This document shows, one piece after another, positions 1-64,000 of a stretch of 64,000 bases of DNA. The number at the start of each line of letters is the position of its first letter. Position 1 is the first letter of the stretch. Source of the stretch: Escherichia phage EPIMAM01. The translations under genes and the position numbers were made by a program. A model generated the notes under the pieces. That model ran no database searches and was not told the origin of the DNA. It saw only the letters and a list, made by a program, of their open reading frames with translations. The stretch lies in sequence record PQ493298; one strand, given 5' to 3'.

Positions 1-10
1 ATTTTCCTTA

Positions 11-2188
11 TTAGGCCGCAAGGGCCTTCATAGTTTTAGCGATTTGGGAAACTTCATCATCACTTAAAGAGTTGCGATAACCGATGAAGTCGGAAACAAT
101 ACGGAATTTCTTAGTAAACTCAGTAACCATTTTATCACTGTTTTTTGAAGCATTGTTTGATAATACATCAAAAAGATTAGTTACTGTCCAGATGTCATGG
201 CCGATGGTATCTTTTCCACCGTTGAAATATACACCCTGTAATGAACTAACCATATTAGCGAGTCGTGTATATTCTTCGGAAACTTCATCTACACTGAAGT
301 ACTTCATCATAAAATCTAACTCAGGATACTTAATAATTTTATCAATATATCGTTTAGCTGAACTTGAATAACCTACATACTTATCATAATCTACATCATC
401 AAAAGCATCTACATATAAATCACGCAGAGTTTCAAAAATACATTGGCACTGACCAAGTTCTTTTACCTTTTTCTGCAAAAGCGGACGAATAACATAAAAT
501 TCATTAATGCCAATAAGATTAGCCATACGAGTCAAAATACTCGTAGATGGATGACAAAGCGATGTAGTACCATCCATAGAAAAAATATCAGAACGATGCA
601 TATATGCTACATAACCAGTAATTTCATCTGCTTCTGATGTGAGTGTAAACAGTTCCTCTTTTTCCCAGCGTCCGTCTTTAATTTCAAACTTAAATGCAGT
701 AGCAGCTTTAGGACGAGGAGCTTTACTTTTAACTACCTTCGGAATATAACTTTTAACTAAAGCTTCAATTTCTGACAAATAATGAATGTTAACTTCATCA
801 CTTTCAAACATTGCCATAATATCAGGGAGTAAATCAATCTGCGATTCTACTTCCGGATTAATAAACAGAAGACGCTCATTATGATGAATATTCAAAGTGT
901 TGTTAAATTCTTTATCATCTAATGCATGCGCTAATCCACGGACAATATTAACACGATTTTTAATATTATCAATAACGATATTAATTTTTGTTGTATTAAT
1001 ACCAAACAGACGATAACTTGATGCAACGGCCGAAGTTTCATGACTTTGCTTAATGCGTTTCAGTCGAGGGTCAAGATTTACTTCATACACAACTCCTGCA
1101 TTGCATAACTTACTGTCAGGTTCAAACATGCTTTGCATCTTTTTATATGACAGATTTTTAGTCGTAAATTTGACTGAATTACTAATCATATAATCTCGAG
1201 CAGAATATCCCATCTTCATCAATTCACGGTATGTATGACGAGGAGATGTAGATTCTTTAAATCGTTTTACATCTTCATTGAATGCCTTCTCACTAAGCTC
1301 TTTAACACGCTCAATAATATTTTTACGAGTACGATCATCCAATGAAAGAGCTTCGCGTGATGGAGCAATATCAAGTGAACCCATTGGAAACTTAATGTAA
1401 TTCACTTCATTGCGGATGCTTAACCAGTTACGGTCTCTAATAACACCATCGATAGGATAAACAATACCACCATAGATAGCATACAATCCACCACGATCTG
1501 GCCAGTATCTTTCTGGATTTACGCCGTAATAGTCATCAAAATCCGGAAAATAATCAATTTCGCGGTCAAGACCATTAATGATAGCTAAATCTTTGAATGG
1601 TCGCATGATATAAGAAACTTCATAAGCAAAGTTTCTAAAGTCTTTTTCTTCAACTGGAACTACGATTTCAATACCAGTTTTATCATTTGGACCCATTTCT
1701 TTTACAAATGTAGGTTTAATTTGCGGACCATCACCATCCATGTAAGCTACATAACCGCGAATTTCACCTTTATGATACGAAGTAATACTAAATGTATCAG
1801 TATAACTAAACGGAGATTTAGAACCTAAACCAAATCCACCAATGAAATCGTTAGATTCAGCCTTAGATGAACTAAAGTATGAATTATACAACCCAGGAGA
1901 ATTATCATCACCTTGAATATCAAAATCGCTCATACCCGGACCAAAATCTCGGCAAACAAATCGCGGATCTAATCGTCCTGGAACTTGAATGATAAATTTT
2001 TCATGATTTCCATTGAGAGCATGGGCGTCAATCATGTTGGTAATCAATTCACGGACTACTGCGCGAATCTTGTTTGTATACAAATCAGATGACAGAATTT
2101 TAAATACTTTAGGATTTGCTGCGATGCTAAATGCTTTTGATTTAGAACCATTACCAAGAATTGTTTCTTTTTCAGTGGTGATAATCAT
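11..2188 (-). CDS. rIIA: rIIA protein (membrane-associated, Rex-exclusion target)
   Basis: Track ORF 725 aa; length, position and sequence match my memory of T4 rIIA. Confidence 0.88.
14..26 (-). terminator. GC stem-loop just 3' of rIIA stop
   Basis: ggccgcaagggcc inverted repeat immediately after the rIIA stop codon. Confidence 0.4.
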
Positions 2189-2198
2189 AATTTCCTCA

Positions 2199-2402
2199 TT
2201 AATTCATATTGCGTTTAATAACTTCAGCAACTTCTAGTAGTTCATCTTTAGTTGCGGTGTCGGATTGAATTTTATCTCTAATATCCTTAAAGCGGTTTTT
2301 AAACTCTTCGGCTTCTCCCATATCGAAAAAGCGTTGAATGATTCTATATTCTCGATGAACTGCTTTATCAAAAAGTTCTAAATTTACTTTATATGATTTC
2401 AT
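2199..2402 (-). CDS. small hypothetical protein (rIIA.1 position)
   Basis: Track ORF 67 aa, tightly packed between rIIA and gene 39. Confidence 0.55.
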
Positions 2403-2427
2403 TTCAATATCCTCATTTGCCCAATTA

Positions 2428-2457
2428 ATTATACCACATCCTTGTGGTAAAGTAAAC
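2428..2457 (-). promoter_or_regulatory. T4-type early promoter
   Basis: Minus strand GTTTAC, 18 nt spacer, TATAAT; same 30-bp cassette recurs at 46468..46497. Confidence 0.6.
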
Positions 2458-4277
2458 TATTGGCTCATCCATTCTTTACGAAGGTCAGCATTATCTCCCA
2501 TGAGCATTTCAAAAAGCTCTTTCCAGTTCTCAGGAAGTTTAACAACATCATATACTGGGTTTTGAATCATCTCACGATATTCAGATTTTTCCAAAGAGCC
2601 AAGTCCCTTAATATAACGGATGCTATGTTTAGGTAGAGCATCTTTGGCACTCTCATATTCAGCGACTGTATAAAACCATTCTTGTTTTTTACCGACCTGA
2701 GCGATGATTACAGGAGTTTTGACGAAACGAATTCTTCCTTGTTCAAACAGTTCTGGCCAATTACTAAAAAATCCGAGCAGAGAAGGATAAATGCTTCCTA
2801 GACCATCGTGATCAGCATCGGTCATAATAGCAATATTATGATAATTCAAGTTTTCAGCCTTTTCACCAAGAACTAATCCAGTGATTGCGCAAATATCAAA
2901 CAGTTCTTTGTTTTTAAGCATATCAGCATATGACATACCCCAACTGTTGAGAACTTTACCACGCAATGGATAACCACCATGAAGTTCTTTATCACGAACA
3001 TCAATAAGATATCCGATAGCAGAATCGCCCTCAGTCAAGAAAAGAGTAGTATCAGCATCTTTACCGCAAAGATTCGCTTTAATATGTTTATGAACCTTAG
3101 CTTTAGAAGCCTTTTTAGCTGCTTTAGTTTCTGCTGCCTTTTCTGCCGCCAATTTACGAGCCAAAGCAGCTTCAATAATTGGCATTAAAATTGCTTCATT
3201 ATTTAAAATAGCACGTGAAATCTTTTTAGCATCAAGCTGAATATGACTGCGAATTTCACCAAATGGAGAAGTCAAACGCTCTTTAGTTTGAGAATCAAAT
3301 CGCATGTTTTTCATATCACGAACAAACATGACGATAGTCAAACATTCTTTAACACGTGCTTTAGTTACATCAATTTTGAACTTACGTTTGATTTGTGGAA
3401 TAAGGTCTTCACAAATATCATCCATAACGCAGTCAATATGATGGCCACCATTCTTAGTATGAATGTTATTGACGTATGTTAATTGACGAAAACCATCAGG
3501 TGAACGACCAACAGCAATAGAACAATTTTCTTGTTCTTGAACAATAGCATGCTCATCATACTGGCGTGCATATTTCTTAAAATTACCCTGAACCTTTTTA
3601 CCATTAAAGGTAAATTGAATATCAGGATAAACTACTGCAAGTGTCTGGAGACGATCTAGTGTAATGTCAAGATAAACTTGAGATAGCTCATTAGTTTCAA
3701 ATGACATAAAATCAGGAATGAAAGTAACACGTGTTCCTTTCCATTTTCCAGGAATATCTTCCCATGATTTATTTTCCATGCCATTTGAACAACGAACTAC
3801 AATATTATTTTGACCGTCGCCAGTTTCACCGACAAACATCACAGAAAAAATGTTAGTTAAACTAGAACCAACACCGTTCATACCGCCAGTGACGCGTTCT
3901 TTGTCATCACCAAAGTTACCACCTGCTTTTGGAATAGTCCAGGCAGCAACAGGACCAGGAATTTCTTCACCAGTAGGTGTTTTAACCATCGCTTGTGGAA
4001 TACCACGACCGTTATCTTCAACTGTTACTTGATTGTTTTTGATAGTAACATTAATTTTATTCGCGAATTTAAACTTAGTACGAATACCTTCATCTACTGA
4101 GTTATCGATAATTTCATCAATAAGCTTAACAAGACCAGGTACATACTGAACACTTTCCCATTTACCAAACAGAAAGCGCTCATGCATTTCATTAGCGGAA
4201 GAGCCAATGTACATGCCGCTACGCTTTTTGATATGTTCAATATCGCTCAGAATTTTAATTTCATTCTTAATCATCAC
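2457..4277 (-). CDS. 39: DNA topoisomerase II large subunit, single uninterrupted ORF
   Basis: Track ORF 606 aa; GHKL ATPase motif EDNGRGIP and TOPRIM motif LTEGDSA; no split by a gene-60-type insert. Confidence 0.9.
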   Translation of the reverse strand: MMIKNEIKILSDIEHIKKRSGMYIGSSANEMHERFLFGKWESVQYVPGLVKLIDEIIDNSVDEGIRTKFKFANKINVTIKNNQVTVEDNGRGIPQAMVKTPTGEEIPGPVAAWTIPKAGGNFGDDKERVTGGMNGVGSSLTNIFSVMFVGETGDGQNNIVVRCSNGMENKSWEDIPGKWKGTRVTFIPDFMSFETNELSQVYLDITLDRLQTLAVVYPDIQFTFNGKKVQGNFKKYARQYDEHAIVQEQENCSIAVGRSPDGFRQLTYVNNIHTKNGGHHIDCVMDDICEDLIPQIKRKFKIDVTKARVKECLTIVMFVRDMKNMRFDSQTKERLTSPFGEIRSHIQLDAKKISRAILNNEAILMPIIEAALARKLAAEKAAETKAAKKASKAKVHKHIKANLCGKDADTTLFLTEGDSAIGYLIDVRDKELHGGYPLRGKVLNSWGMSYADMLKNKELFDICAITGLVLGEKAENLNYHNIAIMTDADHDGLGSIYPSLLGFFSNWPELFEQGRIRFVKTPVIIAQVGKKQEWFYTVAEYESAKDALPKHSIRYIKGLGSLEKSEYREMIQNPVYDVVKLPENWKELFEMLMGDNADLRKEWMSQ

Positions 4278-4326
4278 TTATCCTCGTTTGGTTTCGGGAA
4301 TATTATACTCCGGTAATCATAAAGCT

Positions 4327-4344
4327 AAAGGCCCGAAGGCCTTT
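4327..4344 (-). terminator. tetraloop hairpin
   Basis: aaaggcccgaaggccttt; GGCC stem with UUCG loop on the transcript. Confidence 0.5.
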
Positions 4345-4613
4345 TATTTAAAACGGATAGTCGAATCCTTGAAGAATAGACCAGAACACACGGTTCCTTC
4401 TACTTTCTGCCCAGTAGGTCCAATAGCACGAAATCCAGTATGTTGGAAATCATTTTCAGAGCAACCGAACCAGTTGTATCCAGTGATTTCAATATTAGTA
4501 AAACCACTTGAAGATAAAACTTTGGTTGCATTACCAGCATCAGTACATCCTGCTAAAGACACTGCTAATACTAGTGCTGCAATAGAACGATTAATATATT
4601 TCATAGTTTTCAC
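4344..4613 (-). CDS. small lipoprotein
   Basis: Track ORF 89 aa; N-terminal signal peptide with lipobox LAGC. Confidence 0.55.
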   Translation of the reverse strand: MKTMKYINRSIAALVLAVSLAGCTDAGNATKVLSSSGFTNIEITGYNWFGCSENDFQHTGFRAIGPTGQKVEGTVCSGLFFKDSTIRFK

Positions 4614-4981
4614 TCAAATTTAATGGCTTGAAGGAGACTAATAATTCTCAAGCGACTTCTTTCATCTTTAACTGTAAATGAAAGAGGGTCACCAGATTTC
4701 ATAGTGATAGTGCATTCAAAATCAAAACCTTCGGGGACTTCTTCGAATAGGTCAAATTCTTCATCATATATTAGAACATTACTCTGAAAACTGTGAAGAA
4801 TTTTTCCATCATTTCCAGATGCTGTACTAATCATTGTAACATTATTACCTTTCATATCTTCAACGATAAATTCGCTTGTAGATATTACGGCATTAATAGA
4901 ACCATTCCTATAAATAGCAGAAAATAGATATTTCTTTTCTTCACCTTCGCGAATGCGATATTTCTTACCAATTTTAAACAT
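4610..4981 (-). CDS. hypothetical protein
   Basis: Track ORF 123 aa; 4-nt overlap with the downstream gene. Confidence 0.5.
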   Translation of the reverse strand: MFKIGKKYRIREGEEKKYLFSAIYRNGSINAVISTSEFIVEDMKGNNVTMISTASGNDGKILHSFQSNVLIYDEEFDLFEEVPEGFDFECTITMKSGDPLSFTVKDERSRLRIISLLQAIKFE

Positions 4982-4983
4982 AA

Positions 4984-5160
4984 TTACCCTTTAAGTAAGT
5001 CGTAAAAACCACCATTCACATGCTTAGGAGCGGAAACTAACCGAATAGCAACCCGATGACAATCAGGACATACATCAGTATCCCTTTCAGAAATTTTCTT
5101 GATTTTTTCGTATTCTTTTTCGCAGTCTTTGGATTGACATTTATAATCATAAAGCGGCAT
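4984..5160 (-). CDS. small zinc-ribbon protein (CxxC...CxxC)
   Basis: 58-aa ORF below the track cutoff; MPLYDYKCQSKDCEKEY...CPDC; SD AAGGA 7 nt upstream; fills the gap between flanking genes. Confidence 0.45.
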   Translation of the reverse strand: MPLYDYKCQSKDCEKEYEKIKKISERDTDVCPDCHRVAIRLVSAPKHVNGGFYDLLKG

Positions 5161-5162
5161 AA

Positions 5163-5576
5163 TTATTCCTTAAAGTGAGCTTTCAACATCTGATACAAAG
5201 ACCATGCCTGTACATTATTTTCAATAGTAATGTTCATAACCGGGAATTCAGATGGATCAGTTATTGTTGCAGATTCTTCCTGCTCTTCAGCTGCCTGGTA
5301 TGGATTTTCAACTTCATTAAAGAATTCAGCTTCATTCGATGAAAGCCAAATAAAATCTTCATCCAAAATATCTTTACCAGAAGATAGTACTAAATTTCCA
5401 GCAAATGACATAATTTTAATAGGACGCCCAAGAGCATCCACATCTAAAATTTTAAAAGGATGCATACCTAAACGGCGTGCATAGATTCCGTTATCAGTAT
5501 GGTCTTTAATAAAATTTTCTTGAGCTTGTTTATTTTTAAATTGATACCATTTATTAACTTCAAATTTAATAGCCAT
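5163..5576 (-). CDS. hypothetical early protein (goF position)
   Basis: Track ORF 137 aa; synteny only. Confidence 0.45.
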
Positions 5577-5791
5577 TAATAAATTTCCTTCCAGTAAGTT
5601 GTACCATCTTCAGTGATTTCACGAAATACACCGTAAATTGGTTGTTTATCCCCAACCTTTTCATACACATAAACCGAAGTCAAGTGAGTAAACTTAGCAG
5701 TGTGTTCCTTTTGAACTACTACCAAATCTGGATCGAATAACACATCTTCAAATTCGTCATTAGTGCAGCTCTGAACAATTTTACGTTTCAT
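5576..5791 (-). CDS. hypothetical early protein (cef position)
   Basis: Track ORF 71 aa; 1-nt overlap with the upstream ORF. Confidence 0.45.
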
Positions 5792-5890
5792 TACAATTTC
5801 CTCATTAATTGAACATTGGAGCGATGCGTTTCAGAAGAGTAGCAGCACCTTTGGCAAATTTTCCATTTTATTCTCCAAGTTATTTTCTAT

Positions 5891-5933
5891 ATCAGTAGTT
5901 GATATTGATATAGTACCATAATCAACTACTGAT
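5891..5933. repeat. perfect 13-bp inverted repeat bracketing a -10-like element
   Basis: atcagtagttgat ... atcaactactgat with a 17-nt spacer containing the complement of TACTATA. Confidence 0.6.
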
Positions 5934-5963
5934 GTATATAGTTTTATGAAAAAATTTTAAACT

Positions 5964-6461
5964 TTATGCATAGAGAGCTTTGCTATAGTGTTTAATCCAA
6001 CTTTCAGGAATGACTTTGTATGTTCCTAAAAATACCGCGTTGTACAACTTAACGCCATCTTCTACCCATTGATCGGTAATGTATGCACACACAGCGCGAG
6101 TACGATGTTTTTGAACAACCCCTTCCTCATCTTCAGTAAATTCAAATTCATAAGGAGCGACGAACTTAATAGCCTGACCGAGTTTCCACTTAAAGTCTAC
6201 ACCTACATGCGAAGTATCAATCGTTTCAATTCCTTTAGCAGGAACAGCTTTCAAAAACGCAGATTCAAGAAATTTCGCACGAACATAACCAAACTGAGGT
6301 TTAGACTTTCCATCTTTAGGAATGATACGCACTTTTACTTCAGAATCTTCATCTTTAACACCGTGTTTAAGCTGAATGCTTACAATTTCGACCAATTTTC
6401 CTGCTGCTTTAGAACGGGATTTATCAGATACACGAGCAATTTCACCAATATTAATAATCAT
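5964..6461 (-). CDS. hypothetical early protein (motB position)
   Basis: Track ORF 165 aa; C-terminal motif TDQWVEDGVKLYN shared with the next ORF. Confidence 0.5.
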   Translation of the reverse strand: MIINIGEIARVSDKSRSKAAGKLVEIVSIQLKHGVKDEDSEVKVRIIPKDGKSKPQFGYVRAKFLESAFLKAVPAKGIETIDTSHVGVDFKWKLGQAIKFVAPYEFEFTEDEEGVVQKHRTRAVCAYITDQWVEDGVKLYNAVFLGTYKVIPESWIKHYSKALYA

Positions 6462-6537
6462 AGTTATCTCTCACTTGTTAAAAAGATTTTATACTCCACA
6501 GGACCATTATACTCTGGTCCCAAGAGTTTGTAAACTA

Positions 6538-7080
6538 TTAATTCAAAATAGCTACCACTGCACTACGAGGTACTACACTAAAATCACCTGCATGAACAAC
6601 GTTCAGAAGTTCAACACCATCTTCAATCCACTGGTCTGTTACCCAACCACAGACCGAAATAAATGGGGTCTTGATAGCTACAGCACGAGTTAGAAGGTCA
6701 GTAGGATCGCATTCTTGGAAGAGGATAAGCTCTGCTTCAAAGACTATAGTTTTAATTACTTCATCATTATCTAAGCGATGTGCTCGAATCACGTAAGCTT
6801 TATTCTTATCATGCCAATTACTTTTTGAAAAACTTTTAACCACAAACTCACCTTCGCCAAAAACACCGGTCAATGCTTTATAACCTATATTTAGTTCAGT
6901 AGTTTTAATTTCAGTTTCAACCAGTTTGTAGGTTTTGCCAATTTCGATGGTCCGAGCAGTCATAAATGTTTCCTTAATTTCTAATGGTTTAATAAGAGTG
7001 CCGTACATGCTTGCTATATCCATATCAAACAGCTTATCTACAGGATTTGGTGTGTATTCAGGATTATAATTAAATTTCAT
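6538..7080 (-). CDS. paralogue of the 5964..6461 protein
   Basis: Track ORF 180 aa; shares C-terminal motif VTDQWIEDGVELLNVVHAGDF. Confidence 0.5.
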   Translation of the reverse strand: MKFNYNPEYTPNPVDKLFDMDIASMYGTLIKPLEIKETFMTARTIEIGKTYKLVETEIKTTELNIGYKALTGVFGEGEFVVKSFSKSNWHDKNKAYVIRAHRLDNDEVIKTIVFEAELILFQECDPTDLLTRAVAIKTPFISVCGWVTDQWIEDGVELLNVVHAGDFSVVPRSAVVAILN

Positions 7081-7082
7081 AA

Positions 7083-7583
7083 TTATCTCATTTCAATAAA
7101 ATCTACAAGTTCAGCATAGGATTTACGGAACATTACTTGGTATCCGCCAATGATAACTTGGTCATTTGGCACTTCATATACAGCAAGATAAAATCCTTTA
7201 GAAGATAATTCTTCACGCTCTTCTCGTGTGAACCATCTCATCATATCATATTCACTAGCGAAAGCAAAATGATACAATGCAATAAACCATCCTGGAATAT
7301 GATATTCTACTCCAACATAATCTTTCTTGAACTTAGTATTAATTACTATATTAGCGTTTTTAACTAATAGTTTATCTTCGTGTGGTAAAGGAATTCTTTT
7401 ATTATCATCACTATGATGCATAAAATTAGGTCTACTATAACCTACCCGTAATAGCCACTCTTCGCTCCATGAATCTATTATACTCCTGTATGGTGTTATT
7501 TGAACACAAAGATTTCGACGCATTGTTATAGCATCTTCATAATCAAGAATGCTAAACGATGATTCAACACGATAAATTTTCAT
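7083..7583 (-). CDS. hypothetical protein
   Basis: Track ORF 7083..7622 trimmed to internal ATG (MKIYRV) with a GAGGA SD; the longer start runs into the promoter. Confidence 0.45.
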   Translation of the reverse strand: MKIYRVESSFSILDYEDAITMRRNLCVQITPYRSIIDSWSEEWLLRVGYSRPNFMHHSDDNKRIPLPHEDKLLVKNANIVINTKFKKDYVGVEYHIPGWFIALYHFAFASEYDMMRWFTREEREELSSKGFYLAVYEVPNDQVIIGGYQVMFRKSYAELVDFIEMR

Positions 7584-7610
7584 TTTATTATCCTCAGTAG
7601 CTATGATGTT

Positions 7611-7640
7611 ATAATACCACAACTAACCGAGGAAGTAAAC
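7611..7640 (-). promoter_or_regulatory. T4-type early promoter
   Basis: GTTTAC, 18 nt, TATTAT on the minus strand. Confidence 0.55.
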
Positions 7641-7646
7641 AACTTT

Positions 7647-8330
7647 TTATCGTTTTGTTGGAAGAGATAGAGGATCGCACTCTTCCTCTGACGGAGCATC
7701 TTCAAGACCCATAGCATATCGCAAAGCATACTTCATCATCAGGACGTCTTTCGCACAGTCATGAATAGAATCATGTGCAACGAACCCATCTAAAGTTCCC
7801 TTTGGAAGAGGACATGTAGTCATATCACGAACAAGCAGAAGTGCTTCAATTCTGGTACGAATATCACGCTGATTCCAGAATTTACATGGTTCTAACTTAA
7901 ATGTATCAAGCTCATTCTCAGAAACGCCGTTAAAACGTTGAATATCGCGAATGAGATCAACTAAAATTGGAAAATCAAACGACATTCCACGGCACCAGCC
8001 TTGAGATTTCCAAGGATCGATGTTATGTGCATTGATGTAATCATTAAATTTTGCAATACCGTCGATAGTGCTTACATCTTCATCTGATGGCGCAATATTT
8101 TTTCGAGCTTCAGGAGATTGATTTTTCCACCATTCGATAGTGCTTTTAGTAAAAAGACGATGTCCTTTTTGGCTTTTTAAATCAAACTTGATTTTAATGC
8201 CGCGTGAAACTAATTCATCAAATGTTTCAACTACTTCTGGATTAGGGTCAAAGGCAATAACAGCTAAGTCAATAACAGCTGCTTTTTCACCGCTTCCCAT
8301 TGTTTCAAAATCTATAATAAAATCAAACAT
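7647..8330 (-). CDS. dexA: exonuclease A, DnaQ-like 3'-5' exonuclease
   Basis: Track ORF 227 aa; DxE exonuclease motif IIDFETMG; length matches T4 DexA. Confidence 0.85.
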   Translation of the reverse strand: MFDFIIDFETMGSGEKAAVIDLAVIAFDPNPEVVETFDELVSRGIKIKFDLKSQKGHRLFTKSTIEWWKNQSPEARKNIAPSDEDVSTIDGIAKFNDYINAHNIDPWKSQGWCRGMSFDFPILVDLIRDIQRFNGVSENELDTFKLEPCKFWNQRDIRTRIEALLLVRDMTTCPLPKGTLDGFVAHDSIHDCAKDVLMMKYALRYAMGLEDAPSEEECDPLSLPTKR

Positions 8331-8605
8331 TAAATTTTCCTCGCTAAATCGCGAATTTGACCTACAGTATAATCTTGGATATAAACTTTATTAATGGGCT
8401 CATCAATAAATTTTGCCATAGATTCAATATCTTTTTGTATTTCTTCAAGACTGTATACTATCTTTAAAGCTTTTTCACGAATAGTAACATTATCAGGTCC
8501 TGGATTTTCTTGAATGACAGCTTTAACATTTGCCATAAGAGATTTAAACTGATGCAAACTTAATTCAATCATTAATAACCGCCTTATAAAGATGGCTAAT
8601 TTCAC
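8330..8605 (-). CDS. small hypothetical protein
   Basis: Track ORF 91 aa; paralogous to 8565..8825 (VYIQDYTVGQIRDL vs VTISDYVLGEISHL). Confidence 0.45.
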   Translation of the reverse strand: MKLAIFIRRLLMIELSLHQFKSLMANVKAVIQENPGPDNVTIREKALKIVYSLEEIQKDIESMAKFIDEPINKVYIQDYTVGQIRDLARKI

Positions 8606-8825
8606 CTAAAACATAATCACTGATTGTAACAGTTTTCACTTCACCGCAAAAGAATTCTAACGCAATCAAATCTCGTTCAATTTCTTCCAATTGAAACATT
8701 AACTTGCCTGATTCAATTTTCACGTTTTTGCGATTTTTACTATAAGCTATTTCATAAATTTCGCTCACTTTATCTTGAAGCAGATAAAACTGGTCTTTAG
8801 TTATTTCCACGAATAGCTTCCTCAA
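8565..8825 (-). CDS. small hypothetical protein
   Basis: Track ORF 86 aa; tandem paralogue. Confidence 0.45.
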   Translation of the reverse strand: MRKLFVEITKDQFYLLQDKVSEIYEIAYSKNRKNVKIESGKLMFQLEEIERDLIALEFFCGEVKTVTISDYVLGEISHLYKAVIND

Positions 8826-9057
8826 ATTTAATCAGCAGCTTACAGACACTTTCATCTAATGTAATTACCGTGTCTGTATTACTATGATATGATTGTTTTT
8901 CAATTCGTTTAATTGCTAGTATAGTATCACTTATAAGATTAAGTTTATAAAGGAGCTCAGCTCCTGTTACCATAACACTGAGGTTATCTTGCTTATCAGT
9001 ATGCTTCTTTATACCATCTATTAGACGATTTAAATATTTTGAATTGATGTTAATCAT
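8797..9057 (-). CDS. small hypothetical protein
   Basis: Track ORF 86 aa. Confidence 0.4.
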   Translation of the reverse strand: MININSKYLNRLIDGIKKHTDKQDNLSVMVTGAELLYKLNLISDTILAIKRIEKQSYHSNTDTVITLDESVCKLLIKFEEAIRGNN

Positions 9058-9063
9058 ATATCC

Positions 9064-10383
9064 TCACACATAAAACACATCATAACGACCACGAGTAACA
9101 CCAACATAAAGAAGCTGCTGAGCTAGTTCAGCGTCTGCATAATGAATACAAGGCGTATAAATGAAAGCACGGTCTACAGACATACCCTGAGCTTTATGGA
9201 ATGTTGATGCAGGAAGTGCTTTCACTTTACTAAACTGTGATTTAGCATCCCAAAAATCACTCCACGGAGCTTTTCCACCTTTATTCCAATTTTTATAAGT
9301 TTCTGCCGTTTTACCTAAAAATAAGTTAAACTTATACAGCTCTTCATCAGATGAAATTATTTTAATCTTTTCACGATAATATTCATCATCGCCGTAAGTT
9401 TCTACTGTTAAATCCCAATGACGAATTAGATATTCTCCAGAAACACCACGAGCTTTAACAAATGTTGATGTATACTCTGCTTCTATAATACGAACTAATT
9501 GTCCGTTATTAAAAATAATTTCTGACACAGGCTTTCCATCAATTTTATATGTTTTAATTAATGGTTCCTGCATTACAATAATTTCACCAACGATAAAATC
9601 TTTATCAGTTTCAAAAATCTTTTTGCGAATAATGCTATTTAACTTATCAACAGATTTATTCGTAAATGCCATTACGCGATTTTCAAACAAATCGTCTAGT
9701 GATTTTACGATTGAAAAATAATTTACCATAAAATCGCGTAAAGCGGTATCACCAGTAAATCCACGTACTCCATGGCCGTCAACAACTTTATCATAAATCC
9801 ACTTACCGTTGCGAACATCAGTAGCTACATCAATAATAGGAGCATTACTACGTTTAACTTCAGTGAGTTCACACTGATAAAAATCTTTATGTGTAAAGAA
9901 TGGACTGATATAAGCAGTGTTTTCTCCTGGGTCAACAGGTCTAATTTGCTTATTATCCCCTATTCCAATTATAGTACACCATGGCGGGATAGTTGAAAGT
10001 AGAATTTTGAATAGCTTTCTATCATACATTGACACTTCGTCGCAGATTAATACTCTGCATTTAGCTAAATCCGGTACTTCTTTTTGTTCAAAAAGAACGT
10101 TTTCTTCATATGTTACTGGGTTAATTTTAAGAATACTGTGAATAGTACTCGCTTCTTTCCCTGATAGTTTTGAAAGAATCTTTTTAGCTGCATGTGTAGG
10201 AGCTGCTAAAATAATGCCAGTTTCGCCCGTAGATATTAAGGCTTCAATGATGAACTTAGTAAGAGTAGTCTTACCAGTACCAGCAGGTCCATTAATAGTT
10301 ACATGATGTTTCTTTTCTTTAATAGCCCTCATAACGATGTTAAAGGCATTTTTCTGGCCTTCTGTCAAATCATCAAATGTCAT
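9064..10383 (-). CDS. dda: Dda SF1B DNA helicase
   Basis: Track ORF 439 aa; Walker A GPAGTGKTT; length and position match T4 Dda. Confidence 0.9.
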   Translation of the reverse strand: MTFDDLTEGQKNAFNIVMRAIKEKKHHVTINGPAGTGKTTLTKFIIEALISTGETGIILAAPTHAAKKILSKLSGKEASTIHSILKINPVTYEENVLFEQKEVPDLAKCRVLICDEVSMYDRKLFKILLSTIPPWCTIIGIGDNKQIRPVDPGENTAYISPFFTHKDFYQCELTEVKRSNAPIIDVATDVRNGKWIYDKVVDGHGVRGFTGDTALRDFMVNYFSIVKSLDDLFENRVMAFTNKSVDKLNSIIRKKIFETDKDFIVGEIIVMQEPLIKTYKIDGKPVSEIIFNNGQLVRIIEAEYTSTFVKARGVSGEYLIRHWDLTVETYGDDEYYREKIKIISSDEELYKFNLFLGKTAETYKNWNKGGKAPWSDFWDAKSQFSKVKALPASTFHKAQGMSVDRAFIYTPCIHYADAELAQQLLYVGVTRGRYDVFYV

Positions 10384-10691
10384 CGTAAATTCCCTGCAAT
10401 TGGTATACTAACAATACGCCCAGTATCTAAAATTCGCCGATATAATCTTTGTGTGTCTACATCAGGCTTAACACGTTTAACTTCTATTTTATTAAACCAA
10501 AACTTGCGTGGAGTCTCAACTAATCTCGGAATTCCCATACCTAAAGCTAGTCGATACTGCTCTTTAAGAGTAGTAAATACTTTATCAGCAATCTCCCTTT
10601 CAAAAAATACAGCAGGGCGATGTTCATCAAGCGGAACTGGCGCCGTAAATCCATCTTTATCTCTATAAACTATCGCATATACATAAAACAT
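10380..10691 (-). CDS. hypothetical protein (dda.1 position)
   Basis: Track ORF 103 aa; 4-nt overlap with dda. Confidence 0.5.
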   Translation of the reverse strand: MFYVYAIVYRDKDGFTAPVPLDEHRPAVFFEREIADKVFTTLKEQYRLALGMGIPRLVETPRKFWFNKIEVKRVKPDVDTQRLYRRILDTGRIVSIPIAGNLR

Positions 10692-10692
10692 A

Positions 10693-11439
10693 TTATCCTC
10701 GGATAAGTTTAAAAATTGAACAATTTAGCGGGTATCCTCTTTTCAGTTTAAGTTTATCAATAAAAGACAAGTTTTGATACCGCTCTACACCTTGAATAAT
10801 TTTATCACACATATCATATTGCATTTCTGCTTCTGACAACTTTTTCACAGTTTTCCAATCCGAGCCTTTAAGAAGAACGTTCAATTTAACAACTTCAGTT
10901 CCTTCTGCTATACGAGAACCATCAATACGAGCTTTGAGTGCTACAATCGTTAGCTTAACGTCAGAGGTCTGTTTTGATTTAGAAAGCTGAGAAATGTGCT
11001 CAATTCGGTTTTCACGTTTTTTCTGTATAGCTTTAATTTGATTATAAGTCTTTTTGATTTTAGCCCATTTCTTTTCATCTAAATTTAGTTTATGAACTTT
11101 TTTCGCAGATGAACGACCAATTCGCAAAGCAAATAAATCACGCTTTTCAATCAACTCTTCTAAAGTATAATCAGAACGAAATGTATTGTACTTTTTCTTT
11201 ACTGCAATAACATTCCCTTTAATGTATCCAACGTTATTATCAAAACGTTCTAATGATAATTTCTCTCCTTCAATACGATTATCAAAAGGTTCTCCCGAGT
11301 AAGCGCAAACTTTCTGATCTAAAATGTTCTTAATGTAATTGAAGTCTAAGTTAAAATCTTTAGAACGTCTTTTAGCAGATGCCTGAGTGTGCTCTAGACG
11401 ACGTGTAATTTTACGAATTTGATTTTTAGACAGTTTCAT
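10693..11439 (-). CDS. srd: putative sigma-related early protein
   Basis: Track ORF 248 aa; basic; synteny with T4 srd; name assigned from memory. Confidence 0.5.
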   Translation of the reverse strand: MKLSKNQIRKITRRLEHTQASAKRRSKDFNLDFNYIKNILDQKVCAYSGEPFDNRIEGEKLSLERFDNNVGYIKGNVIAVKKKYNTFRSDYTLEELIEKRDLFALRIGRSSAKKVHKLNLDEKKWAKIKKTYNQIKAIQKKRENRIEHISQLSKSKQTSDVKLTIVALKARIDGSRIAEGTEVVKLNVLLKGSDWKTVKKLSEAEMQYDMCDKIIQGVERYQNLSFIDKLKLKRGYPLNCSIFKLIRG

Positions 11440-11469
11440 ATTTTTCTCACGGACGGGTTAACTACTTAT

Positions 11470-11499
11470 ACTATAACATTTTTACTTCAGTTTGTAAAC
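11470..11499 (-). promoter_or_regulatory. T4-type early promoter
   Basis: GTTTAC, 18 nt, TATAGT. Confidence 0.55.
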
Positions 11500-11555
11500 A
11501 ACTTTATGAAAAATGCTTTAAAACTTTCGTGGTATAATGAATCTAAGTCCTTCCA

Positions 11556-12158
11556 TTATAGATTAAATCCTTCAAAATCAAGAGTATAGATAGTGTATGT
11601 TGAATACTTTTTATACTCATATCTATCCGCAATTCTAAATACACTTCCAGCTGGTATCATTACTTCTTGTTCATCTGAAACTAATTCCATATTACGATAG
11701 CGATGGCTATCTGGAAACTTAAAACTTGGACTATATTCTTTACAGCGTAGAGCTTTTATAGCATACTCCTGGAAATTAAACACCATAGGAGCTTTGAATT
11801 CAAAAATAACTTGTGTGTTGTATTCTAATCCAGAAGCAAAATGTAGAGCTATATTTTTATCATATGAAGCTGATACTACTTTATCAAATGTAATAATATC
11901 AATTCCTTGATTTAACACCTGTTTAGTCTCAGCTGGAACACCTCTCCAAAGAGGTTTATCGTTTGGAACCAAACGAGATTTGACTATTTCATTTAACCAA
12001 GAATGATCGTCTGGTTTATTAGTAATACAATGAATTAAAAGTTCAATTTCAGATAAATTAAATCCTTCGGAAAGTAATTCTTCACGAATAGAAGCACGCA
12101 CGGATGCATCCATTGATTTGATTTTAAAATCTTTTAATTGCATTGCTGAATATTTCAT
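11556..12158 (-). CDS. modA: ADP-ribosyltransferase
   Basis: Track ORF 200 aa; R (LWRG), S-x-S (SAS) and EQEVMIP ART motifs; modA/modB assignment by size. Confidence 0.65.
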   Translation of the reverse strand: MKYSAMQLKDFKIKSMDASVRASIREELLSEGFNLSEIELLIHCITNKPDDHSWLNEIVKSRLVPNDKPLWRGVPAETKQVLNQGIDIITFDKVVSASYDKNIALHFASGLEYNTQVIFEFKAPMVFNFQEYAIKALRCKEYSPSFKFPDSHRYRNMELVSDEQEVMIPAGSVFRIADRYEYKKYSTYTIYTLDFEGFNL

Positions 12159-12790
12159 TCAACTACCTCAATATCATACACTTTAAATGTTCCAAATGAA
12201 TCGTGTAATTTTTCTTTTGAAATAGAAGTTATTTTATACTTTCCAATTGGAATCATCCATTCTTGTTCACGTACAATCATCATTAAGTTATCAGTACGTT
12301 CTGAATCTAATCCATCAGTATCTTCATATGTATACTTAAATTCAGTATTAGGAGAAGAAAGTATAATATCACTGATATGGTCAGAATAATTAAAAGCTTT
12401 ATCAGTTTTTAAGCGAAATATTATTTCAGTGGAATATTCAACATAAGAAAAACCACATGCTGTGTGCAAACTAGTAGTAAATGAATCTACTCTGTTCGTT
12501 GAAAACACTTCTCCGATTTGTAAATCTTTAATGAGTTCTTTTGTCGATTTTGATATACCACGATATAGCTGATAAGGCGATTTAGTTAAATGCTTTTTAA
12601 CGATTTTATTCAACTTCCGATGAAGAGCTTCATTCTTTTTGGCTTCCATACATTGCCAAAGAACTGACTGTTCAAAGTCAGTAAATTTTTCACAGACCTT
12701 TTTATACATATCATATTGAAAATCGACACTTTCAGCTTTTATAGATAACTGTTCAACATCTGCGAGATTAATAATCATGATAGCCTCCAT
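12155..12790 (-). CDS. modB: ADP-ribosyltransferase
   Basis: Track ORF 211 aa; LYRG, STN and EQEWMIP ART motifs. Confidence 0.65.
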   Translation of the reverse strand: MEAIMIINLADVEQLSIKAESVDFQYDMYKKVCEKFTDFEQSVLWQCMEAKKNEALHRKLNKIVKKHLTKSPYQLYRGISKSTKELIKDLQIGEVFSTNRVDSFTTSLHTACGFSYVEYSTEIIFRLKTDKAFNYSDHISDIILSSPNTEFKYTYEDTDGLDSERTDNLMMIVREQEWMIPIGKYKITSISKEKLHDSFGTFKVYDIEVVE

Positions 12791-12804
12791 ATACTTCAGA
12801 AGCT

Positions 12805-12834
12805 ATCATATCATTGTTAGGAAGGAAAGTAAAC
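12805..12834 (-). promoter_or_regulatory. T4-type early promoter
   Basis: GTTTAC, 18 nt, TATGAT. Confidence 0.5.
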
Positions 12835-12845
12835 AACTTTTTGAA

Positions 12846-13028
12846 TTATTTTGCCCAGGGAGCCCAGGGCGGAGGGTCAAGATGGTATGAAGCTAGTTCT
12901 TCTAGAAGAGCATCTGGGGCTTCAATTCCATAATTCTGTAATACTATACGGTACTCTTTCTTATAATCACTAGAATCATTCTGGATATTCGTAGAATGAT
13001 TATCTTCTAACATCTCAAATAAATCCAT
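12846..13028 (-). CDS. small hypothetical protein
   Basis: Track ORF 60 aa. Confidence 0.4.
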   Translation of the reverse strand: MDLFEMLEDNHSTNIQNDSSDYKKEYRIVLQNYGIEAPDALLEELASYHLDPPPWAPWAK

Positions 13029-13036
13029 ATTAATTC

Positions 13037-13519
13037 CTAGCGATAAAAACCAAAATAACGATTAGCTTCAATAATCTTTCTTTCTTCTTCGGACATTCTC
13101 CAGCGTAGTCCAACATCAAAATGAGCCCAAACCATCTTAACAAATGCATTTATATCTTTAATATCTTCAATAATGAATGATTTACTTTTAGAAGGTTGAC
13201 CTGCTAAATTAAGTGCTAATTTAACTTTATCGTCTTCAAACAGGTCAAAAAGACCATATTCATGGGCTCTTTTATAGCCTTTAATAGTTAAAGCTTCAGA
13301 AGAAGAAAACGGTGAATCAGTATTCTGTAAAATATCTTCAGTATGCTTTATAATTAGAATAACATTTTCTGGATATTTTCTTTCTTTTATATCTTTAATT
13401 AAAAGATCCGGATTTTCTGCTAAAGGAATAATTAATGAGCATTTTTTATCAAGTGCATTTACTGATTTACCTTCTTTAGACATAAATTCTATTGAATAAT
13501 GTTTTGCTACTTCAATCAT
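13037..13519 (-). CDS. hypothetical protein
   Basis: Track ORF 160 aa. Confidence 0.5.
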
Positions 13520-13672
13520 GTGATTTCCTTTTGCCTACTAATGAACCGTCAGGAATTTTGTTTTCCTGGATATATTTCTCATTTTCTTCCATCATTTTAC
13601 TGCCAATTTTAAGAAGCAAATCCATTGCTTCATTTGCTTTAGCTTTAGCCTCTTCTAATGTCATATCTCTGT

Positions 13673-13876
13673 TCATGATTTATCCCCATAGATATCTCTC
13701 ATCAATTTAAGCGCTGAGCGTTCTAATTTCTTTTCTTTCTCAGCACTAATCATTGATTTCATCCATTCTTCTGATTCGTTCTGCATTTCTTTATTTACCT
13801 GTTCAACCCAACCATCGTCAATGTACATTGAGTTTGGTCTATTGAACCATTCAAGCATCTTCTTCAGAACTTTCAC
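13673..13876 (-). CDS. small hypothetical protein
   Basis: Track ORF 67 aa. Confidence 0.4.
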
Positions 13877-14348
13877 TTGTTTTACCTAAAACAATAGTAG
13901 GAGCATCGTCAAATTCATGAATTTTTAGCAATTTTGGATTTAAATTATTCCATACACAATAAATGAAGTATGATAAAGCATCTTCACTCGCAATTATAAA
14001 TTTATTTCCTTTATCTATTTTCCAGTCATATACTGAATCATATGAATATAATGGCAATGGTTTATTGTTATAATATGATTCAGCAACATCAATATAGTTA
14101 GATTTAGTAAATGCTTGAATTGACATAAATGGAGAATTTCGTACAGTTTCAATAATTCCGATCTTTTTAAGTTTTATTTCAACATCTTCTGGAACTGGCA
14201 TTGAAATAAAATCTTCTACTAGATACATGTTATTATCATATCTTTTATCAATTATTACTGCTACTGTAATTGGAATATCTTTAGCAAACGCCATACTATC
14301 ACTGCTAATATACATTTCAAACAAAATTGCTTCCATAATTTTCCTCAA
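13851..14348 (-). CDS. hypothetical protein
   Basis: Track ORF 165 aa. Confidence 0.5.
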
Positions 14349-14683
14349 TCACAAGATGTAGATGAACAACTAGAATCACAAGAACTTCCACATGAATCGC
14401 CCGTCCATACATGAACAGGAACATTAGTATCATATGAATCAGAACTAGACTGTGTATTCTGCGTATTAGATGATGTAGGTGTTGACCAACGCCAAGGATT
14501 TTTATAATATTCCTGGGCTTCTTCATAAGTCATAGTAACTGCTTCTACTGTTCCATCTCCCATATAAACATATTCAACTACAGTTAAAGGAAGGTAGTCA
14601 TTTGAAATAGGAACTACACCTTCTCCGGGAGCTGTAGAGAAAAAATCCGTAAAGAAACTTTTAAACCAATTAAAGATAAACAT
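14345..14683 (-). CDS. hypothetical protein with Ser/Thr-rich linker and Cys/Ser-rich C-terminus
   Basis: Track ORF 112 aa; C-terminus [19 protein letters not shown]. Confidence 0.5.
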
Positions 14684-14895
14684 TACAAAAAGCCTCTTTG
14701 AAATTCGACTCTTTGAAATCCACCCCAGTCAGTGTATCGCATTTCAGCATTGAACTCGACTGAACCATCTGCATGCATCATGAATGAATGCGTGACGATA
14801 TCACAATCCCAGCTTTTCATACCCCATTTATCAGAGATAGCTTTATCAAGAACCTTCTGAAGGTCTTCATTTGGTTTAATCCAGCGATTTAACAT
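14683..14895 (-). CDS. small hypothetical protein
   Basis: Track ORF 70 aa; immediately downstream of an early promoter. Confidence 0.45.
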   Translation of the reverse strand: MLNRWIKPNEDLQKVLDKAISDKWGMKSWDCDIVTHSFMMHADGSVEFNAEMRYTDWGGFQRVEFQRGFL

Positions 14896-14921
14896 AGTGC
14901 TCTCCTCTATAAGATAATTTT

Positions 14922-14951
14922 ATTATACCATACTCATTTTGGAAAGTAAAC
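14922..14951 (-). promoter_or_regulatory. T4-type early promoter
   Basis: GTTTAC, 18 nt, TATAAT. Confidence 0.6.
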
Positions 14952-14966
14952 CGGTAAAATGAAAAA

Positions 14967-14988
14967 AGGACTCCCGAAGGAGTCCTTG
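14967..14988 (-). terminator. tetraloop hairpin downstream of soc
   Basis: aaggactcccgaaggagtcctt followed by a T run on the transcript. Confidence 0.6.
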
Positions 14989-14991
14989 AAT

Positions 14992-15237
14992 TTATTCACC
15001 AGTTACTTTCCACAAATCTTCGTTTGCAGTAATCCATTCAGTACGTTGATTTTCTTCATATACTGTAGAATATGCTGCTTTTTCTGAAGGGAATATCTGA
15101 TAATGAGCGCCAGAAATTTTGTGAACGTCAGAATAAAGAGGGAAAGCTACAGAAATTTCCTTTCCTTCAATTTTCTTATTTCCATCTAATTTTTGCTCAA
15201 ATGTTTTAATATTAACATAACCGCGAGTACTAGCCAT
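14992..15237 (-). CDS. soc: small outer capsid protein
   Basis: Track ORF 81 aa; MASTRGYVNIKTFEQKLDG matches T4 Soc. Confidence 0.9.
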   Translation of the reverse strand: MASTRGYVNIKTFEQKLDGNKKIEGKEISVAFPLYSDVHKISGAHYQIFPSEKAAYSTVYEENQRTEWITANEDLWKVTGE

Positions 15238-15253
15238 GTAATTCTCCTTTTAT

Positions 15254-15463
15254 TTAAATTACATGACTATTTATAATAAATTCTTGCGGAACGTTAAAAT
15301 ACCCAATTTTAGTTAATATAACAACATCACCGTTAATAATTACCGGAGAATAATCGGCTGGAGCATTAAACTTCCAATGAGCTCTAATATTATATCCATC
15401 AGAACCAAATGCTCGACTAGCCGGTCTCCCGGCTTTTTGCCATGCATAAAAATCAAATTTCAT
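15254..15463 (-). CDS. small hypothetical protein
   Basis: Track ORF 69 aa. Confidence 0.45.
   Translation of the reverse strand: MKFDFYAWQKAGRPASRAFGSDGYNIRAHWKFNAPADYSPVIINGDVVILTKIGYFNVPQEFIINSHVI
15268..15275 (-). promoter_or_regulatory. late promoter box TATAAATA upstream of soc
   Basis: Exact TATAAATA on the minus strand about 30 nt upstream of the soc ATG. Confidence 0.55.
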
Positions 15464-15660
15464 TTTGAATGCTCTATAATTAATTTTAAGGCTTCTTCAT
15501 GCACCTTACCTAATTGTATATGTCCAGTTTTAATTGTGTAAGCTTTGTGGAGCTGATTAGATAAGAGCTCGTATGTGAGCTCCTTGTCATAATTTTTAAA
15601 TAGCTGGTCAATACGTTTCTTGTGGGCTTTCTTAAGCTGGCGTTTATTTAAACGAGCCAT
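15460..15660 (-). CDS. small basic hypothetical protein
   Basis: Track ORF 66 aa. Confidence 0.45.
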   Translation of the reverse strand: MARLNKRQLKKAHKKRIDQLFKNYDKELTYELLSNQLHKAYTIKTGHIQLGKVHEEALKLIIEHSK

Positions 15661-16178
15661 TAATAACCTCGGTCTTGACGAGCGAAGTTTTCAGCATTTT
15701 TCAGATAATAAAGTTTAAAGATTTCTTCAGCCGTAAGACCGAGACCTTGGAACATGTTTAGAACGAAATGAAGAATATCAATCATTTCGAATTTAATTTC
15801 CAACTGGTCTTGTGGAGACAAATCAGTAATCAGAGTTTCACGTCGTTCACCATGCTGAGCTTTCCAAGGCTTCCATACAGCAGATGCATCTTTTTCACCA
15901 TTGCTCATACCACCAAGAGAAGTCAATAGTTCGCGGAATTCATCATCAATATAATCTTTCTGATTACGCAGCCAATCAACAACTTCACCCGCAGTAGCCA
16001 AATCATCAGGATGACGGTTATATTCAGGTTTATCTTTAGCTAAACGAACCTGTAGAGATTTCTGCATATCAAGCATAACTTGCAGAGGGTCTTTTTCATC
16101 ACCGAGAATATCCCAGTATTCATTTTGAGCTTTATCAGCGCCTTCAATCAGTTGTGAACATTCATTAAAGTATGCCAT
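15660..16178 (-). CDS. 56: dCTP/dUTP pyrophosphatase
   Basis: Track ORF 15660..16271 trimmed to internal ATG (MAYFNEC) preceded by an AAAGGA SD; position between soc and 61. Confidence 0.7.
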   Translation of the reverse strand: MAYFNECSQLIEGADKAQNEYWDILGDEKDPLQVMLDMQKSLQVRLAKDKPEYNRHPDDLATAGEVVDWLRNQKDYIDDEFRELLTSLGGMSNGEKDASAVWKPWKAQHGERRETLITDLSPQDQLEIKFEMIDILHFVLNMFQGLGLTAEEIFKLYYLKNAENFARQDRGY

Positions 16179-16249
16179 TATTTTTCCTTTCAATTCATGG
16201 GTTAGTAGATTAATTATACAATAAATATATAAAGCAATAAGGAGGATAT

Positions 16250-16450
16250 ATGGTACAAAAATTAATGGCACTTGTCGATGCCATAAAAGGTAATAAAAAA
16301 CGTATAGCTTTTACTATTTCTGCTATGGTAGGAATTTTACTCTGGAATTTTATTTTATCACCAATTGCTATTGCTCATGGTGTTAATATTCCAGTAATTA
16401 CTCTTGATACATTCGTAGATTTAGCATTTGCTTTGGTTGGGTTAATTTAA
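16250..16450 (+). CDS. candidate small hydrophobic protein on the opposite strand
   Basis: Track ORF 66 aa; AAGGAGG 4 nt before ATG; two predicted hydrophobic helices; only plus-strand candidate in an intergenic region. Confidence 0.3.
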   Translation: MVQKLMALVDAIKGNKKRIAFTISAMVGILLWNFILSPIAIAHGVNIPVITLDTFVDLAFALVGLI

Positions 16451-17475
16451 ATCTTAGCATATTTAGATAGCCGCATTTTAGCCATCAACCCTTGGGCAAT
16501 ATTATTTTTCATATATTCCATAATTTGTTTAGGGGTTGCACCTTCCTTTCTAATCATATCATTAACATCTTTTGATTTCCAGGGAGATTTATCCCAAAAC
16601 ATAACCCTTTCTCCTGCATCAACTAATTTAGTCATTCGTTTAATAGTGTCAGGGTGACGAGGTTCATTATCTAAAACCCACACACGTCTATCTTTAAATG
16701 GAACAATTTCTAGGTCTAATTGACCACCCGTAATAGCTATACCATTTTCAATAAAAAGTGAATCTATAGGTCCTTCTAGAACATATACATCACCATCTTT
16801 GACTCGTTCGACTCCATAGATTTTTGTTGCCTCAGGATAAGCTTTGATGGTGATATATTTTTGAGGAGCATCTTTCTTTAATGCACGTCCTTGAAAAGAC
16901 TCGGCTTTTCCGTTAGCATTATAAATTGGAATAACAAGACGAGGCTCAGGTATTTCCTTTTTATATGTTCCTGGCGCTATGCTATTAACTAATTTAGGCC
17001 ATTCGGTTGTAAACCAAAGATATTTCCATTTATCCTTTGGAATACAACGAGCTTTTACATATTTTATAATTGGATGGTCTTCCGCCAGTTTATCTAATCT
17101 AATGCATGACGGAAGAGATTTAATTATTTTCTTCTCAGGTTGTTTAGGAAGTTCTTTAGGTTTTTCTACTGGACGACTTTTACCTTTTTCTTTTCTTATT
17201 TCAAAGATATACTCACGATATAAATCAGGTTCAAACTCCTTTAAATATATTCCGATTGGTGCATGATAGTTACAGTTATAACAATGAATATTTCCTTCAT
17301 TATTATCGCCATAATACCATCCACGGGCTTTATTTTGGTCGGTTTTTGAATCTCCACAAACAGGACATCTAAACCGTAATTTAAAAGTTGAACTATTATT
17401 TACTTGTGCGAATTTAGGTAAATGAGCCAATGCACGGTATGCAAACTCATTATCAATCCAAGGTATTGATGACAT
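16447..17475 (-). CDS. 61: DNA primase
   Basis: Track ORF 342 aa; zinc ribbon CPVCGDS...CYNC plus TOPRIM; matches T4 gp61. Confidence 0.9.
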   Translation of the reverse strand: MSSIPWIDNEFAYRALAHLPKFAQVNNSSTFKLRFRCPVCGDSKTDQNKARGWYYGDNNEGNIHCYNCNYHAPIGIYLKEFEPDLYREYIFEIRKEKGKSRPVEKPKELPKQPEKKIIKSLPSCIRLDKLAEDHPIIKYVKARCIPKDKWKYLWFTTEWPKLVNSIAPGTYKKEIPEPRLVIPIYNANGKAESFQGRALKKDAPQKYITIKAYPEATKIYGVERVKDGDVYVLEGPIDSLFIENGIAITGGQLDLEIVPFKDRRVWVLDNEPRHPDTIKRMTKLVDAGERVMFWDKSPWKSKDVNDMIRKEGATPKQIMEYMKNNIAQGLMAKMRLSKYAKI

Positions 17476-17477
17476 TT

Positions 17478-17642
17478 TTACTCTTCTTTTTCTTTAGATT
17501 CCTCTTTTTTCTTTTTAGGAATCTGTTCAGGACCTTTATTTACTACAGCACCTGACGTTGTTCCAGTGGAGATATTTTCAGGATTACCACCTGAATCTCC
17601 AGCTACCATATCTTCTTTAATAAATTCTTTATATGTTTTCAT
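17478..17642 (-). CDS. small ORF with internal-protein-like capsid targeting N-terminus
   Basis: 54-aa ORF below track cutoff; N-terminus MKTYKEFIKE resembles the IP CTS MKTYQEFI; GAGG SD; stop 2 nt before the gene 61 ATG. Confidence 0.4.
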   Translation of the reverse strand: MKTYKEFIKEDMVAGDSGGNPENISTGTTSGAVVNKGPEQIPKKKKEESKEKEE

Positions 17643-17643
17643 A

Positions 17644-18000
17644 TTAACCTCTATTCATAAAAGCATTAAAAATTTGGTCATCAATCGATGGAATAGCAAC
17701 TTTTTCTGCATCATTTAGCAAATCATTAATTTCATCAGATAGCATAACGCATGTACCTTTATTTCCTGTAATTGTTACTGCACAATTACGAACGTTTTCT
17801 TTATCAAATTTTAGGTTAATATTTTCGTAGTGAAAATCCTTTAATGCCGAATATATTTTTAAAATGAAATTGTCTTTTACTACAATAAACCCAACCTCAC
17901 TATTAAAACGCGGTTCATGGAAACTGTAATAAACCTTTTCATCTATAAAATCGTATGAAATTTTTTCCATTTTTAAATATGAAAATTCAGAACTATACAT
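17644..18000 (-). CDS. hypothetical protein
   Basis: Track ORF 118 aa. Confidence 0.5.
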   Translation of the reverse strand: MYSSEFSYLKMEKISYDFIDEKVYYSFHEPRFNSEVGFIVVKDNFILKIYSALKDFHYENINLKFDKENVRNCAVTITGNKGTCVMLSDEINDLLNDAEKVAIPSIDDQIFNAFMNRG

Positions 18001-18012
18001 ACTAACCTCTAA

Positions 18013-18306
18013 TTACTCACCTACCACTTCAGCGATGATATTTTTATTATTAAAGTTTTTATCGCAATACAGAACATAATTATACTGCATTACACCGCCA
18101 GACTTAAGCTGTTTTTGCACTTCAGCTTTCATTTCAGGACGATCACGCTCAACGATATTCATAATATCTGCTTCAATTTGAGTTTCAACTTCAGTCTGAT
18201 CTGCAGTCATAGACCATTCACACAAATCTTTGTCATAACCCGCCATAGCAGGCTGAGCAGCGCAAGAAGATAAAGCAAAAATTGTAGCAAAGATAAATTT
18301 TTTCAT
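18013..18306 (-). CDS. sp: periplasmic superinfection-exclusion protein Spackle-like
   Basis: Track ORF 97 aa; cleavable signal peptide; size and position match T4 Sp. Confidence 0.65.
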   Translation of the reverse strand: MKKFIFATIFALSSCAAQPAMAGYDKDLCEWSMTADQTEVETQIEADIMNIVERDRPEMKAEVQKQLKSGGVMQYNYVLYCDKNFNNKNIIAEVVGE

Positions 18307-18334
18307 GATAATCTCCTCAGTAGTTTATGTTTAT

Positions 18335-18364
18335 ATAGTATCTCAATTTCCAATAAAAGTAAAC
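18335..18364 (-). promoter_or_regulatory. T4-type early promoter
   Basis: GTTTAC, 18 nt, TACTAT. Confidence 0.5.
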
Positions 18365-18366
18365 AA

Positions 18367-18666
18367 TTATTTTAAAACTTCTGCATAATCACATGTTACA
18401 AACTGTTTCTCTAACTTGACGATTTTACGAAAGTATCTTTTGCATTGGCGAATCTGCCGCTTTGTAGGGCGTACAGCAAACTTAATAAATTCCACTCGAC
18501 CAAATGGAGGACTTTCTTCTGCTGGAATATCTAACACCAATTCCCACGTATCTGTAATAAGTGCTTTGAATTGAGTATTTTTCCTGACATTATACGGAGT
18601 AGGTTTAAATAAAACAATATGCATATTATCCTCGGCAATCCACTTCACATACTTTCTTGTCATCAA
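18367..18666 (-). CDS. hypothetical protein
   Basis: Track ORF 99 aa; overlaps the upstream ORF. Confidence 0.45.
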   Translation of the reverse strand: MMTRKYVKWIAEDNMHIVLFKPTPYNVRKNTQFKALITDTWELVLDIPAEESPPFGRVEFIKFAVRPTKRQIRQCKRYFRKIVKLEKQFVTCDYAEVLK

Positions 18667-18808
18667 TGAAAGCTTTAACTAATGCTTTATTAACTTCAGC
18701 GTATTGATTAGTAGCCCATTGAACGTCATCTTTCATCATTGTGATTTCTTTAGTAAACATGCTTTCGTTCTTAAACCACCCCATAAAAACTACCTTTACC
18801 AATTCCAT
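18626..18808 (-). CDS. dmd: Dmd-like antitoxin (discriminator of mRNA degradation)
   Basis: Track ORF 60 aa; size and position next to gene 41 match T4 Dmd from memory. Confidence 0.5.
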   Translation of the reverse strand: MELVKVVFMGWFKNESMFTKEITMMKDDVQWATNQYAEVNKALVKAFIDDKKVCEVDCRG

Positions 18809-18866
18809 AACAATCTCCTCATTTAACCAACAAGACTACTATACCATAGTCTTGTTGGCTTGTAAA

Positions 18867-20294
18867 CTAAAATTTTAATTCATTTGCCAAAGCATCTAAC
18901 TGAGCTCGAGCAGATTCGTTTCTTTGATAGCGATTCTGTTCAGCCTGAATCTGCTGTGAACCTGCTACTTCGTTCACTTCAGTTGGAGTAGAATCTTGTT
19001 CAATTTCTACCCATTTCTGATTTCCTTTTTGAACACCCATCAAAAACTTATTCCATTTATTCTTATCACCATATCGTGATTTGATTTGCTTAATGAGTTG
19101 TTGTTCAGCAGCTGCTAGCTCCTCGGTTTCAATGACCGCAAGCATAAAATCGGCTGTTGCTGGAAGGCCGGCAGATTCTGCAATATCGCTCATGTTAACA
19201 TCAGAAGAGTCCCAAGCTTGTTTACCAACCTGTGCTGCGGTCCAAAGAACAGTTTCGGTTTCAACAGCCAGAGCACGCAATTCCTCTGCGATAGCTTTAA
19301 CAGTTGTGTAACTATTTTCTGAATAAACTCTAATGCGGCAAGATTTACAAATACCCAGATAGTCAACAATAATGATTGTTGGAACAAAATTCTTCTTGAG
19401 CTTTAATTCATTCAAAAGAGAACGAAATGTATTAGCGTCTGCTCCACCGGTAGGATATTGTTTAACGATTAAACGGCCGAGAGTAGATTTCTCACGCCAT
19501 TTTTCCATTTTTCCTTTATACTCAGCGTAAGAAATATGCCCATCATCAATGTCATCAAGAGAAACATCAAGCATATTAGCATCAATACGCTTAGCACAGA
19601 CTTCTTCTGCCATTTCCATGGAAATGTAAAGAACATTATGTCCGAGCTGCAAATAATCTGCTGCCAATGAACACAGACCTAATGACTTACCGACGTTAAC
19701 ACCAGCCATTAAAACGTTCAGTGTTCCAGTTTCAGCTCCACCTTTAGTAATTTTATTTAGAATTTTGAGTCTAAATGGAACCTTACGAGCTTTATTCATA
19801 TAAGATAGCCAACGTGCTTCGTAGTCATCCATCCAATCATGACCAACGTAACTATCAAATGAAATTGATAATGCTTGGCGCATGATGTCAGGAATAGCAC
19901 CTACATCTGGCATTTTCTTATTTCGTTTTTCCGGAGGAAGCTCAGCATTAGTTTGAATTTCAATTATTTTAGACGTAGCATTAAACATCGCCCTTTGCTG
20001 AACATATTTTTCTGTTTCTTTTACTAACCAGCTGTGGTCTTCCGGAGAATCGGCTAGTTTTGAAATAAGTGTTTTTACACCAGAATATTCTGTTTCAGTA
20101 AATGAACTATTTTCTAATGCAACATTTAACGCATTAATAGATGGAACGCTATGGTATTCATTAACATGAGATTTAATTAATTTGAATGTATTTTTAGCTG
20201 GACCACTTTCAAAATATTCTGAATCCATATATGGCCAAACTTTTGAAAAATAAGCTTGATCAAATATGAGATGGGAAAGAATAATTTCTACCAC
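18867..20294 (-). CDS. 41: replicative DnaB-like helicase
   Basis: Track ORF 475 aa; Walker A GVNVGKS; matches T4 gp41. Confidence 0.92.
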   Translation of the reverse strand: MVEIILSHLIFDQAYFSKVWPYMDSEYFESGPAKNTFKLIKSHVNEYHSVPSINALNVALENSSFTETEYSGVKTLISKLADSPEDHSWLVKETEKYVQQRAMFNATSKIIEIQTNAELPPEKRNKKMPDVGAIPDIMRQALSISFDSYVGHDWMDDYEARWLSYMNKARKVPFRLKILNKITKGGAETGTLNVLMAGVNVGKSLGLCSLAADYLQLGHNVLYISMEMAEEVCAKRIDANMLDVSLDDIDDGHISYAEYKGKMEKWREKSTLGRLIVKQYPTGGADANTFRSLLNELKLKKNFVPTIIIVDYLGICKSCRIRVYSENSYTTVKAIAEELRALAVETETVLWTAAQVGKQAWDSSDVNMSDIAESAGLPATADFMLAVIETEELAAAEQQLIKQIKSRYGDKNKWNKFLMGVQKGNQKWVEIEQDSTPTEVNEVAGSQQIQAEQNRYQRNESARAQLDALANELKF

Positions 20295-20303
20295 ACTTAC
20301 TCC

Positions 20304-20666
20304 TTAAAAGAATTTAAATTTTTTCTTTGACCTTTTATTAAATGCATCTTGTAGTTGCATTGTAATACATTTTTCTACATGAGGAGCTAACTCAGCTTTT
20401 CTTTCTTGGTCAAGAACAGCAAAGTCCATTACGACTTTTCCATCAACCCAATCTAATTTTGTCACATACACAATGTGTGTAGAACCATCTTCTAGTTTAA
20501 TGACAATCTCCTGGATAACATTTTCCATGGCAGATTTAATTATCTTAAGAGATTCATTAAAAAGACGTTCTTTTCTTTCTTCTTCCCCCTCCGAAGAGGG
20601 GGATTCATCGATAATTTCTAGATCTAAATCTAAATCATCTTTATTCATTAAATTCTTCCATATCAC
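20304..20666 (-). CDS. 40: gp40-position protein (head vertex assembly)
   Basis: Track ORF 120 aa; synteny between 41 and uvsX. Confidence 0.55.
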   Translation of the reverse strand: MIWKNLMNKDDLDLDLEIIDESPSSEGEEERKERLFNESLKIIKSAMENVIQEIVIKLEDGSTHIVYVTKLDWVDGKVVMDFAVLDQERKAELAPHVEKCITMQLQDAFNKRSKKKFKFF

Positions 20667-21822
20667 TTAACTGATCTAGGTCAGTTTCTAAATCAGCTGC
20701 TGATTTACTTTTACTTTCTGGAGATTTAAATTTTTCAACCTTTGAGTTAATCAATTCATCAACTTCAGCTTCAACAATTTCATTACTATCAATAGCACCT
20801 AACTGATAAGCACGTTTAATAGCATCTCGGAATGGCTGATGCTTAAATAAAGGACCCCAGAATGTAGTGCAATTGGTATCTTTTGCACGCCAAGATTTTT
20901 CTTCGCGAATCATCTCGCCAGTTTCTTCGTCAAGAAATTCACGAGCATACCAGCCATTTTTAGGTTTTACCACAAATCCTAATTCAAGAGCCATATCTAA
21001 CAATCCAGAATAAGGATCGATGCCACCGTCAAATTTAACATCAATAAAGAATTTACTTTTTTCTTTGACGGTACGAGATTTTTCTACATTTAGAACAAAT
21101 TGATACCCCTGAAGATCAGAACCATCTTTAATCTGGCGCTTACCGATAATGAATACAGTATCAGCCGAATACATTACGCCTGTACCACCTGTCATCACGG
21201 TTTTACTAAACATTTCAATTGTTTCAATTGTATGGTTAACCGCAACACACGGAATGTTTTTAATACTAAAATAAGGAGTAACAATACGGAATAATGACTT
21301 CAGTGATTTAGCACGAGTCATATCTGCCACAGATTTTTCATTCAAGGCATCTTCCGTTTCTTTCTTAGAAGCCATATTACCAATTGAGTCGATGAATACA
21401 ATAACTTTTTCACCACGCTCAATAGCTTCAAGCTGATTCACCATATCAATTTTCAGCTGTTCAACTGACTGAATTGGTGTATGAATTACTCGTTCCGGGT
21501 CAACTCCCATGGATCGCAAATAAGCTGGAGTAATACCAAATTCGCTATCATAGAATAGACATACCGCGCCAGGATATTTGTTCAAATACGCCGCAACCAT
21601 AGTCAAAGACATATTTGATTTAAAGTGTTTAGAAGGACCTGCAAAAATGGTTAAACCAGACTGCATACCACCATCAATTGCACCAGAAATAGCGATATTA
21701 AGCATTGGGATTTTTGTACGGATTACATCCTTTTCATTAAAGAATTTAGATGTAGTCAGTTCAGCAGTCATTTTAGAAGTGGAAGCTTTAATCAAACGGG
21801 ATTTTAAATCTGCAATAGACAT
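20641..21822 (-). CDS. uvsX: RecA-like recombinase UvsX
   Basis: Track ORF 393 aa; P-loop GPSKHFKS; N-terminus matches T4 UvsX. Confidence 0.92.
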   Translation of the reverse strand: MSIADLKSRLIKASTSKMTAELTTSKFFNEKDVIRTKIPMLNIAISGAIDGGMQSGLTIFAGPSKHFKSNMSLTMVAAYLNKYPGAVCLFYDSEFGITPAYLRSMGVDPERVIHTPIQSVEQLKIDMVNQLEAIERGEKVIVFIDSIGNMASKKETEDALNEKSVADMTRAKSLKSLFRIVTPYFSIKNIPCVAVNHTIETIEMFSKTVMTGGTGVMYSADTVFIIGKRQIKDGSDLQGYQFVLNVEKSRTVKEKSKFFIDVKFDGGIDPYSGLLDMALELGFVVKPKNGWYAREFLDEETGEMIREEKSWRAKDTNCTTFWGPLFKHQPFRDAIKRAYQLGAIDSNEIVEAEVDELINSKVEKFKSPESKSKSAADLETDLDQLSDMEEFNE

Positions 21823-21899
21823 TCATTTTTTCCATAGGCATCATTATATTTTCCTCACTGGTTAAAGATAAAGTAATTATAACACAATAAATTTAGGCA

Positions 21900-22748
21900 T
21901 TAATCAACTGCTATTGGATGAATAGCATTAAACTTATGAAATGCTTCTGATTTTTCTTTGCGCGAAACACACATGCGAAGAACCTTTAATGGCTCATCTT
22001 CTTCACCCAACGATTTTCTCTTTTCAATATTCGATGTTTTCCAACGAGCTTGCTCTGGAAACTCTCTATTGATTTGCTCAAGAGCTCTATTATGTTTTGA
22101 ATTACTACGAATTGAACTGCACCCGCCCGGAGCTTGCGCTTTTCCAGATACAACCAGATATTTGAACAGGGCCAAATGCGGATAACCTTGATTAATTAAA
22201 TTGAGAAATGCATACATATCTTCGCATAAATCAATTTTTCCATACCCAATTTGTTCTGTTGTAAGTTTCCCGAGGTCATACCAAGTATTCGTGAATCCAT
22301 ATGAATTTTCACGATAATTACCCCAAGATGAAGTAATTTTAAAAATTGGTAAACGAGCATGACCATGATAATACCCGCAATCCATGGCATCTTCAACGTA
22401 TTGAATCAATTCATAGAACTGTTCACGAGTTAACTGATTAATTTTATCTACGCAGCGACGATCATCTTTCTTTCGCATTGAACTCATACGAATAGTAGTA
22501 TCATCATCAATCATCCAAATTCGTTGACCTGCATACATATCAGTAATTGCTTTACGAGTACCAGCAATTCCATTAACATCATCAGGAATAGTTATAATTT
22601 TGGCTCTAGACCCGTAAGCGTCATAATAAGCTTTTTCTTCGTGTTCACGTACTACAATATGCGGTTCATAATCAGATGGAAACATATCAAGGGCAGAAAC
22701 TGCCCCTACGCGTTGATAGCTTGGAATTACGAATTGAATCATTTCCAC
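21900..22748 (-). CDS. putative GT-A fold glycosyltransferase (DNA glucosylation)
   Basis: Track ORF 282 aa; VIPSYQR and DDD (DxD) motifs; sits where T4 carries beta-gt but does not resemble it. Confidence 0.55.
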   Translation of the reverse strand: MEMIQFVIPSYQRVGAVSALDMFPSDYEPHIVVREHEEKAYYDAYGSRAKIITIPDDVNGIAGTRKAITDMYAGQRIWMIDDDTTIRMSSMRKKDDRRCVDKINQLTREQFYELIQYVEDAMDCGYYHGHARLPIFKITSSWGNYRENSYGFTNTWYDLGKLTTEQIGYGKIDLCEDMYAFLNLINQGYPHLALFKYLVVSGKAQAPGGCSSIRSNSKHNRALEQINREFPEQARWKTSNIEKRKSLGEEDEPLKVLRMCVSRKEKSEAFHKFNAIHPIAVD

Positions 22749-23479
22749 TCACCGTTATAATCTTTTTTCGCAATATGAGTTTCGCCAGTTTTCCACCAAT
22801 GGTCAACCAAATAAAAATGACGGGAATACACATGAAGACTTCCGACATTCCATATAATGGAACCTGCTTTATACTGACGAGTTGAATCACCTGCATTCAA
22901 ATCAGATACTAATTTATCTAGTACGTATTTTTGCCATGCATAATCATTACGGAATCCGAAGACCACGTCATTTGAACGCATGCTTACTACTGCATTGACT
23001 TTCTTATCACGAATCAGATACTGTACTGTATTCGTACACATGAAATCTGACATACCATCTTTATTGTAGTCAAACTGCATGGATGGACGAGTATAAATCA
23101 TGATACCACGTCGAGAATCAGGATTTTGACCAAGTTCAGCTAAACACATATCATACTGGGCATAGTTATCTTCTGACCAGATGGCCCAACCATAATTCGA
23201 GTTAATTTCTCCTTTAGAAGATGATACCTGTTGCCAAATCTTCGGCGTTTCACCCGGAATATCTTTAACAAACAAACTTTTAGATTTATACCATTCAAGT
23301 TCACGCTGAATGTATTCATCATTAAGAGCGCCAAAAATAAACGGTTCATCTGCTACAAATGATGCGCCAATAATTTCAATAGTTTTAACGCCAGTTTTAT
23401 CAATTACGAAATCTTTTTCCTTTAACGCAATTCCCAAATGAAGACGAGTTTCTTCAACTGTCAAAGAGTCATTAATCAT
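22739..23479 (-). CDS. 42: dCMP hydroxymethylase
   Basis: Track ORF 246 aa; thymidylate-synthase-like; matches T4 gp42. Confidence 0.92.
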   Translation of the reverse strand: MINDSLTVEETRLHLGIALKEKDFVIDKTGVKTIEIIGASFVADEPFIFGALNDEYIQRELEWYKSKSLFVKDIPGETPKIWQQVSSSKGEINSNYGWAIWSEDNYAQYDMCLAELGQNPDSRRGIMIYTRPSMQFDYNKDGMSDFMCTNTVQYLIRDKKVNAVVSMRSNDVVFGFRNDYAWQKYVLDKLVSDLNAGDSTRQYKAGSIIWNVGSLHVYSRHFYLVDHWWKTGETHIAKKDYNGEWK

Positions 23480-23486
23480 TTAAACC

Positions 23487-23636
23487 TCAATTGATGCATT
23501 CATATTTAACTTGTAACAGTAATAAACCCCAACCTATAATAAGTGTCGGAATCATACAAGGAACCGTTACGCTATAGTATATACTTATTATAATCATCAA
23601 GATTAAAAGCAATACTGCTAAAATTTTGCTTTTCAT
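23487..23636 (-). CDS. candidate small hydrophobic peptide
   Basis: 49-aa ORF; ATGA overlap with the imm stop; but it also contains a middle-promoter-like element, so it may be non-coding. Confidence 0.3.
   Translation of the reverse strand: MKSKILAVLLLILMIIISIYYSVTVPCMIPTLIIGWGLLLLQVKYECIN
23587..23612 (-). promoter_or_regulatory. middle-promoter-like element upstream of gene 42
   Basis: MotA-box-like TTGCTTTT, 12 nt spacer, TATAAT on the minus strand. Confidence 0.45.
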
Positions 23637-23884
23637 TCCTTCTCTCTGATGATAATTACTTGGTTTTGCTGTGCAGATTTTTTAGTTTCACCCGCAATTG
23701 ACCAAATAAATGTAATAAACCAACCAATAATTGACCAGTTAAACAGTAAAGATGTAAAAAAGATTCCTACTGTCGATTTTGACCCACGCATCAAGGCGAT
23801 GAACCACGGAAGCATGTATATAATAATAGCCAACACGCCTGAAACTAAAACCATAAAAATTGAACCCGCTACTAAAGTTTCCAT
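23633..23884 (-). CDS. imm: immunity to superinfection membrane protein
   Basis: Track ORF 83 aa; two hydrophobic helices; size and position match T4 Imm. Confidence 0.65.
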   Translation of the reverse strand: METLVAGSIFMVLVSGVLAIIIYMLPWFIALMRGSKSTVGIFFTSLLFNWSIIGWFITFIWSIAGETKKSAQQNQVIIIREKE

Positions 23885-23891
23885 CTTTTCC

Positions 23892-24272
23892 TCACTTAGT
23901 CAAATTTTTTACACATGAATTATAAGAATTCACTACATACTCCATCGGAGCATTTTTACCTGTACGCCATTGGTAATTATTAGCCCAATTAGCCCAAAGT
24001 TCGGCGCAGTAGTTTTCAATTTTTTCTTCGCGTGTAATTACATCTGAATTACGATATGCTTGAGCAGATTCATCTGGACGAATAGCTTCGTCAAAATTCG
24101 CCTGCATTTGTTCTACTGTCTGTTTTGGAGCTTCTTTATAACACTTGACGTTAGGATTATAAAATTTGCTTGAACAGTTTACAATTTTTCCTACATCAGA
24201 TTGATTTACTACCGGTCCTTGAGCTACACAGCCAGTAAGACCCAATGTAATAACCAAAATAGCAATTTTCAT
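23892..24272 (-). CDS. lipoprotein
   Basis: Track ORF 126 aa; signal peptide with lipobox LTGC. Confidence 0.55.
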   Translation of the reverse strand: MKIAILVITLGLTGCVAQGPVVNQSDVGKIVNCSSKFYNPNVKCYKEAPKQTVEQMQANFDEAIRPDESAQAYRNSDVITREEKIENYCAELWANWANNYQWRTGKNAPMEYVVNSYNSCVKNLTK

Positions 24273-24282
24273 AATAATTTCC

Positions 24283-24540
24283 TCAAATACAAGTAGTAAT
24301 TACTCCAGTAGTGCTTGCACAGGTATTACCTAATTGAACACCAAGCGTTCCATTAGTATTCATATGAAGATTATCATCAATTTTTGTTGATACTTTACCA
24401 TTCATGTGAATAACAGTATTAGATTCAATCACATTCTGAGTGTCATTTTCAATATCAATAAATGGAACAGCTGCTAATGCAACTAGAACAACTGCTAATG
24501 CAACTAAACACGCTGCTAAACAACCATAAACAATTTTCAT
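24283..24540 (-). CDS. small membrane-anchored protein
   Basis: Track ORF 24283..24729 trimmed to internal ATG (MKIVYG) with GGAG SD; N-terminal TM helix; the longer start runs through promoter and terminator. Confidence 0.5.
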   Translation of the reverse strand: MKIVYGCLAACLVALAVVLVALAAVPFIDIENDTQNVIESNTVIHMNGKVSTKIDDNLHMNTNGTLGVQLGNTCASTTGVITTCI

Positions 24541-24574
24541 TTTATTCTCCAAATCCGTATCAGTTGATAGTTGT

Positions 24575-24604
24575 ATAGTACCATGGACGAACAGGGATGT
24601 AAAC
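24575..24604 (-). promoter_or_regulatory. T4-type early promoter with conserved leader
   Basis: GTTTAC, 18 nt, TACTAT; 47-bp promoter-leader identical to 51331..51377. Confidence 0.6.
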
Positions 24605-24692
24605 AGTTTTGTGAAAAAATTTTTAATGAATTTAAAGGACCTAGAATCATCTATTTTTCCTAAGTATAGATTTATATTACTTGTATGAAAAA

Positions 24693-24708
24693 GGGACCCG
24701 GAGGTCCC
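24693..24708 (-). terminator. hairpin downstream of gene 43
   Basis: gggacccggaggtccc stem-loop. Confidence 0.55.
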
Positions 24709-24721
24709 TAGATTTATTCTA

Positions 24722-27418
24722 TCAGCCAAACAGGAAGTCTAACGAAGCTTTTTCCTCATAGTCCATACCTGCCGATTCACACATACCCGCAAGAGGTTTA
24801 ACAAACGATTTTTGGAACAAAGTTGAGTAGTCAATCCAAGACAGTACGTCAGAACGAATTTCTTTTGGAAGTTCCGTACCCGATGGCCAAGCAATGCACT
24901 TGTCACCAAATGGATTTCCTTCACGTAATGGAAGAACCATTACCTTATTTCCATCCAAAATTGGAGCTACACCTAAACCGCTAACAGCTCGACGATAAGT
25001 TAGCACACCACGAATATGGAATGGACATTTAAATCCTGGCCAACCTTTATCATCATATTTCGCTATATCGTTCGCAGTTTTTACTTCAGCAATAACTTTA
25101 TAGTCAAGTTGACGATATTCTTTCTCAAAGTTCTTGTAGTATTCTTGGACAGACTCTTCACCTTCCTGAAGAATACGACGAATACTTTCTTCGAGAGCTT
25201 CTTGCACTGCTTTTGGTGTTGAGCTCTGCTGAGTTTCCATACCCATGATTTTTAGATGCGGTTCGGCAAATCGCTTATCTTCCATATCATAAACGTTCAG
25301 AGCATAACGTTTTTTCGCTTTCCAAAATCCACCAACACCCTTTGAACCGAGCGGAGGGCAAGAAATAGCTTCACGGTCCATATGCATCAGATGCTCGCGG
25401 TTATTCATATAATCACATAACTCACGATATGCAACATCAATCATAGGTTCCATCTTTTTCTTACCGAATTGATTCATGAATTCAACTAAATCATTTTGTT
25501 CTTTAAAGCGGTCAAGACCTACTTTTTCAATAACTTTATCTACACAAACATATACCGAATCAGTATCACCTGCTGCGATGAAATCTTCACCATTAGTTCC
25601 ACATACTTTATTCAGATATTCATTAATTTTGCGAGCAATCCATTGAATACCGACTTGACCGAAAATTGTGATAGCAGTAGCATTTCGCAAATCATAGTAG
25701 CGGAAATGAATATTACCAAGAGCACCATAAAGACTGTTAATAAGAATTTTACGGTTCAGCTGATTTGTGTTAGCAAGCGTAGCTGCTTTTTCACATTCTT
25801 CGATCAGACTATTAAGAACAGATTCAGTGTAATTCGATAATTCGTTTAAAAAATCATCACTGAACTTAACATATCGTTCAACTTCTGGTTTAGTTGAGCA
25901 AGACCCTGCACCTTTCATAATAATCTTTTTAATAGCTTCGGCATTCATTTCTTCCGCGAACATTTTCTTTTTCCAATCTTTACGCTGGAAAAATACTTTA
26001 GCGATTTCCTTTGGAATGATACCTTCTTGGTGCTTATCATACATCCATCCATTCGGAGAACAAGAATATTCATCACTTGGCTTAGGAGCTGTTCCTGCGA
26101 TATATTCATGAATTGGATGAACTTTAAACTGTCCACGAATAGTCTCAGGACTAATGTTAACCTGACGAATAATGCTAGGATACAGAGACGTCAAGTCAAA
26201 ACTCATAATGTATCGACGAGCAATCGGTTTAGGTTCAAACACAAATGCACCCGGAAAACTCTGTTTAACGTGCGAACCTTGTTGAGGAATAACCTTATGT
26301 TCACCTTTCAGTGAGTTAAAAATAATAGCATCCCAAGTTTTAATAGGACTCATTACACCAGAAAAAGGCATTTTAGCGTAATAGGACATACTTAAAACTA
26401 GATCGATAAACCCACGAATTTTATCAATTGCTTGAACTGATTCTACGTCAATGATGTTATAACTAATGTATCGTTGATGATTAGTCTCACGAAGTTTATT
26501 AATAGGACCATCGTACGGCAATTTACCTTTTTTGGTTTCATGCTGAGCAACTGATTCCAAAGAGAACGATGGCAAATTAGTAAATGCGAATTTCTTGTAC
26601 AAATCTAAATAATCAAGAATAGATACGCCATCAATAGAATAAATTTCTTTGCTACCGTACATATTTTGAATTAGTTTAGATTTTACTCGACCGATTGGAG
26701 AGAAGCGTTTCATACTACGTTCACCGAGAACCATTTTAACACGATTCATGATATACGGAACGTCAAATCCCTCAATATTCCAACCGGTAAAAATAGCAGG
26801 TCGTTTCTGTTCCCAGAGATTAATATATTCCATGAGCATATCACGCTCATTATCAAATGGCATATAAATTACTCGGTCAAGAATTTCTTGAGGAACTTCA
26901 TCACCACCTTCACAGTCAAGCTTAGCAGCTAACTTTGCATCCCATTTTGATACTGAACCGTACATTGAATTCAACAAATCAAAGACGTAAAAACGGTCGT
27001 CAATTGAATCATAATGAGTGATAGCATCAATTTCATATTCTGCTTTCATTGGGTCAGGAAATTTATCACCAGTAACCTCAATGTCACAGTTAGCTACACG
27101 AACAAATTTTCGGTCATAAACAATTTCTGAACCATATGTATCACTGATATAAGCGAGTTTAAAATCGTTCATACCGAGAGCTTCGAGACCGATGTCTTCC
27201 ATTCGTTTCATCCAATCTCGTGCATCTTTCATTGATGGAAATTTTTGAGGAGCACAATTTTTACCATAAATGTCTTTGTATTTTGACTCTTCCTTACAAT
27301 GCCTAAACATAGTCGGAAGATATTCTACTTCACGGGTACGTTCCTTTCCATTTTCATCAATATAACGTTCAACAATATTATTTCCGACTGTTTCGATAGA
27401 GATATAAAATTCTTTCAT
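24722..27418 (-). CDS. 43: family B DNA polymerase
   Basis: Track ORF 898 aa; exo motif CDIEV and polymerase motif GDTDS; matches T4 gp43. Confidence 0.95.
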   Translation of the reverse strand: MKEFYISIETVGNNIVERYIDENGKERTREVEYLPTMFRHCKEESKYKDIYGKNCAPQKFPSMKDARDWMKRMEDIGLEALGMNDFKLAYISDTYGSEIVYDRKFVRVANCDIEVTGDKFPDPMKAEYEIDAITHYDSIDDRFYVFDLLNSMYGSVSKWDAKLAAKLDCEGGDEVPQEILDRVIYMPFDNERDMLMEYINLWEQKRPAIFTGWNIEGFDVPYIMNRVKMVLGERSMKRFSPIGRVKSKLIQNMYGSKEIYSIDGVSILDYLDLYKKFAFTNLPSFSLESVAQHETKKGKLPYDGPINKLRETNHQRYISYNIIDVESVQAIDKIRGFIDLVLSMSYYAKMPFSGVMSPIKTWDAIIFNSLKGEHKVIPQQGSHVKQSFPGAFVFEPKPIARRYIMSFDLTSLYPSIIRQVNISPETIRGQFKVHPIHEYIAGTAPKPSDEYSCSPNGWMYDKHQEGIIPKEIAKVFFQRKDWKKKMFAEEMNAEAIKKIIMKGAGSCSTKPEVERYVKFSDDFLNELSNYTESVLNSLIEECEKAATLANTNQLNRKILINSLYGALGNIHFRYYDLRNATAITIFGQVGIQWIARKINEYLNKVCGTNGEDFIAAGDTDSVYVCVDKVIEKVGLDRFKEQNDLVEFMNQFGKKKMEPMIDVAYRELCDYMNNREHLMHMDREAISCPPLGSKGVGGFWKAKKRYALNVYDMEDKRFAEPHLKIMGMETQQSSTPKAVQEALEESIRRILQEGEESVQEYYKNFEKEYRQLDYKVIAEVKTANDIAKYDDKGWPGFKCPFHIRGVLTYRRAVSGLGVAPILDGNKVMVLPLREGNPFGDKCIAWPSGTELPKEIRSDVLSWIDYSTLFQKSFVKPLAGMCESAGMDYEEKASLDFLFG

Positions 27419-27436
27419 AGATATTCCTTAGTTTAT

Positions 27437-27454
27437 AGCCCGAGTTATTAGGCT
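27437..27454 (-). promoter_or_regulatory. gene 43 translational operator hairpin
   Basis: Transcript reads GAGCC-UAAUAACUC-GGGCU just 5' of the gp43 SD; AAUAACUC loop matches the classic operator. Confidence 0.65.
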
Positions 27455-27476
27455 CTTGATATATTATACTCCAAAT

Positions 27477-27494
27477 AAGGGGCCGAAGCCCCTT
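27477..27494 (-). terminator. tetraloop hairpin downstream of regA
   Basis: aaggggccgaagcccctt. Confidence 0.55.
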
Positions 27495-27496
27495 GC

Positions 27497-27865
27497 TTAA
27501 TTACCAATCGTATATTTAGGAACGAGTTTCCATTCATGTTTTTGTTTAAAAGAAATAACTCGGAAGTTATTGGTTAAATCTTTCATAAAAGTTCTTTGTC
27601 CAGGAACGATTTCAATCAGTCCCCAATCTTCTAACAGCCACGCAATCGAATCACGACGAACTTCATCTTCTTCTGTCATTTCAACCTGACGGCCATCCAT
27701 ACGAAGCATTTCTTTAAAATGAACGATATAGTATAGTCCTTTTTTCTGAAGAATGTGGCAGGACTGATACAGAACTTTATCTTTATTATTAGCAATTCCC
27801 ATACGAGTCAAAGTTTCTTTTACTTTCAGAAAATCTTCAGGTTTTTTAAGAGTAATTTCAATCAT
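27497..27865 (-). CDS. regA: translational repressor RegA
   Basis: Track ORF 122 aa; matches T4 RegA. Confidence 0.9.
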   Translation of the reverse strand: MIEITLKKPEDFLKVKETLTRMGIANNKDKVLYQSCHILQKKGLYYIVHFKEMLRMDGRQVEMTEEDEVRRDSIAWLLEDWGLIEIVPGQRTFMKDLTNNFRVISFKQKHEWKLVPKYTIGN

Positions 27866-27866
27866 T

Positions 27867-28430
27867 TTACCATTCCAATGCTAGTTTTTTGAGTTGTTTC
27901 TGTTCTTTTACATTCTTAGTCACTTCTTTTAAAAAATCATCCGTGACTAAACCTTTTAGTTCTTTTAATACTAAAGGAAGTTTTCCATTTTTAGTAAGAA
28001 TTGATTTATAGTTAATTGCATCATTTGTATTAACTTGATATCGCTTAGCAAGTAACTTAATAATCAATACTTCAGTAGAATCTTCGACCAGTTTTGCCCA
28101 TTTACCATATCTTTTACCACGAGGAACAGCAGCCATCAGATAATTAAAATGGGCTTCATCGCTTAAACCTGATCCAATTAAATTCATCGCATATACAGCT
28201 GGCATGCATTCAGGAAATTGTGATAATGCATTCTCAACCATGTATTTTGAATAATCTTTTTGAGCAATAGAGCATTTAGTTTTATTATTAATAGCTCCAA
28301 TTATTTCAAAAAATTCATTTTCAGCTTTTTCCTTAAAAGAATCAGCAGCAGATTGGACAGCTGTCCAATCTTTTGAATACCAAGCAACTTGATGCTCGTT
28401 TAATTGAATATCATCTTCAAATAAGCTCAT
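27867..28430 (-). CDS. 62: clamp loader small subunit
   Basis: Track ORF 187 aa; synteny regA-62-44-45. Confidence 0.85.
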
Positions 28431-28431
28431 A

Positions 28432-29406
28432 TCACTTCCACTGCATTTCGCATGCTAATTGAATGAAAAGATATGCTAAATGTAATTCCGTATTAGCCGC
28501 AATTCCATGATACTGGTTATTTTCACCAACAATTTCATACATACGAATAATACTTTGCGGAGTTACACGTGTATAGATTTCTTCGGCAAGTTTACCTACG
28601 AACCACGAATAATCAGCTGCATATTTTGGCGCTAAAGCTCTGAGCTGTTTAACATCTTTATTTTTGAGAGATTCAAGAACATCACCAATAGCACCACGAT
28701 CGTTAGTAACCAGTGATAAAATACCAGCATCCAAAACACCTTTAGATGAATAACTATCGAGCTCACCAATAGTTTTACGAAAATCAGGAAAATTCTTTTT
28801 AACCAAAGCTGCTACAACTTTCATATCAGCTATAGCAATTCCTTCATGCTTGCAGATTTCAGTCAATCGACGAATCATCTGCTTCATCATTTCAATTTTA
28901 TCTTCATCAGTCGGTTGACCGAATGTAATAACTCGGCAGCGTGACTGAAGCGGTTTAATAATACCATCAATATTGTTAGCAGTAATAATAATACTACAGT
29001 TTGAACTATAAGCTTCCATAAAGGAACGAAGATGTCGCTGAGACTCTGCTAACCCTGAACGGTCAAATTCATCAATAACGATTACTTTTTGACGACCATC
29101 AAATGAAGCTGCACTAGCAAAATTAGTCAAAGGACCACGAACGAAATCAATTTTACAGTCTGATCCATTCACAAACATCATATCAGCATTTACATCATGA
29201 CACAATGCTTTTGCTACAGTTGTTTTACCTGTTCCTGGAGAAGGAGAATGAAGAATAATATGTGGAATCTTACCTTTACTTGTAATAGATTTAAAGGTTT
29301 CTTTATCAAAGGCGGGAAGAATACATTCATCGATAGTAGATGGACGATATTTCTGTTCAAGAATGTGTTCTTTTTCATTTACAGTAATCATAATTTCCTC
29401 ATTCAA
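28432..29406 (-). CDS. 44: clamp loader AAA+ subunit
   Basis: Track ORF 324 aa; Walker [11 protein letters not shown]. Confidence 0.9.
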
Positions 29407-29422
29407 GTTTTAGTGTAAATTT

Positions 29423-29438
29423 AAGGGCCGAAGCCCTT
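29423..29438 (-). terminator. tetraloop hairpin
   Basis: aagggccgaagccctt. Confidence 0.5.
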
Positions 29439-29440
29439 TA

Positions 29441-30127
29441 TTAAAAGTCGTGGGTAGAATCAGCTTCAAGAGCTACTACATAATTCGCGTGTTCACCTTC
29501 AAATTTAGCAGCGCCTTGTTTGCCTTTTGCCCAAAGCAGAAGTTTGTAATTTCCTGGTTGCATTTTCATATTTGCCATATTGATAATGAAATTAAATGTA
29601 TTTTCACCATCATAATCACCAAGAGTCAAAGAATATTTAACGCGAGTCAAAGCAGAATCTTCTACTTTATTAAAACCGTTAATTACGATTTTACCTTCTT
29701 TTACTGTGATAGCAATTGTATCAATCTGCAGACCACGAGATACACGCAACAGTTGTTGAAGGTCTTCAGCTTTAATTTCAGTAACAACAGATGCTACCGG
29801 GAATGGAATTGGTTTATTAGGAGCAACTACTGTACTCGGATCGGCTGCTGGCCAAAAAATTGTTGAACGAGCATCAGCAATTTTAATATTTCCATCTTCT
29901 GACTGGGAAATTTCTGCATCGTCATTAACTAGGGACAGAATACCGAGAAAACCGTTCAAATCGTAAATTGCTACATCAAAATCAATGGTGTCGGAAATAT
30001 TTGCTTCCGCATAAGTTGTACCATTAACTGCGCGAGTCATAATAAATTGACCAGATTTAAGCATAATGCCAGAGTTAATAGTAGCGAAATTTTTAAGCAG
30101 AGCAGTAGTATCTTTAGACAGTTTCAT
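29441..30127 (-). CDS. 45: sliding clamp
   Basis: Track ORF 228 aa; matches T4 gp45. Confidence 0.9.
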   Translation of the reverse strand: MKLSKDTTALLKNFATINSGIMLKSGQFIMTRAVNGTTYAEANISDTIDFDVAIYDLNGFLGILSLVNDDAEISQSEDGNIKIADARSTIFWPAADPSTVVAPNKPIPFPVASVVTEIKAEDLQQLLRVSRGLQIDTIAITVKEGKIVINGFNKVEDSALTRVKYSLTLGDYDGENTFNFIINMANMKMQPGNYKLLLWAKGKQGAAKFEGEHANYVVALEADSTHDF

Positions 30128-30151
30128 GTAATTTCCTTCAATTCAAGTGAG

Positions 30152-30177
30152 ATTTAATTTTATAACTAATTTAATAA
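30152..30177 (-). promoter_or_regulatory. middle promoter upstream of gene 45
   Basis: MotA box TTGCTTTA, 12 nt spacer, TAAAAT on the minus strand. Confidence 0.5.
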
Positions 30178-30182
30178 AGCAA

Positions 30183-30572
30183 TTAACGATTAAAATCGGC
30201 AGCAATTGTTTCCGCAACAAGTTGAGCAGCAACAATTAGACGTTCATCTGCATTACCGCAATAATCATCTTCAAGGCGTTCACCACACGAAGTCATAATA
30301 AATTTAGCACCAGCGTTTAAAGATTCTGTCGTATGTTTGCGCATTAGTTCAATCCATTTATTACTTACTTCACGATCGATAGCTTCATAATACGCATGAC
30401 GAGCAGGTGCAGATTTAATTTTGTTCTGAATAACTTCCATCGCGTTATCAGAAAGAGACAAAACCCATGCTCGACGAATTTTATTTTGGTTTTGTGGATT
30501 TGAATCAGAACGCACGTGTTTTGGCTGAATATCTTTTACATCAACAGTATAATTCACAGTAATTTTAGTCAT
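30183..30572 (-). CDS. rpbA: RNA polymerase binding protein RpbA
   Basis: Track ORF 129 aa; size and position match T4 RpbA. Confidence 0.65.
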
Positions 30573-30581
30573 AATACACCT

Positions 30582-30770
30582 TTAGTCATAATAATCAGTA
30601 ACAGTCCAAGCTTCATTTCTGTTGGACATTATTTTCGTATATTCTGCTTTAAATGCATTCTTAAGCATAGATTCAGTAACTATATGCTCTTCATTAGAAA
30701 AATTATTTCTCAGAATATATCGTTTTATTTCAGGAATAGTTAATAGATGCTGTCCAGTTGAATATTCCAT
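30582..30770 (-). CDS. small hypothetical protein
   Basis: Track ORF 62 aa. Confidence 0.45.
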   Translation of the reverse strand: MEYSTGQHLLTIPEIKRYILRNNFSNEEHIVTESMLKNAFKAEYTKIMSNRNEAWTVTDYYD

Positions 30771-30825
30771 GTTTTTCCTCCATAGAGATTATACTCTAAT
30801 AAATTAAAGCATAATCTCTTATAAA

Positions 30826-32508
30826 TTAAACCATTACAGTAAATCGACCAACTTTCTTCATTTGAAGATGCTGACCATATGCTTGTGGGTCATGATCTCT
30901 ATGCGAAATAACAAACACATTAGTATTTTTTAAACTATCTAAAATAGTTGAAATAGCTTTTACACCTTCAACATCGGTTGCTGAATCAAAAACTTCATCA
31001 AGAATTAATGTGTTTATTTTAACACCTGAAACTTTTTCAGCAATATCACGCCAAGTAAATAGAAGAGCAATATCAATTCGTGCTTTTTCGCCTTGACTGA
31101 ATGAAGCATAACTAAAATCTTCACGACCGCGGGATTTAATTGTCTCATTAAATTCTTCATCTAATGTAAACACATAATCCGCTTCCATTATTTTAAGATA
31201 ATGGTTAATTTGCTTATTAAATAATGGAATGTACTTTTTAATAATAGCACCTTTAATACCAGAATCTTTGAGCATATCAGTCAAAATTCCTCTGTGGTAT
31301 TTTTCCATTACTAAATTAGTTTTTGTCTTAACAATTTTATCAAGTTCTTCTTGAAGCAGTGCTATTTCATCAGCATGGTCAATAAACTCGGATGATGCTT
31401 TTTCTATAGCTGCTTTAACTTTTTTAGCTTTATCTACTGTCGTGATTAGAGATTGCTTTTTATTGCGAATATCATTCGCCAACGTCTGTTGGGTTTTAAT
31501 ATTATCTCGGTATTCATCGACGAGAACTTTTAAATTATCACGATGTGTTGAAAGCTGTTCAAACGAATGTGTGCATTCAGAAACTTTATCTTTAATTTTA
31601 GAAACAACTTTATCACCGGAATTTAATTGTGACAAACAGGTTGGACATAATCCACCTTCGTGATACATATTAATGACTTTATTATACGAGTCAATTTTTG
31701 ATTTAATTAAAAATGCTTCTTGACCAATTTTATTAAATGCATCAGTCGGGTCTTCATCCAAAACAATATTAACTAATCTTTCATTAGCTTCTTCTATTTC
31801 CGATTTTAACGTTCTAGCTTCTTTTGCCAAATCATCATACATATTCTGTAGACGAGTAAGGTTATCACCAGTTAATTTTTTCTGGCGTTCAACGTTATCA
31901 TTATATATTTTAATTTGCTGGATAATACTATCTTTTTTAACATCAAGCACTTGGTTTTGTGAATTTAATTCACGTATTAGTGCTTTATTAAGCTTATCCA
32001 TTTCAGCTAATGTTCCTACCTCGAGCAGGTCTTCGACGAGTTTTCTTCTTGCAGGAGTGGATAGGCCCATAAAAGGGGTATATCCAGCCGTGCCGAGTAC
32101 GACGATCTGTTTGAAACTGGCATATGACATTCCGATAAGCTGTTCAAATTCTGCTTGGAAATCTTTACTGCTGGCAGATTCATTAAGACGTGTACCGTTA
32201 ACGGTGATTTCGAAAACATTCGGTTTTTGTCCTCTTTTGATATAGTACTTTTTCTCATCATATTCCATCCACAGTTCAACTAAAAGTTCTTTCTTATTTG
32301 TGCTGTTTATTAATTGACCTTTCTTTACATCACGAAATGGCTTGCCAAAAAGCCCAAATGTGATGGCTTCTAACATAGTAGACTTACCACCGCCATTTCG
32401 TCCAGTAATAAGAGTTTTTTGAACCTTATCTAGTTGAATGTCAATAGGATTTCCACCTACTGACATTATATTTTGATACCTAACTCGGTTTAGTTTAAAA
32501 TTCTTCAC
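30826..32508 (-). CDS. 46: recombination nuclease subunit, Rad50/SbcC-like ATPase
   Basis: Track ORF 560 aa; Walker A GRNGGGKST and coiled-coil middle. Confidence 0.9.
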   Translation of the reverse strand: MKNFKLNRVRYQNIMSVGGNPIDIQLDKVQKTLITGRNGGGKSTMLEAITFGLFGKPFRDVKKGQLINSTNKKELLVELWMEYDEKKYYIKRGQKPNVFEITVNGTRLNESASSKDFQAEFEQLIGMSYASFKQIVVLGTAGYTPFMGLSTPARRKLVEDLLEVGTLAEMDKLNKALIRELNSQNQVLDVKKDSIIQQIKIYNDNVERQKKLTGDNLTRLQNMYDDLAKEARTLKSEIEEANERLVNIVLDEDPTDAFNKIGQEAFLIKSKIDSYNKVINMYHEGGLCPTCLSQLNSGDKVVSKIKDKVSECTHSFEQLSTHRDNLKVLVDEYRDNIKTQQTLANDIRNKKQSLITTVDKAKKVKAAIEKASSEFIDHADEIALLQEELDKIVKTKTNLVMEKYHRGILTDMLKDSGIKGAIIKKYIPLFNKQINHYLKIMEADYVFTLDEEFNETIKSRGREDFSYASFSQGEKARIDIALLFTWRDIAEKVSGVKINTLILDEVFDSATDVEGVKAISTILDSLKNTNVFVISHRDHDPQAYGQHLQMKKVGRFTVMV

Positions 32509-32768
32509 AAAAGATTCCTTTTAATGTATCTTTTAGACCATTCTATCATATCATCATAATCTAAAAAGTATTCATCAAATTCAGCCATGCAAACAACGCC
32601 TTGTGCTGCTTTTGATGTGATATAAATTATTCCAACATATCTAGAATCTTCTTCGGTGTAATCAATATTTGCTATGAATTCATCGTTAATGTCAAATGTC
32701 GAAAACTTCACAGTATGCATCCTTAATACAAGATACAGCCATATCTTGTAATGATTTAGGTGTGTCAT
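32505..32768 (-). CDS. small hypothetical protein
   Basis: Track ORF 87 aa; true start may be internal. Confidence 0.4.
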   Translation of the reverse strand: MTHLNHYKIWLYLVLRMHTVKFSTFDINDEFIANIDYTEEDSRYVGIIYITSKAAQGVVCMAEFDEYFLDYDDMIEWSKRYIKRNLL

Positions 32769-32955
32769 TATCTAAAATGTTGAAGTTAAAAGATACAGCC
32801 CAGTCAGTGCAGACCGTAACCTTTTTAATACAATTATCTTCAACCTCTAGCGGTTCAAACCAATATTCAATAATTTCTTTATGCCCAATATCATCTTTTA
32901 CTTCGCATTCAAAATGCTGACTCATCATAACATTTTTAAATTCATCAAAAGTCAT
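32692..32955 (-). CDS. small hypothetical protein
   Basis: Track ORF 87 aa; 4-nt overlap with gene 47. Confidence 0.4.
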   Translation of the reverse strand: MTFDEFKNVMMSQHFECEVKDDIGHKEIIEYWFEPLEVEDNCIKKVTVCTDWAVSFNFNILDNDTPKSLQDMAVSCIKDAYCEVFDI

Positions 32956-33971
32956 TGTGTTGCCTCTACATATAACTGATTTGCATATTGAATAAGTGCT
33001 TCGCGATCAGAATCAGTGATGTCTGGAATTGCATTAATGTATTCTTCCATTAACGTCTGAAGAGATTGAACTTCAACTTCTTCACTATCATCTGACTCGA
33101 CAGAGTTATCAATCTTTGACACAACTCGTAATGAATGCACAACTTTTTCTAGTTCAGATTCGAACTTCGTTAGATTTTTGTCTACTTCAGTTACTATAAC
33201 ACGTACTGATAGATTTGTAAAATCTTTATAGTCAATTTTTCCCTTAAATGGATATTGAATTCGACGATGCCAGGTAGTGTTGTTTGGAATAAATTCCATT
33301 CGTTCTGTTTCTGTATCAAACATCCAGAACCCACGAGGGTCATTCTCGTCACCTGCAGTTAGTGTCCATGGTGTCCCAATATATCTGACGTTAGCAGCCT
33401 CAGAGATAGTATGGAAGTGACCAGACCACACCTCTTTATAAGTCTTAAGGAAATCAGGTTCAAGACCGTGAGATTTCATTCCTTTATAAAAATAAAATCC
33501 ATTCAGCTCCCAGTGACCAACACAAAAAGAAGCAGATGAAGTTTTGATGTGCTCAAGAATTTCACCAGTATTTTCTTCACACATCCAAGGAATTAAATCA
33601 ATCAAACATCCGTCAAAATCTACTGTAGTAGGCTTATCATATACTTTAACATTAGGATATTTAGCCAAAAGCTCAGTAGAAGCATTTGGAGTTAAAGTAT
33701 TTTTAAAGTGCATATCATGGTTTCCTACAACAGTATGTAGGGTAATACCAGCATCATCAAGCATTTGAACTATTTCACGAGCGAACTCCATAGTTTTATG
33801 TGTGATTGCTTTTCGCACATCAAAAATATCGCCGTATTGAATCCATGTAGTAATTCCATTTTTCTTAGAATATTCTATTGCTTGTTTAATTCCATCCAAC
33901 TGAATGGATTGAACCCACTCATCATCGGCTTTAACGCCTAAATGCCAATCACCCAAGTTTAGTATTTTCAT
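32952..33971 (-). CDS. 47: recombination nuclease subunit, Mre11/SbcD-like phosphoesterase
   Basis: Track ORF 339 aa; GDWHLG and GNHD phosphoesterase motifs. Confidence 0.9.
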   Translation of the reverse strand: MKILNLGDWHLGVKADDEWVQSIQLDGIKQAIEYSKKNGITTWIQYGDIFDVRKAITHKTMEFAREIVQMLDDAGITLHTVVGNHDMHFKNTLTPNASTELLAKYPNVKVYDKPTTVDFDGCLIDLIPWMCEENTGEILEHIKTSSASFCVGHWELNGFYFYKGMKSHGLEPDFLKTYKEVWSGHFHTISEAANVRYIGTPWTLTAGDENDPRGFWMFDTETERMEFIPNNTTWHRRIQYPFKGKIDYKDFTNLSVRVIVTEVDKNLTKFESELEKVVHSLRVVSKIDNSVESDDSEEVEVQSLQTLMEEYINAIPDITDSDREALIQYANQLYVEATQ

Positions 33972-34108
33972 ATATCAAGAACCGTCATTGAAATGCAAAA
34001 TAAAATTATTGAAATAAATCCATCTGGAGTGCTAAAGAACCCAATCCAACATGCTCTAGTGAATAGATAAAATGCGAGAAAAAGTATCACATATCCAAGA
34101 AATATCAT
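33968..34108 (-). CDS. candidate small membrane peptide
   Basis: 46-aa hydrophobic ORF below track cutoff; GGAG SD; stop overlaps the gene 47 ATG (ATGA). Confidence 0.4.
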   Translation of the reverse strand: MIFLGYVILFLAFYLFTRACWIGFFSTPDGFISIILFCISMTVLDI

Positions 34109-34131
34109 TATATCAAACTCCGTATAAAGTT

Positions 34132-34149
34132 AAAGGGCCGAAGCCCTTT
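34132..34149 (-). terminator. tetraloop hairpin downstream of a-gt
   Basis: aaagggccgaagcccttt. Confidence 0.55.
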
Positions 34150-35350
34150 ATTTTGTAATAATGTCAAACTGTTCTTTAAAGCAGAAGCTTGAATCTTGAT
34201 GCTGATACAAAAATTCATAAGCTTTTTCGCGTTCACGGTCATAAAGATTTCGGTCAGATGACAGTTCTTTAATACGTTCAAATGTTGATTCCATGTCATT
34301 TTCATCAAACCAAACGATACCGCTATCATGAGAAATTAACGGAGTATTATCAACACGGAATTTTAAATTTTCGCCAGTAGATTTCCAAAATACTGGAATT
34401 GTTCCACATGCACCAAGCTCGAGATGAGTATATTCTAAAGAACGTTGTAGATATTTTTTATCCAACTTACTCAGCTGATAACCAAATCCGGATTTACTCA
34501 TGCGTTCAAGCATTTCGCTATTTACATAACGGTCAAGAATTTGCGTTGGCAAATTAGGAGCAATTTTAATTTGGTCTACTTGATGAAGACGATAATACTC
34601 ATATGGAATTCCTTTTTCTTTAATAGGAATGAACGCTGGAGAACGTTCCAGACCTTCCATAATAGTACTTAATCCCGCAGGTTTAAGATGTTTTTCGTGA
34701 AAATCAAACATCTGATAAAAACCTTTCCATGTAGTCGTACGACCGATCCAACGGTTGACATTCATATTAATTTCAGAAACATCTTTCCAGTAGGTTGATC
34801 GAACCTTCGCAATATCCATAGGAGGCTGAAAGTTGTATACAGTCGGTGCTTCTTCAATATCATCAAATAGAGAAACTGTTTCTGGATACCATTCTTTCAT
34901 CAGAACTTTATTAAAATCACCATTATCAGAATGACTAAAAATAACATCAGCTCGACGAACAGTTTCTTCTAATCCCAAATTTCGGCGCAAAGAAAGAGAA
35001 GAATGGTCATGTTGATAAACTACAACACGAACCGAAGGTTTAATGTTATCAATAATTTTTTTATAGTTATTAATAGTGTCTTCTTCGACTGAAGTAGCAG
35101 GAACTGAATTGATAATTAGAATATCACAATCATTTACCAGCTTAAGTGTTTTATCGTATTCTTTTGTCAATAAAACCGGAATTGAAAATGATTTATAATC
35201 ATGCGCGCAATTACGAGTAAATGATTTATCTTTAGCATAAACCAAAGTTACTTCATGACCATTTTTAATAAACCAATCACGCTGCTCGAGAGAAAATTTA
35301 GTTACGCCGCAACCTTCAAGACCTCGAGCCATAAAAATGCATACTTTCAT
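34148..35350 (-). CDS. a-gt: DNA alpha-glucosyltransferase
   Basis: Track ORF 400 aa; N-terminus and length match T4 alpha-gt. Confidence 0.85.
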   Translation of the reverse strand: MKVCIFMARGLEGCGVTKFSLEQRDWFIKNGHEVTLVYAKDKSFTRNCAHDYKSFSIPVLLTKEYDKTLKLVNDCDILIINSVPATSVEEDTINNYKKIIDNIKPSVRVVVYQHDHSSLSLRRNLGLEETVRRADVIFSHSDNGDFNKVLMKEWYPETVSLFDDIEEAPTVYNFQPPMDIAKVRSTYWKDVSEINMNVNRWIGRTTTWKGFYQMFDFHEKHLKPAGLSTIMEGLERSPAFIPIKEKGIPYEYYRLHQVDQIKIAPNLPTQILDRYVNSEMLERMSKSGFGYQLSKLDKKYLQRSLEYTHLELGACGTIPVFWKSTGENLKFRVDNTPLISHDSGIVWFDENDMESTFERIKELSSDRNLYDREREKAYEFLYQHQDSSFCFKEQFDIITK

Positions 35351-35374
35351 TTAATATCCTCATTGTTTTGGTTT

Positions 35375-35399
35375 ATTTTACCAAAAATTTATAAAGCAA
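35375..35399 (-). promoter_or_regulatory. middle-promoter-like element upstream of a-gt
   Basis: TTGCTTTA, 11 nt, TAAAAT; overlaps a TATAAAT late-like box. Confidence 0.4.
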
Positions 35400-35401
35400 T
35401 A

Positions 35402-35419
35402 TAGGAGCCGAAGCTCCTA
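35402..35419 (-). terminator. tetraloop hairpin
   Basis: taggagccgaagctccta. Confidence 0.5.
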
Positions 35420-35422
35420 TCC

Positions 35423-35593
35423 ACATAATACACCATACAGAGGCTCATTAGAGCTTCTAAATTTTATACGCTTATATGTTATAGTTCCTTCTGCTTTAGC
35501 TTTATCATGAGACTCTTTAAAGCGTCTCATCATTTCTGCTTTAGAGGAACGAATTTTATTATAATCTATTTCAGAAGTCTGGGTGTTCATCTT
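35423..35593 (-). CDS. candidate small basic protein
   Basis: 56-aa ORF below track cutoff, abutting the upstream ORF and followed by a hairpin. Confidence 0.35.
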
Positions 35594-35800
35594 TCACAGT
35601 TGCCACCATTTTTTGACTTGATAGGAATCAACCCACACTTTCATATTAGGGTCTGCTCTTACAATAGGAGGATTAACTTCTTTAATTGAACTATCATGGT
35701 ATTCTTTTTCAGAAATTTTCACACAAAGATGACCGTTCAAAGATTCAGTAAATCCTGCATTAATTTTAAGACGCTTGAATTTTACGTTTGTAAGCATCAA
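35594..35800 (-). CDS. small hypothetical protein
   Basis: Track ORF 68 aa. Confidence 0.4.
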   Translation of the reverse strand: MMLTNVKFKRLKINAGFTESLNGHLCVKISEKEYHDSSIKEVNPPIVRADPNMKVWVDSYQVKKWWQL

Positions 35801-36083
35801 TCATATCCTCAATCTGCGATCTAGTAGTCTTCCAAAGAATACTAATGAGTTCATCGTTATATGGCTGTTTTAGAATATCCCGACTTTTCTTGATAGCATA
35901 TTCGTATTGAGCAAAATTATTGTTTTCAGCTGCAATCTGAGCGTGCTTATAAAGACGATTCAGTTCGCGTTTGTTTTTAGACAATAACTTATTTGCTTTT
36001 CTTTCTGCTTCAAGACGGTTCTTTTCTTCAATAGAAGAAATAAGCTTTTCCACTTCATCATTAATTTCGGGTTTATCAGTCAT
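35766..36083 (-). CDS. hypothetical protein
   Basis: Track ORF 105 aa; charged, helical. Confidence 0.45.
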   Translation of the reverse strand: MTDKPEINDEVEKLISSIEEKNRLEAERKANKLLSKNKRELNRLYKHAQIAAENNNFAQYEYAIKKSRDILKQPYNDELISILWKTTRSQIEDMIDAYKRKIQAS

Positions 36084-36084
36084 A

Positions 36085-36303
36085 TTATTTCTCTAATATA
36101 AAATAAAAATCATCATCTGTTAAATGATACCGATAGTTTAATTCTACACCATTAGATTTAAAAGCGGTATCATACGGATTTTCTGGATCAATATCAATGT
36201 CAAGAGCTAAAACTTCCCTGAGATACATTTTAAGTAAATAGGGAATAGCTTCAACTTCAGGTATTTCTTCCAAGAATCCGGAGAGGTTAATCGTTAGCCT
36301 CAT
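36085..36303 (-). CDS. small hypothetical protein
   Basis: Track ORF 72 aa. Confidence 0.45.
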
Positions 36304-36850
36304 ATAAAAAATCCAAACTAGGAGAATCGTCTACAACACTTTTCTTTTCAGCCCCCGGTGTTCTATAGGTTGATTCTTCGTAATGCGTCATTTTATCGTA
36401 GATGTCTTGAATAAAAGTTTCATCTACTAACGCAACCATATCGTCGTCACGACTGTCATAGACATTGTGAACGAAGTAACTGTATTTCTTTGCAACTTCC
36501 TTACGTTCTTTTTTAATACGTTGGACGAATGCATTAAAACAAGCTTGAGTTATATATGCATGTGGGTTTTTATATTTCGTTTCATCAAAATTATGAAGCC
36601 CCTTAATAGAAGCTTCTATACCATCTGCAATCATTTCTTGTTTCCAGGATTGGGTGTATCCTGAAAAGTTGAAACGTTTAGATAAGCCTTCTGCAATAAG
36701 CATAATGGCTAATCCGATAGTATCATTCTGACGAACTACTTTATTTGGGTCTTTATTATTTGCTAATTCTGTTTTCCAATCAATAATAGCTTGTAAAAGC
36801 TCTTTATTGTTTACGTAATTATATTTAGGCTTAGTTTCTGACATTTTCAC
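36287..36850 (-). CDS. 55: late sigma factor
   Basis: Track ORF 187 aa; matches T4 gp55. Confidence 0.88.
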
Positions 36851-36922
36851 CTCTTAGCTCAATTCATAGATCTATTATATCATAATATTTGAAGATCTAT
36901 CTTAAAGCATAGAGGATATCAG

Positions 36923-37192
36923 TTATCTAAGTAAGCAGTATGCTTGGAACACTTTCTCCATCATCTTTTTAAATTCATGAATATCTATATAATGACTAGT
37001 TAAATCAGCATGATATAAAAAGTCTAAAAACTTTTCATGTGTGCTAACATATTCACTTTCATTTAATTCAGAAACATGGCTTTCCCAATATCCAACACCA
37101 GTCTTATTTGGGAAAAATGAAATTTTCATGTATTGATCAACATAGAAAATGCCATAATTTTCAATAGTAATAGAAATATTAATAAATTTCAT
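36923..37192 (-). CDS. small hypothetical protein
   Basis: Track ORF 89 aa. Confidence 0.45.
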   Translation of the reverse strand: MKFINISITIENYGIFYVDQYMKISFFPNKTGVGYWESHVSELNESEYVSTHEKFLDFLYHADLTSHYIDIHEFKKMMEKVFQAYCLLR

Positions 37193-37410
37193 GCATTCAT
37201 CAACTTAGCCGCTTCAAGAGCTGCATCTAGTGAATCAAACTGGTCAACGTATTCAATCAATTCGCCATAATTAGCGTATAACCACCATTGGCTAAATTCA
37301 TACTCAAGGATGAATCCATTTCCTTCAATTTGAGTTAAACCAATGCCATTTGTATTTACTTCATATCCGGCAAGACGCAAATCGTTAATAAGAGCTTCGT
37401 TCATATTCAT
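37189..37410 (-). CDS. small hypothetical protein
   Basis: Track ORF 73 aa. Confidence 0.45.
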   Translation of the reverse strand: MNMNEALINDLRLAGYEVNTNGIGLTQIEGNGFILEYEFSQWWLYANYGELIEYVDQFDSLDAALEAAKLMNA

Positions 37411-37733
37411 ACCTTAGCAATTTTCAGGTCAGCAAATTTTTTCTTGCGTTGATTTTTCATACGACGAATAGTTTTATCGGAAATTTCATGCTTTTGATAA
37501 GCTTTAGATTCTACACCAAAAGCTTTAACATCAAATTCTGACAAGATATATTGAACCAACAATTCACGGACAGTATTGCGTCCAATCTTCTGATCATTCT
37601 GTTTCATCGTCTGATGAAGATCTTTTTCCCATTTATCCAAAATTTGAGGAGTTACAATATCGCCTTTTTCTAGCAAAGAAACTACTTTATCATATGCATA
37701 AGAATTGATGGCGTTTTTAATTTGAATAGTCAT
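37407..37733 (-). CDS. hypothetical protein
   Basis: Track ORF 108 aa. Confidence 0.45.
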   Translation of the reverse strand: MTIQIKNAINSYAYDKVVSLLEKGDIVTPQILDKWEKDLHQTMKQNDQKIGRNTVRELLVQYILSEFDVKAFGVESKAYQKHEISDKTIRRMKNQRKKKFADLKIAKV

Positions 37734-37771
37734 ACATTATCCTCAATTACATTAAAATTTTATTATCCAAA

Positions 37772-37787
37772 AAGGGCCGAAGCCCTT
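37772..37787 (-). terminator. tetraloop hairpin
   Basis: aagggccgaagccctt. Confidence 0.5.
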
Positions 37788-37986
37788 AGCTAAACTTTTT
37801 GGCACCCTTCCAGCCTTCGTACATCATTGCGGCTGATATTAATATTGCTCCTGAGCAACTTGAATATTTGTGATTCCAAAACCAGTTTAGAAAAACTTCG
37901 TCATCAATACCTTGGGCTATCATATTTTCAAAGAACTGACGACGAGCTTCAGCAATTCGTTGTGATAATTTAGATTCAGGATTCAT
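37786..37986 (-). CDS. small hypothetical protein
   Basis: Track ORF 66 aa. Confidence 0.4.
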   Translation of the reverse strand: MNPESKLSQRIAEARRQFFENMIAQGIDDEVFLNWFWNHKYSSCSGAILISAAMMYEGWKGAKKFS

Positions 37987-38202
37987 TTAAATTTTCCAGT
38001 TACCATTTTCATCAATAAATTTAATCCAGTCATTTACTGACCACTTGGTCGTATCGCCCTTTGGAGCAACATTTAAAATGTATAATCCTTGTTTAAAAAG
38101 CATGCGTTTGATATTCATATTTTCCTCAGCTGTAACGATAGCACTCGTTTGATTTACGCTTAGCAACTCGTTGAGAAGTATTATAATCAAAATCATCGTC
38201 AA
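37987..38202 (-). CDS. small hypothetical protein
   Basis: Track ORF 71 aa; N-terminal hydrophobic segment. Confidence 0.4.
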   Translation of the reverse strand: MTMILIIILLNELLSVNQTSAIVTAEENMNIKRMLFKQGLYILNVAPKGDTTKWSVNDWIKFIDENGNWKI

Positions 38203-38464
38203 TGTAAACTGATTTTTTCAACTTTCTTACTTCACCACGTAATTGGCGATTTAGCTCATCTTTAACTTCTGAATCGATGCCTTTCATTCTACGCCATTTA
38301 TCAGAGCGAAAAATGTTTTCAACCATATCTTTATGACTTACACCATCAGGAGCTTTACGCTTTCCGAAATAGTCATAATCACGTACTTTTAAATCTTTAC
38401 GACGATACGTTTTACCCATGGAGTTTAATTTCCTTAGCAACTGAACTAAATACAGCACGATCAC
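38126..38464 (-). CDS. hypothetical basic protein
   Basis: Track ORF 112 aa; true start may be internal. Confidence 0.4.
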   Translation of the reverse strand: MIVLYLVQLLRKLNSMGKTYRRKDLKVRDYDYFGKRKAPDGVSHKDMVENIFRSDKWRRMKGIDSEVKDELNRQLRGEVRKLKKSVYIDDDFDYNTSQRVAKRKSNECYRYS

Positions 38465-38594
38465 AAATCATCTGTTTATGTAACTTGAGTATAAGATAAT
38501 AAACTTCAAAACCGTTTACATAAGTAACACGAACAACATTACCATTAATAAAATAATATTGTCCCTTTTTAATTTCTTTATCAACCACAACCAT
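38412..38594 (-). CDS. small hypothetical protein
   Basis: Track ORF 60 aa. Confidence 0.4.
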   Translation of the reverse strand: MVVVDKEIKKGQYYFINGNVVRVTYVNGFEVYYLILKLHKQMICDRAVFSSVAKEIKLHG

Positions 38595-38624
38595 ATCAAA
38601 TCCTCAAAGGCAATTCATATGTTA

Positions 38625-38654
38625 ATAATACCGCAGTTTGAACTTCTTGTAAAC
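38625..38654 (-). promoter_or_regulatory. T4-type early promoter
   Basis: GTTTAC, 18 nt, TATTAT. Confidence 0.55.
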
Positions 38655-38675
38655 AACTTTGTGAAAATTATTTTA

Positions 38676-38699
38676 GGGAACGATAAGAAGGGAACGATA
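38676..38699. repeat. tandem direct repeat GGGAACGATA x2 upstream of an early promoter
   Basis: gggaacgata-agaa-gggaacgata lying 22-45 nt upstream of the -35. Confidence 0.55.
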
Positions 38700-38735
38700 G
38701 CTTAGAATGGTAATATACAGAATGTGAGAAAGAAA

Positions 38736-38749
38736 GGCCCAGAGGGCCC
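38736..38749 (-). terminator. GC hairpin downstream of nrdH
   Basis: ggcccagagggccc. Confidence 0.5.
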
Positions 38750-38752
38750 GTC

Positions 38753-39061
38753 TTAATCTTCTATGATATCTCTATCATATCCAAGTGAAATGAGAGTTTC
38801 TTTGAAGTGTTTAATATTCTTTTGTCTAGAATCATTAATGAAAATGACTGGATAACGAATATTAAGAGATGTGAATCCAGCGCGTTTAGCAAGAGATACA
38901 ATCAGTGGACGATCATACTCAATCTTACCATTATTTGTAAGAACTTTATAGAAAGTAAAAGGAGCATTGAGCTCCTTTAGAAGTTTTGTAACTGATTGAC
39001 ATCCAGGACAACGACCTACTTCATCTGGAATTCCATAGACTTCAATCTTGTTTTGTTTCAC
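38753..39061 (-). CDS. nrdH: NrdH-like glutaredoxin
   Basis: Track ORF 102 aa; CPGC redox motif. Confidence 0.8.
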   Translation of the reverse strand: MKQNKIEVYGIPDEVGRCPGCQSVTKLLKELNAPFTFYKVLTNNGKIEYDRPLIVSLAKRAGFTSLNIRYPVIFINDSRQKNIKHFKETLISLGYDRDIIED

Positions 39062-39063
39062 AA

Positions 39064-39276
39064 CTATTCCTTACTAAGAGCAGCATTCAGCTTATTAGTA
39101 ATTTTATCCAGACGCTCATTGAACTCGCTAGAAGATAGTCCTTTTTCTGGAGAAATTAAGCTAATCACGAAAAATATAGCAATAAAAGGAATAAGAAAAA
39201 TAGCACCAACTGCCATAAACAAAAAGAACGTTACAGTTGTAAGAAAATCAGCTAAACCTTTACGAAATTTATACAT
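39064..39276 (-). CDS. small membrane protein
   Basis: Track ORF 70 aa; long hydrophobic stretch. Confidence 0.5.
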   Translation of the reverse strand: MYKFRKGLADFLTTVTFFLFMAVGAIFLIPFIAIFFVISLISPEKGLSSSEFNERLDKITNKLNAALSKE

Positions 39277-39391
39277 ATTTTACCCTTAATTGATTAACCA
39301 AGCATTGATAAGCACTAAACTATATTGTGAATAAAATTCTGGACCAAAATGAAAAATCATATCATTTATAGTGTCCATAATATAATTCAAT

Positions 39392-39862
39392 TTAATCATG
39401 TTTCCACACCCCATCGGTATTTGACCAAAGTCGCTGATTATCTGATCCTCGCCACAGCTTTTTAGTCGGAAGATTTTTCTCATACTTCCCATCAATAATA
39501 ACATCAACATATTTAAGCATTTCTAGTTGTTTAATATCCTCAAACTTATATCCTGTCCACAACCAAATGCTTTTATTTGGATAAAGATTTTTTACTGTTT
39601 GAACAATGCAATGAATAACATCTCGGTTATCAGGATAGAGAGGGTCTCCTCCAGTTATAGTCAATCCTTCTATATAATCATTATTCAAACATTCAATTAA
39701 TTGTTCCAGTGTTTCACCAGTGAATGGAACGCCATTTCTAGCATTCCATGTTGATTTATTATAACACCCTTCGCATTTATGCAAACAACCTGTAACGAAA
39801 AGAACGACCCTGCATCCAGGGCCATTCACAAAATCACAAGGATAAAATCTATCATAATTCAT
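39392..39862 (-). CDS. nrdG: anaerobic ribonucleotide reductase activase (radical SAM)
   Basis: Track ORF 156 aa; CLHKCEGC CxxxCxxC cluster. Confidence 0.88.
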   Translation of the reverse strand: MNYDRFYPCDFVNGPGCRVVLFVTGCLHKCEGCYNKSTWNARNGVPFTGETLEQLIECLNNDYIEGLTITGGDPLYPDNRDVIHCIVQTVKNLYPNKSIWLWTGYKFEDIKQLEMLKYVDVIIDGKYEKNLPTKKLWRGSDNQRLWSNTDGVWKHD

Positions 39863-41676
39863 TGGTGTTTAACCCTATGCATGATTTCTTTATTTTTTCC
39901 AAGATTAAATCCGCGTTCGTTCGGATTTCCCAAATAACCACAAGTTCTTCTTATTGTGTTCATCTTTTTAGGATCAGTTTCTCCACAAATAGAACAAACA
40001 AATCCGTTTTCAGTAGGAGTCATTTCATGAGTACTTCCACACGTAAAACATTTATCTACTGGCATATTAACACCAAAATAATCTAAATGTTGTGCAGCAT
40101 AATCCCATACAGCCTCAAGACCTTTTAGGTTATTTTTCATATCAGGAAGTTCAACATAAGAAATGTGACCACCTGTCGCAATGAAATGATATGGGGCTTC
40201 GCGAGAAATCTTTTCAAACGGAGTAATATTTTCTTCTACTGAAACATGGAAACTGTTAGTGTACCAGCCTTTATCAGTAACATCCTTTACACTTCCATAT
40301 TTCTCAGTATCAAGTTTACAGAAGCGATAGCACAGGTTTTCAGCAGGAGTAGAATACAAGCTAAAAGCAAAACCGGTTCTTTCAGTCCACTGCTTAAGAC
40401 GAGCATTCATTTTAGTTAAAATTTCCTGTCCAATATCACGACCGACAAGAATATTCAATTCGTGAATACCAATGTATCCTAAGGACACTGAACTTCTACC
40501 GTTTTTAAATAACTCAATTATGTCGTCATCAGGTTTAAGACGAACCCCAAATGCACCTTCTTGGTAAAGAATAGGAGCAACAGTCGCTTTAACTCCTTTT
40601 AAGGAACTAATTCTACACATCAAAGCTTCAAAACACAAATCCATTCGTTCATTGAACAATTCAGCAAATTTCTGTTCATTGAACTGTGTTCCAATATAAG
40701 AATCTAACGCAATGCGAGGAAGATTCAGTGTTACAACGCCAAGATTATTACGTCCATCAAGAATTTCATTACCAGTCGAATCTTTCCATACGCTCAAGAA
40801 ACTACGGCAACCCATTGGAGAAACAGGAATAGATGAACCGGTGATAGCTTTATTGTTCTTAGCTGAAATAATATCAGGATACATTCTTTTGCTTGCACAC
40901 TCTAGAGCAAGCTGCTTAATATCATAGTTTGGATCGTCTTTATAAAGATTAACACCTTCTTCAACGAACATAACAAGCTTAGGGAAAATAGGAGTTATCC
41001 CATCACGACCAAGACCTTTAATACGATTTTTCAGAATTGCTTTCTGAATCATTCGTTCAGTCCAGTCAGTTCCCGTACCAAATGTAATTGTTACAAAAGG
41101 CGTTTGTCCGTTTGAACTAAAGAGAGTATTTACTTCATATTCATAAGCTTGGAATGCATCGTATACGTCTTTTTCTGTTTTAGACTGGGCGTAATTCAAT
41201 GCATCGGCGATTTGCCATTTTTCTGCATCCTCAATATGTTTTGCATAGGTGCGTTTAACATATGGAGAAAGTACTTTATCTACATTCGCAAAAGTCGTTC
41301 CGCCATATTGATGAGAAGCAACCTGTGCAGTAATTTGTGCCATAATTGCAGTAGCAACGCCGATTGATTTAGGAGTTTCAATCTGCGCATTACCGAGCTT
41401 AAATCCGTTCTCAAGCATTCCTTTTAAATCTACTAAACAGCAATTAGTAAATGGAAGAGCAGGGGAATAATCAATATCGTGGAAATGGATAATTCCGCTT
41501 TCATGCGCTTTCATAATAAAAGACGGGACCATATTTTTGGCAATGTGTTTAGACACAATACCAGCCATAAGGTCCCGTTGAGTTGGAAAAACACGAGAAT
41601 CTTTATTAGCATTCTCGTTCAAAAGGTCTTTATTAGTTTTATGAATCAATCCTTCAATTTCTTTTTCAATCGTCAT
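39859..41676 (-). CDS. nrdD: anaerobic ribonucleoside-triphosphate reductase, single uninterrupted ORF
   Basis: Track ORF 605 aa; glycyl radical motif RRTCGY and C-terminal Zn ribbon; no intron interruption. Confidence 0.92.
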   Translation of the reverse strand: MTIEKEIEGLIHKTNKDLLNENANKDSRVFPTQRDLMAGIVSKHIAKNMVPSFIMKAHESGIIHFHDIDYSPALPFTNCCLVDLKGMLENGFKLGNAQIETPKSIGVATAIMAQITAQVASHQYGGTTFANVDKVLSPYVKRTYAKHIEDAEKWQIADALNYAQSKTEKDVYDAFQAYEYEVNTLFSSNGQTPFVTITFGTGTDWTERMIQKAILKNRIKGLGRDGITPIFPKLVMFVEEGVNLYKDDPNYDIKQLALECASKRMYPDIISAKNNKAITGSSIPVSPMGCRSFLSVWKDSTGNEILDGRNNLGVVTLNLPRIALDSYIGTQFNEQKFAELFNERMDLCFEALMCRISSLKGVKATVAPILYQEGAFGVRLKPDDDIIELFKNGRSSVSLGYIGIHELNILVGRDIGQEILTKMNARLKQWTERTGFAFSLYSTPAENLCYRFCKLDTEKYGSVKDVTDKGWYTNSFHVSVEENITPFEKISREAPYHFIATGGHISYVELPDMKNNLKGLEAVWDYAAQHLDYFGVNMPVDKCFTCGSTHEMTPTENGFVCSICGETDPKKMNTIRRTCGYLGNPNERGFNLGKNKEIMHRVKHQ

Positions 41677-42146
41677 TTTAAACTCTTTCTAAGCTGCTTC
41701 TTAAATGAAGCTATTAATTGGGTTTTAGTGTCAGATTCATTATATTCAAATCCTCTTTGAAGCATCTCAGCCATCATTTCCTCTTTTCCTAAACGAGAAA
41801 ATTCCTTTGATTTATCTCCAACGAAGTTAGGGTGAATATTATTTTGGGTGTAATCGGATTTTAAATAAGTAAGTAAATTTTCTAACCATTCAAGATAATC
41901 AACGCCTTGTCCCTTTAAGCCAGAACGATTAAATTTATGTTTCATTTGACCTTCCGCTGCATTGCAAAGATTACAGAGCAATCCACGTACCTTTCCTGCT
42001 TTTGGTCCATTTAATTCATGGTCATGGTCAAGGTGATTAGCTTGAACATCAGGATTTAGTTCTCGTTGGCAAATTAAGCATTTACCGTTTTGTGCATTAT
42101 AAAATTTTTGTTTTTCTTCTTTATATAATTTGCCAGTCAATAACAT
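41673..42146 (-). CDS. 49: endonuclease VII (Holliday junction resolvase)
   Basis: Track ORF 157 aa; Cys-rich CLICQ...HLDHDH...CNLCN; matches T4 gp49. Confidence 0.9.
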   Translation of the reverse strand: MLLTGKLYKEEKQKFYNAQNGKCLICQRELNPDVQANHLDHDHELNGPKAGKVRGLLCNLCNAAEGQMKHKFNRSGLKGQGVDYLEWLENLLTYLKSDYTQNNIHPNFVGDKSKEFSRLGKEEMMAEMLQRGFEYNESDTKTQLIASFKKQLRKSLK

Positions 42147-42151
42147 AATAA

Positions 42152-42176
42152 ACCCTTACCTTAAATAGATAAGGGT
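42152..42176 (-). promoter_or_regulatory. hairpin sequestering the gene 49 SD, with late-promoter-like box
   Basis: ACCCTTA/TAAGGGT 7-bp stem whose 3' arm contains the SD; AATAAATA box just upstream. Confidence 0.5.
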
Positions 42177-42186
42177 ATTTATTATT

Positions 42187-42363
42187 TTCAAGTATTGTAA
42201 AACATTCGATGCAATCGTTTATATTGCCGAATCATCTTTTTAGTAGGACGAGAATAAGTTCCTACACAAGTGGTCATATTAGGGTCTGTAGAATTTCCTT
42301 TAATAAAAAGTTTCCAAACCTTACCACCATTTAACTTTTCAGTATAAATCAATTCAGTTTTCA
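42187..42363 (-). CDS. candidate small basic protein
   Basis: 58-aa ORF below track cutoff; TAATG stop-start overlap with the upstream gene. Confidence 0.35.
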
Positions 42364-42828
42364 TTAAAACGCTCGGTCAGAAAAAGAAATTTGAGTTTCA
42401 AGCCATTCAATATATTCTGCTGCAGCTTGCATTAAATTTCCTTCATAACCATCATTATTTTCTTGTGCAGCTAATTTAGCTAATGCATATGAAATACGTT
42501 CACCTTGAAAAGCGGCTTTAGGTTTATGAAGAGCTTGATCAACTCGTTCTACAACTTCTTCAATTTCGCCATTTTCCGCTGATTCAGTATTCCACAAGCA
42601 CCAATACGTAATTGGCTTATCATAGATGTTAATAATCTTTCCATCAGAAAGTTCAATTTCAATAATTCCAGTATCAGGTTCTATATCATCTTCGCATTCT
42701 TTTGCAAGTTCACGAACTTTAAAGACAGTACCTGCACTAAGTTCCGGCCAGTAATTACACAGCCCTTTATCAGCACGATTAATTCTAAACCACTTATCTA
42801 CTGCAATCATGTCCCATCTCCATATCAA
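42364..42828 (-). CDS. hypothetical protein
   Basis: Track ORF 154 aa. Confidence 0.5.
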   Translation of the reverse strand: MIWRWDMIAVDKWFRINRADKGLCNYWPELSAGTVFKVRELAKECEDDIEPDTGIIEIELSDGKIINIYDKPITYWCLWNTESAENGEIEEVVERVDQALHKPKAAFQGERISYALAKLAAQENNDGYEGNLMQAAAEYIEWLETQISFSDRAF

Positions 42829-42933
42829 TTAAGTCGTTTATCGTCGGTTCATTATATACTGTTTCTTCATCAGTGTAAACCGGTTCTTCCGGCTCTGGCT
42901 CTACTGTTTCCCATCTAGCCGCCCACCAAGGTT

Positions 42934-43254
42934 TTATAGCGTAATCCATTCTCGTACTGTCTGAGTTACTACACGTTCACGGGGCTCGACTAGTTCAACA
43001 GTCGGAACTGCATAATACCAGTCAGAATGATAAGAACCTGAGCGAGATTCATTTACGGAAACATGTACATTGTGTTTTGGACTAAAATAAACACACTGAC
43101 GATATTGGCATTTACCATCTTGCACCCAGTCTTCTATTTCGATAGGTTTAAGATAATCCGAAAAATCGAAATCATAATTTTCTGAAAATGCATCATGGTC
43201 TTCGATGATTTCACTCAGAACTGCATCAACATCTAATTTATTTTCAATATTCAT
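42934..43254 (-). CDS. hypothetical protein
   Basis: Track ORF 106 aa. Confidence 0.5.
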   Translation of the reverse strand: MNIENKLDVDAVLSEIIEDHDAFSENYDFDFSDYLKPIEIEDWVQDGKCQYRQCVYFSPKHNVHVSVNESRSGSYHSDWYYAVPTVELVEPRERVVTQTVREWITL

Positions 43255-43264
43255 TTTTCACCAA

Positions 43265-43654
43265 TTAATTTCGCAATTTATTAAGTTCTTCATAATCAAT
43301 CCAGGATTCTAGTCCTGATGGCAAATCAGATTCAATTTCCCAAAGAAGTTCTTCAATTTTCTGAAGACGATCTAATTCTTCAGCAGGAATAGTAACCATT
43401 GACGGAGTTCTTGATACGCTAATATCGTAAATCATATTTACCCCCAGTTTGACCATACAATCGCCATATTTCCATTTAGAAATAGACTTTTCACCATTAG
43501 AATAATAAACTTCAAGTTTAGCACGATTATTTTTAATTTGAATAACCTTTGCTGTCATCAAAGTTCCATACCCATAATAAACTGCAACCTCATCACCTAC
43601 ATATACCGCGCTTCCGCGGTAGTCATGGATATAATCAGTTCCTTCGAGCATCAT
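43265..43654 (-). CDS. hypothetical protein
   Basis: Track ORF 129 aa. Confidence 0.5.
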   Translation of the reverse strand: MMLEGTDYIHDYRGSAVYVGDEVAVYYGYGTLMTAKVIQIKNNRAKLEVYYSNGEKSISKWKYGDCMVKLGVNMIYDISVSRTPSMVTIPAEELDRLQKIEELLWEIESDLPSGLESWIDYEELNKLRN

Positions 43655-43914
43655 TTAAAGTATTCCCGCAATTGGTCAAATCCACCAATATGACTTCCAT
43701 CAGGAGCAAATACTTGCGGCATTGTCAAACCAATTTGAGTATCACGACCTAGTTTCGTCAGAAGCTCAGCGATTTTCTCATCATCAAAAACACCTTTTTC
43801 CGGCATAATATTGATAAATTCAAACGGTTGTTTCTTAACAGTCAAAAGACGTTTTGCATTATCACAATACACGCATTTATGGATACTGCTATCATAACCA
43901 TATACTTTAAACAT
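43651..43914 (-). CDS. nrdC: glutaredoxin/thioredoxin NrdC
   Basis: Track ORF 87 aa; CVYC active site; matches T4 NrdC. Confidence 0.85.
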   Translation of the reverse strand: MFKVYGYDSSIHKCVYCDNAKRLLTVKKQPFEFINIMPEKGVFDDEKIAELLTKLGRDTQIGLTMPQVFAPDGSHIGGFDQLREYFK

Positions 43915-43915
43915 A

Positions 43916-44173
43916 TTATTCCTTAATTCCTAGTACTTGTTTAAAAGTCTCGTCGTAATCAAGACTTTGGCCCGTTTGTTCTTTATGTTTGTATATAATA
44001 TCACTTACTTCTGATAGCATATTTTTATATGAACGAGTTAAAGCAGATTTAAGCACGCTGTATCTATCAGGAAATTTACCATGTTCATTATAATACGCTA
44101 TTGCTAATTCACGGACTGCCTTTTCAGCAGTCTCCATATATTCTTTACGCTTTGTCATTTTCTTCTCGGTCAA
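43916..44173 (-). CDS. small hypothetical protein
   Basis: Track ORF 85 aa. Confidence 0.45.
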
Positions 44174-44462
44174 ATCGGTGTTTACAATGACGACATTTAT
44201 AACGAAGATTACTAGTCTGCCAATGAACTAATTGTACCTGTTCAGTACCGCATTCAGGACAATTAGGAACGTTTTTAGAACCCCTTTCGCGACGTTCAAC
44301 CATAGCCATAATGGCATCCCAAGCTGGAGGTTTAAAATCTAAATCATCGCAACCATGAATCTTTCCACGCATTTCCAGATCGTCTTCTTCACCAGCCATA
44401 ATAATTTTAATTAGACTGGAATTACTTGAAGCTGCAATATCTTCTAATAAGCGCTTTTTCAT
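44145..44462 (-). CDS. small zinc-ribbon protein
   Basis: Track ORF 105 aa; CPECG...CRHCKH. Confidence 0.45.
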
Positions 44463-45385
44463 TTCAATACCTCAATAGCATTACGTAAACCATCTGCTTT
44501 GGCGGTTAAAGCCTTAAGAACTTTAGTATGCTCTTCAATCTGTTTTTCAACTTCAATCAAACGAGCACTGAGATATTCACGTTCTTCTTTCATAGTATCA
44601 TTCCCATGATTGTGCTTTGGTGTAGGTTTAAATTCGCTGGGGTCCTTTAACTTAATAACAAATTTAGTTTCAAACAGTGAAAGACCATAATTCGTATTAT
44701 CATCAAAGGATTTAACTACATCCATATTAGATAATAACTCACGCAAATTATAAGCCAAAGAACTAATAGTTTCATTGTGTTTATTAGCTTCGCGCGGTTT
44801 CATATACGAAAGATTTTTATATATCTCGTGCGGAGCACAAATGATAATTGATAATTCAAATTGTCCATTCTGGGATGATGGAGTGAATTTAGCAGTAACC
44901 CAGTCTTTTACATTCACATTAATAGTACGATTATCACCATGACAAAACAGTCTACGAGAATGCTTAAAAAGCATATTAACGTTCTCATTAAATTCACCTG
45001 AAAACTCACTAGCGAATTTTTCTTTACTATTTTTAGAAAACCATTCTTCTAAATAAGTTCTTTTCACGTCATTAATAATATTAAATGTAACAACATTAGC
45101 ATTTGATACATTAGTCTCAATGTAGCTTGGATACATAAATTTTTTAACATTATTAACAGCTATTACAGAAGATAGTAATCGGGAACGTTTGAACCACTCT
45201 AGCAAAGAACCAAGAGAATGTGAATATGCATTTTGTGTATCTTTACAAATATGGTTTTCCCATCCAATATAGTCTAAAAAATCACGAAGAATATTATTGA
45301 TTACTGCTCTGTGTCCGATCTGATAATTACGGTGTTTAGTAATAAGACTGTCAAAATAATCAATATAATGTTTACGAGTTTTCAT
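44459..45385 (-). CDS. hypothetical protein with C-terminal coiled coil
   Basis: Track ORF 308 aa; first of four tandem ORFs with a similar architecture. Confidence 0.5.
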   Translation of the reverse strand: MKTRKHYIDYFDSLITKHRNYQIGHRAVINNILRDFLDYIGWENHICKDTQNAYSHSLGSLLEWFKRSRLLSSVIAVNNVKKFMYPSYIETNVSNANVVTFNIINDVKRTYLEEWFSKNSKEKFASEFSGEFNENVNMLFKHSRRLFCHGDNRTINVNVKDWVTAKFTPSSQNGQFELSIIICAPHEIYKNLSYMKPREANKHNETISSLAYNLRELLSNMDVVKSFDDNTNYGLSLFETKFVIKLKDPSEFKPTPKHNHGNDTMKEEREYLSARLIEVEKQIEEHTKVLKALTAKADGLRNAIEVLK

Positions 45386-45437
45386 GTTCTTCTCACTTGG
45401 TTAATGATTTATGCTCCGAGCCATCCTTGGCTTTAAA

Positions 45438-46439
45438 TTACTTAATTAATTGTAAAGCTTGTTCAAGACGATTCAGGCGATTAACAGATTCTTCCCAAAT
45501 CCTTTTAGCCTGCTCATAATCTTTCTGCGCTTTATTAGAAATTTCTAGAACTTCTTTATAAGCTTTTTCTAGTGCAATAACTTCTGGACGAATTTCTACC
45601 GGTTCAGGTGAATCGTCAAGACATTCCATTAGTTCCTCAAGGGTAGTTTCTTCTTTAGGAGTATTCACAATTTCTTCACATTTTTGTTGATAAATTTCTT
45701 TATCAGTCGGTGAGTACGCACACTTTACTTCACGGAGACTAACTACAATTTTATATCCTTCCCAACCGCATATATTCTTAAAAGGATAAGTATGAATATT
45801 TTCTACTGTTTCCATACAAAGTAATGCGGTCTCTAACTGACGAGTTATATCGCTAGCAATTGAGAAAAATTTATTAATGTTCTTTTGATTAGCTTCTGGT
45901 GTAAAAAATTCATAATTCACAAAAATAGCTGCTTTATTTTTATCAAGTTCATATTCTTTTATGATAATCATATCAGAAGCCCAAGGATGAATTTGACGAT
46001 AATCGCCATAGCATAATTTAGAAGCTGATTTTAGAATTTGCTTTTTGAAAAGTCTGAAATTACTAATCCAACGACGAGTAAAAATATTCTCAGGGTCTTC
46101 TTTATTATTAAGATGATATGAATTAACATCACCGAACCAATTATATCCTACTACATCTTTAGTTCGTTTAATTTCTTTCCCAAATTTACCGAGAATATCT
46201 TGGTTAACTAAATATGAAAGAAGACGAGAACCTTTGAAGGTTTCCTTAATATCATCTTTATATTCGCGACTAGAAATTTTATGAACTTCATGAATAAATT
46301 TGTTGGAAGAGACAATACTTGCATCAGTATTATTGAGCCATTGATTGATAATGGAAATAACACTATTCTGACTAGACACAGGTTTAACTTTATCATCAAT
46401 AACGCTATTGAATGATTTGATATATTCGTTACGAGTCAT
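45438..46439 (-). CDS. hypothetical protein with C-terminal coiled coil
   Basis: Track ORF 45438..46490 trimmed to internal ATG (MTRNEY); the longer start runs into the promoter. Confidence 0.5.
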   Translation of the reverse strand: MTRNEYIKSFNSVIDDKVKPVSSQNSVISIINQWLNNTDASIVSSNKFIHEVHKISSREYKDDIKETFKGSRLLSYLVNQDILGKFGKEIKRTKDVVGYNWFGDVNSYHLNNKEDPENIFTRRWISNFRLFKKQILKSASKLCYGDYRQIHPWASDMIIIKEYELDKNKAAIFVNYEFFTPEANQKNINKFFSIASDITRQLETALLCMETVENIHTYPFKNICGWEGYKIVVSLREVKCAYSPTDKEIYQQKCEEIVNTPKEETTLEELMECLDDSPEPVEIRPEVIALEKAYKEVLEISNKAQKDYEQAKRIWEESVNRLNRLEQALQLIK

Positions 46440-46467
46440 ATTAATCTCCTCAGTAGAAAGTAAGAAT

Positions 46468-46497
46468 ATTATACCACATCCTTGTGGCAAAGTAAAC
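46468..46497 (-). promoter_or_regulatory. T4-type early promoter
   Basis: GTTTAC, 18 nt, TATAAT; cassette near-identical to 2428..2457. Confidence 0.6.
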
Positions 46498-47519
46498 TAG
46501 TTTAGTGCATTTAGTGCATTGTTCAGTTTAGAACGTTGCTTCGTAAGATTTTTGACTTTTTCTTGAGCTTTTTCTAGCATCTTTTCAGCTTCTAACACTT
46601 CATTAGTTGCTTTAACGAGTTCATCATCTACTGCCTTGATAGACTTCTCAATCGCATCCGCATGCCATTTTTCAACAGGTTTAAGACTCGGATTTTCAAC
46701 AGGAAGAAAATTCACTTTATTGAATTTCCATGCATCTTTATTACTTGAACTATACATCCAAAATTTAGGATCGTTTGATGAGTAATTGGATAAATTTAAG
46801 TTATCTTGCACTTCCTGCTTTTTCTCTTGTGGGACTTCGTCCTTTCTCAAAAAATCGTATTTAAATGAAACGATCATATCAAGTTCATACGTTGTTGTAT
46901 GTTCCCAATTTCGCTCAAAATGAGGTAAAATCTTAGACTGAACAGCGGCAACAACATCCATATACTTAAATGCTTCTGTCAACTGTGATTTAAGGCATTC
47001 GCAAATTGAAAGAGAATTTTTTGTATTAGGTTTAAAGCTAATTCGCGCAGTTCTGTTATTTTCTTTTAATGGTCTTACTTCCATCTGAAGAGTATAACCA
47101 TCAAATTTCAGATTCTTTAAGTTAATATCAGAACCTTTTAATCGACTCGCAATTGATAAAATTTGTTTTAATTGTTTACGGAATAGAGCAATAAATCTCC
47201 ATTCAATACGATAATGATTTGGATTGAAAAATCCAGATGATAAATCGACCTTACTTTGGCCAACACCTTGAACAAATAGAGGATTTTTATAATCAATAGT
47301 TTTACAGAAATCAGTGAGCTGCTCACGAGCCGTCATTTGTGTAATATATCCTGCTTGGTTAAAATTGCGCACCCATTCACTGCTGTTCAGATGTTTAAAG
47401 GCATGAATGGAACAATTAACTTTACCAAGGTCTAAATTATTTTCACACAAAAACGTCATAGCATCACGAGTATAGCTGGCATTACGAACCATATCTTCAA
47501 TTTGAGAACGAGTTTTCAT
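46497..47519 (-). CDS. hypothetical protein with C-terminal coiled coil
   Basis: Track ORF 340 aa. Confidence 0.5.
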   Translation of the reverse strand: MKTRSQIEDMVRNASYTRDAMTFLCENNLDLGKVNCSIHAFKHLNSSEWVRNFNQAGYITQMTAREQLTDFCKTIDYKNPLFVQGVGQSKVDLSSGFFNPNHYRIEWRFIALFRKQLKQILSIASRLKGSDINLKNLKFDGYTLQMEVRPLKENNRTARISFKPNTKNSLSICECLKSQLTEAFKYMDVVAAVQSKILPHFERNWEHTTTYELDMIVSFKYDFLRKDEVPQEKKQEVQDNLNLSNYSSNDPKFWMYSSSNKDAWKFNKVNFLPVENPSLKPVEKWHADAIEKSIKAVDDELVKATNEVLEAEKMLEKAQEKVKNLTKQRSKLNNALNALN

Positions 47520-47527
47520 GGTGTTCC

Positions 47528-48361
47528 TTAAGATTTAAGTAAATCGACAATTTTAATTAACTTTTCACGCTCAGATTTAGCTTTACTACTCAGTCCAGAT
47601 AGTCTGAAAATTTCATCATCATATTGTTGAATAGAAATATTCAGCTCTTCAATCTGTTTATTAAAATAATCAATTTGTTCAGAATGTTTTTCGTTACTAC
47701 GAACTGGTACAGGTTTCGTAGGCAATGTAGTTGAACTGGATTCATCCGGGCGATAAATTAAAATACAACTTGAACCAATAGGGCATTTTGCACCAGATGA
47801 ATATTCTAATGTTCCAGCTTCTTTTAAAACTTCAAAAGCTAAACAGAGATGATGCCCCATATTGACATAATCTGTAGAGCGAGCTCTGATATAATAATCA
47901 TCGCCACGAATACTAAATTTAAAGCATTTAAGGTCTTCTGTATTATTGGTCTTAAAAATCATTTGTTTATCTAGACCTTTAGCTAATCGAGCGCCTAATG
48001 CTAATAATCGTCTTTGATTTTCCCACAAATCCGCAATCATTTGATCGAATGATAATTTTGGCATTAGTCGACCATAAAGGTCATATCCTTTATTATAATT
48101 ACGAAGGATTTCACTCGCGTTAATACGAGACAATGCTCCAATTTTATTAAGGGCTTTCATAATGCGATTAGATAAACTCATTCCAGATCCGTTTGTTCGC
48201 TGCAAATGTTTTTCTAATCCAAATCCAATATCAACTTTAAACTTATCTAAAATTTCTGCATGAACATCTCTGTCAATAACATTCAAATCCAAAGCTGGGT
48301 TAAATCTATGAAAAAATTTATCTGGCTCTGCACTGCGAAATACAGTCCATTCATTCATCAT
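47528..48361 (-). CDS. hypothetical protein with C-terminal coiled coil
   Basis: Track ORF 277 aa. Confidence 0.5.
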   Translation of the reverse strand: MMNEWTVFRSAEPDKFFHRFNPALDLNVIDRDVHAEILDKFKVDIGFGLEKHLQRTNGSGMSLSNRIMKALNKIGALSRINASEILRNYNKGYDLYGRLMPKLSFDQMIADLWENQRRLLALGARLAKGLDKQMIFKTNNTEDLKCFKFSIRGDDYYIRARSTDYVNMGHHLCLAFEVLKEAGTLEYSSGAKCPIGSSCILIYRPDESSSTTLPTKPVPVRSNEKHSEQIDYFNKQIEELNISIQQYDDEIFRLSGLSSKAKSEREKLIKIVDLLKS

Positions 48362-48426
48362 TTTTTTTATTAACTAAAGATTTAATTACTGCATTGACAT
48401 TATTAATTACTACTGACATATTTTCC

Positions 48427-48834
48427 TCACTCAATTTCAATTTTACTAAATATACAGAATAAGATGGAACAGACTATATAAGCACCGCACACAGATTGAA
48501 CTAATACCATTCCAAAGAACCAAACAATATTATCAAACAATGTCTGTTTTACGTCGAAAGGACGTAAACTTACAGTAATATTATCACCTTTTTCTATTGA
48601 AGAATACATCTCTGGGGAAATATATTCACTAAATCTATAACCGTCTTTTAGTTCATATACGGCAATAAACGATAAACTAGACCCTTTTCCTTGTGTTCCT
48701 GTAATGGTATTAACTACAGTAACATCATAATCTTTATAATGCATATAATCATTAATTGCGTAATAACCATATGCAATTACTACACATAAACAACATATCA
48801 ATAAATTCAATCTTTTAATTATCAACTGTTTCAT
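48427..48834 (-). CDS. membrane protein
   Basis: Track ORF 135 aa; N- and C-terminal hydrophobic helices. Confidence 0.5.
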   Translation of the reverse strand: MKQLIIKRLNLLICCLCVVIAYGYYAINDYMHYKDYDVTVVNTITGTQGKGSSLSFIAVYELKDGYRFSEYISPEMYSSIEKGDNITVSLRPFDVKQTLFDNIVWFFGMVLVQSVCGAYIVCSILFCIFSKIEIE

Positions 48835-48889
48835 AATAATCTCAATTAAAAGGGCTTAGAACCATTATACCATCCTTGGTATAAAGCGG

Positions 48890-49417
48890 TTATGCGAGTA
48901 CCGTCTTTAACCGTTCTTCAAACTTCCGAAGAGTATTTTGGCGTTCAGCTCTTTGCTTTTTGTAAGTTTCAATACGCTCTGAAATGAGAGTGTATCGTTC
49001 ATTTACTGATTCTTTCATAAAATCAGGAATTTCACGAGAAGCTTTAATCTCGTCAAATTTATCAATAACAGCTTGCTCTTCAGCAATTAAGTTATCATAC
49101 ATTAAAATATCTTTCTTGATGAACTCAATATCTTCTTGAGTTACACGAGATAATTTAGATGCTTTATCCTTTTTGTACTGTTTGTTAGTATCACGAGACC
49201 AGTGTAATGTACGATTTTTATTCGTATTTTTGTAAATTTCTACAATACCGATCTCATCAATAATAACGATCCAATTCCAACGGGATTTGTAAATTTGTCC
49301 TCCATCAACAGTGATTTCACCTCCGATTGAGATGTCATTAAAGAACTTGCTTTGTGCCTCAGATTTAAATTTACCATCGTTGTAATTTACCAAGTTGAAA
49401 ATATCTTTAGCGTTCAT
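48890..49417 (-). CDS. hypothetical protein
   Basis: Track ORF 175 aa. Confidence 0.5.
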   Translation of the reverse strand: MNAKDIFNLVNYNDGKFKSEAQSKFFNDISIGGEITVDGGQIYKSRWNWIVIIDEIGIVEIYKNTNKNRTLHWSRDTNKQYKKDKASKLSRVTQEDIEFIKKDILMYDNLIAEEQAVIDKFDEIKASREIPDFMKESVNERYTLISERIETYKKQRAERQNTLRKFEERLKTVLA

Positions 49418-49446
49418 TTTGTGTTCCTCCGTAGTTGATAGTTGTA

Positions 49447-49476
49447 TAGTACCACAGAGGAACAGTCTTGTAAACC
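49447..49476 (-). promoter_or_regulatory. T4-type early promoter
   Basis: GTTTAC, 18 nt, TACTAT with conserved leader ACAACTATCAACT. Confidence 0.55.
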
Positions 49477-49477
49477 A

Positions 49478-49792
49478 CTAAAAGAAACTTCTTTCACAAT
49501 TTTTTCCACTGAACCATGCACTTACCGCTTTCTTGGTCTCAGGAGCAGTGTTATCCATAAACCATTCAAAGGCAGCCTTTTTATGATTCTGGAGGGCTTC
49601 TCGGGCTTTAATCTGCTCACGGTCTATTAACACTAACATATGAGCCTTTCTTGTCACCATGGGCTTCTTATGATTTTTTGAATACTCCCAGTCATTTGTC
49701 CATCGCATTGTCGTTGCGAACTGAAATACTGCTTCTTTAATTTTAGTTTCGTAAATTTCACGAGCCTTTGAGTATAACATCACTACCTCCAT
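49478..49792 (-). CDS. hypothetical protein
   Basis: Track ORF 104 aa; likely start at the second ATG (MLYSKA) behind a GGAGG SD. Confidence 0.5.
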   Translation of the reverse strand: MEVVMLYSKAREIYETKIKEAVFQFATTMRWTNDWEYSKNHKKPMVTRKAHMLVLIDREQIKAREALQNHKKAAFEWFMDNTAPETKKAVSAWFSGKNCERSFF

Positions 49793-49881
49793 TCACCAGT
49801 TTAATTCTAGTCATCTTTTTAATGGCAGTCCATATAATCTATTTCTGAACTGCCTTTTTGTCATAGAAGTCCTCTTATGAA

Positions 49882-50868
49882 TTATTTCAGAAGAGTAACC
49901 TCAGCAATTTCTTCCCAACCGTTTTTGTCGGTCATAATAAAGTCAGCAAGATAAAGAGCAGTACGCAGTGAAACATTGCGTAAACGATTAACATTAACTT
50001 TCATCCATGATAATGCTTTATAAGTTTCTTCATCAGAAAGACCGCGCTTTTGCATCATGTCAGTTGAAAGAATAACATCTTCAACCCTGACCATAATTTC
50101 TTCATTAGTGTGAACACCCAAATCTAAATAAACCGAGCGGGACACTAATGCTTGTAAATGTGGAGCAAGTTTAGTACCACGGTCTAATTCGCGGTCAATG
50201 TCAACGTTTGTGATAAAAACAATCGTTCCTTTAAATTCAAACTCACGCTCAATGCCTTTTTCTTCTAAGTAAGAAGACGCAGTGCTCCAGCAGACTTTAC
50301 GGGTCTCTCCAGTGTCCAGAGCGGCTTTTAGAAGATTAAGAATGTCCATATCAGAGAAAACATCCACATCATCAATTAAAAGGACAGAATTCTCTTCACG
50401 ATTATTCCAGAGCTGCTCATAAAGACCAATACCAGAGATTTTACCGTTAATGCTTTTATATTCAATGTATCCAATATCATTTGCTTTATTTAAAGCTTTA
50501 TCTAAAGAATACGTTTTACCAATACCTGCCGCACCAGAGATAATCAATGAACGAATATTTCCGTTAATAATACCATTCGTCATCATTCCCATAACATTAA
50601 ATCTTTTATTAATGCGGGTTTTCATATCTTCATATGATTCTTTAACTTCTTCAACTTTTACACCATCATATGAAATGTCTGATTTGTAAACCCAAACACC
50701 GCGACGTTTACCATCAATTTCAACAAAAACTTTACCATCTCCTTGTGCATCTACCGGAGCATTATCTGGGAACCATTCGCCTAAGAGCTCAAAAGTTCCA
50801 GAGATTTCTTTACCGAAGTAGATACCCTTATTGATAGTTACAGTTTTCATTTTATTCTCCAATTTCAC
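49882..50868 (-). CDS. putative AAA+/P-loop ATPase
   Basis: Track ORF 328 aa; Walker A GAAGIGKT and Walker B LLIDDVD. Confidence 0.55.
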   Translation of the reverse strand: MKLENKMKTVTINKGIYFGKEISGTFELLGEWFPDNAPVDAQGDGKVFVEIDGKRRGVWVYKSDISYDGVKVEEVKESYEDMKTRINKRFNVMGMMTNGIINGNIRSLIISGAAGIGKTYSLDKALNKANDIGYIEYKSINGKISGIGLYEQLWNNREENSVLLIDDVDVFSDMDILNLLKAALDTGETRKVCWSTASSYLEEKGIEREFEFKGTIVFITNVDIDRELDRGTKLAPHLQALVSRSVYLDLGVHTNEEIMVRVEDVILSTDMMQKRGLSDEETYKALSWMKVNVNRLRNVSLRTALYLADFIMTDKNGWEEIAEVTLLK

Positions 50869-50886
50869 ATTTGTTTTGATAGGGTA

Positions 50887-50917
50887 ATAGTATCACACTA
50901 CTACCCTTGCTGTAAAC
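50887..50917 (-). promoter_or_regulatory. T4-type early promoter
   Basis: GTTTAC, 19 nt, TACTAT; flanked by AGGGTA/TACCCT inverted repeat. Confidence 0.5.
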
Positions 50918-50920
50918 AAC

Positions 50921-51184
50921 TTATTTTAATGTTTGCCAAATTTTTACTGCTTCGCGACGAGATACTTCTACAGCTCCAAGTTCTACAGCTTTTTGGCGTC
51001 GCCGAGCGTGTAAGTCATAATGTTTAATGCGTTTATCTTGAAACCAAGAACGTTTCATTCCTATTGCTTCTGCCATTTCATGAAGCTCTTCAATATCTCC
51101 ATCAGTGAACATATGACAATTTTTAGTTGGATGACCGCGAAGTTTCCATCCATGATTCATTAAAACATCTACGTAAACTGTCAT
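50921..51184 (-). CDS. hypothetical protein
   Basis: Track ORF 87 aa. Confidence 0.5.
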   Translation of the reverse strand: MTVYVDVLMNHGWKLRGHPTKNCHMFTDGDIEELHEMAEAIGMKRSWFQDKRIKHYDLHARRRQKAVELGAVEVSRREAVKIWQTLK

Positions 51185-51330
51185 TGATTCTGCTCCAAAT
51201 ATGTTTCTATAATTTTCTGAGCGAGATAAACTGCGTTATCTTCAGTTGCATCTTCTAAGAAATTTTCAAAATAAGCTGAAATTTCTTCTGTGTCAATCAA
51301 CTTTTTTACTTCAATTAACGTAGTTTTCAT
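51181..51330 (-). CDS. small acidic hypothetical protein
   Basis: Track ORF 51181..51498 trimmed to internal ATG (MKTTLIEV) with GGGGA SD; the longer start runs through the promoter. Confidence 0.4.
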   Translation of the reverse strand: MKTTLIEVKKLIDTEEISAYFENFLEDATEDNAVYLAQKIIETYLEQNQ

Positions 51331-51364
51331 TTTATTCCCCAAATCCGTATCAGTTGATAGTTGT

Positions 51365-51394
51365 ATAGTACCATAAAGCTTTATGCTTGTAAAC
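51365..51394 (-). promoter_or_regulatory. T4-type early promoter with conserved leader
   Basis: GTTTAC, 18 nt, TACTAT; promoter-leader identical to 24541..24587. Confidence 0.6.
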
Positions 51395-51424
51395 CGTTTT
51401 GTGAAAAAATTTTGAAATAAAAAA

Positions 51425-51444
51425 AGGGAGCCCGAAGGCTCCCT
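51425..51444 (-). terminator. tetraloop hairpin ending the nucleotidyltransferase operon
   Basis: agggagcccgaaggctccct followed by a T run. Confidence 0.6.
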
Positions 51445-51445
51445 A

Positions 51446-52459
51446 TCATTTATAATAACTTCGATGGTTTTCAAGATAAACCCTCTCAAGGAAGTCATCC
51501 CAGAAACCCATGTCTACTTTTTGCTGCATACCGTTCTTAGAAGCTTCAATGGATGCTGCTTCTACTTGATCGACCACATCTTCCAAAAACTCTTGAACAG
51601 TTTTAAATGGATGTTTACCCAACTTCACGTCGAGAATAAATGGAGCATCTTGAAGTGGATAGACTAAGTCACCAGTTTTGTAAATTTCCAATAGTTGGAG
51701 TCCACCACGGCAAGCATGACTCAGAGCTTTCCAGTCAATGCCCTCATTAGCTTCGGCCTTACGAGCGCGTTCGCCGTATTCAGCATCAAGTTTATTCAAA
51801 GATTGCTTAAGCTCGATAAGAGAAAGCGTTGTTTGATATTTACGACCCAACACGGTGTAGAACGTTTGTGGGCCTGTTTTCTCATGATTATGGAATACCC
51901 ATTCACAGAATTCGTTCTCTGGAAGACGATGCTTAATATCTTCAACTTTAGTTCGACGCTGCTTAATGGAACCGTCTTCTTGGTAATCAACCCATTGCTC
52001 AGGGATTTGATTAACTACTTTCAATACATCACGTAATGCGGCCAAACGAGAACCCTTAACACCGTATTTAGAAGCTTGCTTGCGAACATATCCTAAATAG
52101 GATTTCATGTTAGTCGTATAAAAACGAGAACGATTGTCTTGAATAAACTTCCATACATCAGGCAAATCAGATTTAACCACTAGTTCCGGTGGAGTGTGGA
52201 GCATATCCAATGCTACAGTTTCACCATCTGCAGCTAATTTAAAGAAATACTTAAGACTATATAGTTCATGGTCAATATCATCTTTAGTGTTTTTAGATGA
52301 TGTGTTGTTAGTGTTTTTACTCATATGCTCTTTAACATTTCCGATAAGAATATCACGAGCAGGAGGAACAAAGATTTCTTTAAAATCTACATCAGATTCT
52401 GGAGTAGAAGTTCCATAAAGATGACTACCAAAATAGCTTTTCATTACTGTTTTCATCAT
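51446..52459 (-). CDS. putative Pol-beta-superfamily nucleotidyltransferase
   Basis: Track ORF 337 aa; N-terminal GS-x10-DVD motif (YFGSHLYGTSTPESDVDF) and a downstream acidic residue (VALDMLH). Confidence 0.55.
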   Translation of the reverse strand: MMKTVMKSYFGSHLYGTSTPESDVDFKEIFVPPARDILIGNVKEHMSKNTNNTSSKNTKDDIDHELYSLKYFFKLAADGETVALDMLHTPPELVVKSDLPDVWKFIQDNRSRFYTTNMKSYLGYVRKQASKYGVKGSRLAALRDVLKVVNQIPEQWVDYQEDGSIKQRRTKVEDIKHRLPENEFCEWVFHNHEKTGPQTFYTVLGRKYQTTLSLIELKQSLNKLDAEYGERARKAEANEGIDWKALSHACRGGLQLLEIYKTGDLVYPLQDAPFILDVKLGKHPFKTVQEFLEDVVDQVEAASIEASKNGMQQKVDMGFWDDFLERVYLENHRSYYK

Positions 52460-52917
52460 TCAGCCTTATATTCAATAACAGGACATACTTTAGCTTTACG
52501 CGCTTTTAAAAATTCGACGATAATAGATTTCTTGGGTTGAATAGGAGGTAAACCTTTATACGCCCTATCAATATTTTCTACATGTAAAGCATAATCCTTT
52601 TTCCATTTATAATCTTTATATTTTTCATGCAGTTGTGCAGGAATAACAAATGAACCAATAATAAGTAAAACAAGCAAAATGGCAAATATAAATGCTGATG
52701 GAATAAGAGTCCATAAACTACCAAAAATAATCCATTTCTGTATGATTTCTGCGCAGATGATAGTTAGACCTGTGAGTATAGTACATCCGAAAAAAGAAAC
52801 GAAAAATGTAGGGATAACAATAGACCAAAAGTATGCACACAGTGTCTTAGGTCGTTTCCATTCGTCGTTAAACAGTTTGAATAATTTATAGTGCCAAGAG
52901 TTTTCATTAATAATCAT
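52456..52917 (-). CDS. multi-pass membrane protein
   Basis: Track ORF 153 aa; three hydrophobic helices; ATGA overlap with the downstream NTase gene. Confidence 0.5.
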   Translation of the reverse strand: MIINENSWHYKLFKLFNDEWKRPKTLCAYFWSIVIPTFFVSFFGCTILTGLTIICAEIIQKWIIFGSLWTLIPSAFIFAILLVLLIIGSFVIPAQLHEKYKDYKWKKDYALHVENIDRAYKGLPPIQPKKSIIVEFLKARKAKVCPVIEYKAE

Positions 52918-52919
52918 AA

Positions 52920-53441
52920 TTATCCTTTCATTGAAGGTGTAACAGTTGTTAAATACTTAATCATAGCTTCAGCTTCTGATTTTGATAATGAAATTTCTCC
53001 ATTGTTTTGACGAATAGAAATAAAATCCGGATGACGGTCACCACCAGCTTTTAAAATACACATATAAGTATCAGTTTCATCTTCAATATCTGAAATGATT
53101 GAAGCAGTTCCACATGAATGTGGTTTTTGATAAATCAATGCAGCTTTTCTTCCACCGTTTGACTGTTCATAAACTTTTAACACATCAAACAAATCGCTTC
53201 TTTTATCAATAGCTAAGATGTTGTTTTCATCTTCAATGTTAAATCCTTCGGATACTTCATAAAGTGTCACCCATAAATCACCTATATCGATAGTAGCATT
53301 TCCTTTTCCACGACTTTCAAGAGCATGACAAATTTTCTTGATTTCATCATAACTCATTTTAATAATATCATCTCCTTGAATAAGAAAGATGTCATTTTTA
53401 AATTCAACACGAATTAAACCGCTTTCACTTGAAATAAACAT
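52920..53441 (-). CDS. hypothetical protein, paralogue of 53448..54005
   Basis: Track ORF 173 aa; shared C-terminal motif SKSEAEAMIKYLTTVTPSM. Confidence 0.5.
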   Translation of the reverse strand: MFISSESGLIRVEFKNDIFLIQGDDIIKMSYDEIKKICHALESRGKGNATIDIGDLWVTLYEVSEGFNIEDENNILAIDKRSDLFDVLKVYEQSNGGRKAALIYQKPHSCGTASIISDIEDETDTYMCILKAGGDRHPDFISIRQNNGEISLSKSEAEAMIKYLTTVTPSMKG

Positions 53442-53447
53442 ATTTCC

Positions 53448-54005
53448 TCACTTTGAAATCATAGTTGGAATGACAGAATCAAGATAAGTCTTTAGCGCAA
53501 TAGCTTCGTCTTTGGTAAATGTGACAATATGTGATCGAAAATCATCAATTTGACGAATAGTTAAGACATCTCCATCTTCATAACATTTTGATACATTTAA
53601 AACAGTTTCATCATTTTGATTGCAAGCGTTAGTAATAATAGCATTGCAATTTTTGAGCCATTTTAAACTATGTTTTCTTTCATTAGAATAATAAAAATAT
53701 TTAATCTTATCTATAAAACTATCCCAATGGATAACTGATAAACACATTGACTCACTTTTAATATTAAATCCTGGGCATGAAGAATAAAAATGAATTTTGT
53801 GCTCATCATTGATGCTTACTATTTTATCAGTATAAGGATATTCAATTTGGGTTAAATGAATGATTTCGCTAGGAGTAAAATATAGCATATCATCTTCTTG
53901 CGTCAAACAATACATATTATTTACTTTTTCTATAGCCAATTCGCCAAAAAGCGGACTAACTTCTAATACTAATCGTTTCATATTGATTCTCTTCGACTCA
54001 CTCAC
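53448..54005 (-). CDS. hypothetical protein, paralogue of 52920..53441
   Basis: Track ORF 185 aa; GTG or internal ATG start; C-terminal motif TKDEAIALKTYLDSVIPTM. Confidence 0.5.
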   Translation of the reverse strand: MSESKRINMKRLVLEVSPLFGELAIEKVNNMYCLTQEDDMLYFTPSEIIHLTQIEYPYTDKIVSINDEHKIHFYSSCPGFNIKSESMCLSVIHWDSFIDKIKYFYYSNERKHSLKWLKNCNAIITNACNQNDETVLNVSKCYEDGDVLTIRQIDDFRSHIVTFTKDEAIALKTYLDSVIPTMISK

Positions 54006-54141
54006 AATTACATACTCCTTTGAATAATATCAATAATGTTGTTCACCAGATTATAAGTAAACATTGGATAATTATATTGAATCATCACATACACAACAAA
54101 CAAAACTTTCATTCTCTTCTCCTTGGCAGTTGACAAGATTA

Positions 54142-54171
54142 CTATATCATAACCTTGCCAACTTGTAAACC
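54142..54171 (-). promoter_or_regulatory. T4-type early promoter for the nucleotidyltransferase operon
   Basis: GTTTAC, 18 nt, TATAGT. Confidence 0.5.
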
Positions 54172-54173
54172 AT

Positions 54174-54347
54174 TAAATGACGTTTTCAATAAAATTCTGA
54201 AGCTTTGTGTGAGCATCAACCATGATTTTCATTTCTTCCTTTGCGAAAGCTGTACCTCTTTCTCGAGCAGAATACTCATAGTCAGAAACTGCATTAGCAT
54301 ATTCTTCAATTAGCTTCATTAAAAACATCTGCTTTTCAGTTTTCATT
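54174..54347 (-). CDS. candidate small protein
   Basis: 57-aa ORF below track cutoff; its ATG overlaps the stop of the upstream ORF. Confidence 0.35.
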
Positions 54348-54530
54348 ATTCCACCTAATCATTTCAAGATATTGAACTAACTTAGCTTTGGATTTATCCA
54401 AATCCTTTTTAGCTGCTTCTATACCATCGTATGAGTATCCTTCACAATGCTCAACTGCTAATTGATATGAATCTATTTCAACATCACGTGCTAATTTAAT
54501 AATTTTTTCAAACTGTTCACATGTTAGCAT
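54336..54530 (-). CDS. small hypothetical protein
   Basis: Track ORF 64 aa. Confidence 0.4.
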   Translation of the reverse strand: MLTCEQFEKIIKLARDVEIDSYQLAVEHCEGYSYDGIEAAKKDLDKSKAKLVQYLEMIRWNNEN

Positions 54531-54532
54531 AC

Positions 54533-54772
54533 TTAAACTCTCGTATTATGATCGATAATTTCATCAAGAAACATATCTAAAGCTTCTACAGCATTATCAA
54601 CTTTAGCTTCAAATTTTTCAATACCTTTATTTGCAATGCCTGCCGAAAACCAAGCAAAGTCACTAAGTTCCTCATCTGCTTTGCGAATTAAAGCTACCAA
54701 TTCTTTAATTTTATCTGCTTGTTCAATTCTAGTCATTATTCCACCACATATGAAAGAGAGAATATTGCACAC
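54533..54772 (-). CDS. small hypothetical protein
   Basis: Track ORF 79 aa. Confidence 0.4.
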
Positions 54773-54969
54773 GCCATATGAGTTGCAGCTTCATCACACA
54801 TATCATAACGTTTCTTAAGAAGTTCTACAAGTTCTTCACTAGTAACTTCATCCATGTCGACGAAAAAATCACCATTAATGATGACGTAGATATTTCCTTC
54901 TTGATTAAGTGCTTCAATTTTCATGATGTTCTCCTCTTTATCCGATAGTTGTATAGTATCACAGCTCAA
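54736..54969 (-). CDS. small hypothetical protein
   Basis: Track ORF 77 aa. Confidence 0.4.
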
Positions 54970-54982
54970 ATGGAAAGTAAAC
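54953..54982 (-). promoter_or_regulatory. T4-type early promoter
   Basis: GTTTAC, 18 nt, TACTAT. Confidence 0.55.
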
Positions 54983-54997
54983 CGGTAAAATGAAAAA

Positions 54998-55015
54998 AGT
55001 CTCCCGAAGGAGACT
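54998..55015 (-). terminator. tetraloop hairpin
   Basis: agtctcccgaaggagact immediately upstream of the promoter. Confidence 0.55.
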
Positions 55016-55019
55016 AATG

Positions 55020-55406
55020 TTATTCGAGGGAAAGAAGATATTTGCTCTGGTAAAACATCCCAGTAATATCATCTATCGTGCTTTGAATGGCTGGAGGCAT
55101 TTCTTTATAAATGCTGTTAGATTGATCTAGTATGTGATCAATCATTTTAATTGTATCGGTAGGAAGTTTACTGGCGTCTGGAATAGAAGGCGTGTATTTT
55201 CTACCAGAATACCCTAAATATTGCTCACCAAATTTATCAATCAAATCTGGCAATTCAGAGAAAATAAAATCGTATGCTTTGTGTCTAGCATAACTTTTAG
55301 TTTCAAAATGTGCAGAATGAAAATAAGCTTGTGCAGCCATTAATAAACCTAAGTATTCATCTGCCTTTGAAGGTTTTCCACTTTGTGAAAAGTCGCTGAA
55401 TTTCAT
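55020..55406 (-). CDS. hypothetical protein (rI.-1 position)
   Basis: Track ORF 128 aa. Confidence 0.5.
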
Positions 55407-55696
55407 TCAGTCTCCAATTTAATGTTCATAATTCTAGCGTATGATTGTGCCATCTCCGCGCCTCGCTCTATACATTCAAAATCGGAAGAGCACGGGTCAT
55501 TTTTATAAGTCGTTCGCATAAAACTATAGAACTGTTCAGATGATTCTACGCTTTTATTTTCAAAAAGCATATAAACGTGTCTAATACCAGATTCCATAAA
55601 TTTATCAAAATGAGGATCGACATTCGCTTCAATTGGTGGAGATAAAGCAAACGCTAATCCTAGCATGGCAAATAGTGCCGTTGCTTTTAAGGCCAT
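55403..55696 (-). CDS. rI: lysis inhibition regulator RI
   Basis: Track ORF 97 aa; N-terminal signal-anchor; matches T4 RI from memory. Confidence 0.75.
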   Translation of the reverse strand: MALKATALFAMLGLAFALSPPIEANVDPHFDKFMESGIRHVYMLFENKSVESSEQFYSFMRTTYKNDPCSSDFECIERGAEMAQSYARIMNIKLETE

Positions 55697-55708
55697 AAAG
55701 GCCTCCTA

Positions 55709-55921
55709 TCATTTTTGTCCTGTATTTACTTTATGCCGATACACGGCCTTAACTTTATCAAGGTATTTTTCAAAATTTCGCAATCTAGTATAGTCTGCCG
55801 GAGATTGGTTGAGTGATACTTCTCGACGCAAAGCTGAAATGATATTTCCAACTTCCCTACGAATTTCATCTAATTGAAGAACAGTAAGATTGCGAAGTTG
55901 CTTTTCAGTTAATTGTAGCAT
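55709..55921 (-). CDS. small hypothetical protein
   Basis: Track ORF 70 aa. Confidence 0.45.
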
Positions 55922-55963
55922 ATATACCCCTTTAGTTAGATAAACCTATTTATAACTTTTGCA

Positions 55964-56545
55964 CTAACCGAGCTTTTTAGTTAATTCATTCCAATGTTTT
56001 CTACACAAAGAAACATAAATTTCATCACCAATACAGATTTGATTACCTTCTTTAACTGGTGTTCCATCTTCCATTAATCGAGCTGTCATAATAGCCTTTT
56101 TACCACAATGACAAACTGCCTTTAGTTCAATAAGTTTATCTGCAATCGCCAAAAGTTCTTTAGAACCTTCAAATAATTTTCCAGCGAAATCAGTCCTTAG
56201 TCCATAAGCCATAACAGGAACATTATATGTATCAACAATTCGGCTTAATTGATGCACCTGTTCAGTTTTTAAAAACTGGGCTTCATCTACAAATACACAA
56301 TGAATATCTTTTTGTGCTTCAGCCCATTTATAGAACTCAAAAATATCCATATCATCCGTAATAATATTCGCTTCCTGCTTAATTCCAATGCGAGAAACGA
56401 CTTCACAGACAGAATCACGAGTATCAATAGCAGGCTTAAGAACTAATACACCCATTCCGCGTTCTTTATAATTATGTGCAGCAGTCAAAAGAGAAGCAGA
56501 TTTTCCAGCATTCATTGCTGCGTAAGTAAAAATTAAACTCGCCAT
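55964..56545 (-). CDS. tk: thymidine kinase
   Basis: Track ORF 193 aa; P-loop AAMNAGKS and C-terminal Zn-binding cysteines. Confidence 0.92.
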   Translation of the reverse strand: MASLIFTYAAMNAGKSASLLTAAHNYKERGMGVLVLKPAIDTRDSVCEVVSRIGIKQEANIITDDMDIFEFYKWAEAQKDIHCVFVDEAQFLKTEQVHQLSRIVDTYNVPVMAYGLRTDFAGKLFEGSKELLAIADKLIELKAVCHCGKKAIMTARLMEDGTPVKEGNQICIGDEIYVSLCRKHWNELTKKLG

Positions 56546-56554
56546 ATCACCTTC

Positions 56555-56740
56555 TTAAAGCGTATTCACATAAGCTATTAATTCGTTTTCTTTCTTATCA
56601 AACCGATCAGCAAATTCTTCTTGCTGATCGGGAGATAGCGGGCCGTATTCATCATAAAAGGTGTTTGCTTCTGTATGCTCATCTAGAAGTTCATGGATAA
56701 GCTCAAACAATTTATCTTTTTGTTCTTTACTCAGACTCAT
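56555..56740 (-). CDS. small acidic hypothetical protein
   Basis: Track ORF 61 aa. Confidence 0.45.
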   Translation of the reverse strand: MSLSKEQKDKLFELIHELLDEHTEANTFYDEYGPLSPDQQEEFADRFDKKENELIAYVNTL

Positions 56741-56906
56741 ATATTAATTTCCAGGAGTTTTAAAATAATTCGCTTTTGCTTAAATATTTCCATAGTTAAA
56801 TGACCAGTATCTTTTTGACCGATTCCAATGGCAAAACCTTTATTGACAGCGAGTTCAATTAAATTATCAAGCTCACGTAACACTTCATATTGTAACTCAA
56901 AACTAT

Positions 56907-57134
56907 TCATTTCGGTTTACCTTCTTTAACGAAATCGGGATAAGGATAAAATCCTGAATAAAATCCTTCACCTTTATGATTGATGCATCCTTTATTAGAA
57001 CAATAGCACCAATAATCGAAATCACAAGCCATTTCATCATTACATAAAGCAAAAACAACTGGCCATTCACACTTTTCGCAGTGGGCATTTTTAAGAATAC
57101 TTGTTTGGCTCATAACCATGTAACCTTTAAACAA
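56907..57134 (-). CDS. small Cys-rich (putative Zn-binding) protein
   Basis: Track ORF 75 aa with 8 Cys; likely start at internal ATG; preferred over the overlapping 56903..57088 frame. Confidence 0.4.
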   Translation of the reverse strand: MFKGYMVMSQTSILKNAHCEKCEWPVVFALCNDEMACDFDYWCYCSNKGCINHKGEGFYSGFYPYPDFVKEGKPK

Positions 57135-57322
57135 TATTCTTCTACGTGTTGTTTACGACCTTTCTTATCAATAAAGGTATATTCAACGAATGTTCCAATA
57201 TAGTCTTTATCTACACCATGTGGACTATTAATTGGGCATTTAGTACGGCAAATGCGTTCCCATTGACAAATAATTTCCACTTTGTTTTTAGGATCAAACG
57301 GATGCGGGTAATGTACTTTCAT
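57110..57322 (-). CDS. small hypothetical protein
   Basis: Track ORF 70 aa. Confidence 0.45.
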   Translation of the reverse strand: MKVHYPHPFDPKNKVEIICQWERICRTKCPINSPHGVDKDYIGTFVEYTFIDKKGRKQHVEEYCLKVTWL

Positions 57323-57773
57323 AATCCACCACTATTAAATCAATATCAGGAGTAAACATGTCGATTAATTTAGAAACCTTATCCCAATCGCCGCCAGCAA
57401 TACCGCAACCTATACGTGGAATGTAAATTACTGGTTTAAACAAAAGGGTTTCTGCCTGTAGATTTAATTCTATCATGCAGTTTACTAAAGCACCATAATC
57501 AAGATTAGGACCCGGTTCGTATTGCGTATACAGGTTATAGCATATACCAAATCCCGTAGGACTATGTTTAAAAACAATAGACATATCGCCTAATTTATCA
57601 CGAGAACCGTACTCGGTAGTGGTTTTATCTATTTCTAAAATTTTGGGATAGGCTCTTGCTAATTGACCCGCTACGCCAGAGCCCATTGTGTGGAAGCAAT
57701 TGCACCCGTGCGCAATAATATTACCTTGAAGAAATAGGGCGACAATATCGCCCTTGATATATTTTACAATCAT
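57294..57773 (-). CDS. macro-domain protein (ADP-ribose binding or hydrolase fold)
   Basis: Track ORF 159 aa; GDIV...NIIAHGCNC...MGSGVAGQLA and IPRIGCGIAGG resemble macro-domain motifs. Confidence 0.55.
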   Translation of the reverse strand: MIVKYIKGDIVALFLQGNIIAHGCNCFHTMGSGVAGQLARAYPKILEIDKTTTEYGSRDKLGDMSIVFKHSPTGFGICYNLYTQYEPGPNLDYGALVNCMIELNLQAETLLFKPVIYIPRIGCGIAGGDWDKVSKLIDMFTPDIDLIVVDYESTLPASV

Positions 57774-58117
57774 CTAGTACTCAATCCTCGATTATAAGAA
57801 TCTACTAAACGGTCAACCATTGAATGACAAGCGGCTTTATCTTTCTCCTCCGCAACTGAACATTCTAAGGTATTCCACTTTTTAGCATATCGTTTTAACA
57901 ATGTATCATTTTTATATCTGCTTGATTTATCTCTTTCTCCATCTTTATATGCATATATTAATTTCTGCGCAAATTCAGCTTGGCATGCTTTATTTTTTCC
58001 GCAATAATCCGCGGCAGTACGGTTTACATACTCTCTAATTTCAGTATATGATGTATCTGCTAACGCAGAAGCAGAAAATGAAATTAATCCTATACATAAA
58101 ACCAAAATTTTAGTCAT
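57770..58117 (-). CDS. secreted or periplasmic Cys-containing protein
   Basis: Track ORF 115 aa; cleavable signal peptide. Confidence 0.5.
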   Translation of the reverse strand: MTKILVLCIGLISFSASALADTSYTEIREYVNRTAADYCGKNKACQAEFAQKLIYAYKDGERDKSSRYKNDTLLKRYAKKWNTLECSVAEEKDKAACHSMVDRLVDSYNRGLSTR

Positions 58118-58655
58118 TTACTATTTCCAAAAGTTTATTATTTTTAAGGTAATTAGCCTTTTCTAGGACTTCAGAAGCATATTTAGAACCTGCTTTAACA
58201 TTCCATCCCGAATTATAAGAGGATATTGCTTTTCTTATATCGCCCTTATGTATATTTAACCAATAAGAAAGTTCAATGTACGCCCAGGAAGCTGAATTGG
58301 ACCGTTTATTCAACATTCTTTTTATTTCAGCATCGGTCATATTATAACCAAGTTCCTTAACTCTTGCTCGCATAGTAGGCAAATAATTTTGGAACATTCC
58401 ATAGGCATGATGCTTTGGTTTAGATTTTAAATTAACTCCGGCAGAGCTTTCTTGCCATAAAATAGCAGCCATTATATGACCCAATCCGCTCTTGTGGATG
58501 TTTTTGTGTGTTTTATATTTTCCATCCTTAGAAAATTGTTCCCCGAATTGATATGCGTAGCGCATGTTATCGAGTTGGACATTACTGAAAGTATGCTCGG
58601 AGCTATGTGCCATCATTGAAATGGCCAATAGACCAGCGAGTAGTGCTTTTCTCAT
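58110..58655 (-). CDS. secreted lytic-transglycosylase-like protein
   Basis: Track ORF 181 aa; signal peptide; SLT motifs E-S, GMFQ and YNSG. Confidence 0.6.
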   Translation of the reverse strand: MRKALLAGLLAISMMAHSSEHTFSNVQLDNMRYAYQFGEQFSKDGKYKTHKNIHKSGLGHIMAAILWQESSAGVNLKSKPKHHAYGMFQNYLPTMRARVKELGYNMTDAEIKRMLNKRSNSASWAYIELSYWLNIHKGDIRKAISSYNSGWNVKAGSKYASEVLEKANYLKNNKLLEIVND

Positions 58656-58662
58656 GCTTACC

Positions 58663-59124
58663 TCATTGAGTTTTAATTACTGCTTTAGAAGCCTTTCCTG
58701 GTAAACGACGACTGTTGATAATTGCCATCCTGCATTGAAGCGACGGGTCTTTGAACTTCGCATTAGGTTTACAAACCGTAAATCCAAGCCAAAGATTTCC
58801 ATCTGTGATTTCTAAACGTCCAGGACGGTATTCAACCCCATCAATAAAATCCTCGTCAATATCAGGACGTGGAGGCATACTCAGGAATTCATTAACTTCT
58901 AAAACATGGTCTTTTATTTTGTGGAATAATTCAAAAACATATGTCTCATCAATCTCCCGTTGAATTGCACGATCAAGAAGATGCTGAGAATATTTTAGAT
59001 GAAACGATGAGACCCCTGCTGCTTTTGATGCCTCGCGAATCTCATTGTTAATTTGACGAAACTCCGACTCAAAGTGACGACGAAGCTTATTTCGACGGAT
59101 AAAAACTTCTGTGTTGATAGTCAT
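58663..59124 (-). CDS. regB: endoribonuclease RegB
   Basis: Track ORF 153 aa; matches T4 RegB. Confidence 0.88.
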   Translation of the reverse strand: MTINTEVFIRRNKLRRHFESEFRQINNEIREASKAAGVSSFHLKYSQHLLDRAIQREIDETYVFELFHKIKDHVLEVNEFLSMPPRPDIDEDFIDGVEYRPGRLEITDGNLWLGFTVCKPNAKFKDPSLQCRMAIINSRRLPGKASKAVIKTQ

Positions 59125-59151
59125 GTTATTCTCCTCTTAACTGATAGAAAA

Positions 59152-59181
59152 ATTATACCACAGTCAAGAGGAAAAGTAAAC
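59152..59181 (-). promoter_or_regulatory. T4-type early promoter
   Basis: GTTTAC, 18 nt, TATAAT. Confidence 0.55.
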
Positions 59182-59183
59182 AG

Positions 59184-59504
59184 TTATTCTTTAAATCTAA
59201 TCAATTTATTCATAGACTTTGAAACTTCTGCACGGACCTCATGTAGGTTTTTAAGCTGTTCAAGACGTTGCTCATAGTAAGCAATTTCATCTTCTTCAAG
59301 ACAGTCCTGTGAATCTTCTTTAAGATAACTTGCATAGTCCTGGAAAGCTTTACGGACTACTTCCTGGAAGTCATCAAGACTTTGAATTTTCTTAGGAGCA
59401 ACAGATACACGACGAGGGGCAGTATAATACTCATAACCAAACCCTGCGCTTAATTGAGCCATTAATATTTTTCCTCTGGTTGGAACACAGCACGACAAGC
59501 CCAC
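59184..59504 (-). CDS. hypothetical protein
   Basis: Track ORF 106 aa. Confidence 0.45.
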
Positions 59505-59764
59505 ATACTGGCTTCTTTGAGTTTCGTTTTAGCAATAGTTAACTGATCGAGGCTTTCAGCATAATTCTTCGCGAATTCACAGTCTTCACAATTATCTAGT
59601 GCTTCCCAGAATTCATCATATAAAGCGTCAAAGATAAGTCCTAAACGAACTTCGGCGTCTTTGATAGCATTCACTTTACCGATTTTCTCTTCAGTATGTG
59701 GCTTATAACCCTTAATGTCTTCAATCATATTTGACTTCCTCACCAGTACATAAATCATATTCAA
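59462..59764 (-). CDS. hypothetical protein at the vs.4 position (possible Acb2-like)
   Basis: Track ORF 100 aa, likely shorter from an internal ATG; assignment by synteny only. Confidence 0.35.
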
Positions 59765-59942
59765 CTAAACGAATAGGTTCATGAATGCCATATCCTTGAA
59801 CAGAAATTTCTGTCGTAGGATAAATTCCACTAATATCACCCATATTCCACGCTTCATTAAATTGCTGTTCGCCTGAATTACTAAACCATTCGGCGAAAGC
59901 ATTTAACACATCTTTAGAACCTTCAATAATTATCTTTGCCAT
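59721..59942 (-). CDS. small hypothetical protein
   Basis: Track ORF 73 aa. Confidence 0.45.
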   Translation of the reverse strand: MAKIIIEGSKDVLNAFAEWFSNSGEQQFNEAWNMGDISGIYPTTEISVQGYGIHEPIRLVEYDLCTGEEVKYD

Positions 59943-60304
59943 TACAGACTCTCAGTAAAGGTACGAGCGATAACGTCGCGCTGCTGTTCCGGAGTCAGAG
60001 AGTTAAAGCGAACTGCATAACCGGATACACGGATGGTCAGCTGCGGATATTTTTCCGGATGCTTAACTGCATCTTCCAGAGTTTCACGACGCAGAACGTT
60101 AACGTTCAGGTGTTGACCACCTTCAATTTTAACTGTAGGTTGTGTTTCAATTTCAATTTCACGGGCATGCAAACCATAGAAAATTTCTGGATCTACAAAA
60201 GAGTCCTCTTTAAAGGTTTTAGAGACAATAATTCGTGCTTGAATACCATCTTCAAAATAAATAGTACCTTTATGTGTGCCTTCAAGAATTTGATATGCTT
60301 TCAT
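59942..60304 (-). CDS. autonomous glycyl radical cofactor (GrcA/YfiD-like)
   Basis: Track ORF 120 aa; C-terminus [29 protein letters not shown] carries the glycyl radical motif; locally GC-rich. Confidence 0.85.
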
Positions 60305-60310
60305 ATAACC

Positions 60311-60691
60311 TCAATTAGAAAATAAATTTATCCAAGATTGTTCTTTAATTAAAAATGGCTCAGAATCATATGCCATCAAACTTTGGGTGATTAGTCCTTT
60401 AAAAGGTCCATCAATAAATTCCATGGTAAAATATGGAATTTTATTCATTAATCTTGCATTAGGAGCAGTGCACAAAACTCTGCATCCTTTGAATACGCCT
60501 TTTTGTAATTTGTATTGCTTAGGATAAAATTCGCTCAAGACGTTGTTATTTGCCAAAATTTCAAAATGATTCACCAATTTATTTTTAATAGTTTTTGGCG
60601 AAAAATAAAGATATTCGAAAAGTTGCGTGTCTGTCATCATTGCATCCCAATTACGAAAAACTGCGGACGAGTAATACCACCGATGCAGCAT
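60311..60691 (-). CDS. hypothetical protein
   Basis: Track ORF 126 aa. Confidence 0.45.
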   Translation of the reverse strand: MLHRWYYSSAVFRNWDAMMTDTQLFEYLYFSPKTIKNKLVNHFEILANNNVLSEFYPKQYKLQKGVFKGCRVLCTAPNARLMNKIPYFTMEFIDGPFKGLITQSLMAYDSEPFLIKEQSWINLFSN

Positions 60692-61227
60692 TTACTATTG
60701 CAACAGTATTGTACAGTTTCAATATGAATATCGTAAATTTTATCCATATCAGGAGATTTAACAGGCTCATCGATTATATACAGAATTCGAGAAAGCGTTA
60801 AACCTCTGAACTTGCTACCTCTATTACCAACAAAACTACGGACAGAATCAGTAAATAAACGGAATCGAATATCATCGCTAGAATAACGAGAAAATTCTTT
60901 TTTAATGTGGTCCGCAGAAATTTTAGCGTAAGATGAAGTATTAGAAAGAACAATAACTGTTCCACCGTCATACAACCAATTAGCAGCAAAGTTAGTCACA
61001 GCAATTGATTTACCGGATTGACGTCCACCATCTAGTCGAAGTGTGCAGTATTCTTTAAATAAATGTGGCGAATCAGGTACATAAAATCCACTATTACAAA
61101 TTTCTTCTACTCTAGCATCAGAATGGTGTGTAAAAGCATTCATCAGGGATAGATAAGGACCAGTTAAAAATGTTCTCATTTTGTTATCTCTAAATTTGGG
61201 CCATTCCATGGCGCATGAATTTTCCAT
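60637..61227 (-). CDS. putative P-loop NTPase
   Basis: Track ORF 196 aa; Walker A GGRQSGKS and Walker-B-like ILYIIDEP; start probably internal. Confidence 0.45.
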
Positions 61228-61741
61228 TTCTGTATTTACCCATTACCGCACTTGGGCTCGACCTTATTACAGGTTGGCGGGAATCCCTCATAGAATCATG
61301 AGGTCCAGCTTGTTCCCATGTTATTTGAATGTAAATATTTTTGCCGTAATACTTATACCAGTGTGGCTTCATTAAAATTTTTTCATAGAGTCGCTGTTGA
61401 CTCAATTTAATAGCTGATTTGCATGGATTATAATCATTTTTCCATTCTGCTGGAATATCGCTGATGTCAGGAACTTCAGTATCTTTTATACTAAACCCAC
61501 GTTTTAAGCATTCCATTATAATGTCTGATTGACGCTTTCGCAAAAATTCTAACTTATCGTAAAAGAACGTGACATGACCAGAACCTAAAATAAACTCGGA
61601 AGATATTTTAAAATCTTTAACCCGTTTACCATTTGCCACGTGTTTACGAACTATACCAAAAACACGTGGCAATTCACGGTATTCCGCAATTAAATGTTGG
61701 TCAGCAAGTTCAGATACTAAAGTCAAATTAATACGAGTCAT
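61190..61741 (-). CDS. denV: pyrimidine dimer DNA glycosylase (endonuclease V) with C-terminal extension
   Basis: Track ORF 183 aa; first 137 residues match T4 DenV, then about 45 extra low-complexity residues. Confidence 0.8.
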
Positions 61742-61798
61742 TTTATCTCTCCAAGTAACTGTGAATATACTATCACAATTCTAGGAGAAAATAAACTG

Positions 61799-62101
61799 TT
61801 ATTTACCTTTAATTACTTTAGCTGCTTCGATAGCCGCTTGCTGAAGGTCATCCATAGACATACCGAATTTAGAAGCAAAGTTATCAATTTTCTTTTCGAC
61901 AGCATTCAAAGGCTTGGCCTGTTTACCTTCATTAGCGCCAGGAAGAGCGAGAATACGCTCTTTGTCAATATAAAGGCTTACAAGTTTCTTACGGTCTTTA
62001 TCGGACAAATCGTGAAATGAATGGGCCTTTTTATTTATAGCGGCTTCTAATTTACCTGCACTCACTCGCGCTTCAGTAATAAATTCTTGATATGTTTTCA
62101 T
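61799..62101 (-). CDS. ipII: internal protein II
   Basis: Track ORF 100 aa; capsid targeting N-terminus MKTYQEFITEA. Confidence 0.85.
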   Translation of the reverse strand: MKTYQEFITEARVSAGKLEAAINKKAHSFHDLSDKDRKKLVSLYIDKERILALPGANEGKQAKPLNAVEKKIDNFASKFGMSMDDLQQAAIEAAKVIKGK

Positions 62102-62172
62102 ATGTTTCCTTTAAATATTTTAATTAGTAATTGTGAATATACTATCGCAGTTTTAGGAGAAAATAAACAACT

Positions 62173-62703
<531 letters not shown>

Positions 62704-63159
62704 TTAAAAGAGGTTGTTCATTATTCTGTAAAGTGAAGGACCCATCACATATTGCCACTGAGTACAAGGAATAAGAGCAAAAGCATCCATCTCTGGAATC
62801 ATAACACCATCTTTATTTTCAAAATAAGACTCACAATGGCAATTTCTAAACATCTCATGCTCTACTGGAATCGTATAATAAAATAGCTGTAAGTCTTTAT
62901 TACTAGAATATTTAAATACACCTAGGTCTTCTAGAAGGTCTGGATTATAATTACTAAAGCCAGTCTCTTCTAAACATTCTCTTTTTGCAGCTTCCAGTGC
63001 ATTCAAATCAGAACTTTCTACACGCCCCTTTGGAATATCCCAGCGATGTGCCATCATTCCAGGTTTACGAGAACCGGTAACTCGTCCCATAAATAAATCT
63101 TTATCTTCTGTCATAAAGATAATACCAGCTGATAATGTTTTCATTTTAATTTCCTGCAT
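62704..63159 (-). CDS. nudE: Nudix hydrolase
   Basis: Track ORF 151 aa; Nudix box GRVESSDLNALEAAKRECLEETG. Confidence 0.85.
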   Translation of the reverse strand: MQEIKMKTLSAGIIFMTEDKDLFMGRVTGSRKPGMMAHRWDIPKGRVESSDLNALEAAKRECLEETGFSNYNPDLLEDLGVFKYSSNKDLQLFYYTIPVEHEMFRNCHCESYFENKDGVMIPEMDAFALIPCTQWQYVMGPSLYRIMNNLF

Positions 63160-63629
63160 TCAGTGATAAAATTATTTAAATTTTGAGCATATTTCTTTTC
63201 ATCAAAAATCTTTTGTTGTTTGCGCATCCGCCATGGCATTTCAATGAACATGTACCATATTTCTGATAATATTGATGCTGTAAAAATATTAACAAGTATG
63301 GTTAAAAGAATCCAATCTCCTATTCTGTCCATTGGATTTTTTATAAAAAAGTAAAATACGAATGATGACACAGGAAGACTAATGATATACCACAGAATCA
63401 TAATCTTATCTGTGAACCATTCAGCATTCGTTAACTTAGCACGACCATTATGAATACACACGAATTTATCATCTGTTACAGTAGATGGCTTAACTGCTTG
63501 ATATCCCATTCTAAACTCCCTAATTAATCGTTTCTTTGTATCTTCAGAACAGCCGCTCCAGTCAACTCTATCAACTGAAATGCCATCGTCCCCATCATCT
63601 AAATCATACCAGTGAGTTTTTAAAATCAT
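63141..63629 (-). CDS. membrane protein
   Basis: Track ORF 162 aa; several hydrophobic helices. Confidence 0.5.
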   Translation of the reverse strand: MILKTHWYDLDDGDDGISVDRVDWSGCSEDTKKRLIREFRMGYQAVKPSTVTDDKFVCIHNGRAKLTNAEWFTDKIMILWYIISLPVSSFVFYFFIKNPMDRIGDWILLTILVNIFTASILSEIWYMFIEMPWRMRKQQKIFDEKKYAQNLNNFITECRKLK

Positions 63630-64000
63630 TTAATTTTCCTACAATCACTCACAAACTCTTCCATTGATTCTTTTTCAATATAAGACATATAGCTATTATA
63701 TTCCTTTAATTGTATTTTGTAATCCTTTTTTCTTTGCCAATTTATTTTAAAATTATCATAATGAAAATATAACATGGTACCAAAGAATGAAAATAATGAA
63801 ATTGCTATAGTATAATGAAGTTCACTCCAAACTTCTATTATATCTACTATACCGCTGACGTTACTGCGGATGTTTAAAATAAAACAGTCAATTAACAATC
63901 CAATAAAACTACCCGCAAGAGCTGCAGCCAATGCCACAGCAAAAATTAAAAATGACTCAGAAAAAGAATATTTGACTTTATTTAGTTTTGGCTTTTGCAT
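63626..64000 (-). CDS. membrane protein; ATG at window edge, may extend beyond it
   Basis: Track ORF 124 aa; hydrophobic helices; start codon is the last three bases of the window. Confidence 0.45.
   Translation of the reverse strand: MQKPKLNKVKYSFSESFLIFAVALAAALAGSFIGLLIDCFILNIRSNVSGIVDIIEVWSELHYTIAISLFSFFGTMLYFHYDNFKINWQRKKDYKIQLKEYNSYMSYIEKESMEEFVSDCRKIK

Follow-up and report, generated by a model that had tools for sequence, protein, structure and literature searches.

We find that gene 61.1, a small gene lying beside the DNA primase gene, codes for a protein whose body is identified by sequence comparison as a module homologous to the capsid protein gp23, running from just ahead of the gp23 maturation cut, through the N-fist, to the start of the N-arm. 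In the phage studied here, this module is entered through a leader that closely resembles the T4 internal proteins' capsid-targeting sequence. Gp61.1 probably has a part in head assembly or serves as a mimic of the capsid protein, and the most likely reading, to which we would give a probability of roughly 40%, is that it would be recruited to the prohead core and cleaved by the prohead protease gp21. The gene itself was already known; that its product is a lineage-matched mimic of the maturation site of gp23 is what we infer here, and no such proposal was found in the literature searched.

Gene 61.1 and its distribution among the T4-type phages

The window analysed here is a stretch of 64,000 nucleotides from Escherichia phage EPIMAM01 (sequence record PQ493298). 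Within it, an open reading frame of 54 codons plus stop occupies 17478..17642 on the minus strand, and its product reads MKTYKEFIKEDMVAGDSGGNPENISTGTTSGAVVNKGPEQIPKKKKEESKEKEE. The initial annotation had pointed to this ORF, to its GAGG Shine-Dalgarno sequence and to its position 2 nt ahead of the primase gene, leaving out the strand. The ORF proves to be real, with many stops on the plus strand across the same interval; the GAGG is found at 17651..17648 (minus strand), 5 nt 5' of the ATG at 17642; and the stop codon TAA (17480..17478, minus strand) is indeed separated by 2 nt from the ATG of gene 61, which codes for the 342-aa DNA primase (16447..17475, minus strand). So narrow a gap makes translational coupling of 61.1 and 61 probable. 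On the other side, a variant of gene 61.2 (118 aa; 17644..18000, minus strand) has its stop 1 nt ahead of the 61.1 ATG. Three parts can be delineated in the ORF, all on the minus strand. Codons 1-10 (17613..17642) specify MKTYKEFIKE, a leader resembling the targeting sequence and ending in a gp21-type I-K-E, as judged from its likeness to ipII, a shuffle test and the positions of the known determinants. Residues 6-46 (17505..17627) make up the module homologous to gp23 61-101, which takes in the cleavage site, the N-fist and, as far as the RR pair, the beginning of the N-arm, as established by BLASTP, the match to PDB sequences and hhalign. Residues 43-54 (17481..17516) form a Lys-rich tail, KKKKEESKEKEE, defined from family alignments.

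Over 2 kb the window is 100% identical to the Tequatrovirus Escherichia phage PBM-1, in which the ORF is annotated as the hypothetical protein PBM1_033; in T4 and many relatives it is gene 61.1. Its earlier description as unannotated thus applied to that reader's own track only, since GenBank holds it under both names. T4 gp61.1 and the window protein share 96% identity and differ by Y4F and T26I, and the profile phrog_1823, a PHROG that carries no assigned function, matches residues 1-54 of 54 with an E-value of 7e-34. Conservation in T-even genomes had been proposed as a check on the ORF, and the gene is present in T4, in many relatives and, by tblastn, in about 1400 phage records (1396 with a homologue), whose hosts include Escherichia, Klebsiella, Acinetobacter and Aeromonas; in the record of phage fPS-65 the homologue bears the label T4 GC1491. 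An exhaustive profile search resolved the family into 50 clusters at the 50% identity level. These results identify the ORF as T4 gene 61.1 and show it to be a protein-coding gene conserved among T4-type phages, which rules out a chance ORF.

The literature searched yielded no paper addressing what 61.1 does. Neither the short nor the long form of the family matches a model in Pfam or NCBIfam, and the PHROGs yielded, beyond function-less families, N-terminal matches, marginal at E 0.076, to a family named 'internal virion protein'. The 'ATPase' M9_035, listed as a homologue of the phiM12 family member M12_456, was given no weight, the listed identity of 18.4% being too low to trust. The PBM-1 record itself (PV029540.1) is given as "complete" at 121,301 bp, about 45 kb below other Tequatrovirus genomes (165-170 kb), and represents either an incomplete assembly or a genome with large deletions.

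Homology of the module to the N-terminal region of gp23

BLASTP aligned residues 2-38 of 61.1 with residues 57-93 of T4 gp23 at 43% identity (E 1e-8), and gp23 is the best match of 61.1 among all PDB sequences. When a profile of 49 family members was compared by hhalign with a profile of gp23 N-termini, residues 6-46 of 61.1 were aligned with gp23 61-101 with a probability of 97.9% and an E-value of 5e-13. One of the tblastn matches of 61.1 lies inside gene 23 itself, and some of the records of homologues say "major capsid protein". This label is an over-annotation, as the proteins show no match to the Gp23 domain (PF07068) or the HK97 fold; the mislabelling of 61.1 homologues in several records is hereby corrected. 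Since the Pfam Gp23 model spans gp23 residues 88-517, and so starts only at residue 88, 61.1 has no match to it.

In these alignments, E10 of 61.1 coincides with E65 of gp23, the residue preceding the gp21 cut (E65|A66), and residues 11-35 coincide with the 25-residue N-fist of mature gp23. The GDHGY of gp23 corresponds to GDSGG in 61.1, and the two proteins part after the GP motif, which is followed by the Lys-rich tail in 61.1 as against VMGMVRR and the Gol region in gp23. Residues 66-105 of gp23 are disordered in the unexpanded head, where they are believed to sit within the shell and touch the scaffolding core; after expansion, the N-terminal region docks on four neighbouring subunits and helps to build the Soc binding site. 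The motif recognized by gp21 is L/I-x-E (reviewed in PMC9026906). In the 61.1 family the aligned P1 position is Glu in 62 of 62 representatives, and the aligned P3 position is L, I, V, M, F or Y in 57 of the 62. The residue following the predicted cut is Asp in the window protein as opposed to Ala in ipII, ipIII and gp23; it is Asp or Glu in 32 of 62 family members, which counts against packaging.

In gp23, the point at which the mimic stops is precisely the start of the highly conserved Gol/EF-Tu-binding region. This boundary favours the main rival explanation, by which gp61.1 would be a cytoplasmic mimic or decoy that is made early and ties up some factor, keeping it from binding the N-terminal region of newly synthesized gp23. 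Its candidate partners are a host sensor of capsid protein, EF-Tu (through the Gol/Lit pathway), a host protease or chaperone, and free gp21 or gp22. We regard such a role as possible, if rather unlikely: the hydrophobic-x-Glu motif and the targeting-type leader would have no obvious use in the cytoplasm, and further points on both sides are taken up below with the evidence that bears on them.

The leader and the capsid-targeting sequence

The likeness of the leader to the capsid-targeting sequence of ipII, noticed in the initial annotation, is borne out by direct comparison: the leader is identical to the start of the window's own ipII (61799..62101, minus strand; MKTYQEFITE) at 8 of 10 residues and, in the DNA, at 27 of 30 nucleotides, and the regions 5' of the two genes are unrelated to each other. 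Among all Met-started decapeptides in the six frames of the window, those of ipII and 61.1 are the only ones identical to the targeting sequence at six or more of the 10 positions; in 200 shuffled controls the mean number of decapeptides at this level was 0.095, and none reached 7 of 10 or more. The likeness is thus not due to chance.

The first 10 residues of IPIII suffice for incorporation into the head (PMC9026906), and mutagenesis has shown targeting to depend mainly on residues 4 and 7 and processing on residues 8 and 10 (reviewed in PMC9026906). At these positions 61.1 has Y4 (F4 in T4), F7, I8 and E10. Both the targeting determinants (4 and 7) and the gp21 determinants (I8 and E10, in I8-K9-E10) are therefore present, and the leader departs from IPII and IPIII at positions 5 and 9 only. 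In IPIII, a change of E10 to D prevents cleavage and spares targeting. At the sequence level, then, the leader shows every feature that experiments have defined as necessary for capsid targeting. The earlier interpretation of the ORF as coding for a head-targeted protein stands to the extent that determinants 4, 7, 8 and 10 are kept and that E10 aligns with E65 of gp23; it had missed that the body is a copy from gp23. To the anti-restriction internal proteins, with which it was also compared, there is no similarity, and the predicted mature peptide of 44 residues would have a net charge of about -2.

Positions 4, 7, 8 and 10 of the targeting sequence are aromatic, aromatic, aliphatic and Glu, respectively, and find their counterparts in F59, F62, L63 and E65 of gp23. 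The classical targeting sequence may accordingly imitate the end of the gp23 propeptide, an idea that we did not come across in the literature searched.

Leaders of the type MKSF[KT][DEQ][FL]V..E also open other proteins in distant T4-type phages. RB43 uvsW.1 starts with MKSFTEFVNE|A (about 5566..5796 of the RB43 segment), and a 277-aa P-loop protein of the same phage starts with MKSFKDFVSLDE|A (10918..11751 of the RB43 segment, minus strand). A phiM12 gene situated between the portal and protease genes starts with MKSFKQLVE (29851..30258, minus strand) and is probably a prohead-core gene, and a further protein with a targeting-type leader is encoded at 2197..2610 of the HTVC008M segment. Such leaders are either widespread cargo tags or merely a common N-terminus in T4-type phages.

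The surroundings of ipII in the window differ from those in T4. The lysozyme gene e (62173..62667, minus strand) and ipII are 71 nt apart, where T4 has ipIII between them, so that this phage lacks ipIII. A denV-like ORF at 61190..61741 (minus strand) codes for 183 aa as against 138 aa in T4, and its C-terminal extension overlaps an ORF at 60637..61227; a frameshift, a fusion or a sequencing error may account for the extra length.

Architecture and predicted structure of the family

Members of the family come in two forms. The short forms are 50-90 aa in length, many of them starting with MK[TS]F.[DE]F and some having a linker ahead of the module. In the long forms, of 120-250 aa, the module is C-terminal and lies behind a conserved domain of about 110 aa. 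Long forms are present in RB43 (166 aa), Ac42, Acj133, KVP40-type phages, Aeromonas CC2-type phages and Mosigvirus, which is closely related to T4. Neither the window nor the head-gene region of T4 was matched by an HMM of the N-terminal domain of the long forms (hereafter N-domain); hence, the T-even phages lack that domain. The module is strongly conserved, with 18 invariant positions (alignment A1), and tail and leader are variable, which is the pattern expected of selection acting on the protein. The C-terminal tail, variable in sequence, is Lys/Arg-rich in all members across the family alignments. T6-type 61.1 (62 aa) has a frameshifted yet Lys-rich tail, KKKKRNLKKKKSKNVINTLD, that runs into gene 61; it looks like the result of slippage in an A-rich run, suggesting that the basic character of the tail is all that is constrained.

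In Mosigvirus, the module of the long form is almost identical to the T-even one. The T-even ORF might then be a vestige, namely the leftover 3' end of a long form, held open for reinitiation on gene 61 and giving a functionless peptide, and the 2-nt gap to the primase ATG and the lack of detection of the T4 protein would agree with this. Against such an origin, short forms are found in many diverged lineages with the module strongly conserved at its 18 invariant positions, and the leader is non-random and matches the targeting determinants. We consider it very improbable that 61.1 is a mere remnant.

AlphaFold predicts the short form to be disordered save for a helix at residues 4-11 (pLDDT 61). 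For the long form it predicts a folded stretch at residues 10-70 (pLDDT 79-87) and a disordered module (pLDDT below 50). On its own, 61.1 is therefore predicted to be disordered, like the same part of gp23 in the unexpanded prohead. The N-domain of the long forms, being conserved and folded, is more than a mere targeting tag, and this counts against packaging. A search of the PDB with the long-form model gave no fold match, and a search of BFVD returned only uncharacterised phage proteins, some of 387-913 aa. The N-domain lies inside these longer proteins, A0A411BBR2 (672 aa, 37% identity) being one example, and PHROG 18642 has the N-domain alone in common with the long forms.

Similarity of the module to the gp23 of the same phage

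Among 7 phages of the Straboviridae, 61.1 was no more identical to the gp23 of its own phage than to that of the other phages (P 0.37 and 0.15), in a comparison that has no power because the gp23 N-fist is too conserved in this group. In distant lineages the N-terminus of gp23 differs, and the 61.1-type gene differs along with it. In phiM12, gp23 reads LLQE|AAPTTNTGNI...PVL..RR (in a longer view, LLQE|AAPTTNTGNIATYDPVLISLVRR), and the C-terminus of phiM12_456, an N-domain protein encoded two genes 5' of the primase gene, reads VEVE|GSAVPSTNTGNI...PVLKRK (in a longer view, VEVE|GSAVPSTNTGNIPDTVAKKSPVLKRKEK); just 1 of 2000 shuffles attained the observed score of this module against its own gp23. 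The gp23 of the pelagiphage HTVC008M has FLGE|IANVTGSAV, to be compared with MKTFTDF...QQE|DIANVAGDGAV...KKKK in a neighbouring product, and the observed score was attained by 10 of 2000 shuffles. In the Stenotrophomonas phage DLP_6, gp23 has LLGE|AAPTNQTGANI...ITLVRRSMP and the N-domain protein has INE|DGAPTNAAGGGNI...AILVRRSKP. Here, Smith-Waterman comparison with default gap costs gave no significant result (74 of 1000 shuffles), and comparison of a chosen region with relaxed gap costs gave 3 of 3000, a figure from a test designed post hoc and suggestive only. Module and gp23 scores across lineages were low, at background level, throughout the score matrix. The module of phiM12 thus matches the gp23 of its own phage, and those of DLP_6 and HTVC008M do so more weakly.

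That the copy is matched to the capsid protein of its own phage points towards a function that requires the likeness. A lineage-specific match to the N-terminus of its own gp23 is also what a decoy would need, for in that case the gene would have to follow its own capsid protein in order to go on fitting the partner that both have in common. Against the decoy stands the reach of the family, which together with its position near the primase gene is kept from T4 to phiM12, DLP_6 and the pelagiphage, whose hosts and defence repertoires are very different, whereas dedicated counter-defence genes are usually patchy in distribution.

Expression and genomic neighbourhood

The order of the genes around 61.1 is 41, dmd, 61.4, sp, 61.2, 61.1 and 61. 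A consensus scan detected an early-promoter-like site 5' of dmd, at 18838..18866 on the minus strand (TTTACA-17-TATAGT with TG, 10 of 12 matches), and an early promoter has been reported 5' of dmd in T4. The site is likely to start a dmd-61.4-sp-61.2-61.1-61 transcript; nothing resembling a terminator intervenes before gene 61, and an Rfam scan of 16400..19000 returned nothing. No late promoter of the form TATAAATA was found near 61.1, the nearest ones on the minus strand being at 15268 and 55947.

In a time-resolved proteome of T4 infection, 61.1 is classed as early at the mRNA level and its protein escaped detection (class 'NA'), and Dmd, 61.4 and Sp were detected in the same study. Both the early-only mRNA and the absence of the protein from data in which its neighbours were seen count against packaging, as do the lack of a late promoter nearby, the position in the replication module throughout the family and the counter-defence neighbours in T4. 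In time-resolved proteome data T4 ipII and ipIII combine early RNA with late protein, so early transcription of 61.1 does not by itself exclude packaging; the late protein accumulation that is a trait of ipII and ipIII was not found for T4 61.1. One mass spectrometry study of T4 heads showed IPII, IPIII, Alt, gp20, gp23 and gp24 and did not mention 61.1, and M12_456 has no detection flag in the phiM12 proteome.

Several of these observations are what one would expect of a decoy: early transcription with an early-promoter-like site and no late promoter, the failure to see 61.1 in virion and infection proteome data of T4 and phiM12, and the company of dmd, tifA (61.4) and adfA (61.2, anti-DarT), all of which inhibit host toxin systems in T4. 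Their products resemble gp61.1 in being small early proteins of the same probable operon. They differ from it in that they share no homology with it and are specific toxin inhibitors with a patchy distribution, as opposed to the T4-superfamily-wide 61.1.

The neighbourhood also raises the prospect of an accessory role in the replication module, with the N-domain or the basic tail acting together with the primase-helicase or with DNA, and the likeness to gp23 being an old duplication of no present role. The family adjoins the primase gene or lies within a few genes of it in RB43, Ac42, KVP40-type phages, Aeromonas phages, Mosigvirus, phiM12 and DLP_6, often between 41 and 61. This placement, the probable translational coupling to the primase gene, early expression and the Lys/Arg-rich tail common to all members are in keeping with such a role. 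It would leave the likeness to each lineage's own gp23 unexplained, along with the invariant Glu of the cleavage site; moreover, the T-even phages lack the N-domain, and searches of Pfam, NCBIfam and PDB folds revealed no similarity of the family to known replication proteins. A replication accessory accordingly strikes us as improbable.

Three features of the neighbourhood vary among phages or overlap the genes discussed here. The 118-aa 61.2 of the window and the 208-aa 61.2 (adfA) of T4 have only their last ~14 residues in common (SIDDQIFNAFMNRG), from which it follows that in this phage the anti-DarT gene is mosaic or has been replaced by a gene of the RB32ORF033c type. A small gene of the RB32ORF030w type, annotated in PBM-1 as PBM1_031, overlaps the 3' end of the primase gene at about 16250..16450 on the plus strand (16949..17149 in the coordinates of the record). 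In the record of Mosigvirus SA79RD, a rho-independent terminator (1954..1983) lies between the genes for long-form 61.1 and primase, as against the 2-nt spacing in the window.

A putative role in the prohead core

In our preferred reading, the protein would be taken up by the prohead core and cut by gp21. Gp61.1 would resemble the part of gp23 that faces the core and would, in addition, carry a targeting-type leader, and the two together point to recruitment to the core of the assembling prohead. The prohead protease gp21 would then cut gp61.1 after Glu10, much as it cuts gp23 after Glu65, releasing a 44-residue peptide with a start like that of mature gp23 and a Lys-rich end. This product might either persist as a minor internal peptide alongside the DNA or exit via the pores of the capsomers. 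In the long forms, the same cut would part the folded 110-aa N-terminal domain from the mimic. Framed more broadly, 61.1 could be a co-evolving copy of a gp23 segment that either goes into the prohead core, there to act on the protease as its substrate or its regulator, or shields nascent capsid protein from a host factor, a proposal that we advance with considerable doubt.

Comparison with known head proteins sharpens what would set gp61.1 apart. It shares with IPI, IPII and IPIII (Mullaney and Black 1996, reviewed in PMC9026906) the MKTY.EFI.E leader with the same residues at positions 4, 7, 8 and 10 and its I-x-E end, as well as a Lys-rich region after the leader. Unlike the internal proteins, its gene sits in the early 41-61 cluster rather than in the internal-protein locus, and its body is a gp23 copy, with a mature charge of about -2, rather than an internal-protein fold. 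The internal proteins vary between close relatives (PMC9026906), whereas the 61.1 family is far more widely conserved. On paper, 61.1 is thus like a head protein bearing a capsid-targeting sequence, although its membership in this class is putative and its expression pattern differs. With gp23 it has in common the homology over 61-101, the conserved Glu at the cut and a region that is disordered when undocked; it lacks the HK97-fold body.

Like gp61.1, the T4 proteins gp67 and gp68 are small, and once inside the scaffolding core they are reduced to peptides by gp21, which cuts at L/I-x-E. They show no sequence similarity to it, and their genes are late and located between the portal and protease genes, in contrast to the early 61.1 near the primase gene. 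The head proteins of SPN3US and phiKZ offer a parallel to the long forms in that propeptides of more than 100 residues are cut off by a prohead protease, comparable to the ~110 aa and the protease-type motif of the latter. The long forms differ in combining a conserved folded N-terminal part with a short disordered C-terminal mimic, and cleavage in them is only predicted.

Implications for T4-type phages

For vaccines and delivery vectors, T4 heads are loaded with foreign proteins by means of the capsid-targeting sequence. The way in which proteins are sorted into the T4 scaffolding core was still called mysterious in a review of 2023. If the correspondence between the targeting sequence and the end of the gp23 propeptide is true, it would supply a molecular rationale for this sorting. 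In this regard, 61.1 is a natural mini-protein that joins a leader to a copy of the gp23 cleavage site and N-fist, and could serve as a probe for recognition by the scaffold and by gp21. If it is instead a decoy, 61.1 would represent a widely conserved viral answer to the sensing of capsid protein by the host. On both views, a testable hypothesis is now at hand for a gene that was among the last in the well-studied 41-61 region of T4 to lack an assignment.

Follow-up and report, generated by a model that had tools for sequence, protein, structure and literature searches.

The gene between gene 42 and uvsX in Escherichia phage EPIMAM01: a probable orthologue of the T2/T6 beta-glucosyl-HMC-alpha-glucosyltransferase

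Our analysis of a 64,000-nucleotide stretch of the genome of Escherichia phage EPIMAM01 (the whole of which is called the window here) indicates, with a probability that we would put at about 0.9, that the gene flanked by gene 42 and uvsX is orthologous to ba-gt of phages T2 and T6, and that its product is a GT-A-fold enzyme, presumably inverting and metal-dependent, with a predicted part in the gentiobiosyl-hmC pathway. The identity of the gene, its protein family, fold and conserved motifs, as well as its synteny and the presence of its partner genes, were all established in our analysis. Every element of this finding has already been documented, and what the window carries is an ordinary, characterised gene in its usual place. 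The earlier note on this DNA had implied that the locus was unusual, but a ba-gt gene in this slot is, in fact, the common arrangement among Tequatroviruses, and it is T4 that represents the exception.

Gene boundaries and relatives

The list of open reading frames contains an uninterrupted minus-strand frame at 21900-22748, which amounts to 282 aa when counted from a GTG codon. The likely start of ba-gt is, however, the ATG at 22742, which leaves a CDS of 280 aa plus stop (Table 1), because this ATG overlaps the stop codon of gene 42 in the form ATGA and is preceded, 5 nt upstream, by a Shine-Dalgarno-like GGTGAG (the sequence reads GGTGAG-TGGAA-ATGA), because the same start is annotated in the PBM-1, T2 and RB32 records, and because homologues with 47-78% identity have their first residue at the same MIQ/IQ or within 2 residues of it. 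The GTG start, with its 10-nt overlap, is merely the longest frame that can be called mechanically. The placement of the frame between uvsX and gene 42 in the earlier note was thus correct, while the length of 282 aa, the GTG start and the 10-nt overlap that it gave are replaced here by 280 aa, ATG and 4 nt. T2 has the ATGA overlap as well, and this arrangement, typical of translational coupling, suggests that translation of ba-gt could be coupled to that of gene 42.

Table 1. Features of the ba-gt locus and its partner genes in the window
Feature	Position	Strand	Basis
ba-gt / TAGT CDS, beta-glucosyl-HMC-alpha-glucosyltransferase, T2/T6 type (probable)	21900..22742	-	ORF, identity, Pfam, PHROG
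ATGA overlap, ba-gt start ATG / gene 42 stop TGA, 4 nt	22739..22742	-	Direct sequence reading
IPSYQR loop after strand beta1 (model strand 3-7), codons 6-11	22710..22727	-	Alignment A3 columns; putative nucleotide-sugar binding
DDD, DxD metal/UDP-sugar binding motif, codons 79-81	22500..22508	-	D at each position in 47/47
D175 (Asp in CEDMY), candidate catalytic base, codon 175	22218..22220	-	D in 42/47 family members
Gene 42, dCMP hydroxymethylase, hmC precursor	22739..23479	-	PHROG 160 (thymidylate synthase family) at 1e-65
uvsX, downstream flank of ba-gt	20641..21822	-	PHROG 97 at 1e-109
alpha-gt, DNA alpha-glucosyltransferase, 400 aa	34148..35350	-	PHROG 2888 at 3e-221; PDB 1xv5 (T4 alpha-GT) at 2e-255

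The DNA of the gene matches 479 phage records, with a query coverage of at least 80% in 474 and a nucleotide identity of at least 90% in all but five. These records belong mostly to Escherichia and Shigella Tequatroviruses, and many of them are annotated as beta-glucosyl-HMC-alpha-glucosyltransferase. Because the frame is conserved in those 474 records and shows 39 synonymous and 5 non-synonymous codon differences when compared to the T2 gene, it is not a chance ORF. Closest of all is the record of Escherichia phage PBM-1, which differs by 2 synonymous changes within the gene, encodes a 'glucosyl transferase' with 100% amino acid identity to the window protein and is 99.3% identical over 24 kb; more generally, Tequatrovirus genomes share 97-99% identity with the window over a stretch of 24 kb. 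The proteins of T2 and T6 are both 98% identical to that of the window, the former without gaps and with 5 substitutions, the latter over its annotated part and with 6-7 substitutions, none of which affects a family-invariant column except for the T2-specific position 11 (R in the window, H in T2). The length of 280 aa, the slot between gene 42 and uvsX and the alpha-gt partner are also shared with the T2/T6 gene, and the proposal that the window might encode the T2/T6-type enzyme was therefore well founded. The T2/T6 orthologue is variously labelled ggt, b-gt or ba-gt in MH550421, MH751506, LC348380 and BASEL Bas44, and the original cloning of the T2 and T6 genes was reportedly the work of Winkler and Rueger in 1993.

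At the family level, the protein matches Pfam PF20691 (TAGT) with 38.8 bits against a gathering cut-off of 27.5, from position 2 to position 205 of the 205 in the profile and across residues 3-207 of the protein, and it also matches PHROG 842 at 1e-88. Matches to Pfam RNA_binding (E = 0.15, below the cut-off) and to PHROGs 4519 and 16546 (E > 0.01) were discarded as noise. The family, said to be the subject of a 2013 paper by Iyer et al., owes the name TAGT (TET-associated glycosyltransferase) to an association with TET/JBP dioxygenases that the Pfam model does not require, and no such dioxygenase neighbour was found beside ba-gt.

A GC-rich hairpin of 7-9 bp (GGGGCAG-TTT-CTGCCCT, 22688-22708, minus strand), flagged as terminator-like, is located inside the gene at codons 12-18. 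The stem sequence is unchanged in T2, in T6 and in the homologues with 78% and 65% identity, while the loop and nearby synonymous sites vary, and the record of phage DalCa has a 'terminator' feature annotated under a 51-nt match that includes the hairpin. The surrounding 91 nt fold no better than shuffled sequences (z = -1.34), and a scan of 21500-24000 for promoters and terminators returned no excess over shuffles (13 vs 10.9 and 2 vs 1.4, respectively). The hairpin may function as an RNA element in the expression of ba-gt, although the case is a thin one, with only about 3 wobble positions.

Fold and conserved residues

Searching the PDB with the protein sequence returned nothing meaningful (best E = 0.76) and, because the family has no solved structure, catalytic roles are assigned to individual residues by inference only. 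The AlphaFold model built from the single sequence was unusable (pLDDT 40.9). Two rounds of homologue search yielded 50 relatives, nearly all with PF20691, 47 of which were taken into an alignment (A3) where identity falls as low as 13-25%, and AF2 supplied with these 47 sequences returned a confident model (pLDDT 93.4, pTM 0.91). The modelled protein is a small single-domain GT-A enzyme with a Rossmann-like alpha/beta/alpha arrangement and a DxD motif after a central strand, the features by which membership in the GT-A class is recognised. The model, along with the Pfam TAGT and PHROG 842 matches, bears out the earlier claim of a GT-A-fold glycosyltransferase, and the VIPSYQR N-terminus and the DDD motif are also present as they had been described.

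In the alignment, R11, R63, D79, D80 and D81 are invariant, and I6, P7, R32, Y39, T62 and R212, as well as Y9, nearly so. In the model, strand E74-78 leads directly into DDD, which is the canonical position of a DxD motif. By analogy with GT2 enzymes, we assume that the loop after beta1 and R63 hold UDP, and that DDD holds the metal and the diphosphate. We likewise take D175 to resemble the xED-type motif of GT2 enzymes, and by analogy this residue is probably the base of an inverting GT-A transfer, a mechanism that would fit the formation of a beta linkage from UDP-alpha-glucose. The Pfam TAGT match leaves out part of a conserved C-terminal segment, GGCS..R212 (residues about 200-280).

Bacterial GT-A enzymes of the GT2 family (TarP, TarS, SpsA, K4CP, AvpGT and WrtF) share with the window protein the fold, the DxD after the fourth strand and the N-terminal loop after beta1, but identity is 7-15% in the top matches, and the acceptor of the window enzyme would be a glucose borne by DNA. 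The resemblance to GT2 is structural only and does not extend to sequence profiles, and no match to PF00535 (Glycos_transf_2) was seen in the Pfam profile search of the protein even at E <= 10. Ramirez-Chamorro et al. (bioRxiv 2025; NAR 2026, PMC13216743) modelled the T6 enzyme, placed it among GT-A proteins as a sister of GT2 and identified it with PF20691.

Genomic setting and predicted modification pathway

Starting from rIIA, the minus-strand genes of the window are arranged as in T4. Gene 42 is annotated as dCMP hydroxymethylase in PBM-1, T4 and T6, and the 77-nt spacer between uvsX and ba-gt (21823-21899) holds neither segA nor beta-gt. The corresponding interval in T4 does hold the 351-aa beta-gt gene, as the earlier note had stated, and in addition segA, which lies between uvsX and beta-gt. 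The T4 enzyme resembles the one predicted here in its slot, in its use of an hmC-derived DNA acceptor and in its beta linkage; it differs, however, in having a GT-B fold and PF09198 where the window protein has GT-A, and in taking hmC as its acceptor instead of alpha-glucosyl-hmC. The lack of resemblance between the two proteins, previously put forward, was confirmed, as the best BLASTP E value between them was 3.3 and the Pfam search of the window protein gave no PF09198 match. No homologue was found by tblastn with T4 beta-gt within the 64-kb window (the genome is roughly 165 kb), and alpha-gt is present (Table 1), so that the window displays the T2/T6 configuration. Full-length identity, the location between gene 42 and uvsX, and the presence of the acceptor-making genes 42 and alpha-gt all assign the gene to ba-gt. 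Elsewhere in the region, a small gene at 24283-24729 (minus strand) lies between imm.1 and the DNA polymerase gene; in the same gap, PBM-1 carries a 258-nt gene for a hypothetical protein and T2 a 252-nt gene (RB51ORF048-like), and T4 has none annotated.

The slot is filled differently in a T4-like metagenomic phage (Logan ERR10491208, contig L013), where a TAGT 65% identical to that of the window also sits immediately downstream of gene 42 but, unlike in the window, is followed by a beta-gt homologue (PF09198) and then by uvsX (L013:2267-6231). An L013-like arrangement looks as if it had been reduced in two ways, to beta-gt alone in T4 and to the TAGT alone in the window. In the survey of 753 phages in PMC13216743, the vast majority have a TAGT along with either an alpha-GT or a beta-GT, and alpha-GT and beta-GT occur together in only six, T4 included; some phages carry solitary TAGT homologues and neither alpha- nor beta-GT, and the function of TAGTs outside T2/T6 is, in the words of those authors, 'yet to be defined'.

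For enzymatic activity, linkage and phenotype we rely on the literature on near-identical proteins. On these grounds, gene 42 would supply hydroxymethyl-dCMP, so that DNA is built with hmC, and alpha-gt would add an alpha-linked glucose to hmC in the DNA, creating the acceptor for ba-gt, which would in turn transfer a second glucose from UDP-glucose onto the alpha-glucose through a beta(1->6) linkage and generate gentiobiosyl-hmC. The reaction would be inverting and metal-dependent, with metal and UDP bound by DDD, the nucleotide by R63 and the IPSYQR loop, and with D175 as the probable base. Given its T2/T6 configuration, the phage is expected to have DNA with hmC, alpha-glucosyl-hmC and gentiobiosyl-hmC, and to be devoid of beta-glucosyl-hmC. 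In the Durham-collection paper (PMC13390438), Tequatroviruses with alpha-gt and a TAGT were reported by LC-MS to contain gentiobiosyl-hmC and no beta-glucosyl-hmC. The gentiobiosyl-hmC share was about 40% or 67% in the two Durham groups, about 5% in T2 and about 72% in T6, and the last two differ to this degree even though their enzymes are 98% identical.

Alternative readings and allelic differences

Because the gene occupies the genomic slot of T4 beta-gt, it could be argued that its product is a primary transferase that replaces that enzyme and places beta-glucose straight onto unmodified hmC, also considering that an inverting-type GT-A enzyme would form a beta linkage and that solitary TAGT homologues exist in phages without alpha- or beta-GT. 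We regard this as very improbable: phages with alpha-gt plus TAGT yield no beta-glucosyl-hmC by LC-MS, T6 in which ba-gt was deleted behaves, according to the paper on Brig1, as carrying alpha-glucosyl-hmC only, and a TAGT and a beta-gt homologue are found side by side in L013, which means that they do not stand in for each other in a single role. It is scarcely credible, in turn, that the enzyme uses a sugar or an acceptor other than those of the T2/T6 enzyme and so produces a new hypermodification. The TAGT family is indeed diverse, judging from the lowest identities in alignment A3, and arabinose is used by other T-even relatives, but only 5-7 substitutions separate the window protein from those of T2 and T6, all invariant residues are intact, the same partner genes are found in the window, and hundreds of Tequatroviruses, including some shown to contain gentiobiosyl-hmC, have alleles that are nearly the same. 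The suggestion in the earlier note of a different sugar transferase is unsupported.

A further scenario is that the ba-gt of this phage has little or no activity, leaving the phage DNA essentially alpha-glucosylated only, either T2-like or null. The low gentiobiosyl-hmC content of T2 and the lesions in laboratory T2 and T6 records (R11H, Q10amber, and DDD to DD) would be in line with it, but the window allele is intact, with Q10, R11, DDD and every invariant residue in place, its protein is the same as that of PBM-1, and H11 is confined to T2 and SV76, all of which make an inactive or weak enzyme improbable here. A functional orthologue of the T2/T6 ba-gt is the reading that we retain.

The R11H change is present in all T2 records and in SV76, in total 8 of the 497 phage records with a match to a 51-nt stretch of the gene (codon 11 is 22710-22712 in the window; in T2 AP018813 it is L004:5093-5095 of our collection, and likewise in L006 and L007). 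R11 is kept in RB32 and Bas44, the one-mismatch neighbours that were checked, and pattern scans of IMG/VR, where matches were few, found the H11 allele in 0 contigs and the R11 allele in 3. Two distinct T6 genome sequences are in our collection, and each has a private ba-gt lesion, unique in the collection and probably disabling. In MH550421, codon 10 is changed from CAG to TAG, an amber codon (L003:4951-4953), and the CDS is annotated from M20 because of it; in AP018814 / RefSeq NC_054907 (L005, about 2735-2743), GATGATGAT has become GATGAT through the loss of one GAT, which turns DDD into DD, and this DD form is the RefSeq T6 protein that serves as 'T6 TAGT' in the literature.

R11H may be a natural hypomorph in T2, where it correlates with the low gentiobiose content. 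We are doubtful, but consider it possible, that near-identical ba-gt alleles differ in activity, that R11H would explain the 5% of T2 vs the 72% of T6, and that the window carries a high-activity, T6-like allele, a reading suggested by R11, by the intact DDD and by the absence of dam from the window. No dam gene lies between gene 56 and gene 61 (16272-16446), and tblastn with T4 Dam gave no match in the 64 kb. Among the Durham Tequatroviruses, those whose compared region contains no Dam-like gene are the group with about two-thirds gentiobiosyl-hmC (PMC13390438).

Whether the hmC of such a phage carries one glucose or gentiobiose is decided by ba-gt, and the DNA composition predicted here would alter how sensitive the phage is to defences directed at particular sugars, the Brig1 glycosylase among them. 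Brig1 acts on alpha-glucosyl-hmC and spares T6 DNA, which is mainly gentiobiosyl-hmC, while GmrSD-type enzymes cut both. The phage from which the window derives would be of the common T2/T6 modification type and not of the rare T4 type, which is not a discovery but is useful for annotation and for the prediction of host range.

Follow-up and report, generated by a model that had tools for sequence, protein, structure and literature searches.

RlaP proteins and other polymerase-beta-type nucleotidyltransferases

Among the closest described relatives of the enzyme reported here are the RlaP nucleotidyltransferases (NTases) of Pseudomonas fluorescens and Pseudomonas aeruginosa, which are encoded in RtcB-RlaP-RtcA operons. 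They share with T4 NrdC.11 a Pol-beta NTase domain with a GS motif and three conserved aspartates. Their C-terminal helical domain forms a cleft with the NTase domain in the crystal structure of P. fluorescens RlaP; a helical domain is also predicted for NrdC.11. The Pseudomonas RlaPs extend RNA 3'-OH ends by one or two NMPs, with a preference for Mn2+, and are inactive on DNA and protein; after their action, a tRNA that lacks one nucleotide of its anticodon loop can again be aminoacylated (PMC12776372). The same 2025 preprint already names T4 NrdC.11 as an RlaP and assigns it to cluster 5, separate from canonical RlaP. Its authors themselves note that RlaP picks nucleotides at random, which makes the repair model inefficient (PMC12776372). 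That phage RlaPs serve in such repair has also been predicted in PMC7824862. In T4, the homing endonuclease gene mobD precedes and overlaps nrdC.11. A T4 deletion spanning nrdC.11 to mobD.3 is viable (PMC9825161), in line with an accessory status.

Other NTases share the Pol-beta superfamily fold and the GS...DxD active site with NrdC.11, among them those of CD-NTase/CBASS systems and of the MNT-HEPN (type VII) toxin-antitoxin systems. Hailong, which pairs an NTase with a membrane channel, is a bacterial defense system and not a phage gene set. As far as this is testable, its membrane protein is unrelated to the one encoded at the locus analyzed here.

Organization of the T-even early unit

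The window, a 64,000-nucleotide stretch of Escherichia phage EPIMAM01 (PQ493298), is from a Tequatrovirus, and the DNA of the locus is approximately 97% identical to other Tequatrovirus genomes. All features of the unit lie on the minus strand. It starts with a T4-early/sigma-70-type promoter, TTTACA-17-TATAGT with an upstream TG (54141..54169; 10/12 matches in a consensus scan). The promoter is followed by the gene for a 34-aa orthologue of T4 MobD.2 (54008..54112; phrog_3515, E 6.5e-22), which is preceded by an AAGGAG Shine-Dalgarno sequence and matches the T4 protein with a phmmer E-value of 6e-20. Next come the genes for a 185-aa y05I-like orthologue of T4 MobD.1 (53448..54005), a 173-aa y05I-like paralogue of it (52920..53441), a 153-aa small membrane protein (52456..52917), and the 337-aa NrdC.11 orthologue (51446..52459). 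The unit is closed by an intrinsic terminator with a UUCG loop and a T run (51425..51444).

Promoter, minus-strand genes, and hairpin were all recovered where the initial annotation had placed them. It had counted four genes, and these four ORFs stand; the total is five, as the 34-aa mobD.2 orthologue had been overlooked. The genes are tightly packed, as described: 2 nt separate the 34-aa and 185-aa genes, the two following gaps are of 6 and 2 nt, and the membrane and NTase genes overlap by 4 nt (ATGA). This overlap is reduced to 1 nt if the second ATG of nrdC.11, which is the start used in T4 and in ECML-134 (336 aa), is the true one.

T4 and the Mosigvirus phage moha have the promoter of 54169..54141 at the same place, with its sequence conserved. 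By simple consensus, promoter-like sites show no enrichment (33 vs. 24 expected), whereas terminator-like sites number 9 vs. 2.2 expected. The terminator begins one base past the nrdC.11 stop codon and has the form AGGGAGCC-UUCG-GGCUCCCU followed by the T run, with a stem of eight pairs, six of them G-C. It is identical in T4 but absent downstream of the Mosigvirus nrdC.11. A second promoter on the same strand, TTTACA-17-TACTAT and TG-extended (51365..51393, consensus scan), is conserved in T4, where it lies upstream of nrdC.10. As this promoter launches the downstream unit, an operon boundary is placed there. The proposal of a self-contained unit is supported in that the consensus and terminator scans and the T4 comparison bound it by a conserved promoter and a conserved terminator.

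Gene by gene, the unit corresponds to mobD.2, mobD.1, and nrdC.11 of T4, with the same promoter and terminator. The two phages differ in the interior, where T4 has mobD in place of the 173-aa paralogue and the membrane gene. Judged from its sequence, the region is an ordinary T-even early unit, mobD.2 - mobD.1 - (mobD.1 paralogue) - (membrane protein) - nrdC.11. The caveat attached to the initial annotation, that these genes might simply be orthologues of ORFs of the T4 nrdC/mobD region, was right for these three.

The NrdC.11 enzyme, its relatives, and its proposed role

The 337-aa protein is 99% identical to T2 NrdC.11. The T4 protein (NP_049709) and its T2 and T6 orthologues have 336 or 337 residues, and their genes occupy the same place, with the same UUCG terminator behind them. 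Residues 7-135 match positions 23-142 of the 249 of the RlaP family PF10127 (43.8 bits for a cut-off of 23, E 3.3e-11), a family assigned in precomputed annotations to all 177 homologues listed. In hhalign comparisons with 12 canonical RlaPs (probability 82%, E 1e-5), D23, D25, and D63 align with the invariant D49, D51, and D88 of canonical RlaP. Conversely, canonical RlaP used as query matches the window gene directly (E 6e-7). By these comparisons, the protein is an orthologue of T4 NrdC.11 and a member of the RlaP family of RNA-repair NTases, as already recognized for T4. The gene is widespread among T4-like phages and occurs in 1517 phage records.

The signature read from the window alone, G-S-x10-D-V-D with an acidic residue downstream, corresponds to G11-S12-x10-D23-V-D25 and to D61, D63, and D85, all invariant across 62 homologues down to 50% identity. 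A Pol-beta core is seen in the AlphaFold model, for which pLDDT is 86.7. The family match, the residue alignment, and the model all agree with the initial assignment to Pol-beta-type NTases with a conserved catalytic set. In the model, the NTase domain takes up about 115 residues at the N-terminus; next comes a helical domain, made of helices 119-149 and 214-336 and interrupted at about residues 155-209 by an additional beta-rich insert. NrdC.11 is approximately 70-80 residues longer than RlaP. Its alignment with canonical RlaP covers no more than the first 130 or so residues, ending at about residue 131, and the C-terminal two thirds, including the insert, are clade-specific. Substrate and product could therefore differ from those of canonical RlaP. 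A BFVD fold search with NrdC.11 retrieved phage and giant-virus NTases only, and PDB sequence searches with the protein, its profile, and canonical RlaP returned nothing meaningful.

The other NTase families named in the initial annotation fared less well. None of the four larger proteins matched a PADLOC or NCBIfam family significantly. For CD-NTase/CBASS signaling, there was neither a PADLOC match among these four nor a CD-NTase match in Pfam, and no nucleotide-sensing effector lies nearby. NrdC.11 might alternatively be an MNT-like antitoxin that nucleotidylates a host HEPN or other toxin as a counter-defense against toxin-antitoxin systems. MNT (7ae9) is among the Foldseek matches, and the N-terminal region around GS...DxD is weakly similar to MntA and NTP_transf_2, but both scores fall below their cut-offs (13.2 bits vs. 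60 and 13.9 vs. 21, respectively). An NTase domain joined to a helical bundle is moreover the generic architecture of KNTase-like proteins and RlaPs, and the genomic context described below favors RNA repair, so that we regard an antitoxin function as very unlikely. A HEPN-type RNase motif in the C-terminal bundle was also considered and rejected: as read from the alignment, the invariant H248 and R251 stand neither in the order nor at the distance that Rx4-6H requires.

We analyzed the surroundings of 80 cellular loci encoding full-length NrdC.11-like proteins. RNA-repair genes lie within 6 kb in 37 of them, with 28 canonical RlaP, 10 RtcB, 9 Pnkp, 8 Hen1, 2 RtcA, and 2 Ro neighbors; no such neighbor was found at the other 43. 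The NrdC.11-like gene often stands in tandem with a canonical RlaP gene (28 of the 80 loci). One locus reads Hen1-Pnkp-NrdC.11-like-RlaP-RNA ligase, another Ro-RtcB-RtcA-NrdC.11-like-RlaP-Hen1-Pnkp. Beyond PF10127 in general, it is thus the clade of NrdC.11 itself that travels with Pnkp/Hen1/RtcB operons in bacteria and archaea. This clade-specific neighborhood strengthens the published prediction of a third T-even RNA-repair activity beside Pnkp and RNA ligase. In the window, neither an RNA ligase or Pnkp gene nor any other of these repair genes was found with the cellular exemplars as queries, and in this phage no RNA ligase or Pnkp gene adjoins nrdC.11.

We infer that the NrdC.11 clade may have an RNA 3'-end-adding activity and an anti-nuclease role during infection. 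The most likely role of NrdC.11 itself would be the restoration of nucleotides on nuclease-damaged tRNA ahead of ligation. The enzyme would act chiefly on the tRNA halves produced by those host anticodon nucleases, RloC among them, that trim off a nucleotide besides cutting. NrdC.11 would restore the lost nucleotides at the break, and the phage Pnkp and Rnl1, encoded elsewhere in the genome, could then heal and seal the ends into a full-length tRNA. Nucleotide restoration could in this way answer anticodon nucleases such as RloC, which had been believed to defeat phage repair. In this reading, the locus is a T-even early cluster in which NrdC.11, the sole recognizable enzyme and an RlaP NTase, probably restores nucleotides on damaged tRNA and the other genes are accessory. 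The practical value of this reading is modest, and the RNA-repair idea for NrdC.11 was already known. The suggestion of an anti-defense function made in the initial annotation survives only in this form, as repair of RNA cut by host anticodon nucleases, and not as a signaling or effector module.

Alternatively, the enzyme might tail RNA 3' ends for host takeover, altering RNA stability or function, or nucleotidylate a non-RNA substrate in the manner of KNTase/LinB or DrrA-type enzymes. The position of nrdC.11 in an early unit would suit a takeover function, RNA-repair neighbors are lacking at over half of the cellular loci, and the C-terminal domain and the beta insert are clade-specific, so that substrate specificity may differ. 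On the other hand, the characterized RlaPs act on RNA and not on DNA or protein, the only genes that recur near members of the clade encode enzymes that heal and seal RNA ends, and no antibiotic-NTase or Fic/AMPylator family is significant by sequence. We consider takeover or another substrate unlikely, and tRNA repair remains the reading that we prefer.

Accessory genes of the unit

The 153-aa protein (phrog_944, E 1.5e-49) contains two extended hydrophobic segments, each some 33 residues in length (approximately 27-59 and 62-94). Its description as a membrane protein holds, but the three helices originally assigned to it are insecure, hydropathy giving two to three. Its family comprises 414 clusters at 50% identity (E<=1e-3). 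C27, Y29, C145, and P146 are invariant, and the conserved motifs are at the N- and C-terminal ends, both predicted to be cytoplasmic. A Pfam scan of 96 members gave chance hydrophobic matches only and no Pfam family, nor was a recognizable sensor domain found in the 153-aa protein by Pfam.

The initial annotation had taken the combination of an NTase and a membrane protein for the architecture of a nucleotide-signaling or toxin/effector module. In a Hailong-like version of this idea, an oligonucleotide made by NrdC.11 would gate or neutralize the coupled membrane protein as effector, for superinfection exclusion or as an oligo-dA decoy against Hailong. Besides the ATGA overlap, the module reading can draw on Mosigvirus, in which the two genes are likewise adjacent and coupled, and on 10 of 16 membrane-protein loci, at which they are 0-1.2 kb apart. 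Against it, no NTase is present within 5 kb at 5 of these 16 loci, and the membrane protein is absent from all 80 cellular NrdC.11-like loci. T4 lacks the membrane gene and has the mobD homing endonuclease instead; in Jiaodavirus as in Acinetobacter phages, unrelated genes stand between the two; and in five further T4-like lineages, no homologue of the membrane protein is encoded directly upstream of nrdC.11. The 1517 phage records with the NTase compare with only 855 with the membrane protein. The membrane protein is therefore not a conserved partner of NrdC.11, and the NTase belongs instead to the RlaP family. HalB/HalA were rejected as relatives for lack of any sequence relationship as well as for the lack of conservation of the phage pair: the similarity to HalB does not extend beyond the generic core of NTases (142 residues, 14% identity) and has no counterpart at the sequence level, and the membrane family has no PADLOC match and, when its profile was compared with PDB chains, no match beyond hydrophobic composition. 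A Hailong-like module is thus highly improbable. Likewise highly improbable is a true two-component module of T2/T6-type phages and Mosigvirus, in which NrdC.11 might make or extend an oligonucleotide that controls the membrane protein, and invariant His/Cys motifs at the two cytoplasmic ends of the latter would act in sensing. If true, the phage would have borrowed a Hailong-like logic for superinfection exclusion or for countering Hailong-type defense.

The two proteins encoded upstream had been called paralogues on account of a shared C-terminal motif, and they are: they are 27% identical (E 6e-9), and both match the Pfam domains T4_y05I_N and T4_y05I_C ("putative transcription factor"), as does T4 MobD.1. 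The scores against PF24449 and PF24448, for which the gathering cut-offs are 24.9 and 27, are 132.3 bits (E 1e-38) and 75.8 bits (E 3.5e-21) for the 185-aa protein, and 110.7 bits (E 6e-32) and 82.4 bits (E 3e-23) for the 173-aa protein, respectively. Comparison of the y05I profile with PDB sequences gave nothing meaningful, the AlphaFold model of the 185-aa protein is unusable (pLDDT 46.6, from a shallow alignment of 11 sequences), and a literature search on y05I and mobD.1 found nothing concerning function. The mobD.2 gene, both MobD.1-like genes, and the membrane gene are accessory; they share a promoter with nrdC.11 and are not obligate partners of its product. The tandem second copy encoding the 173-aa protein is absent from T4 and Mosigvirus, and this paralogue is narrowly distributed (13 clusters). 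The 185-aa protein is the direct counterpart of T4 MobD.1 (phmmer E 8e-106), and its gene starts either at the GTG at 54005 or at an ATG eight codons downstream, the start chosen in the ECML-134 record.

Organization and boundaries of a T-even gene cluster

The window belongs to a Tequatrovirus (T2/T4-like phage), and its 3-kb region is 96–98% identical to many such genomes, ECML-134 and BW-1 among them. On the minus strand, a TG-extended promoter (TTTACA-17-TATAGT, 54169..54141) is followed by the orthologue of mobD.2 (54008..54112, 34 aa), two paralogous genes (53448..54005, 185 aa; 52920..53441, 173 aa), a membrane protein gene (52456..52917, 153 aa), and a nucleotidyltransferase (NTase) gene (51446..52459, 337 aa). 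The successive intergenic gaps are 2, 6, and 2 nt, and the membrane and NTase genes overlap by 4 nt (ATGA). One base past the NTase stop codon lies a hairpin (51444..51425, minus strand) with a G+C-rich stem, a UUCG loop, and a T run, and the downstream unit begins with a further minus-strand promoter (51393..51365). The initial annotation had described the genes, promoter, hairpin, and spacing accurately but overlooked the small mobD.2 gene. By a simple consensus, promoter-like sites are not commoner than chance (33 vs. 24 in shuffled sequence); terminator-like sites are enriched (9 vs. 2.2).

In T4, the gene order is mobD.2, mobD.1, mobD, nrdC.11, nrdC.10. T4 MobD.1 is orthologous to the 185-aa protein (E 8e-106), MobD.2 to the 34-aa protein, and NrdC.11 to the 337-aa protein, which is 99% identical to the T2 protein, whose cluster has 751 member sequences. 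Neither the 173-aa paralogue nor the membrane gene is present in T4, which instead carries mobD, a free-standing HNH homing endonuclease gene, between mobD.1 and nrdC.11; the mobD insertion site is listed in PMC2988022. The same promoter and hairpin are present in T4, nearly base for base. In Mosigvirus moha (L004), the promoter ahead of mobD.2 is kept and there is no terminator after nrdC.11 (L004:4490-4530), so the boundary of the operon proposed as self-contained is specific to Tequatrovirus. The locus is an ordinary T-even gene cluster, catalogued before, encoding an enzyme with a published family assignment and proposed role; the initial caveat, that the genes may be no more than orthologues of T4 ORFs from the nrdC/mobD region, was correct.

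Several misannotations are propagated in GenBank/RefSeq: the label "thioredoxin" is widespread for NrdC.11 and further nrdC.x proteins, MobD.1/MobD.4 carry [quoted passage not shown] and one NrdC.11 record reads "HNH homing endonuclease." Between the nrdC.11 terminator/promoter and nrdC.10, the window has an insertion relative to T4 (50921-51330, minus strand) that comprises a 49-aa ORF and a gene for an 87-aa DUF4031 protein (PF13223 E 1e-21). nrdC.10 has its own TTTACA promoter (50916..50887), and its product (49882-50868, minus strand, 328 aa) carries a Walker-A motif, GAAGIGKT, with weak, sub-threshold matches to AAA/STAND NTPases.

The two genes upstream of the membrane gene are indeed paralogues, as first proposed: their products are 27% identical, and both match Pfam T4_y05I_N and T4_y05I_C, labeled "putative transcription factor." The 173-aa paralogue has a narrow distribution (13 clusters). 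The AlphaFold model of the 185-aa protein is of low confidence (pLDDT 46.6), and a PDB sequence search found no solved relative of y05I-like proteins. A metagenomic protein of 179 aa (P0188) is a natural chimera, MobD.1-like over about the N-terminal half to two thirds and of exactly the 173-aa paralogue type over the rest, implying recombination between the tandem paralogues.

NrdC.11 as a member of the RlaP family

That the 337-aa protein is orthologous to T4 NrdC.11 and belongs to the RlaP family of NTases is near certain. Residues 7-135 score 43.8 bits against Pfam PF10127 (RlaP, "RNA repair pathway DNA polymerase beta family"), for which the gathering score is 23, and the full-length protein matches PHROG 388 "nucleotidyltransferase." The NTase signature recognized initially, GS...DVD plus a downstream acidic residue, is borne out by this match and by the invariance of G11, S12, D23, D25, D61, D63, and D85 among 62 homologues with identity down to 50%. 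In a profile–profile comparison with 12 canonical RlaPs, the first 130 residues aligned with 82% probability (E 1e-5), placing D23/D25/D63 on the invariant D49/D51/D88 and D85 on E110. A canonical RlaP used as query reaches the window gene directly (E 6e-7).

Built from the 62 aligned sequences, the AlphaFold2 model has high confidence (pLDDT 86.7, pTM 0.70). An alpha/beta NTase domain forms its N-terminal part, and it also contains a helical domain and a beta-rich insert spanning roughly residues 155-209. Foldseek matches of this model in the PDB, all weak, are without exception Pol-beta NTases. By sequence, no solved structure was detectable in a PDB copy that evidently lacks the PfRlaP crystal structure, and no NCBIfam family was significant. 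The Phi1/RB49-type NrdC.11 (phage Phi1, L011:3504-4202) has only 232 aa and lacks about residues 133-235 of the window protein, a segment that takes in the beta-rich insert as well as some of the helical domain.

A probable role in RNA repair

NrdC.11 has been noted as an NTase since 2006 (COG3541; PMC1524935). A December 2025 preprint characterized two Pseudomonas RlaPs, which put one or two NMPs on an RNA 3'-OH, act preferentially with Mn2+ and at the break of a cleaved tRNA mimic, and do not use DNA or protein as substrates (PMC12776372). With these enzymes, a tRNA missing one anticodon-loop nucleotide partly regained aminoacylation, and RlaP was proposed to counteract "smart" ribotoxins that cut then trim, RloC being an example (PMC12776372). 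T4 NrdC.11 was assigned there to RlaP cluster 5, the assays being on the two Pseudomonas enzymes (PMC12776372); the same role had been predicted for phage RlaPs in a 2021 survey (PMC7824862).

As NrdC.11 aligns with canonical RlaP in the N-terminal domain only, we examined the RNA-repair context of its own clade, scanning one genome per prokaryotic species. This yielded 80 loci with full-length relatives (30–54% identity over residues 2-330), and in 37 of them RNA-repair genes lie within 6 kb: canonical RlaP in 28, mostly directly downstream on the same strand, RtcB in 10, Pnkp in 9, Hen1 in 8, and RtcA and Ro/TROVE in 2 each. One cellular locus (L100, 1975-8836) reads Hen1–Pnkp–NrdC.11-like–RlaP–RNA ligase, and another (L060, 1675-13381) RtcB–RtcA–NrdC.11-like–RlaP–Hen1, both Pfam-confirmed; in the second, flanking Ro and Pnkp were detected by tblastn only. 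Through these neighborhoods, RNA end-healing and sealing are linked to the NrdC.11 clade itself. We infer that NrdC.11 would add nucleotides to damaged RNA 3' ends together with phage Pnkp and RNA ligase, the best-supported mechanism and a reasonably probable one. The divergent C-terminal two thirds of the protein leaves room for another substrate, and we regard action on a different RNA, or on a non-RNA substrate, as rather unlikely. On a laboratory host, T4 tolerates a deletion spanning nrdC.11–mobD.3 (PMC9825161), consistent with a function that is conditional and depends on the host.

Bacteria and archaea both encode full-length NrdC.11-like NTases (L028-L107), which, when paired with a canonical RlaP, often lie within Hen1–Pnkp or RtcB–RtcA operons. 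Two different RlaPs in tandem may mean separate jobs for the two clades.

The membrane protein and its loose link to nrdC.11

The initial annotation regarded an NTase paired with a membrane protein as a signaling or effector architecture. This is unsupported, as the pairing is not conserved and the NTase matches no PADLOC defense model, which also rules out detectable CD-NTase similarity. The likeness to Hailong (HalB NTase and HalA membrane channel) rests solely on a generic NTase-core fold match. Adjacency and coupling of the membrane gene to nrdC.11 are confined to Tequatrovirus and Mosigvirus; in Jiaodavirus the membrane gene is three genes upstream and in Acinetobacter phages one, and it is absent from that position in the T4, Proteus, Slopekvirus-like, Aeromonas, Vibrio, and RB49-like phages examined. 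Among phage records, 1517 have the NTase versus 855 the membrane protein, which occurs in none of the 80 cellular loci. Among the 16 IMG/VR loci that carry the membrane gene, five lack any NTase within 5 kb, and one has a truncated copy of the membrane gene and no nrdC.11. The link is therefore loose, and the residual proximity reflects shared ancestry of the region, because T4-like genomes are strongly syntenic. A genuine NTase–membrane protein module is very improbable, and we give equally little weight to an MNT-like antitoxin role for NrdC.11.

A natural deletion of the pair is found in a 162-kb T4-like genome (L024, IMGVR_UViG_2706796796_000001), where the membrane gene is cut to ~42 codons, nrdC.11 is gone, and nrdC.10 is kept. 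The membrane protein, with two hydrophobic stretches of ~33 residues each, belongs to PHROG 944, a broad, uncharacterized family of 414 clusters at 50% identity, and neither it nor its relatives are covered by a Pfam family. In the family alignment, four positions are invariant (C27, Y29, C145, P146), and S7-W8-H9 is nearly so. These residues sit at the two soluble ends of the protein and could form a metal or redox site.

Follow-up and report, generated by a model that had tools for sequence, protein, structure and literature searches.

A small gene near tk in Escherichia phage EPIMAM01 (PQ493298) raises the question of which ADP-ribose mark a stand-alone phage macrodomain would act on. A preliminary description had proposed that this gene encodes a macro-domain protein which could reverse or read ADP-ribosylation, either the phage's own or a host defence mark such as DNA or RNA ADP-ribosylation. 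We followed up this proposal by sequence, profile and structure comparison in the window, by which we mean the whole stretch of 64,000 nucleotides that was analysed.

The proposed ORF proved to be real. It is an ATG-initiated frame encoding a single-domain protein of 159 aa, and lies on the minus strand, which had been left unspecified (Table 1). All of the motifs named in the preliminary description were present, namely GDIV (residues 8-11), NIIAHGCNC (18-26), MGSGVAGQLA (30-39) and IPRIGCGIAGG (118-128), and the codons of H22 (57708-57710), N25 (57699-57701) and Q84 were confirmed by eye in the DNA. The gene had been placed beside tk; tk (55964..56545) is indeed nearby, but it does not adjoin the gene, with four small ORFs (tk.1, an extra ORF, tk.2 and tk.3) between the two. 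The direct neighbours are tk.3 (57110..57322) and vs (57770..58117). The vs stop codon (TGA) and the start codon of the gene overlap in the sequence ATGA, as they do in T4, and a purine-rich GAGGA is found upstream of the start at 57785..57789. The overlap suggests that the gene may be co-transcribed and translationally coupled with vs. A promoter and terminator scan gave 13 sigma-70-like sites, fewer than the 17.5 ± 3.9 in shuffled controls, and no convincing element directly upstream of the gene; transcription appears to occur by read-through from vs. Further upstream, vs.1 (58110..58655, 181 aa) encodes a signal-peptide-like N-terminal hydrophobic stretch and belongs to PHROG 600 (function unknown). 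One phage record carries the annotation 'transglycosylase SLT domain-containing protein' under its match to 56900..58200, which possibly refers to vs.1.

Table 1. Positions of features of the tk.4 locus in the window.
Feature	Position	Strand	Basis
tk.4 / adfM coding sequence	57294..57773	-	ORF, Pfam Macro, AlphaFold2, Foldseek, match to T4 Tk.4
ATGA overlap of vs stop (TGA) and tk.4 start (ATG)	57770..57773	-	Read from sequence
GC-rich hairpin (AGGGCGATATTGTCGCCCT), perfect 8-bp, codons 7-13 of tk.4	57736..57754	-	Terminator-like scan
Divergent allele cassette	57294..57733		Sliding-window identity in a MAFFT alignment of window with T4
Codons H22-G33 (HGCNCFHTMGSG), predicted distal-ribose Asn25, His22 and first glycine-rich phosphate-binding loop	57675..57710	-	Alignment
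Gln84 codon, at the catalytic-lysine position	57522..57524	-	Invariant in 80 family members; several alignments
Codons P119-G128 (PRIGCGIAGG), predicted second glycine-rich diphosphate-binding loop	57390..57419	-	P119, G122 and G124 invariant

Around the gene, the DNA shares 99.9% identity with Escherichia phage UGKSEcP2 and has matches in hundreds of Tequatrovirus genomes; the window is Tequatrovirus. T4 (NC_000866) has tk.4 at this place, between tk.3 and vs, with a 155-aa product annotated 'phosphatase; contains A1pp phosphatase motif'. The window protein aligned with T4 Tk.4 over 155 of 155 residues without gaps (58% identity, E 1e-70). Since its neighbours are tk.3 and vs, its orientation is the same and the flanking genes (tk, tk.3, vs, vs.1 and regB) are 95-100% identical to those of T4, the gene is, by position, the T4 tk.4 orthologue. 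It is therefore a gene that is already known, and that was lately renamed adfM in T4; the preliminary description had not recognised it as named and annotated. Because the T4 record carries the A1pp phosphatase motif, the macro/A1pp nature of tk.4 is itself a long-standing annotation, and because the gene is already named, our identification of it adds little as discovery. Homologues are present in 2,789 phage records, under public labels that conflict with one another: 'phosphatase', 'RNase III inhibitor', 'MazF family toxin-antitoxin system protein', 'macro domain protein', 'Poa1p-like family protein' and 'hypothetical'.

The product of tk.4 is almost certainly a macrodomain. The profile search and structure prediction that had been recommended as checks both pointed this way: the protein scored 32 bits on Pfam Macro (PF01661), whose gathering cut-off is 22, with E 1.3e-7 and a match spanning positions 2-117 of the 118 in the profile, far more than chance would give. 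AlphaFold2, run with an alignment of 80 homologues, gave a confident model (mean pLDDT 93.9, pTM 0.89) with a predicted three-layer alpha/beta/alpha macro fold. Neither of the outcomes named as refuting, a missing profile match or an unrelated fold, was observed. The protein also matched PHROG 335, labelled 'phosphatase' (E 1e-71). The top Foldseek matches in the PDB were TARG1, which came first, Poa1p, BT1257, DarG (the T. aquaticus and M. tuberculosis proteins) and SCO6735, each with probability 1.00. At E<=0.001 the PDB yielded 167 matches, of which the best 50 were all macrodomains or macrodomain-scaffold designs. MacroD-type proteins (YmdB and viral Mac1 domains) stood lower, at E ~1e-6. 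Sequence and profile searches of the PDB returned the same relatives, the family profile matching BT1257 best (2e-19), then TARG1 (8e-17), SCO6735 (2e-15), Poa1p (5e-14) and DarG (6e-12). Tk.4 is thus a member of the ALC1/TARG1-like class, which contains TARG1, DarG, SCO6735, BT1257, Poa1p and ALC1, and not of the MacroD or PARG classes. The ADP-ribose pocket that had been read from the motifs was also borne out as a prediction from the alignment, in that N25, G31-x-G33 and G122-x-G124 vary little or not at all and line up with their counterparts in DarG, TARG1 and SCO6735.

We then compared the active site of Tk.4 with those of its relatives. Invariant residues in the alignment of 80 family members include H22, G23, N25, C26, G33, N80, Y82, Q84, P119, G122, G124 and W130, and for H22, N25 and Q84 this invariance covers both Tequatrovirus alleles. 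The counterparts of the H22-G33 segment are H24, N27 and the loop in SCO6735, and N22 in DarG. Q84 occupies the position of the catalytic lysine in DarG (K80), TARG1 (K84) and PhiKZ gp104 (K78), a correspondence on which MAFFT, hhalign (98.7% probability) and a profile-to-TARG1 alignment agreed. The position of TARG1 Asp125 is Ala126 in Tk.4. TARG1, the top structural match, differs from Tk.4 in having K84/D125 where Tk.4 has Q84/A126, and we rejected a TARG1-type Lys84/Asp125 dyad. Glutamine at the lysine position is common to BT1257 and SCO6735 (Q85), and the alignment of H22, N25 and Q84 with H24, N27 and Q85 of SCO6735 places Tk.4 in this glutamine-type group. SCO6735 is a proven hydrolase of ADP-ribose attached to thymidine in DNA and can rescue cells from DarT; its Q85A mutation abolishes activity, a water-mediated mechanism has been proposed, and its substrate range is broad (PMC9411070). 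Like Tk.4, SCO6735 (PDB 5E3B) and BT1257 (2FG1/2AFC) are stand-alone proteins encoded away from darT and share the His/Asn/Gln triad; unlike Tk.4, they are cellular rather than phage-encoded, and identity is only ~26%. The lysines implicated in DNA binding by SCO6735 also have no counterparts in Tk.4: S32 stands at the position of K34, and the mobile loop, longer and lysine-bearing in SCO6735 (K89/K93), is ~5-6 residues shorter and free of lysine in Tk.4. DNA recognition by Tk.4 would therefore have to differ. Going beyond the HIDEN-SEQ and PhiKZ papers discussed below, we suggest from these alignments that Tk.4 is best described as a phage glutamine-type enzyme whose active site is not DarG-like.

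This distinction separates Tk.4 from the two lysine-type proteins with which it might be grouped. DarG (DarG2; PDB 5M31, 5M3E and 5M3I) resembles Tk.4 in its macro fold, in its class and in its presumed substrate and role, as the antidote to DarT2. It differs in that its catalytic K80 is replaced by glutamine in Tk.4, which also has neither the C-terminal DarT-binding domain nor an adjacent darT; a search for a darT operon beside tk.4 found tk.3 and vs as neighbours. The NCBIfam DarG equivalog (NF048014) gave 27.7 bits against a cut-off of 250, and the PADLOC DarG profile was covered only at positions 3-144 of 329. We therefore rejected membership of DarG on the grounds of the glutamine for lysine, the weak profile scores, the missing second domain and the lack of a darT neighbour. 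On the PADLOC profile, the window protein (27.5 bits), T4 Tk.4 (36) and SCO6735 (34.5) stand against PhiKZ gp104 (132.9). PhiKZ gp104 was named AdfM in Cell Reports in 2026, and removes DarT2-made ADP-ribose from DNA in vitro (PMC13309987). Like Tk.4 it is a phage-encoded orphan macrodomain countering DarTG2, but it is of the lysine type (K78), and its identity to the window protein is only 20-23%, varying with the alignment used. Given the glutamine versus lysine site and the difference in PADLOC score, T4 Tk.4 and PhiKZ gp104 belong to different subfamilies, and the shared name AdfM is a coincidence of nomenclature; the PhiKZ paper does not mention tk.4 (PMC13309987). A bacterial homologue 40% identical to Tk.4 (P0094) is encoded on the chromosome of Pelagimonas phthalicica (L003 5001..5459). 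In this one context no darT or other defence gene was found within 5 kb, an orphan status resembling that of SCO6735.

The function of tk.4 has been addressed by genetics in T4. T4 lacking both adfA and adfN is still resistant to DarTG2, which predicted another factor (PMC11825919), a gap that adfM has filled. In the HIDEN-SEQ preprint of 20 November 2025, a host expressing DarTG2 was infected with a T4 transposon library, tk.4 was the single significant transposon hit under DarTG2, and a clean tk.4 knockout made T4 sensitive to DarTG2 (bioRxiv 10.1101/2025.11.20.689424). The authors describe Tk.4 as structurally similar to M. tuberculosis DarG, rename the gene adfM, for anti-DarT factor Macrodomain, and write that removal of the ADP-ribose from DNA by an enzyme 'seems likely' (bioRxiv 10.1101/2025.11.20.689424). 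Because of these genetics, removal of DarT2-made ADP-ribose from thymidine in DNA is the likeliest function, and we infer that tk.4 is probably an anti-DarTG2 factor acting in this way. This reading draws on the genetics of the orthologue, on a catalytic constellation conserved in both alleles and on the precedent of SCO6735. The genetic evidence stems from the T4 allele, which is only 58% identical to the window allele, and the absence from Tk.4 of the DarG catalytic lysine and of the SCO6735 lysines implicated in DNA binding counts against such a hydrolase. Of the two kinds of target proposed in the preliminary description, removal of a host DarT-type mark on DNA thus matches the genetics of T4 tk.4/adfM, while erasure of ModA/ModB marks found no support. 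At the locus of another anti-DarT factor, T4 gp61.2 (AdfA), only a 32%-identical partial tblastn match was found in the window (17644..18063), and the ORF there (17644..18000) encodes 118 aa against the 208 aa of gp61.2 in T4. From the partial match and shorter ORF, this second anti-DarT locus also appears strongly diverged or truncated.

The anti-DarTG2 role would proceed as follows. Host DarTG2 would release DarT2, which would ADP-ribosylate thymidines in single-stranded DNA and so block phage replication. The tk.4 (adfM) product would act as a stand-alone macrodomain ADP-ribosyl-glycohydrolase, an 'orphan antitoxin', its macro pocket binding the ADP-ribose and the ribose-thymine bond being hydrolysed to restore the DNA. 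The chemistry would probably be of the SCO6735 type, with Gln84, His22 and Asn25 positioning the distal ribose and a catalytic water, and would differ from that of DarG and TARG1, which depends on lysine.

Tk.4 might act in other ways besides hydrolysis, since SCO6735, DarG and TARG1 can all inhibit DarT without catalysis: the dead mutants SCO6735 Q85A, DarG K80A and TARG1 K84A inhibit DarT in vitro, SCO6735 most strongly (PMC9411070). Tk.4 might by analogy neutralise DarT2 mainly as an inhibitor or reader, by binding the toxin or shielding ADP-ribosylated sites. We regard this as improbable, given that the 159-aa protein has no DarT-binding C-terminal domain, its match to the DarG profile ending at position 144, and that every residue expected for glutamine-type catalysis is invariant, which would be unlikely for a pure binder.

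Two other substrates appear quite improbable. The first is a different nucleic-acid mark, either ADP-ribose linked to phosphate at DNA or RNA ends, as for TARG1, or ADP-ribose on RNA bases, as for CmdTAC, with the possibility that alleles differ in substrate range. The rank of TARG1 as the top fold match, the 42% of residues that differ between the window and T4 alleles and the broad range of SCO6735 (PMC9411070) are in keeping with it. Set against it, the sole genetic phenotype is against DarTG2, and CmdTAC is reported to give robust defence against T-even phages (PMC11618068), in a paper that does not mention tk.4; these phages evidently do not counter CmdTAC.

The second is a small molecule. 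Tk.4 would then be a metabolite enzyme like Poa1p, an ADP-ribose-1''-phosphate phosphatase or O-acetyl-ADP-ribose deacetylase clearing NAD-derived compounds during infection. Against this, turnover of such small molecules in vitro is a side activity of many macrodomains, and no pathway to Appr-1''-p is known to us in T4. The 'phosphatase' label of PHROG 335 and the A1pp motif in the RefSeq T4 record favour such an enzyme, and Poa1p is among the best matches in both sequence and fold and shares the H-x-C-N-C motif, differing from Tk.4 in its known activity on small molecules. The only phenotype reported for the T4 orthologue is nonetheless specific to DarTG2 (bioRxiv 10.1101/2025.11.20.689424).

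The phage's own ADP-ribosyltransferases supply the last candidate substrates. Both are encoded in the window as had been described: the products of the ORFs at 11556..12158 and 12155..12790 share 97.5% and 95% identity with T4 ModA and T4 ModB, respectively, and each matches PHROG 832, 'RNA polymerase ADP-ribosylase'. Alt, ModA and ModB modify arginine, whereas ALC1/TARG1-like macrodomains are known for acting on ester-, phosphate- and thymine-linked ADP-ribose rather than Arg-ADP-ribose; we found no report of a member of this class cleaving the arginine linkage. Arginine-specific macrodomains do exist, MavL being one example (PMC10951314). That Tk.4 erases or tunes RNAylation by ModB, or the marks that Alt, ModA and ModB place on RNA polymerase, S1 or EF-Tu, is highly improbable, as modA and modB lie 45 kb from tk.4 in the normal T4 gene order and the preprint gives tk.4 a phenotype only under DarTG2 (bioRxiv 10.1101/2025.11.20.689424). 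We rejected a functional link between tk.4 and modA/modB, finding only the usual T4 synteny.

The anti-DarTG2 reading leaves the divergence of the two alleles to be considered. T4 Tk.4 and the window protein have in common the tk.3-tk.4-vs slot, the ATGA overlap, a single domain and all of the family-invariant residues. They differ at 42% of residues, in four extra C-terminal residues of the window protein, and in the second loop, which reads GIAGGDW in the window protein and GIGKGNW in T4. At the DNA level this divergence is confined to a cassette with about 60-70% identity to T4, set between flanks of 95-100%: the first 40 nt of tk.4 are identical to T4, and the gene body from 57294 to ~57733 diverges. 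This divergence, too, is a point beyond the HIDEN-SEQ and PhiKZ papers. Both alleles are common, alleles at least 90% identical to that of the window occurring in 312 phage records and the T4 type in 224; UGKSEcP2 and PBM-1 are among the phages with the window allele. Such divergence within a conserved backbone fits arms-race selection, and would be typical of genes exchanged in this way.

Exactly where identity to T4 drops from ~98% to ~70%, at the 5' cassette boundary, lies a GC-rich hairpin (Table 1). It matched the terminator-like scan on both strands, and RNA folding of 57725..57800 gave a z-score of -2.2; the hairpin could serve as an element of the mRNA or have arisen by chance. Adjoining the tk.4 cassette is a second mosaic patch (56500..57100), in which other sequence takes the place of the T4 tk.1-tk.2 interval. 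The alignment there has many gaps and identity to T4 collapses, and three small ORFs are found at 56555..56740, 56737..56910 and 56907..57134 where T4 has two.

Bacteria are known to defend themselves against phages by ADP-ribosylating their DNA with DarT toxins, and phages answer with 'orphan antitoxins'. tk.4 is the macrodomain arm of the T-even answer, beside the NADAR enzyme AdfN, which acts against DarTG1, and AdfA. The labels 'phosphatase' and 'hypothetical' thus hide an anti-defence gene relevant to the host range of therapeutic T4-like phages. What remains of interest in tk.4 is its glutamine-type active site and its allelic divergence. It is tempting, if rather doubtful, to suppose that the diverged cassette alleles have different specificities, for DarT2 variants, bases or nucleic acids, and that the glutamine-type Tk.4 was acquired independently of PhiKZ AdfM. 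If this were true, the tk.4 locus would act as an allelic switch for counter-defence, carried by T4-like genomes that hardly differ elsewhere.

Follow-up and report, generated by a model that had tools for sequence, protein, structure and literature searches.

Here, we find that Escherichia phage EPIMAM01 (PQ493298) carries no ipIII between ipII and the lysozyme gene e, which are separated only by a short untranslated spacer. The best explanation, to which we assign a probability of roughly 80%, is that the spacer proximal to e was joined to ipII by homologous recombination in the leader/targeting module of a cassette array, giving a virion that would contain Ip2 but lack Ip3. The absence of ipIII as such is an already described cassette polymorphism of T-even phages with a published molecular meaning, and there is nothing novel in that part of the finding.

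The window, meaning the whole 64-kb stretch of DNA that was analyzed, is a T-even (Tequatrovirus) segment extending from rIIA to the e.3/e.4 region, with the genes near its right end encoded on the minus strand. Its best 25-kb matches are PBM-1 (98.8%) and UGKSEcP1 and UGKSEcP2 (98.7% each); UGKSEcP1 is 100% identical to the window over positions 61000-63200, being elsewhere divergent and not collinear with the window as a whole. The features to which we refer are the following.

62173..62667, minus strand: lysozyme gene e, 164 aa, sharing 94.5% DNA identity with T4 e; the UGKSEcP1 record calls it endolysin
62102..62172, minus strand: untranslated e-ipII spacer, exactly 71 nt, flanked by the TAA that ends e and by the ATG of ipII
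62126..62168, minus strand: copy A of a 43-nt direct repeat, inside the e-ipII spacer
62102..62125, minus strand: AT-rich leader of ipII with the Shine-Dalgarno sequence AAGGAA (62106-62111), from coding-strand comparison
62078..62130: interval holding the putative recombination joint (leader/Shine-Dalgarno and first targeting codons), from the similarity step against vB_VIPECOOM01
62072..62101, minus strand: codons of the ipII capsid-targeting sequence MKTYQEFITE, with an I-x-E site for the gp21 prohead protease
61799..62101, minus strand: ipII, 100-aa precursor, 90 aa mature
61754..61796, minus strand: copy B of the same 43-nt repeat, preceding denV
61190..61741, minus strand: denV (endonuclease V), 183 aa
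17478..17642, minus strand: gene 61.1, 54 aa, outside the internal-protein locus

Two small ORFs overlap the spacer, at 62087..62248 (plus strand) and 62142..62234 (minus strand); we regard both as noise from reading e and ipII in other frames.

In T4 (NC_000866), ipIII is a gene of 193 codons located between ipII and e, and the window has only 71 nt at this position; both the gap and its T4 counterpart had been pointed out in an earlier note on this DNA and are confirmed here. All 71 nt of the spacer align to the T4 spacer between e and ipIII, except for a 16-nt indel by which T4 is longer, and therefore no fragment of ipIII is left in the window spacer. A first MAFFT alignment had paired the window spacer with the T4 ipII-ipIII spacer, and a coding-strand comparison of the upstream regions reassigned it to the e-ipIII spacer. 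Mature T4 IpIII (phrog_5341) used as a tblastn query gave no match in the window (best E, 0.24). A profile HMM made from 10 IpIII homologues and applied, with its filters disabled, to all stop-to-stop frames of 25 codons or more likewise detected none (best E, 0.28). The earlier note had named an ipIII homologue elsewhere in the genome as the finding that would speak against absence. None was found in the window, in the complete genome of UGKSEcP1 by tblastn and profile HMM (best E-values across the window and UGKSEcP1, 0.2 to 0.6), or in the adjacent 50 kb of UGKSEcP2, these two close relatives being the basis for absence beyond the 64-kb window. Pfam has no family for either IpIII or gp61.1, and the match of IpII to DUF7412 is below threshold.

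The order and strand of nudE, e, ipII, denV, and vs.8 in the T4 ipIII-ipII locus (X04567; NC_000866) are the same as those in the window, and the two loci have in common the e-proximal spacer, a leader with a Shine-Dalgarno sequence, a 10-residue targeting sequence, and a promoter-like stem-loop before each gene. The window differs from T4 in lacking ipIII, in its 16-nt-shorter spacer, in an e-proximal stem-loop that is unfolded, and in a denV gene extended by 45 codons.

The fine structure of the spacer bears on how e and ipII came to be neighbors. The window spacer is of the e-proximal type, i.e., the one that on the coding strand precedes ipIII in T4 and vB_VIPECOOM01, including the leader ACTAATTAAAATATTTAAAGGAAACAT. 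The part of this leader upstream of the Shine-Dalgarno sequence, ACTAATTAAAATA, is of the type present before ipIII in both phages and not of the type before their ipII. Thus read, the window sequence is ipIII-like (e-proximal) down to the Shine-Dalgarno sequence and ipII-like from the targeting codons onward. In T4, a perfect 47-nt repeat is common to ipII and ipIII. It begins at -15 relative to the ATG and reaches +32 (codon 11), its two copies lie 697 bp apart, and it provides a substrate for recombination and sets the size of the deletion. We presume that the smallest published T4 deletion (0.7 kb) perhaps corresponds to this 697-bp interval between the targeting repeats.

Comparison with vB_VIPECOOM01, the nearest ipIII-carrying relative, shows where the two sequence types meet. 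On one side, ipII has 2 differences in 303 nt (99.3% identity) and vs.8 is 99.4% identical; on the other, e is 95.4% identical, and positions 62101-62200 contain 9 substitutions and a 10-nt indel. Going toward e, the ipII side shows its last difference at 62077; on the e side, differences are seen at 62102 and 62131 and are frequent beyond. This step in similarity at the ipII ATG places the joint within approximately 62078-62130, inside the shared leader/targeting module, an interval of some 50 nt that is mapped against a 95 to 99% identical relative and not against the actual parent.

We view the e-to-vs.8 interval of T-even phages as an array of interchangeable internal-protein cassettes: in each, a promoter-like stem-loop is followed by an AT-rich Shine-Dalgarno leader, then by ten targeting codons and by unrelated cargo. 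The array of this phage consists of a single cassette, ipII, with the e-proximal spacer that stands before ipIII in T4 apparently fused straight to ipII through a joint within the shared leader/targeting module. Its likeliest origin would be homologous recombination between two copies of that module, which may have taken place within one genome, as a deletion of approximately 0.7 kb removing ipIII, or as an unequal crossover between two co-infecting phages. When T4 was evolved in the laboratory, three of five populations lost ipIII, the deletions spanning 0.7 to 6 kb and having their ends in short homologies (PMC9391042). These laboratory deletions and the engineered T4 Δip2 Δip3 (PMC12373910) resemble the window in the loss of ipIII from a phage that is viable on laboratory hosts, and the former also in recombination between short homologies, similar to the origin proposed here. 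They differ in that the laboratory deletions are recent and in a T4 background, whereas the window represents a natural genotype of several isolates in which ipII is kept.

The direction of the event, i.e., loss of ipIII here versus gain in the T4 lineage, is not readable from the junction. A history in which ipIII was never in this lineage, e-ipII-denV is ancestral, and the T4 lineage gained an ipIII cassette via leader/targeting homology is possible, if on balance unlikely: the junction is symmetrical as to direction, most sequenced relatives lack IpIII (261 of approximately 860 records have it), and events involving promoter-early stem-loop (PeSL) and ORF cassettes have been described as reversible (PMC2839356). 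We nevertheless favor loss over gain, because IpIII spans several Tevenvirinae genera (JS98-like phages, Klebsiella phages, Moon, TG1, and Muldoon) and hence is old in the subfamily, because the order e-IpIII-IpII-DenV seen in T4 recurs at a locus (L027) whose e is only 76% identical to that of the window, and because spontaneous loss of ipIII has been seen in the laboratory (PMC9391042). The 99.3% identity in ipII of the nearest ipIII-carrying relative also argues against a lineage that never had the gene.

Besides the targeting repeat, a second repeated element is present at this locus. The two copies of the 43-nt repeat, A and B, are 91% identical and bracket ipII at a distance of 372 bp from start to start; two copies are thus found in the window versus zero expected, with none elsewhere in it. 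The promoter-like hexamers of the repeat overlap an inverted repeat, and the T4 equivalents are annotated as a stem-loop/terminator with an embedded -10 (X04567). On the coding strand, copy A contains TTTATT (62162-62167), 17 nt, and TAGTAT (62139-62144), the hexamers being read directly from the sequence, which amounts to one mismatch per hexamer against TTTACW-N17-TAYWAT, the published T4/PST-type PeSL consensus (PMC4122927), with a TG one base before the -10. This promoter-like reading of copy A is drawn solely from the T4-type consensus and the old X04567 annotation, and a generic sigma-70 promoter and terminator scan of the spacer called nothing. Copy B keeps a strong stem-loop (-19.3 kcal/mol; z, -4.25); copy A forms no hairpin (-3 kcal/mol; z, +1.15), two pairs having been lost and the stem-loop having decayed. 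An Rfam search of 61600-62400 returned only chance matches to microRNA hairpins far below threshold.

In the PeSL cassettes of T4-type phages (PMC2839356, PMC4122927), promoter-plus-stem-loop repeats bracket variable small genes in hyperplastic regions. The window resembles these in that the two 91%-identical copies flank ipII and in that relatives differ in which cassettes lie between such elements. It departs from them in that each hexamer is one base off the T4/PST consensus, one copy is without a hairpin, and the crossover lies downstream of the element. Excision of ipIII between these PeSL-type repeats, and not in the targeting module, is in our view very unlikely. A repeat found nowhere else in the window does flank ipII, T4 has such an element before ipIII, ipII, and denV, the T4/PST-type consensus is published (PMC4122927), and PeSL recombination with formation of mini-circles has been demonstrated in RB49/phi1 (PMC2839356). 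However, a crossover in the stem-loop would leave an ipII-type leader (…AATAAAACTATTTACATTTAAAGG), whereas the window has the ipIII-type ACTAATTAAAATATTTAAAGG up to the Shine-Dalgarno sequence, and the change in similarity occurs at the ATG and not in the repeat. Judged by sequence, the two 43-nt repeats would be a ready substrate for loss of ipII, too. At one IMG/VR locus (L007), e is followed directly by denV, as predicted for ipII loss between the 43-nt repeats.

An assembly or sequencing artifact that collapsed the ipII/ipIII repeat, or a relocation of ipIII outside the window, is hardly credible: T4 ipII and ipIII do have an identical 47-nt stretch in common, and the search within the source genome covered the 64-kb window, but assembly error is unlikely because four independently deposited genomes (UGKSEcP1, UGKSEcP2, PBM-1, and Killian) match the whole 2.2-kb region uninterrupted, approximately 650 nt of unique sequence would not be dropped by an assembler owing to a 47-nt repeat, and there is no IpIII in the whole UGKSEcP1 genome or in the 50 kb of UGKSEcP2.

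Recombination in the leader/targeting module remains our preferred reading, and the genotype that it would have produced belongs to a locus known for its variability. The earlier note had implied that lacking ipIII is unusual, which does not agree with the distribution of the gene: among phage records, 261 encode IpIII and 197 encode IpII, and 859 match the denV-e region. T2 and T6 are reported to be without both Ip2 and Ip3 (PMC12373910), and reviews describe the internal proteins as not conserved among T-even phages (PMC9026906). This variability is described in PMC9026906 and PMC4122927, including five internal-protein differences between PST and T4 (PMC4122927). As in those cases, targeting-led genes are here present, absent, or replaced between close relatives at the same two loci, with no difference in kind. 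Natural variation of T-even internal-protein loci is also attributed to Repoila et al. 1994, as cited in PMC12373910.

Across 22 Tevenvirinae loci taken from IMG/VR with lysozyme as the query, the cassettes of the e-to-vs.8 interval are shuffled: each locus has 1 to 4 targeting-sequence ORFs there, and a dozen kinds of unrelated cargo occur in all. IpIII occurs in 11 of these loci, either before or after denV, and IpII in four; in one, e is followed directly by denV. A direct ipII-e junction occurs in at most 37 of 663 matching records, and the arrangement e-ipII-denV with no additional cassette ahead of vs.8 is among the rarer states of this well-known variable locus.

Window IpII shows 93% identity to T4 IpII over 100 aa (7 substitutions) and matches the “internal virion protein” family phrog_7857 along its entire profile (positions 1-100 of 100; E, 4.5e-55). 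Capsid targeting is determined by residues 4 and 7 of the targeting sequence, and processing by residues 8 and 10 (PMC9026906). The N terminus of window IpII, MKTYQEFITE, conforms to this 10-residue pattern with Y4, F7, I8, and E10 and includes the I/L-x-E site of gp21. In the phage collection, 104 records encode a mature IpII with at least 99% identity to that of the window, among them several labeled as Shigella or O157:H7 phages, and T4's own IpII is the less common allele. In addition, ipII DNA is 93 to 95% identical in phages in which the adjacent e gene reaches no more than 72 to 76% identity, a pattern that points to horizontal transfer of the ipII cassette. The 104 near-identical records, together with much lower flank identity at some loci, suggest that one ipII allele may have spread recently.

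Other ORFs with targeting sequences were also considered. In UGKSEcP1 and UGKSEcP2, the set comprises IpII, 77-aa and 85-aa ORFs at the ipI locus, a 187-aa ORF, and the 54-aa product of gene 61.1. The 187-aa ORF, which begins with MKTYAEFLTE, is found in UGKSEcP1 at 50564..51127 (L004:564-1127) and also at L009:414-977 and L061:3040-3603. It is located between the tRNA cluster and the e.x genes, approximately 2.7 kb past the right end of the window, and is annotated as hypothetical (phrog_2280, unknown function). As a disguised IpIII, the UGKSEcP1 ORF was rejected, since it has only the targeting residues in common with IpIII and belongs to phrog_2280; it probably represents an additional internal protein, encoded at a third locus.

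The earlier note had suggested that the 54-aa ORF at 17478..17642 may be part of a different internal-protein repertoire. We instead identify it as T4 gene 61.1 (52 of 54 residues identical), located beside the primase gene, and T4 has both gene 61.1 and ipIII, so that gene 61.1 is no substitute repertoire. The gene lies in the dmd/tifA neighborhood, the so-called anti-toxin island. The N terminus of gp61.1 is targeting-like with a predicted cleavage site (MKTYKEFIKE/D, the slash marking the cut); this part is less conserved among distant homologues and drifting, while the core EDMVAGDSGGNPxNIxxGTTSGAVVNKGPEQIP is conserved across them. Residues 2-38 of gp61.1 can be aligned to part of the N-terminal arm of gp23, the major capsid protein (gp23 residues 57-93; 43% identity; pairwise E, 1e-8), and the predicted gp61.1 cleavage site I-K-E/D falls exactly on the gp23 maturation site L-T-E/A. 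Some databases label homologues of gp61.1 “major capsid domain-containing protein”, and a literature search on gp61.1 function found no relevant paper. These alignments permit a rather improbable reading, in which gp61.1 would be an unrecognized substrate of the gp21 head protease, cleaved to a free copy of the mature gp23 N-terminal arm that might act as a packaged peptide or as a decoy for capsid-sensing host defense.

On the other side of ipII, denV encodes 183 aa versus 138, because its stop codon is lost (TAA to CAA), and the frame continues through the first 33 codons of vs.8. In vs.8 itself (60637..61227, minus strand), an 8-nt deletion in this clade severs these first 33 codons, and the remainder restarts at an internal Met (MRTFLTG…). 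The extended denV is also present in UGKSEcP1; vB_VIPECOOM01 keeps the denV stop codon and has the 8-nt deletion in common with this clade.

T4 without ipIII does not plate on E. coli ECOR17, and plating is restored by ipIII in trans (PMC9391042). Ip3 is a specific inhibitor of GmrS1/GmrSD2, a type IV restriction system of two genes that this strain carries, and Ip2 inhibits a different GmrSD, that of ECOR21 (PMC12373910); the idea, put forward in the earlier note, that presence or absence of internal proteins is relevant to host range therefore holds. Virions of this phage are predicted to deliver Ip2 and not Ip3, and the phage would resist GmrSD of the ECOR21/BrxU type and be open to GmrS1/GmrSD2 of the ECOR17 type, unless another internal protein compensates. 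Packaging, injection, and inhibition of ECOR21/BrxU-type GmrSD are known for T4 Ip2 only (PMC12373910), from which window Ip2 differs at 7 of 100 residues, weakening the functional prediction. Mutation of ipIII in T4 slows the assembly of heads and reduces burst size (PMC9026906), so that some fitness cost of the absence is conceivable, yet many natural phages are without the gene.

The window also encodes two DNA glucosyltransferases, a beta-glucosyl-HMC alpha-glucosyltransferase (21903..22742, minus strand) that is 100% identical to the UGKSEcP1 protein and an alpha-glucosyltransferase (34151..35350, minus strand) that is 99.5% identical to its UGKSEcP1 counterpart. We take this alpha- and beta-alpha-glucosyltransferase pair to be the T2/T6-type set, as opposed to the beta-glucosyltransferase of T4. 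Here, this set is combined with a T4-type ipII, a gene reported missing from T2 and T6. The glucosyltransferase set may change which type IV enzymes matter for the phage DNA.

The set of internal proteins that a T-even phage carries is a guide to the GmrSD-type restriction enzymes that it can disarm on entry, and the value of the present finding lies in annotation and host-range prediction only. A phage with Ip2 and without Ip3 is predicted to fail on strains that carry the ECOR17-type GmrS1/GmrSD2, which would help in the selection or engineering of T4-like phages for therapy. The locus also offers a clear case from nature of a shared leader plus targeting sequence serving as a recombination handle by which anti-restriction cargo is swapped, an idea that is already in the literature.
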